Below, one piece after another: positions 1 through 23,994 of a stretch of DNA of 23,994 nucleotides. Below the pieces are notes generated by a model, which saw only the letters and a program-made list of their open reading frames with translations, searched no databases and was not told where the DNA came from. Source of the stretch: Clostridia bacterium (GTDB lineage: Bacteria; Bacillota; Clostridia; Christensenellales; Aristaeellaceae). The stretch lies in assembly GCA_045599485.1 (NCBI GenBank), contig JAZRWA010000071.1, positions 1 to 23,994 of the forward strand, given 5' to 3'. Numbering within the stretch: position 1 is the first letter of the stretch; every line of letters starts with the position of its first letter. The position numbers and the translations under genes are program-made.

Positions 1-999
1 GTTGGTCGGGATATAGGCAGAAACGTCGCCGGCCTGCGTTTCAATGATGGGCAGAGCCGTGATCGAACCACCACCGTATTCGGGTGCCACGCGGGCAGCG
101 CGTTCCAGCAAACGGCTGTGAAGATAGAAGACGTCGCCGGGGTACGCTTCACGTCCCGGAGGACGACGAATCAGCAGGGACAGGGCACGATAAGCCACAG
201 CGTGCTTGCTGAGATCGTCGTAGATAATCAACACGTCCTTGCCCTGATCCATGAAGTACTCTGCCATAGCACAACCGGCATAAGGGGCAATGTATTGCAG
301 GGGGGAGGTTTCCGATGCGTTGGCACTTACAACGATGGAATAATCCATAGCGCCCGCAGTGGTCAGAGTTTCAACAAGTTGGGCAACGGTAGAGCACTTT
401 TGGCCAATGGCTACATAGACGCAGATAACGTTTTTGCCCTTCTGGTTGATAATCGTATCGACAGCAATGGCAGTTTTACCGGTCTGACGGTCACCAATGA
501 TGAGCTCACGCTGACCGCGTCCGATGGGAATCATACTGTCGATGGCCTTGATGCCGGTTTGCAGCGGCACAGAAACGCTCTTACGCTGAATGATGCCGGG
601 CGCATTGCGCTCGATAGCACGTGTTTCAGTCGCTTCGATAGTTCCTTTGCCATCAATGGGAGCACCAAGCGCATTGACGACACGACCAATGAGAGCATCA
701 CCAACAGGAACTGATACGACCTTGCCGGTCCGTTCCACGGTGTCGCCTTCCTTGATGCCTTCGTCATCGCCCAGCAAAACAACGGCCACAGTATTCTCTT
801 CCAGATTCAGGGCCATACCATAGGTGCCGTTGGAAAAGCGAACCAGTTCGTTCGCCATGCACTTTTCCAAACCGGAAACACGGCTGATGCCGTCACCAAC
901 AGTGATGACAGTGCCGGTATCGGTCTGTACGATGCGGCTTTCGTAATGCTTGATCTGTTCTTTAATGAGCTTTGAAATCTCTTCGGTTTTCAGCTCCAT
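1..999 (-). CDS. atpA: F1Fo ATP synthase subunit alpha, N-terminal ~333 codons (3' end runs off the window)
   Basis: Absent from the ORF track because it is open to the window edge. Manual translation from ATG (999..997) gives [21 protein letters not shown]...[29 protein letters not shown] (Walker A)...[43 protein letters not shown]. It follows atpH in the canonical operon order. No in-frame stop. Confidence 0.95.
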
Positions 1000-1085
1000 T
1001 GTTTCACCAGCTTTCAGTAGATGGGCCGTGAAAACGGCCGCTTGCTTTGCTGATTACAGGCAATAATATGCCTGCATGCTTGTTC

Positions 1086-1625
1086 TTAGTTTTCACCGGC
1101 CATGCGGCGGCGAAGGTCGGACAGACGGCGTTGGATGGTGTTATCCCACCGCTGACCATTCATTTCGACCATCACGCCGCCCATCAGCTTTTCGTCAATT
1201 TTTTCTGACAGTTTGACAGCCTTGCCCATGTTCATCGCGACAAGCTTCTGAAGCAGTTCACTGCGTTGAGAAGAGGTCAGAGGTTCAGCGGTGAATACGG
1301 TCGCTTCTACTATACCGTTAGCTTTATTGAAAGCATCACGGTAAGCTTCTTCACAGCCGGAAAATTCACTGATAGCGCCTCTTTCGCACAAAAGCTTGAG
1401 GAAATTCAGCAGGTAAGGCTGGATTTTGCCGCGCAGAGTGGTGTCAAGAATGCTGCAGCGTTCGTCCTTGTTGATGGACATGTTGCCAAGCAAGCGACAA
1501 TAATCGGGATTCTACTCGAACAGTGCGAGCAAATCGTGTAATTCCGATAGCACTTCAGCGCTGATTTTTTCTTCAGAACAAAGATCAAACAACGCTGTGC
1601 CATATTCCTTTGCCAATTCTGTCAC
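1086..1625 (-). CDS. atpH: F1Fo ATP synthase subunit delta (OSCP), 179 codons including one in-frame TAG at 1512..1514
   Basis: The track shows only 1086..1493 (135 aa). The same frame read upstream gives GTG(1625..1623)-TELAKEYGTALFDLCSEEKISAEVLSELHDLLALFE-TAG-NPDYCRLLGNMSINKDERCS.... This restores the normal delta-subunit length. The GTG overlaps the atpF stop (GTGA). Terminal stop is TAA. Confidence 0.85.
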
Positions 1626-2131
1626 TGTGCGTCACCAACATTCTTGATGAAGTCATTTACAAAGGCCTCGTGATCTTCTTTTTTGATCTCACGACCCATG
1701 ACTTCTGAGGCGATCTCTACGGCAATGCCGGCAATTTCACTGCGTACATCCTGCAGCATCTGCGCTTTTTCGGTGAGGACTTCCTCCTGCGCCTTCTGCT
1801 TGATGCGAGCGGCGGTCATAGAAGCTTCCTGTAGCATGATCTCACTCTTGTGCTGGGCAGTTTGCGTCGCATTGTGTACGATGCTGTCTGCCTCTTCACG
1901 AGCATGAGCCAGATTGGCTTCAAAAGTCTGCTTCATTCCGACGGCTTCTTCCCGATTCTTTTGAGCCTCGTCATAAATCTTGTCAACTTCATTGCGGCGT
2001 TGCGCAAGAATGTTTTTGACCGGCTTGAACAGGAAACGCTTGAGAATGAAGAACATGACCACAAGGTTAAGCAGAGCAATGATGATCTGCCAGATATTTA
2101 CCGATATAACTTCCAGAGCCTGTAGTTGCAT
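1622..2131 (-). CDS. atpF: F1Fo ATP synthase subunit b
   Basis: 169 aa with an N-terminal TM helix (IWQIIIALLNLVVMFFIL) followed by a long charged coiled-coil. RBS GGAAGGTGA lies upstream. Position between atpE and atpH fits. Stop is TGA. Confidence 0.88.
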   Translation of the reverse strand: MQLQALEVISVNIWQIIIALLNLVVMFFILKRFLFKPVKNILAQRRNEVDKIYDEAQKNREEAVGMKQTFEANLAHAREEADSIVHNATQTAQHKSEIMLQEASMTAARIKQKAQEEVLTEKAQMLQDVRSEIAGIAVEIASEVMGREIKKEDHEAFVNDFIKNVGDAQ

Positions 2132-2172
2132 ATTTTCACCTTCCGTGTACCGGCGTCAGCTATGATTTATAA

Positions 2173-2490
<318 letters not shown>

Positions 2491-2505
2491 TTATTCGTGA
2501 AAGAT

Positions 2506-3402
2506 TCAGGCGCGGACGGCTTTGCGCTGTTTGCGCTTCGCCTGACGTGCCTCATAGGCTTCCTACGGGAAGCCGTTTGCAATGTACAGCATCGTCAGCA
2601 TGGCAAAGATGAATGCTTGCAGACAACCGCTGAACAAATCGAAGTAAAGAGACAGGACTGCAGGAAGACCTACTTGCAGCGTGTACTGTCCAAACACACC
2701 CGGCAGCCAGCCGAGGATGGTTTGTGTCAAACCCTGCAACGCGGAGGCAATCAGTGTCGAGATGACAACGCCGCTCAACACATTGCCGTAGTGACGGAAT
2801 GCCATGGAGATGGGCGTTGCAATTTCGCTGATGACATTAAATGGAGCAAACACAGGAATCGGATCGGCGAACCCTTTGATGTAACTCCACAGACCGCCTT
2901 TCAGCTTGTAGTAGGTGATCAGGATGAAAACCAGAATCGCCCAGCCGGCAACAATGTTGATATCCGAGGTGGCCGGATGAAGGCCTACCAGACTGGAGAG
3001 GCTGGACAACGCACTCAACGCCATGATTGCTGCGACAAACGGCGCAAAGCCTTCAGCAAAACGCTCGCCCATATTGGACTGAACAAAGCTTTGCGCCTTT
3101 TCAACCACAAATTCGGCGATAATCTGTCGCTTGGAATCGGGGATTACTTTCAGACCGTGCGTGAAAAACAAACACAAGCCTAAAGTGGAGATGGTGACAA
3201 TGAGCGAGTTGACTTGAGATTCGGTTATCGGCAGATCCTGCACAGGCATGGGAATTGTAAAGTAAATGAGCGAACCTGTGACGGTGATGCCGTCATGCGG
3301 AGGTTCCGTCATTGCTTTTAGAATCATTCCCAAAATGAAAGGCACAATGATCATCAATATCAGCAGGATATCAACAACGCGTGCTTTCGTTTTTGCGTTC
3401 AA
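2506..3402 (-). CDS. atpB: F1Fo ATP synthase subunit a, read through the in-frame TAG at 2563..2565 (under the standard code it would end at 2563)
   Basis: Polytopic protein with the conserved a-subunit Arg region (ISMAFRHYGNVLSG). The track ORF stops at TAG. The frame then continues EAYEARQAKRKQRKAVRA to TGA (2508..2506), 33 nt before the atpE ATG. The start is uncertain: TTG 3402..3400 lies 10 nt after GGGAGG, while the track start at 3486 would overlap atpI. Confidence 0.72.
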
Positions 3403-3454
3403 TGTGCATTGACCTCCCTTTTCCAGAATAGGAAGCGAGAATAGAACGAGGGTA

Positions 3455-3925
3455 TCAGCCCTTTGTTCGGAGACTGATGATGGCAATCACGATACGGGGG
3501 AAGAGCAGCGGGAGAATACCGGCCAGGCTATCAAAGCAAGGCAATTGAACGGCAATGATAGCCGCGACGGCGACCAAAATCAAACGCGCAATATAGGAAC
3601 GCTGCATTTGCTCTTTGGATTCTTTGATTTCGGGAATGTCAACACTGCCTGTGTCGATCTGCTGCGCGCTCTCTTCGCTCTAACCGGAATTTTCCGATTC
3701 ATTAGAGATACGAACACCGTTCATACGTCTGCTGGCTTTTTGAACAGAAAGTCCCAACAGAAAGAAATTGAGAACAGCAATGGATGAACCCCAAAGTGCA
3801 CCAAGAAGAACAGTGATGTCGAACCTTTTAAGCAGAAGAAATACCGCAAGCATTAGTGCGGACAACACTCCGGTCCCGGCTGCGATTCGCAGTGTTTCTT
3901 TTTTTACTGTTTCATCAATCTGCAC
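3455..3925 (-). CDS. atpI: ATP synthase protein I-like small membrane protein, 156 codons including an in-frame TAG at 3680..3682
   Basis: GTG start at 3925, 9 nt after AGGAGG. The track ORF (81 aa, two TM helices) stops at TAG. The same frame continues SEESAQQIDTGSVDIPEIKESKEQMQRSYIARLILVAVAAIIAVQLPCFDSLAGILPLLFPRIVIAIISLRTKG (two more TM helices) to TGA 3457..3455. First gene of the atp operon. Confidence 0.65.
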
Positions 3926-3964
3926 ACTGCGTCACCTCCTGCATCGGATTGATTTTGAGACGTC

Positions 3965-4594
3965 TTATTTGGTACCGTACAGACGGTCACCTGCATCGCC
4001 GAGACCGGGGAGAATATAAGCGTGATCATTCAGGCATTCATCCATGGCGGCTACGTAAATATCGACATCGGGATGGTCGGCCTGAACACGTGCCACACCC
4101 TCGGGGGCGGCAATCAGGTTCAGCATGCGGATGTGCTTGCAACCGCGATCCTTGATGAATTGGATGGCCGCACTGGCACTGCCGCCGGTAGCCAGCATGG
4201 GATCGACCACGAGAATCAGACGCTCGGTGGAATCAGCTGGCAGCTTGCAGTAATACTCAACGGGCTCGTGGGTCTCAGGGTCACGGTACAGACCGATATG
4301 GCCCACCTTGGCAGCGGGGATCATGTTCAGTACACCGTCCACCATACCCAAACCGGCACGCAGAATCGGCACGACGGCAACTTTGCGTCCCGCAAGGCGT
4401 TTCACTGTCGCCTTGCACATGGGGGTATCGATCTCCACATCCTCAAGCGGCAGGTCACGGGTAGCTTCATAGACCATCAGCATGGAGATTTCTTCCAGCA
4501 ACTCACGAAATTCCTTGGCTCCGGTGGTCGTCTATCTCATGATACCCAGCTTGTGCTGGATCAGCGGATGATCGAACACATGAACAGAACTCAT
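3965..4594 (-). CDS. upp: Uracil phosphoribosyltransferase, 209 codons including an in-frame TAG at 4532..4534
   Basis: The track gives 178 aa from an internal TTG. Upstream in the same frame: RBS AGGAGG, ATG(4594..4592)[51 protein letters not shown]..., which is the canonical Upp N-terminus. C-terminus is [17 protein letters not shown]. Stop is TAA. Confidence 0.92.
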
Positions 4595-4630
4595 ATTTGA
4601 GCACCTCCTATCGATTATAATCCACAAATG

Positions 4631-4659
4631 ATTTTAACAAAATTGGTCATGAGTGTCAA
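4631..4659 (-). promoter_or_regulatory. Candidate sigma-A promoter for upp
   Basis: On the minus strand: TTGACA (4659..4654), a 17-nt spacer, then TAAAAT (4636..4631), about 35 nt upstream of the upp ATG. A second TATAAT lies at 4619..4614. Confidence 0.5.
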
Positions 4660-4773
4660 CACGTAAATGCACTCCCAAAACCGATAAAAATGAATAAGAG
4701 AAGAGTGAAACATAACGTTTTTTTATAAAGGGAATGTAACGAAAAAATTATTAAAATTTTATTACAAGATGTG

Positions 4774-4802
4774 ATGCAAATATTTCAAAAGTATGTTATA
4801 AT
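4774..4802 (+). promoter_or_regulatory. Candidate extended -10 promoter for the plus-strand methyltransferase/C39-like/SpoIID-like cluster
   Basis: TGtTATAAT (extended -10, TATAAT at 4797..4802) in an AT-rich divergent intergenic region. The -35 is weak (ATGCAA, 4774..4779). Confidence 0.4.
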
Positions 4803-4844
4803 CAATACTGTACTTTGCTAAATGATTATTTGGGGGAAGATACG

Positions 4845-5423
4845 ATGCTCAATCGTGTCCAGGATAAACTGCTGTTACGAAGTAATGTATCTGGGATGCA
4901 TTTTTTGGTTACCGGACCGCAAAAATCTCTTTTACAATGGGCGTTGACAGATGATTACAGTGCTGTGCTCGATATGAGCTGCAACACTACATCATTGCTT
5001 CAGGCATTAAACTGGAGGTACTGTGTTCGAAGCTGTGGAATCGCCGAAACAACAGAAAAAGCACGGATTCTAAGGCAGGACTGCCCAGACGCGGAAATTT
5101 TTGCTGCAAGGACCGAAGACATCCCATGGAAGAACGAAACCTTTGATGTCGCTTTTCTTGAAGTACATCAAGCAGAAAGCGCTATAAATGAAAAGACACT
5201 TGCAGAAGCTAACCGTGTGCTAAAAAAAGGCGGACAGATGTTGATTGCACTGGAAGGGATGCCTGAGTGGATTCAAAAGACAATGGCATTTCTCGGACTC
5301 AAAGATATCGAAGATACAATGACACGCATTTCCCTTTTAAATGGGATGGCTCATGCGGGCTTCAGAGATATCACATGGAGAAGGACAGGACCGAACGTCG
5401 GAATAGCGATTGGATGGAAGTGA
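4845..5423 (+). CDS. Class I SAM-dependent methyltransferase-like protein with a degenerate motif I
   Basis: ATG at 4845 follows the RBS GGGGGAAG (the track start 4815 is an upstream TTG). Methyltransferase-fold landmarks are present: VLDMSCNTT where VLDxGCGTG is expected, FDVAFL, and LKKGGQMLIA. Stop is TGA. Confidence 0.6.
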   Translation: MLNRVQDKLLLRSNVSGMHFLVTGPQKSLLQWALTDDYSAVLDMSCNTTSLLQALNWRYCVRSCGIAETTEKARILRQDCPDAEIFAARTEDIPWKNETFDVAFLEVHQAESAINEKTLAEANRVLKKGGQMLIALEGMPEWIQKTMAFLGLKDIEDTMTRISLLNGMAHAGFRDITWRRTGPNVGIAIGWK

Positions 5424-5433
5424 GGATTTAATA

Positions 5434-6081
5434 ATGAAGAAAAGTATAGGGATTGTTCTCGAAGGTCGGGATATGTTGCTTTATAATCAGCGCTGCAGAG
5501 ACTGGACGCATTATTACGATTATATACAGCCGATGAAACAGACACTCTCCAATGCCGGCTGCGGTATTTTTTCTGTATGTCACGCAGGACAGTGGCTGAC
5601 CGGCAAGGTCTTTGATCCGGCTCAGCTGGCGGAGTTTTCGATGGAAAACGGCGGACGCGGTGACGACGGCACGGATCGCCCTGTGCTGCTTGCTGCCATG
5701 ATGAGCAAAGGTATTGCAACGGACTTTGGTTTTTCTTACCATAATGATGGGCTCAGAAATGATCTGGACACGCTGAGGACGCATTTGCTCAATCATCGGG
5801 GATGCGCTTTGTGCAACCTGCGGGTCGGGCATATTGTCACGCTTGTTGATGCCAGGGAAATGGACGGAGAAATTCAGGTGCTGGCCATTGACTCTTACAG
5901 TGAGAGCGCCGATCAGCGTGTAGCTCCGCATGTAAAGGAAGTTATCAAAGACAGTAAAATCATTGCTACTGTCTACAACGAAGTAAAGGTAGCTGTGGGC
6001 GAAACCCATCAGTATATGGCATACTGGGTGAGCAGCAATATCGTCCGGGATTTTAACCTTCTCCATAAGATTCAAGGATAA
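5434..6081 (+). CDS. Hypothetical cytoplasmic protein, possible papain-like (C39-like) cysteine peptidase fold
   Basis: ATG at 5434, 7 nt after GTGAGGA. Q..(n)..NAGCGIFSVCHAGQWLTG followed later by VGHIVTLVD resembles the Gln/Cys...His arrangement of C39-type peptidases (weak, motif-level only). The TAA stop overlaps the next ATG (TAATG). Confidence 0.55.
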   Translation: MKKSIGIVLEGRDMLLYNQRCRDWTHYYDYIQPMKQTLSNAGCGIFSVCHAGQWLTGKVFDPAQLAEFSMENGGRGDDGTDRPVLLAAMMSKGIATDFGFSYHNDGLRNDLDTLRTHLLNHRGCALCNLRVGHIVTLVDAREMDGEIQVLAIDSYSESADQRVAPHVKEVIKDSKIIATVYNEVKVAVGETHQYMAYWVSSNIVRDFNLLHKIQG

Positions 6082-7799
6082 TGAGTACTTGTATGAAAAA
6101 AAGACAGCTTATCATCTACATACTGATAGTCTGTATCTTTTTTTCAATGCAACCAAATGTACATGCAGCCGGAAAGGCTAATGGTATCATCAGGGTTCTT
6201 TTGACAAGATTCAATCTGACTGACCGTGTTGACTTGGCTTTGGATGGCAGTTATACCATCCAGGGAATCGCATTTCAGCGCGGATCGCATGTTACGATTT
6301 CATCTTCAAAAGGGACTCTGATGCTTTATTATGAAGGCATGGCGTTGGATTGCGGAAAAGAGATGACGCTGCTTCGGCATGCAGTGACAGACAACAAAGA
6401 GAATGGCCTGCGTATCAACGGTGAAATGAATCTATATTGCGGCGACTTGCATCTGTATACCGAAAGAGGATTGATACAGGCCGTGCTGCATATCCCTGTG
6501 GAGGAGTATCTTTTAGGCGTTGTTCCCTATGAGATGAGCGATTCTTTTCCTGTGGAAGCACTGAAAGCGCAGGCTGTTGCAGCACGCACGTATGCGATGA
6601 AAAAAGCCTCGAGTGCTACCGGTAGATACGATGTTTATGACAATACCAATGATCAGGTCTTCAGGGGGTACAACGCAGCCAATAAAAATGCCATATAGGC
6701 GGTAACGCTTACAAATGGTATCTGCGGATATTATCGTAATGAACTGGCCACCTGTTATTATACCGCCAGCAACGGTGGTCAGGTGGAGATCCCATAGAAT
6801 GTGTGGGGGTCAAAATACGGATACATCACAATGCATGATGATCCTTATGATGTGGAAAACCCCGAAAGCCCCGTAAAGCGGGCTGTTGTCCCAAAGCATG
6901 ATCCCGAAGGAATCGTATATAACAAGGAACTGACAGACTATATTAAGACTCAGCTATCATCGGTTTTGTTGTTAAAGGGGTATACCGGTGATCCTTCTGA
7001 AATATGGATCGATGCGGTGCTCGGAATTCGATGCGAAAGTGGAGGAAAGCAGCTTGAGACAAAAGTTTCCAATACCATGGTATTTACTTTGAAGGTCAGT
7101 GCTTGCAAAGAGCTTTCGGCTGCAGCCATGGATACCCAGGAAGTGGAACTCTTTGGCATCGGTAAACAAAGCGAACACAGCAGCGAGTATCGTGAGCCAA
7201 ACAGAAATACCATTCCCCTGGAAGATGCGGTATAGGTGAAAGTGCCTGTATTTGCTGCGATTGAGCCGATCATGGGGCTTTCCATTAATGGTTCTGATAA
7301 CGAGATCATCACAGTCAATGAACAGGAAGAGAGTTTCGTTATCGAATCAAGGCGCTATGGTCATGGGGTTGGCATGAGCCAGAGGGGAGCGCAATGGTTG
7401 GCAGGGCATTATCACTGGACTGCGGAACAGATATTGAAGTTCTATTATCCGGGACTTACATTTATGGCTGTGGGAACTTCTGCTACACCGCTGCCTGCGA
7501 TTGAGGCGGATTTTCTGGCAACTCCGGGGCCTGCTGCAACAGCAACCCCAAGGCCGACTCTGATGCCGTCCAGCGCTACCCCTAATCCGGGGGAATGGAT
7601 CGTAAAAGTGACGGGAATTTCCGAGAATTCAAGCCTGAACCTGCGATCAGCTGCCGGAACGGATTCGTCCATCGTAAGGGTTCTGTATTACGGTCAGCAG
7701 CTGATCGCTTCTGCTTGCGATATTGAGGGCTGGATTAAGGTAAGGACCGATGTGGCCGAAGGCTATGTGATGGAAAAATACGTGGAAAAAGTAAAATAA
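6081..7799 (+). CDS. Secreted SpoIID/LytB-domain protein with a C-terminal SH3b-like domain, 572 codons including three in-frame TAGs (6696..6698, 6795..6797, 7233..7235)
   Basis: Track ORFs 6081..6698, 6801..7235 and 7236..7799 share one frame and are separated only by TAG codons. Signal peptide MKKRQLIIYILIVCIFFSMQPNVHA. SpoIID landmarks are EALKAQAVAARTYA, the 32 codons between the first two TAGs (AVTLTNGICGYYRNELATCYYTASNGGQVEIP), and RRYGHGVGMSQRGAQWLA. A Pro/Ala/Thr linker leads to an SH3-like tail. The start could instead be ATG 6093. Stop is TAA. Confidence 0.85.
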
Positions 7800-7837
7800 A
7801 ACAAAAGAGCGCGATTGATATCGTGCTCTTTTGTTTG
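7798..7837. terminator. Bidirectional rho-independent terminator between the convergent SpoIID-like gene and tgt
   Basis: Stem ACAAAAGAGCGCG (7801..7813) pairs with CGTGCTCTTTTGT (7822..7834), with an 8-nt loop and T-rich runs on both strands. Confidence 0.7.
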
Positions 7838-8977
<1,140 letters not shown>

Positions 8978-9706
8978 TTATTCAAACACAATCTGCGGCC
9001 AGGAGGTTTCCAAACCTTTCAGTTCACGCGTAAAGGCAGTCCAAGGCAAAGTTTCGGTGGGGGGAGCGATAAACAGCATGCTTTCACCGGTGATGGGATG
9101 AGTGAGCGTCAAGCGGAAGCCCCAAAGGGCAATCTGCTGTCCACGCTTGCCGTTGCCGTAACGGTTATCGCCCCAGAGGGGATGACCACTGTGCTGCATC
9201 TGCACACGGATTTGATGGGGACGACCGGTCGCCAGGCGGATGCAGACCAAAGAATGATTCTCCTTATGCGCCACGGTGCGGCCATAAAGAATCGCTTCTT
9301 TGCCTTGAAGTTTCAGATAAGGAGGAATGACTTTGACCATGTTGGTCTCTTCATCCTTCTGCAGCCAATCGTGCAGCGTAAAGCGGTCTTCTGCATTGCC
9401 TTGGCAGACACAGACATACTCACGACGGAGCTGATGGGTTCTTACCTGCTCGGACAGACGGGAAGCGGCTTTACTGGTTTTTGCGAATACCAGCAGACCG
9501 CCAACCGGTCTGTCCATACGGTGCACCAAACCTACAAAGGCTTCGCCGGGCTTTTGATACTTGGTCTTGATATAGTTTTTGACCCAATCGAGCAAAGAGG
9601 GATCCTGCGTGTTGTCACCCTGTACGAGCATATTGACGGGCTTCACCACGACAATGATATGGTTATCCTCAAACAATACAATGGGCTCTTTGATGATTTC
9701 GCTCAT
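8978..9706 (-). CDS. RluA-family pseudouridine synthase
   Basis: Start at ATG 9706 (MSEIIKEPIVLFEDNHIIVVVKP) after GAGGGA. The track start 9766 is further upstream. Catalytic HRMDRPVGG motif and TGRPHQIRVQ are present. Stop is TAA. Confidence 0.85.
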   Translation of the reverse strand: MSEIIKEPIVLFEDNHIIVVVKPVNMLVQGDNTQDPSLLDWVKNYIKTKYQKPGEAFVGLVHRMDRPVGGLLVFAKTSKAASRLSEQVRTHQLRREYVCVCQGNAEDRFTLHDWLQKDEETNMVKVIPPYLKLQGKEAILYGRTVAHKENHSLVCIRLATGRPHQIRVQMQHSGHPLWGDNRYGNGKRGQQIALWGFRLTLTHPITGESMLFIAPPTETLPWTAFTRELKGLETSWPQIVFE

Positions 9707-9719
9707 AAACTGATCCCTC

Positions 9720-10577
9720 TCATTTAAATTGCCATCTTCCGCTGGCACCACAGGGGAGAACACCACCGGATGTTACAGGCAGAACGACCTACTGGGCATC
9801 GACGCAACCGCCAAAGCGGCGTACGACGGCCCGGCCGATGACATTTTGCAGCACAGCCGGCTGGAAGCCCGTTGTATAGCTGTTGACAAGGAAAAACAAG
9901 GGTTCGCGAGAAAGCACCTGCGCGCAGGTATCCACCAGCGTATACAGCTCATTTTCAAGCTTCCATACTTCGCCATTCGGGCCACGACCGTAACTGGGCG
10001 GATCCATCAGGATGCCATCGTAGGTATTGCCGCGACGAATTTCCCTGCGGACGAAACTCAACGCATCTTCGATAATGAAACGACAGCTGCTTTCCGGCAG
10101 ACCGCACAGTTCACGGTTTTCCTTTGCCCACTGAACCATGCCTTTGGCAGCATCCACGTGAGTGACATGGGCACCTTCCGCTGCACAAGCAACGGTGGCT
10201 CCACCAGTGTATGCAAACAGATTCAGCACTTTTGCTTTGCCGCGTTCCCGGATCAAACTGCGCATCCAGTCCCAGTTGGCGGCCTGCTCAGGGAAAAGAC
10301 CGGTGTGCTTGAAGCCTGTCGGCTTTACATAAAAGCGAAGATCCTTATATCCGATCTGCCATTTTTCCGGCAGCTTCTGCATAAACTCCCATTCGCCGCC
10401 ACCTTTTTCGCTTCGGTGGTAATGCGCTTGCGCCTTTTTCCAAAGGGAGCCGTCGCCCGCAGGCCAAATCACCTGCGGGTCGGGACGGCACAAAACATAT
10501 CGGCCCCAACGCTCTAATTTGTCGCCGTTACCGGTATCGAGAACTTCAAAATCCTGCCATTGATCGGCTATAAACAT
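9720..10577 (-). CDS. Class I SAM-dependent (rRNA-type) methyltransferase, read through the in-frame TAG at 9789..9791 (under the standard code it would end at 9789)
   Basis: ATG 10577..10575 overlaps the ileS TAA (TAATG). MFIADQWQDFEVLDTGNGDKLERWG...VLNLFAYTGGATVACA...ILMDPPSYGRG. After TAG the frame continues VVLPVTSGGVLPCGASGRWQFK to TGA 9722..9720, 13 nt before the next gene's ATG and just upstream of its RBS. Confidence 0.78.
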
Positions 10578-13500
10578 TAGACCCTCTTTACGCCGATGGT
10601 GGCGTTTTCTCCATTGATGTCGTGTTCTTTGATACTTTCGCAATTATCCGCAGCGGTGTAGAGAAGTTCATCTGCCAACACACCGGCCTTGATCATCGCG
10701 GAATGCTTGTCAAGCGCAGCCTTGAGCTTCTCGGAGCAGGAGGCGCAGATGACGATACGGTCAGTAACTTCAAAGCCGGCGTCTTTTCTCATCGTCTGAA
10801 CCTTGGAGATGAACTCGCGGGCGTAGCCTTCTTCAATCAGTTCATCCGTCAACTGGGTATCCAGTACCACCGTCAGCTTACCATCTACCTGAGACGTGAA
10901 ACCTTCTTTCTTGATGGCTTCCACCAGAACATCTTCTTTGCTGAGAACGATGGGGGTGTCGTCCATGACGAGCGTTACCGTTTCACCATTTTCGAAGGCA
11001 CGGACCACATCGGCACCGTTCAGCTTCTGCAGTTCTCCGCGCATGCGGCCGAGGAAGCGGCCATAACGGGACTTCAAGGTCATGAAGTTGGGCTTCAGGT
11101 CATAGTTGACAAACTGACCGGCATCGTTGATGAACATGACATTTTTGACATTCAGTTCGTCTTCAACAAGGGCCTTGTAGGCTTTACCGAAGTCAGCACC
11201 GGAGATGTACAGCGTCGTAAGGGGCTGACGAACCTTGAGGTTACTCAGGTTGCGGCAGGCGCGACCAAGCTGTACGACGGTTTCAACGGCAGCCATTTGT
11301 CTTTCGGCTTCGGAATCAATCAGGCTTTCATCACAGACAGGATAATCGCACAGATGCACGCTTTCGGGAGCATTGACATCCACGCTGCGAACGATGTTCT
11401 GATAGATGGACTCCGCCAGGAAGGGGGTGAAGGGAGCAATCAGCTTTGTTAGAGTGGAAAGGACGGTGTACAGCGTGACGAATGCTGCTTCCTTATCGCC
11501 TTCCATTCCCTTGCCCCAGAAACGCTCGCGGCCAAGACGCACATACCAGTTGGAAAGAACATCGACAAAATCACTCAGTTTGCGTGTAGCTTCGGTGATA
11601 CGATAAGCATCCAGATCTTCATCCACGCCGCGGATCAGGGTGTTGAGACGGCTCAGGATCCAGCGATCCATCAGGCTGAGCTGAACATTTTTCAAGTCAT
11701 GCTTGGTGGGATCAAACTGGTCGATTTCCGCATACATGGTGTAGAAGTAATAGGTATTCCACAGGGTACCCATGAACTTGCGCTGATATTCGGAAACATT
11801 CGCCTTGGAGAAGCGGCTGGGCAGCCAGGGCGCGGAAGCGGCATAGAAGTACCAACGAACCGCATCGGCACCCTGATCGTTCAGCACATCCCACGGATCC
11901 ACTACATTGCCGATGTGCTTGCTCATTTTACGGCCCTGCGCATCCTGAACATGACCAAGCACAAGACAATTTTTGAAAGGAGAGCATCCGAAGACCTGCG
12001 TGGAAATTGCAAGCAGGGTATAGAACCAACCGCGGGTCTGGTCGATAGCTTCGGAGATGAAATTGGCAGGGAAGTTCTGTTCGAACTTGTCTTTGTTTTC
12101 AAAAGGATAATGCCACTGAGCGAAAGGCATGGAACCGGAATCGTACCAGCAGTCGATGACTTCCTTGACACGGTGCATGGGTTTGCCGCAATGCGGGCAT
12201 TTGATGACGACATTATCGATATAAGGACGATGCAGTTCCGGCAGGTCGACATCACCGATGACCATATCAAAGAGTTCCTGTTTACTGCCGATCACGTGCA
12301 TATGCCCGTCTTCACACAGCCAGATAGGCAGGGGAGTACCCCAATAACGTTCACGGGACAGACCCCAGTCAACCACGTTTTCCAGGAAGTTGCCCATGCG
12401 GCCTTCTTTGATGTTTTCGGGCATCCAGTTGACAGACCGGTTGTTGGCAACCAACTGATCGCGCACAGCGGTCATACGGATGAACCAGGTAGGTCTGGCA
12501 TAGTAGAGCAGGGGAGTGTCGCAGCGCCAGCAGAAAGGATAATCGTGTTCGTAGAGCGCTTTCTTAAGAAGCAGACCACGCTCCTTCAGTTCCTGCATGA
12601 TGGGCTCATCGCACTGCTTGACAAAGATGCCGGCCCACTTGGTATCGGCGGTCATTTTGCCCTGTGCATCGACCAGCTGAACGAAGGGCAGGTTGTTTTC
12701 ACGGCCAACGCGGGCATCGTCCTCACCGAAAGCCGGGGCAATATGAACAACGCCGGTACCGTCGGTCAGGGTAACATAATCGTCAGAGACGACATACCAA
12801 GCTTTTTCCTTGGGAGGATTCTGCATCGGGAAGAGGGGCTCATATTCAGTGCCGACCAAGTCGCTACCTTTGAATACAGAGGTAACCTCAATAGAAGCCT
12901 GGTCATCCTTGCTGAAAACGGAGGGGATCAGGGCCTGAGCCATGATGTAAACCTCGTCACCGAAGTTAAACTGGCAATAATCCTCATGTGCATTGACGCA
13001 CAGAGCAACGTTGCTGGGCAGTGTCCAGGGGGTCGTTGTCCAAGCCAGAATATACTTGTTGCTTTCGCCCTTGACACGGAACTTGGCAAAGGCAGAGAAT
13101 TCCTTTACGGCTTTATAACCCTGCGCGACTTCGTGGGAGGACAGGGCCGTTCCGCAGCGGGGGCAGTAGGGAACGATCTTGTGGCCCTTGTACAGCATGT
13201 TCTTCTCGGCCAGCTGTTTGAGGCTCCACCATTCAGACTCGATATAATTGTCATGATAGGTCACGTAGGGGTGTTCCATATCCACCCAGAAACCGACACG
13301 ATTAGACATGTCCTCCCACTGATGCAGGTACGTCCAAACACTTTCCTTGCACTGCTTGATAAAAGGCTCGATACCGTAGGATTCAATCTGCGGTTTGCCA
13401 TCCAGACCGAGCTTCTTTTCCACTTCCAGTTCGACGGGCAGGCCATGTGTGTCCCAACCGGCAATGCGCAGTACGCTCTTGCCTTTCATGGTCTGATAGC

Positions 13501-13708
13501 GGGGAATCAGGTCTTTGATGGCACGGGTCAGGACGTGACCGATGTGGGGCTTGCCGTTGGCAGTAGGCGGACCATCAAAAAAGGTAAAATGATCGCATCC
13601 CTCGCGAAGACGGAAGCTCTTCTTCACGATGTCGTTCTCTTTCCAGAATTTCAGGACTTCGTTTTCACGTTCCACGAAATTCATGTCGGTTGTAATCTTT
13701 TTGTACAT
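10577..13708 (-). CDS. ileS: Isoleucine--tRNA ligase (long, ~1043 aa form)
   Basis: ATG 13708 follows AAAGGAG. MYKKITTDMNFVERENEVLKFWKENDI..., the HIGH region PPTANGKPHIGHV and the KMSKH loop are present. Uninterrupted. Stop is TAA. Confidence 0.96.
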   Translation of the reverse strand: MYKKITTDMNFVERENEVLKFWKENDIVKKSFRLREGCDHFTFFDGPPTANGKPHIGHVLTRAIKDLIPRYQTMKGKSVLRIAGWDTHGLPVELEVEKKLGLDGKPQIESYGIEPFIKQCKESVWTYLHQWEDMSNRVGFWVDMEHPYVTYHDNYIESEWWSLKQLAEKNMLYKGHKIVPYCPRCGTALSSHEVAQGYKAVKEFSAFAKFRVKGESNKYILAWTTTPWTLPSNVALCVNAHEDYCQFNFGDEVYIMAQALIPSVFSKDDQASIEVTSVFKGSDLVGTEYEPLFPMQNPPKEKAWYVVSDDYVTLTDGTGVVHIAPAFGEDDARVGRENNLPFVQLVDAQGKMTADTKWAGIFVKQCDEPIMQELKERGLLLKKALYEHDYPFCWRCDTPLLYYARPTWFIRMTAVRDQLVANNRSVNWMPENIKEGRMGNFLENVVDWGLSRERYWGTPLPIWLCEDGHMHVIGSKQELFDMVIGDVDLPELHRPYIDNVVIKCPHCGKPMHRVKEVIDCWYDSGSMPFAQWHYPFENKDKFEQNFPANFISEAIDQTRGWFYTLLAISTQVFGCSPFKNCLVLGHVQDAQGRKMSKHIGNVVDPWDVLNDQGADAVRWYFYAASAPWLPSRFSKANVSEYQRKFMGTLWNTYYFYTMYAEIDQFDPTKHDLKNVQLSLMDRWILSRLNTLIRGVDEDLDAYRITEATRKLSDFVDVLSNWYVRLGRERFWGKGMEGDKEAAFVTLYTVLSTLTKLIAPFTPFLAESIYQNIVRSVDVNAPESVHLCDYPVCDESLIDSEAERQMAAVETVVQLGRACRNLSNLKVRQPLTTLYISGADFGKAYKALVEDELNVKNVMFINDAGQFVNYDLKPNFMTLKSRYGRFLGRMRGELQKLNGADVVRAFENGETVTLVMDDTPIVLSKEDVLVEAIKKEGFTSQVDGKLTVVLDTQLTDELIEEGYAREFISKVQTMRKDAGFEVTDRIVICASCSEKLKAALDKHSAMIKAGVLADELLYTAADNCESIKEHDINGENATIGVKRV

Positions 13709-13940
13709 GTATTTGCTCCTTTCGGAATCTTTGCATAAGGAAAGCCTGTCCTCCCCATGGGACGGACAGGCCGCGGTACCACCCAAATTGACGCAAAAAA
13801 GCATCCTCTTTTAGCCGGATAACGGCGGCTGCCGTGAAATGAATCAACGCTCCGGGATGATCTGGTGCAGGCTTTGCTGCCGGTTTTCAGCTGCTCCGGC
13901 TCTCTGAAAGCATCCACAGGCACCCGTTCCCATCATTGCA
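13709..13940 (-). promoter_or_regulatory. T-box riboswitch leader (Ile specifier) with a terminator/antiterminator upstream of ileS
   Basis: On the minus strand: the AGAGAG stem I motif, a candidate specifier AUC followed by A (..CACCAGAUCAUCC..), the T-box sequence AAUUUGGGUGGUACCGCGG (13789..13771), then the terminator hairpin CCUGUCC-N12-GGACAGG (13770..13745). Confidence 0.8.
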
Positions 13941-13946
13941 ATTAGC

Positions 13947-13975
13947 ATTATAGCAAAATTTCCGACGCTTGAAAA
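13947..13975 (-). promoter_or_regulatory. Candidate sigma-A promoter for the ileS T-box leader
   Basis: On the minus strand: TTTTCA (13975..13970), a 17-nt spacer, then TGcTATAAT (TATAAT at 13952..13947). Confidence 0.5.
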
Positions 13976-13996
13976 GCCCCTAAATGGCATAAACGC

Positions 13997-15205
13997 TTAA
14001 ATCAATACGTGAAAGGCACCGTAAACATTGAATGCAAAACCGGCAATGAGAATCATCGCTTCCGGCAAAAACATTTTTCTTTTACGTCCCGGCAGGGCCA
14101 GATAAATGAGAGGATAAATCAGCAAGTCGCAGGTGTAACGTGCTCCGAACTGATAACCTCCAAAGGTTCTGTGAAGCAGCAGAAGGAAGAAATGTAAAAG
14201 AAACAATGCAATTGTGAGTCCTTTTACGAAGTCGAGACGTTTTTTGAACAAGTCGGAGACGAACCAGAACAGCATCAGCAACAGAACCGGATTTACAAAT
14301 ACAAACGAGAAGCCGAAGGCATTCATAGAGCCGGTCGGATTGAAAGGCAAGGTGAAGATAAAGGTTTGGACGTTCTTTGCCACATGACTGAGCGAAAACT
14401 GAATGCCGCCCTGCGTGGAAAATTCTGGGAGATAATTATGGCCAAACTCAAAAATATTCCCGAAGCGGAGATAGTTATAGGCACCAAGCGCGACGGCCAC
14501 CATCAGACCAAGCAGCGTGCCCGGAATCAAGGCACGCAGGATATCCCGGATGCTTTTCTATTTTCGTGAGCGTGTAAAATATACAAGATACAAAAGCGGC
14601 CCATAGAGGGCATTGAAGGGGCGGCAGCCAACTGACAACGCGTACAGAAACAGACCGATCGTCGGACGATAACAAAATATGCAGGCTGCGGCACACGCCG
14701 TCAGAGCATAGGCAAGCGTTTGAGCCTGGAACCATACGGCGCCGTTGGTGGTCAGAGTAAGCAGGCAGGTAGCAAAGCTGAGAAATAGGGCAAAACCTGC
14801 GCAGCTTGCTTTGTCATAACCGGATTTGCGCAGCATGTAGTAGCATCCGAGGCATCCCGACAAGACATAGAGTTTCACCAGCAGATGATCAGGCGTCTGG
14901 CTGCCGAAGAAGAATGTAAGCAGGTACAGGGGAATGCTTGGAACGGGGGGAAAGGAAACATACCAATCCCCCTGATAGACAGCCAGCTCCAACCATGGAT
15001 AATCCATCCCGAGGGAGAGCTTTCCGTTGCGCCAGGTCAGGGCTTGCAGGGTATAGGTGCTATAGCCGGAAGTACCCGTGGGGCTGATGTGCAGAAGCGT
15101 GCATAACAGCGCATAAAACACAGCGCAGCCCCATACCAACAGCAGCGGAGTATAATATGCCCGCTTCAGACGATGACGGATTTGCACTTTATTGTCTGTT
15201 TTCAT
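13997..15205 (-). CDS. Polytopic membrane protein, ArnT/PMT-like (GT-C fold) glycosyltransferase candidate, 402 codons including an in-frame TAG at 14558..14560
   Basis: Track ORFs 14558..15205 and 13997..14530 are in the same frame. The junction reads ...LLYLVYFTRSRK-TAG-KSIRDILRALIPGTLLGLMVAVALGAYNYLRFGN.... About 10 or more hydrophobic helices. The ATG overlaps the end of era by 17 nt. Stop is TAA. The functional call is weak. Confidence 0.65.
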
Positions 15206-16088
15206 AACCGAGTGTTTTCAAATCGGCGGCAGAATTTCGCCAGTTCGGACGGACCTTGACCCACAGCTGCAGGTTGACATGCATTCCAAGAAGGTTTTCG
15301 ATATCCTGACGGGCTTCCTTGCCGATCAAAGCCATCATGGCTCCTTTTTTTCCGATGATGATGGATTTGTGCGAATCCTTTTCGCAGTAAATATCGGCAT
15401 GGATCTCGATCAGTTTGTCACTCTTCTTTTCCATACCGAGAATTTCGATGCCGATGCCGTGCGGCACTTCATCACGAAGGTGCAGAAGTGCCTTCTCACG
15501 AATCAGCTCGGCGCAAATAATTCGTTCAGGCTGATCGGTCAGCATATCATCGGGGAAGTACTTGGGTCCGGGCTTTAGATGACTCAACAGTTCGGATTTT
15601 AATTCTTCCAGACCATCGCCGGTCCTTGCGCTGATGGGCAGCACAGCGGTGAAGTTCATATCCTTGAAACGCGCTATGCATTGAAGCAGACGCTGCGGCT
15701 CAATCAGATCGATTTTATTGAGAACCAGGATCGCGGGCACTTTTTTGTGGGACATTTCTTCGGCAATCGACAGGTCCTGCGGTCCAATGGCGGTAACATC
15801 GGCCAGTACCATCAGGGCATCGATGCCATCCATGCCTTCCTGGACTGCTTTCATCATGAAAGTGCCGAGCTGGGTGCGCGGTGTGTGGATACCGGGGGTA
15901 TCGACAAAAATCATCTGATAATCATCGCCGCCGCAGATGGCCATCAGTTTATTTCGTGTGGTCTGCGGCTTGGCGGATACAATGGCGACTTTTTCACCGA
16001 TCAGGGCATTCAAAAGGGTGGATTTACCAACGTTCGGGCGTCCCACGATTGCAATGAATCCGGAACGGAAAGGGCGGTTTTCAGACAT
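15189..16088 (-). CDS. era: GTPase Era
   Basis: 299 aa. G1 GRPNVGKST, DTPG, NKID and a C-terminal KH domain are present. Uninterrupted. Stop is TAA. Confidence 0.96.
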   Translation of the reverse strand: MSENRPFRSGFIAIVGRPNVGKSTLLNALIGEKVAIVSAKPQTTRNKLMAICGGDDYQMIFVDTPGIHTPRTQLGTFMMKAVQEGMDGIDALMVLADVTAIGPQDLSIAEEMSHKKVPAILVLNKIDLIEPQRLLQCIARFKDMNFTAVLPISARTGDGLEELKSELLSHLKPGPKYFPDDMLTDQPERIICAELIREKALLHLRDEVPHGIGIEILGMEKKSDKLIEIHADIYCEKDSHKSIIIGKKGAMMALIGKEARQDIENLLGMHVNLQLWVKVRPNWRNSAADLKTLGYENRQ

Positions 16089-16091
16089 AGT

Positions 16092-19427
<3,336 letters not shown>

Positions 19428-19431
<4 letters not shown>

Positions 19432-20381
19432 TGCTTTTGGGTCCTTTCGAAATTCTCGTATGCTTTGACGATGCGCTGTACCAGCTCGTGTCTTACTACA
19501 TCTTCAGAGCGCAGCATGGCAATAGCGACACCCGAAACATTTTTTAATACCTGCAATGCTTCCCCGAGACCACTGCGTTTGTCCCGCGGCAGGTCGGTTT
19601 GTGAGATGTCACCGGCAACAACGCATTTTGCCCCTGCGCCGAGACGTGTCAGGAACATTTTCATCTGTTCACAGGTGGTGTTTTGTGCTTCGTCAAGAAT
19701 AATGAAAGCGTTGTTCAGCGTTCGGCCGCGCATAAATGCAAGAGGAGCAACTTCGATGGCGCCACGTTCCTGCAGACGCTGGTATGCATCCGTCCCCAGC
19801 ATGTCATAAAGAGCATCATAGAGCGGTCTGAGGTATGGGTCAATCTTCTGCGTCATATCACCGGGCAGAAAACCAAGCTTTTCTCCGGCTTCCACAGCCG
19901 GCCGTGTAAGGATAATGCGCTCGACTTCTTTTGATTTCAGTGCCCGTACAGCAAGCGCCATGGCCAGGTAGGTTTTGCCGGTTCCCGCCGGTCCCGCCGC
20001 GATGGTCAGTTCGTGATTGCGGATTGCTTCCACATACTGCCGCTGTCCGTTGGTTTTGCAGCGAATCGGCTTGCCGCGATGGTTGTAGGCAACGATATCG
20101 GCGGAAATAAGCTCATCGGTTACTTCGGTTCCCTCTTTGATCATAGAAGCAAGGTAACGGACGCGAATGGGGTCAATACTTTCTCCGCTGCGCAGCATCT
20201 TCAGCAGCTGCATGATGACGTTCTCAGCTCGCGAAACGTTTTCGCTTGCTCCGGTAATACGCAGCTACTGACCGCGCAGCACAGCAGTGACTTCAAGCTC
20301 TTCTTCAAGCGTAGAAATATTGCAGTCGTTCATGCCAAACAGCAAACGATAGTACTCTGTGTTTTCCAATGATAACAGCAA
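19428..20381 (-). CDS. phoH: PhoH-family ATPase, 317 codons including an in-frame TAG at 20265..20267
   Basis: The track ORF (261 aa) lacks the N-terminal domain. The same frame upstream gives TTG(20381..20379)-LLSLENTEYYRLLFGMNDCNISTLEEELEVTAVLRGQ-TAG-LRITGASENVSRAENVIMQLLKML... after the RBS AGGGAGA. Walker A is GPAGTGKT. Stop is TGA. Confidence 0.85.
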
Positions 20382-20414
20382 AGCAGAATTCTCCCTTTGA
20401 CACAACAAAGTTGC

Positions 20415-20431
20415 GGTGTGTATAACACACC
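20415..20431. repeat. Perfect 7+3+7 inverted repeat GGTGTGT-ATA-ACACACC just downstream of the phoH -10 element
   Basis: Read directly from the sequence. It lies between the candidate -10 (20443..20438) and the phoH RBS. Confidence 0.6.
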
Positions 20432-20437
20432 ATGTTT

Positions 20438-20465
20438 ATCATACTATATTCTGGCATTTTGTCAA
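20438..20465 (-). promoter_or_regulatory. Candidate sigma-A promoter for the phoH-pgpH-ybeY/cdd-era operon
   Basis: On the minus strand: TTGACA (20465..20460), a 16-nt spacer, then TATGAT (20443..20438). Confidence 0.45.
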
Positions 20466-20485
20466 TCGTTATTGCCGGAAACGCA

Positions 20486-20520
20486 TAATAAAAAAGCCTT
20501 CCCATGAAGGAAAGGCTTTT
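20486..20520 (-). terminator. Rho-independent terminator after the HPr-like gene
   Basis: The minus strand reads AAAAGCCTTTCC-TTCAT-GGGAAGGCTTTTTTATTA: a GC-containing stem followed by a T run, immediately 3' of the TAA at 20529..20527. Confidence 0.75.
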
Positions 20521-20526
20521 GATGCA

Positions 20527-20754
20527 TTAGATTTTGAACTGGGTGATGTCGTTTTCCAGATCGGGGCAGTCATCGGTATAGACTTCCAGAGCGATCGGAC
20601 GGCTCAGGTCGAGGGAGAAGATACCGAGGATGGATTTGGCGTCAACCACGTGGCGGCCGGCACGCAGGTCCATGTCGTAATCATAACGGTTGACGATGTT
20701 GACAAAAGTCTTCACTTCTTCGGCGAAGCTGAGCTTGATCGGAATCGATTTCAT
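20527..20754 (-). CDS. HPr-family phosphocarrier-like small protein
   Basis: I chose the start at ATG 20754 (MKSIPIKLSFAEE...), 9 nt after AGGAGG. The track start 20763 abuts the RBS. The ...VVDAKSILGIFSLDLSRPIALEV... region resembles the HPr Ser46 region. Stop is TAA. Confidence 0.7.
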   Translation of the reverse strand: MKSIPIKLSFAEEVKTFVNIVNRYDYDMDLRAGRHVVDAKSILGIFSLDLSRPIALEVYTDDCPDLENDITQFKI

Positions 20755-20790
20755 CGAAAGCATCCTCCTGATTTGATTTTGAATAATATG

Positions 20791-20818
20791 ATTATACCTG
20801 ATTCGGTATAAAAATCAA
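20791..20818 (-). promoter_or_regulatory. Candidate promoter for the HPr-like gene
   Basis: On the minus strand: TTGATT (20818..20813, overlapping the gltX stop), a 16-nt spacer, then TATAAT (20796..20791). Confidence 0.4.
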
Positions 20819-22275
20819 GTATTGCCGAGAAGTTTTTCAATGCCGTTTTCGACGCGGCGCAGCGTTTCGTCCTTCCCGAGCAAATAAGCAATTTCAAACG
20901 CACCGCCGGGGGTGGAGAGAAGGCCGCTGATGGCAATTCTCAAAGGCCACAATACAGCACCGTTCTTTTTGCCGGACACCGCAATGGCTTCCATCACGGT
21001 ATCATGAATGACGGCTTCGTTCCAATCACCAATTGATTCCAGGATGGGTCTGATCTGCTGAAGCGCATCCAACGACACTGCGGGGTCGGTCTTCATTTTC
21101 TTATTGGTGTATAGTGCGATGTCATATTCAGGCAGGTCAGCCAGGAAAGCGACCATTTCCGGGACGCGGTTGAATACTTCGGTGCGTCCTTGCATCAGTT
21201 CCGCCAGACGTTTGTAATCAATTCCGCGTCCAGCCAGCGCACGGTCGAACCACGGAGTAACTATCGCAAGATACTCTTCAAAGGGCATTTTGCGGATGTA
21301 CTCTGTGTTGAACCAGGTCAGCTTATCCATGTCAAAAATGCCCGGGGCGTTGTTCAGACGATTGATATCGAACGCCTCAACAAGCTCTTCCATCGTGAAG
21401 AACTCTCTGTCATCACCGGGATTCCAGCCTACAAGGGCCAGATAATTGATCAAGGCTTCCTTCAGATAGCCCTTGGAAACAAAGTCACTGTAATAAGCGT
21501 CGCCGTCACGCTTGGAAAGCTTGTGGTGGGCGTCACGCATAACGGTAGTGAGATGGACATACTGAGGAATCTCCCAGCCGAAAGCATTATAGAGAAAATT
21601 ATACTTCGGAGTAGAGGAAAGGTATTCCATACCGCGCATGACATGGGTAATGCCCATCAGGTGATCATCAACGACGTTGGCGAAGTTGTAGGTAGGCATA
21701 CCATCCTGCTTGATGAGGATCATGTCGTCCATGGCTTCGTTGTTCGGGAATGTCAGATGACCGAACACAGCGTCATCGTAAGTGGACTCTCCGGTCGTGG
21801 GGGCGTTCATACGAATCACATAGGGAACACCTGCATCCAGCTTCTGCTGGATTTCTTCCTTTGTCAAGCTCAGACAATGCTTGTCATATTTAAAGACCTC
21901 ACCGCGGCTTTCGGCAGCGCTTCTGCGCTCATCCAATTCTTCTTTCGTACAGAAGCAATAGTAGGCAGCGCCTTTTTCAACAAGCTGCTTGGCATAGGGC
22001 AGATACAGGTCTTTGCGGTCGGATTGAATGTACGGACCGCAGGGGCCGCCGATATCGGGACCTTCATCCCACTGCATCCCGCACTCGCGAAGCGTATTGA
22101 AAATCACCTCGGTGGCACCTTCAACAAAACGCTCCTGATCGGTATCTTCGATGCGGAGAATGAATTTGCCGTTATTCTTTTTGGCGTAGAGATAATTGTA
22201 AAGTGCCGTTCTGACACCACCCATATGCATAAAGCCGGTGGGGGAAGGTGCGAAACGGGTTCTAACTTCTTTCAT
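20815..22275 (-). CDS. gltX: Glutamate--tRNA ligase
   Basis: 486 aa. MKEVRTRFAPSPTGFMHMGGVRTALYNYL (HIGH-type region) and the KLSKRDG (KMSKS) loop are present. RBS is AAGGAG. Uninterrupted. Stop is TGA. Confidence 0.95.
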   Translation of the reverse strand: MKEVRTRFAPSPTGFMHMGGVRTALYNYLYAKKNNGKFILRIEDTDQERFVEGATEVIFNTLRECGMQWDEGPDIGGPCGPYIQSDRKDLYLPYAKQLVEKGAAYYCFCTKEELDERRSAAESRGEVFKYDKHCLSLTKEEIQQKLDAGVPYVIRMNAPTTGESTYDDAVFGHLTFPNNEAMDDMILIKQDGMPTYNFANVVDDHLMGITHVMRGMEYLSSTPKYNFLYNAFGWEIPQYVHLTTVMRDAHHKLSKRDGDAYYSDFVSKGYLKEALINYLALVGWNPGDDREFFTMEELVEAFDINRLNNAPGIFDMDKLTWFNTEYIRKMPFEEYLAIVTPWFDRALAGRGIDYKRLAELMQGRTEVFNRVPEMVAFLADLPEYDIALYTNKKMKTDPAVSLDALQQIRPILESIGDWNEAVIHDTVMEAIAVSGKKNGAVLWPLRIAISGLLSTPGGAFEIAYLLGKDETLRRVENGIEKLLGNT

Positions 22276-22284
22276 AAAAACTCC

Positions 22285-23985
22285 TTATTTGACAGGCTTA
22301 TAGCTGTCCTTCAGGCTGACAACACGATTGTAGACGGGAAGAGTATCGGTGCTGTCGGGATCTTTGCAGAAATAGCCCATTCTCAGGAACTGGAAGGTGC
22401 TGCCGTTCGGGCAATTGCCGAGGAAGGGTTCAGCATAACCGTTCACTTTGATCAGGGAATGATCCGAAAGGAATCTGGTAACATCTTTTTTTTCGGCGGC
22501 ATCGGCAGTATCCCACTCTTCGGTCATCAGCTGATCGTAAAGACGGGCTTCGAAAGGTACGCAATCCGCTGCGTTGACCCAATGGATGGTGCCCTTGACT
22601 TTACGGTTAGCGCCTTCGCTGCCGCTGCGGGAATCCAGATCGACAGTACACTCAACCGCAGTAACGTTGCCGGCTTCATCATGCAGGATGTTTTCGCATT
22701 TGATGATATAAGCGCCCTTGAGACGGACCTCTCCATCGGGCTTCAGGCGAAAGAACTTCTTGGGAGGAATCTCTTCAAAGTCTTCCTTCTCAATCCAGAT
22801 TTCACGCCCGATCGTAACGGAATGCGAACCGAGCTCGGGATGATCGGGATGATTCTCCATTTCCAGCGTATCTGACCAATCTTTGGGTACATTGGTCAGA
22901 ATGACCTTCAGGGGATTCAGGACGGCCATGGCGCGGGGAGCCTTGCTGCCAAGATCATCGCGCACACATGCTTCGAGCATGGCGATATCCACAACAGAAT
23001 CCACCTTGGAAAGACCGACGCGGTCAATAAAATCACGGATGGAGGAGCCGGTAAAACCACGGCGACGCATACCGCAAAGGGTGGGCATACGCGGGTCATC
23101 CCAGCCAGTGACATAACCTTCTTCGACAAGACGGCGCAGGTGACGCTTGCTCATGACCGTTCTGGTCAGGTTCAGACGGGCAAACTCAATCTGACGGGGT
23201 CCGTGATAGACATGACCGTTGATACGGCTTTCATTACGGAAACCGGCTTTTTCCGCAACCCAGTCATACAGAGGACGATGGTCTTCATACTCGAGCGAGC
23301 ACAAAGAATGCGTAATGCCTTCCAAGGCATCACTGATGGGGTGAGCAAAATCATACATCGGATAGATGCACCATTTGCTGCCCGTTCTGTGATGCTCTTT
23401 GTACAGAATACGGTACATGGCAGGGTCGCGCATGTTGATGTTGGGGGAAGCCATATCGATCTTCATGCGTAGGGTATATTTCTTTTCGGGGAATTCGCCG
23501 GCGCGCATGCGGCGGAACAGGTCCAGACTCTCCTCGGCGGGGCGATCTCTCCAGGGACTGTTTTTGCCCGGTTCGGTCAGGGTACCGCGATATTCACGCA
23601 TCTGATTGGGATCCAGTTCATCCACATAAGCCAAACCGCGGAGGATAAAATCTTCGGCGATTTCGTACAACTTGTCATAGTATTCACTGGCGTAGAACAG
23701 ACCGCCTTTCCATTCAAAGCCAAGCCAGCGGATGTCCTCCATGATGCCGTCAACATACTCGGTTTCTTCTTTTGCAGGGTTGGTATCATCAAAACGCAGG
23801 TTGCAAAGGCCATTGTATTTTTCAGCAGTACCAAAATCGGTCACCAGCGCTTTACAGTGACCGATATGAAGATATCCGTTCGGTTCCGGAGGGAAACGCG
23901 TATGAATCTCTTCGCAGCGTTCTTTTTCGAGATCTTCATTGATGGCATCCCATATAAAATTGCTTTTTTCGATTGTTTCTTCCAT
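22285..23985 (-). CDS. glnS: Glutamine--tRNA ligase
   Basis: 566 aa. IHTRFPPEPNGYLHIGHCKA, the VMSKRHL loop and a C-terminal anticodon-binding beta-barrel region (GTIHWV...YFCKD) are present. Uninterrupted. Stop is TAA. Confidence 0.95.
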   Translation of the reverse strand: MEETIEKSNFIWDAINEDLEKERCEEIHTRFPPEPNGYLHIGHCKALVTDFGTAEKYNGLCNLRFDDTNPAKEETEYVDGIMEDIRWLGFEWKGGLFYASEYYDKLYEIAEDFILRGLAYVDELDPNQMREYRGTLTEPGKNSPWRDRPAEESLDLFRRMRAGEFPEKKYTLRMKIDMASPNINMRDPAMYRILYKEHHRTGSKWCIYPMYDFAHPISDALEGITHSLCSLEYEDHRPLYDWVAEKAGFRNESRINGHVYHGPRQIEFARLNLTRTVMSKRHLRRLVEEGYVTGWDDPRMPTLCGMRRRGFTGSSIRDFIDRVGLSKVDSVVDIAMLEACVRDDLGSKAPRAMAVLNPLKVILTNVPKDWSDTLEMENHPDHPELGSHSVTIGREIWIEKEDFEEIPPKKFFRLKPDGEVRLKGAYIIKCENILHDEAGNVTAVECTVDLDSRSGSEGANRKVKGTIHWVNAADCVPFEARLYDQLMTEEWDTADAAEKKDVTRFLSDHSLIKVNGYAEPFLGNCPNGSTFQFLRMGYFCKDPDSTDTLPVYNRVVSLKDSYKPVK

Positions 23986-23994
23986 GGCGGAATC

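What the first reader, a model, noticed from the sequence alone, without database searches (positions are those of the whole stretch)
6081..7799. SpoIID/LytB-SH3 protein is one 572-codon ORF carrying three TAG codons
Three track ORFs share one frame, and one of them begins at the base immediately after a TAG (7236). The 32-codon piece between the first two TAGs (AVTLTNGICGYYRNELATCYYTASNGGQVEIP) is the conserved SpoIID core and has no start of its own. The catalytic-region motif GHGVGMSQRGA lies beyond the third TAG. This gene has the highest TAG density in the window, which makes it a good test case for which residue is inserted.
Basis: partly seen in the sequence, partly recalled or inferred. 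Interest (0 to 1): 0.65.

Follow-up and report, generated by a model that had tools for sequence, protein, structure and literature searches.

The report
Bacterial gene read through TAG codons
The SpoIID/SH3 cell-wall enzyme gene really is one gene interrupted by three TAG "stop" codons, because this uncultured gut Clostridia lineage appears to read TAG as an amino acid, most likely glutamate, which would be a genetic code not yet described in bacteria.

Summary
Window 6081-7799 (+) is one frame of 572 codons ending in TAA, with in-frame TAG at 6696, 6795 and 7233.

**One gene.** Orthologues are single 574-aa SpoIID+SH3_3 proteins. All four pieces are under purifying selection against an 86%-identical relative (dN/dS 0.05-0.12). 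A 97.7%-identical strain in an independent gut metagenome keeps all three TAGs.

**Lineage-wide.** The window has 14 in-frame TAG in 7,536 codons of housekeeping genes, and no in-frame TAA or TGA. None of its 19 gene ends uses TAG. Five other assemblies of the same clade carry in-frame TAGs, many at the same sites. The nearest standard-code relatives (Era 76-78% identical) have none in 9,072 codons.

**Residue.** Glutamate fits best. TAG sits on the catalytic Glu of cytidine deaminase and on Glu columns in rlmI, phoH, pgpH, atpH and a membrane protein. Between the two TAG-using genomes it alternates with GAG/GAA at 7 sites and with CAG at 2. One column (pgpH, 18703-18705) is conserved Gln. The three SpoIID columns are variable, so this gene is a poor test of the residue.

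**Not shown.** The tRNA(CUA) and the status of RF1 could not be examined. My searches found no reported bacterial UAG reassignment.

The parts
6081..7799 (+). Single ORF for a secreted SpoIID-family peptidoglycan hydrolase with a C-terminal SH3_3 domain. It is 572 codons from ATG 6081, or 568 from ATG 6093, and ends in TAA at 7797-7799.
   Evidence: frame. (Pfam SpoIID E 7.6e-24, SH3_3 E 9.3e-10). (single 574-aa orthologues). (dN/dS 0.088 overall).
6093..6170 (+). Probable signal peptide or membrane anchor (MKKRQLIIYILIVCIFFSMQPNVHAAG).
   Evidence: Read from the sequence; an inference from its basic-hydrophobic-AxA pattern. The relatives' genes start at this MKKRQ.
6474..6731 (+). Pfam SpoIID domain match (residues 132-217). 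It contains the conserved VPYEMS...EALKAQAVAARTYA stretch and spans the first TAG.
   Evidence: (aligns with 4rwr_A 61-204 and 5i1t_A 63-205).
6696..6698 (+). In-frame TAG, codon 206.
   Evidence: Unchanged in strain X1. CAG in relative L081. Glu in both solved SpoIIDs. R/S/K/Q in the 574-aa orthologues.
6795..6797 (+). In-frame TAG, codon 239, just before the conserved NVWG.
   Evidence: Unchanged in X1 while both neighbouring codons carry synonymous changes. GAG in L081. Glu in 6 of 10-12 distant homologues.
7233..7235 (+). In-frame TAG, codon 385, at the end of a family-specific insertion.
   Evidence: Unchanged in X1. TAG also in L081, whose called protein P0001 stops exactly here.
7311..7463 (+). 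C-terminal part of the SpoIID core (residues 411-461, RRYGHGVGMSQRGAQW...YYPG), downstream of all three TAGs.
   Evidence: second aligned stretch with 4rwr_A 268-317. Invariant in the orthologues.
7629..7784 (+). SH3_3 cell-wall-binding domain (residues 517-568), preceded by a Pro/Thr/Ala-rich linker.
   Evidence: (2kq8 cell wall hydrolase SH3).
7801..7836 (.). GC-rich inverted repeat with T/A runs between the convergent SpoIID and tgt genes; a probable two-way terminator.
   Evidence: Read from the sequence (AAAAGAGCGCGAT..ATCGTGCTCTTTT). Not tested further.
16335..16337 (-). In-frame TAG in the ybeY-cdd fusion gene, at the catalytic Glu of the CAE motif of cytidine deaminase. This is the most informative TAG in the window.
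   Evidence: Glu in every solved CDA. (E 5/5). (TAG also in L165). (dN/dS 0.028 downstream).
9789..9791 (-). In-frame TAG in the PF10672-type SAM methyltransferase (rlmI-like).
   Evidence: Glu in 7/7 standard-code relatives. (TAG also in L081).
20265..20267 (-). In-frame TAG in phoH.
   Evidence: GAG in L165. (Glu in the five closest relatives).
18703..18705 (-). In-frame TAG in the PgpH-like 7TM-HD gene. This is the one column where relatives conserve Gln.
   Evidence: Q 8/9, E 1/9. (TAG also in L165). (unchanged in X1).
17434..17436 (-). In-frame TAG in the PgpH-like gene (HD-domain region).
   Evidence: Glu in the four closest relatives. (TAG in L165). (unchanged in X1).
17236..17238 (-). 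In-frame TAG before the acidic C-terminal tail of the PgpH-like gene. The read-through ORF ends in a TAA that overlaps the ybeY-cdd start by 8 nt.
   Evidence: (AAG in L165). (unchanged in X1). (tail dN/dS 0.094).
1512..1514 (-). In-frame TAG in atpH (ATP synthase delta subunit).
   Evidence: (Glu in 17 of 22 relatives). (CAG in L082).
2563..2565 (-). In-frame TAG near the C-terminus of atpB, followed by 18 more codons.
   Evidence: (TAG in L082 and L084; CAG in L081 and L083).
3680..3682 (-). In-frame TAG in the small membrane protein gene upstream of atpB (atpI-like).
   Evidence: (TAG also in L081 and L082).
4532..4534 (-). In-frame TAG in upp (uracil phosphoribosyltransferase).
   Evidence: Asp/Glu in solved Upp. 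(GAG in L081). (column mostly Asp).
14558..14560 (-). In-frame TAG in a polytopic membrane protein gene (13997-15217).
   Evidence: (ACA in L165). The column is variable.

Best explanation
Window 6081/6093-7799 is one functional gene. It encodes a secreted SpoIID-family peptidoglycan hydrolase with a C-terminal SH3_3 wall-binding domain. Its three TAG codons are translated, not terminated at, because the organism belongs to a shallow clade of uncultured gut Clostridia in which UAG has become a rare sense codon (about 0.2% of codons). Only TAA and TGA end genes there. The inserted residue is most likely glutamate. What is shown: the single reading frame under purifying selection; TAG in many housekeeping genes; sharing of TAG sites across independent assemblies of the clade; absence of in-frame TAG in the sister clade; and a preference for Glu at conserved columns. 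What is inferred: that a tRNA with anticodon CUA charged with Glu exists, and that release factor 1 is lost or ineffective. The likely history is codon capture. The sister clade already ends few genes in TAG. TAG codons would then have re-appeared from GAG (synonymous, so allowed even at catalytic sites) and from CAG (a C-to-T transition giving a conservative Gln-to-Glu change at tolerant sites).
For: **One gene.** Pfam SpoIID spans TAG206, and an SH3_3 domain lies at the C-terminus. Solved SpoIID chains align both before and after the TAGs. More than 100 orthologues are single 574-aa proteins with the same architecture. dN/dS against L081 is 0.097, 0.054, 0.121 and 0.054 for the four pieces. 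Against strain X1 the changes are 23 synonymous to 13 non-synonymous, with none in a TAG.

**Lineage-wide.** The window has 14 in-frame TAG and no in-frame TAA or TGA in 7,536 codons. Its 19 gene ends are TAA or TGA only. In-frame TAGs occur in L081 and L165 (SRR27361835), L082, L084 and X1, and six sites are shared between the window and the SRR27361835 genome. tilS in L165 carries 4 in-frame TAGs. The outgroups L166 and L167 have no in-frame TAG in 9,072 codons.

**Glutamate.** The cdd TAG sits on the catalytic Glu of every solved CDA and of 5/5 relatives. It is conserved as TAG in L165, and downstream dN/dS is 0.028. Relatives have Glu at rlmI 7/7, pgpH108 9/10, the closest relatives for phoH57 and pgpH690, memb265, and atpH 17/22. 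TAG alternates with GAG/GAA at 7 sites, CAG at 2 and other codons at 3 between the two genomes. A crude BLOSUM sum gives E 37.3, Q 21.9 and K 13.0.
Against: - No tRNA(CUA) gene and no RF1 gene could be examined. No tRNA lies in the window or in any locus of the clade.
- One conserved column (pgpH, 18703-18705) is Gln in 8 of 9 relatives.
- Three sites alternate TAG/CAG within the clade.
- The window encodes a GlnRS, which makes a supE-type Gln suppressor mechanistically easy.
- The window's GluRS keeps Arg at the position of T. thermophilus Arg358. From my memory of the literature, that residue reads C36 of tRNA-Glu. So nothing in the GluRS visibly adapts it to an A36 anticodon.
- TAG stops are already rare in the sister clade (2 of 23), so 0 of 19 in the window is only weak evidence for loss of termination at TAG.
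- There is no protein-level evidence.
Confidence: 0.72

Rival explanations
1. TAG is a sense codon in this lineage but encodes glutamine, as in TAG-recoded phages (code 15). A supE-like tRNA-Gln(CUA) would be charged by the GlnRS encoded in the window.
For: TAG alternates with CAG at atpB, SpoIID codon 206 and atpH within the clade. The pgpH column at 18703-18705 is Gln in 8/9 relatives. glnS is present at 22285-23994. C-to-T is the easiest mutational route. TAG-to-Gln is the only amber reassignment known among prokaryotic viruses (my own knowledge).
Against: Gln at the catalytic Glu of cytidine deaminase should inactivate it, yet the TAG is conserved in two genomes and the domain downstream has dN/dS 0.028. 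Glu is conserved at the rlmI, pgpH108, phoH, pgpH690, memb265 and atpH columns. GAG/GAA partners outnumber CAG partners 7 to 2. The BLOSUM sum favours E by about 15 units.
Confidence: 0.14
2. Decoding is ambiguous or partial. Either a suppressor tRNA competes with a retained RF1 (leaky stop), or one Glx-type tRNA delivers both Glu and Gln, or a non-canonical residue such as pyrrolysine is inserted.
For: Both Glu-type and Gln-type columns occur. TAG is rare (0.19% of codons) and absent from the most conserved genes of the window (atpA, ileS, tgt, era, gltX, glnS). L081 ends its SpoIID gene with TAG TAA TAA.
Against: TAG sits at essential catalytic and core positions in housekeeping genes, including tilS with 4 TAGs; partial read-through would be costly there. 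Six TAG sites are stable between genomes 14% apart. Pyrrolysine at a catalytic Glu, or at the other Glu columns, is implausible, and no methylamine methyltransferase context is seen.
Confidence: 0.1
3. The gene is a pseudogene or three separate genes, and the TAGs terminate translation.
For: Standard-code gene callers split it: the public record holds a 201-aa first fragment (P0242), and the relative's first fragment is a 380-aa call (P0001). The third piece begins with a GTG right after the TAG.
Against: The middle 32-codon piece has no usable start. Orthologues are single proteins. All pieces show dN/dS of 0.12 or less. Only TAG, never TAA, TGA or a frameshift, interrupts 11 housekeeping genes. 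The SpoIID core needs sequence from both sides of the TAGs.
Confidence: 0.02
4. The TAGs are sequencing or assembly errors, or contamination.
For: The window is a single metagenomic contig. Depth in X1 is low, about 5x.
Against: The same TAGs appear in independent runs and assemblies: X1, SRR27361835, ERZ27247129 and ERZ27247131. Their pattern follows the phylogeny. The flanking genes are ordinary syntenic Clostridia genes.
Confidence: 0.01

Closest known systems
SpoIID / LytB family lytic transglycosylases (Pfam PF08486; solved structures 4rwr, 5i1t, 5txu), combined with a bacterial SH3_3 domain
   Same: The Pfam domain matches (E 7.6e-24). The core motifs are present: VPYEMS...EALKAQAVAARTYA, YYTASNGGQ, NVWG and GHGVGMSQRGA. 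There is a signal peptide and a C-terminal wall-binding SH3 domain.
   Different: An extra N-terminal beta-rich region (about residues 30-130) and an insertion of about 130 residues split the SpoIID core. Identity to the solved SpoIIDs is confined to the core. The local sporulation genes yabP-yqfD found in sister genomes are missing here, so the protein may act in vegetative wall remodelling rather than engulfment (an inference). The gene carries three TAG codons.
TAG-to-Gln recoding in phages (genetic code 15; crAss-like, Lak and other gut phages)
   Same: In-frame TAG occurs in conserved genes, the setting is a gut ecosystem, and gene callers fragment the genes.
   Different: Here the recoded genes are chromosomal bacterial housekeeping genes (atp operon, upp, cdd, phoH, tilS). 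Conserved columns point to Glu, not Gln.
UGA-to-Trp/Gly reassignments in bacteria (codes 4 and 25: Mycoplasmatales, Absconditabacteria/Gracilibacteria, some Eggerthellaceae)
   Same: A stop codon becomes sense genome-wide within a coherent clade, and the remaining stops terminate genes.
   Different: A different codon (UAG), a different release factor expected to be lost (RF1 rather than RF2), a different amino acid, and balanced GC (about 50%). The 2026 papers read here list only UGA cases for bacterial stop codons.
Genome-wide UAG-to-pyrrolysine in some archaea (Kivenson et al. 2025, as cited in the preprint read)
   Same: UAG is sense throughout the genome, and coding density under code 11 is hardly reduced.
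   Different: This is the bacterial domain. The aligned residues are Glu, including a catalytic Glu, not sites specific to Pyl enzymes.
UAR-to-Glu in eukaryotes (peritrich ciliates; Blastocrithidia nonstop, abstract listed)
   Same: A stop codon is read as glutamate.
   Different: Those are nuclear eukaryotic codes in which UAA and UAG change together. Here UAA remains the main terminator (11 of 19 gene ends).

Membership tests
SpoIID/LytB family (PF08486) | Significant match to the family profile above Pfam's gathering score | tested here: met
   84.6 bits against a cut-off of 23, residues 132-217, profile positions 5-96 of 97.
SpoIID/LytB family (PF08486) | Conserved catalytic Glu in the xxEM motif and the C-terminal GHGxGMSQxGA motif (the roles of these residues are recalled from the SpoIID structure papers, not tested here) | tested here: met
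   VPYEMS aligns with VASEMN/LAGEMS of 4rwr/5i1t. GHGVGMSQRGA aligns with GHGVGMSQYGA/GHGVGMSQWGA.
SpoIID/LytB family (PF08486) | Lytic transglycosylase activity on peptidoglycan; role in engulfment | not testable with these tools
   No biochemical data. The neighbouring sporulation genes yabP-yqfD are absent at the syntenic place.
Bacterial SH3_3 wall-binding domain (PF08239) | Profile match above the gathering score | tested here: met
   39 bits against a cut-off of 27, residues 517-568.
Genome-wide stop-codon reassignment (UAG to sense) | In-frame UAG in many unrelated conserved genes, with the frame conserved downstream | tested here: met
   (14 TAG in 11 genes). (low dN/dS after the TAGs).
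Genome-wide stop-codon reassignment (UAG to sense) | Phylogenetic coherence: present in a clade, absent in its sister | tested here: met
   (five further assemblies with TAGs). (none in L001-L007, L166, L167).
Genome-wide stop-codon reassignment (UAG to sense) | UAG no longer used as a terminator | tested here: inconclusive
   0 of 19 gene ends in the window, but the sister clade uses TAG at only 2 of 23, so the contrast is weak (p about 0.17).
Genome-wide stop-codon reassignment (UAG to sense) | Cognate tRNA with anticodon CUA | not testable with these tools
   No tRNA genes in the window or in L081, L082 or L165. The rest of the genome could not be fetched (no DNA for GCA_024500545.1). The bait attempt in X1 was uninformative.
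Genome-wide stop-codon reassignment (UAG to sense) | Loss or change of release factor 1 (prfA) | not testable with these tools
   prfA is not in the 24-kb contig or in the flanks obtained.
UAG = glutamate specifically | UAG columns align with conserved Glu in standard-code homologues | tested here: met
   cdd catalytic E. rlmI 7/7, pgpH108 9/10, phoH, pgpH690 and memb265. atpH 17/22. One exception: Gln at 18703-18705.
UAG = glutamine (code 15-like) | UAG columns align with conserved Gln | tested here: not met
   Only one conserved-Gln column against at least five conserved-Glu columns. A catalytic Glu is encoded by TAG.
Pyrrolysine decoding | UAG in methylamine methyltransferase genes; pylTSBCD present | not tested
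   No such genes in the window. The aligned residues are Glu, which argues against Pyl.

The most novel reading that the evidence does not exclude
A clade of uncultured gut Clostridia has reassigned UAG from stop to glutamate across its chromosome. That would be the first UAG sense reassignment in a bacterial genome and the first stop-to-Glu code in prokaryotes. It would imply a natural tRNA-Glu(CUA)/GluRS pair and probably the loss of RF1.
Probability: 0.65. Interest if true: 0.92.

Novelty: new variant of a known kind. Interest (0 to 1): 0.82.

Why it matters
Natural stop-codon reassignments in bacterial chromosomes are so far known only for UGA. UAG has been seen as sense only in phages (Gln), in Pyl users and in eukaryotes. 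A free-living gut bacterium with balanced GC that reads UAG as Glu would matter in several ways.

- It would add a new entry to the table of genetic codes.
- It would give a natural example of the RF1-free, amber-reassigned state that was engineered in E. coli.
- It would provide a candidate natural amber-decoding tRNA/GluRS pair.
- It bears on how TAG-recoded phages and their hosts interact.

There is also a practical consequence. Standard pipelines shatter these genes: the public record of this contig holds a 201-aa SpoIID fragment. That distorts annotation and pseudogene counts, and such lineages are hard to spot because coding density barely drops.

Tried and rejected
- **Source contig by exact protein look-up.** tgt and gltX are not on record. 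atpE is on record, but the NCBI assembly GCA_024500545.1 returned no DNA. So the tRNA and RF1 genes could not be inspected.
- **Suppressor tRNA in run X1.** I laid its contigs on a tRNA-Glu from L075. Only three contigs were laid and none showed an anticodon variant, so this was uninformative.
- **X1 at the cdd TAG.** There is no coverage there.
- **Structure.** A model of orthologue P0002 from a 15-sequence alignment was poor (mean pLDDT 50.5, SpoIID core below 50), so I ran no fold search.
- **PDB columns.** atpH and phoH were too distant or did not cover the site.
- **Upp column.** In 60 diverse Upp proteins it is mostly Asp, which is weak evidence.
- **GluRS anticodon-binding residue.** Arg is retained at the T. 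thermophilus Arg358 position, so no adaptation is visible.
- **Rfam.** Nothing at gathering threshold in the window.
- **Rejected readings.** Pseudogene or three genes, sequencing error, and 7-deazaguanine or oxidative damage misreads. The TAGs are inherited across genomes 2-14% apart.
Full report
**1. The observation**

Window 6081-7799 on the + strand is one reading frame of 572 codons closed by TAA. The only internal stops are TAG at 6696-6698, 6795-6797 and 7233-7235, which are codons 206, 239 and 385.

Under the standard code the frame breaks into ORFs 6081-6698, 6801-7235 and 7236-7799, plus a 32-codon piece with no usable start. The last ORF starts with GTG at the base after the third TAG.

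The frame may truly start at the second ATG, 6093 (MKKRQL...). The relatives' genes and the public gene call start there.

**2. What the gene is**

- Pfam finds SpoIID (PF08486, E 7.6e-24, residues 132-217, spanning the first TAG) and SH3_3 (E 9.3e-10, residues 517-568).
- Solved SpoIID proteins (4rwr, 5i1t, 5txu) align in two stretches. Residues 133-263 run across TAG206 and TAG239. Residues 411-461 lie after TAG385 and include GHGVGMSQRGA. So the catalytic core needs sequence from both sides of the TAGs.
- A search of 5.8 billion proteins returns more than a hundred orthologues at 57-59% identity. All are single proteins of 573-576 aa with SpoIID and SH3_3.
- The product is therefore a secreted or anchored SpoIID-family wall hydrolase. 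It has an N-terminal signal sequence, an extra N-terminal region, an insertion of about 130 residues in the core, a Pro/Thr-rich linker and an SH3 wall-binding domain.
- A structure model of an orthologue was too poor to add anything.

**3. The TAGs are real and the frame is under selection**

A gut metagenome run (X1) holds a strain about 97.7% identical. Its contig covers 5985-7323 with 30 differences, none in a TAG. Over the whole gene the differences are 23 synonymous to 13 non-synonymous in this one frame. Two of them are synonymous changes in the two codons just before TAG239.

A more distant relative is 86% identical in nucleotides. It is represented by Logan contigs L081 and L165 from SRR27361835, which are colinear with window 2375-23994.

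| SpoIID codons | dN/dS against L081 |
|---|---|
| 5-205 | 0.097 |
| 207-238 | 0.054 |
| 240-384 | 0.121 |
| 386-572 | 0.054 |

dS is 0.6-1.2 in these segments. Pseudogene, three-gene and artefact readings are thereby excluded.

**4. The phenomenon is lineage-wide, not gene-specific**

The window is a bacterial chromosomal contig. Its genes are:

- atpA-H-F-E-B and an atpI-like gene
- upp, a methyltransferase and an unknown gene
- the SpoIID gene
- tgt, rluD, an rlmI-like gene and ileS
- a membrane protein gene
- era, a ybeY-cdd fusion, a PgpH-like gene and phoH
- gltX and glnS

In these frames there are 14 in-frame TAG and no in-frame TAA or TGA in 7,536 codons. They fall in atpH, atpB, atpI-like, upp, SpoIID (3), rlmI-like, the membrane protein, cdd, PgpH-like (3) and phoH. 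All 19 complete gene ends are TAA (11) or TGA (8).

Read through its last TAG, the PgpH-like ORF ends in a TAA that overlaps the ybeY-cdd start by 8 nt. This is the arrangement seen in standard-code relatives.

Other assemblies of the clade also carry in-frame TAGs:

- L081 and L165 share six TAG sites with the window and have five of their own.
- tilS, just beyond the window's right end, has four more.
- L082 and L084 (ENA assemblies, 90-94% identical) share the atpB and atpI sites.
- X1 keeps the three SpoIID and the three PgpH TAGs.

The nearest standard-code relatives have intact genes and no in-frame TAG in 6,420 + 2,652 codons. These are L166 and L167/L168 (Era 76-78% identical, syntenic) and L001-L007 (tgt 65-76%).

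Their genes end in TAG only 2 times in 23. This fits codon capture. It also means that the lack of TAG stops in the window is weak evidence on its own.

**5. Which residue**

The three SpoIID columns are variable in the 574-aa orthologues: R/S/K/Q, R/S/E and Q/T/I/S. This gene does not answer the question. Other genes do.

| TAG site | Residue in standard-code homologues |
|---|---|
| cdd (16335-16337) | Catalytic Glu of the CAE motif in every solved cytidine deaminase and in 5/5 relatives |
| rlmI-like (9789-9791) | Glu 7/7 |
| pgpH codon 108 (TAG in L165) | Glu 9/10 |
| phoH (20265-20267) | Glu in the five closest relatives |
| pgpH (17434-17436) | Glu in the four closest relatives |
| Membrane protein codon 265 (TAG in L165) | Glu |
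| atpH (1512-1514) | Glu 17/22 |
| upp (4532-4534) | Asp or Glu |
| pgpH (18703-18705) | Gln 8/9 |

The cdd TAG is conserved as TAG in L165, and the domain downstream has dN/dS 0.028.

Between the window and the SRR27361835 genome, TAG alternates with GAG/GAA at 7 sites, CAG at 2 and other codons at 3. A crude BLOSUM sum over 16 columns gives E 37.3, Q 21.9 and K 13.0.

The exceptions are the conserved Gln column in pgpH and the TAG/CAG alternation within the clade at atpB, atpH and SpoIID codon 206.

This pattern is what UAG=Glu predicts. GAG-to-TAG is synonymous and allowed anywhere. CAG-to-TAG is an easy transition giving a conservative Gln-to-Glu change at tolerant sites. UAG=Gln would instead put TAG mainly on conserved Gln and never on a catalytic Glu.

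Given that TAG is sense, I put Glu at about 0.75-0.8. Gln and mixed decoding are the live alternatives.

**6. Mechanism: shown and inferred**

Shown: translation must continue through TAG, in a clade-specific way, with Glu-like constraints.

Inferred: a tRNA(CUA) aminoacylated with Glu, and loss or weakening of RF1. Neither gene is on the contig or in the flanks I could fetch.

The window's GluRS keeps Arg at the position of T. thermophilus Arg358. From memory, that residue reads C36. GlnRS is encoded next to it. So nothing here explains how an A36 anticodon would be charged with Glu. This is the main weakness of the Glu reading.

**7. Comparison with what is known**

The gene is an ordinary member of the SpoIID family by profile and motifs.

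The decoding resembles four known cases: TAG-to-Gln in phages, UGA reassignments in bacteria, genome-wide UAG-to-Pyl in some archaea, and UAR-to-Glu in some eukaryotes. It differs from each in host, codon or residue.

Papers from 2026 that survey prokaryotic codes do not list a bacterial UAG reassignment. These are a screen of 2.7 million assemblies, the gTranslate preprint and the Eggerthellaceae UGA paper. My searches found no report. That is absence from the library searched, not proof of absence.

**8. Verdict**

The wider meaning is a probable new bacterial genetic code, UAG to Glu, in a shallow clade of gut Clostridia. I class it as a new variant of a known kind of system. Interest is high. 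The decisive missing pieces are the tRNA(CUA), the status of RF1, and peptide evidence.

Noticed in passing
window 16092-16997 (-): ybeY (endoribonuclease) and cdd (cytidine deaminase) are fused into one ORF of about 302 codons. The same fusion (302-304 aa, PF02130 plus dCMP_cyt_deam) is present in the standard-code relatives L166, L167 and L169.
   Followed up: partly
window 20436-20814; compare L166 174-1567 and L167 4226-5613: The sporulation genes yabP and yqfD lie between gltX and phoH in the standard-code sister genomes. They are absent at that place in the window and in L165. The TAG-using clade may have lost them, or lost sporulation, which bears on what its SpoIID homologue does.
   Followed up: partly
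L165 574-1834 (-), just beyond the window's right end: tilS (tRNA-Ile lysidine synthetase, normally essential) in the 86% relative carries four in-frame TAGs. Read through them, it ends in a TAA that abuts hpt. This is the densest TAG use seen.
   Followed up: partly
L081 5404-5421: The relative's SpoIID gene ends ...GAA AAG TAG TAA TAA, that is, a TAG followed at once by two TAA. The window ends GTA AAA TAA.
   Followed up: no
window 16990-17235 (-): After its last TAG the PgpH-like protein continues into an 81-residue, very acidic tail ([11 protein letters not shown]...). The tail is poorly conserved but still has dN/dS about 0.09 against L165.
   Followed up: partly
window 2506-2562 (-): atpB continues for 18 codons after its TAG into a basic tail (EAYEARQAKRKQRKAVRA). 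The site is polymorphic in the clade: TAG in three assemblies and CAG in two.
   Followed up: partly
window 20815-23994 (-): gltX (GluRS) and glnS (GlnRS) are adjacent. The GluRS keeps Arg at the T. thermophilus Arg358 position (ELMQGRTEVF), the discriminating type. Neither gene contains a TAG.
   Followed up: partly
window 13709-13996: The roughly 290-nt leader upstream of ileS gave no T-box or other Rfam match at gathering threshold, and neither did the rest of the window.
   Followed up: no
window, all genes: GAG is under-used relative to GAA (146 against 364), whereas CAG is preferred over CAA (186 against 63) and AAG is about equal to AAA. The sister genome L167 has GAG 192 against GAA 239. 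Whether this relates to the origin of the tRNA that reads TAG is unknown.
   Followed up: no
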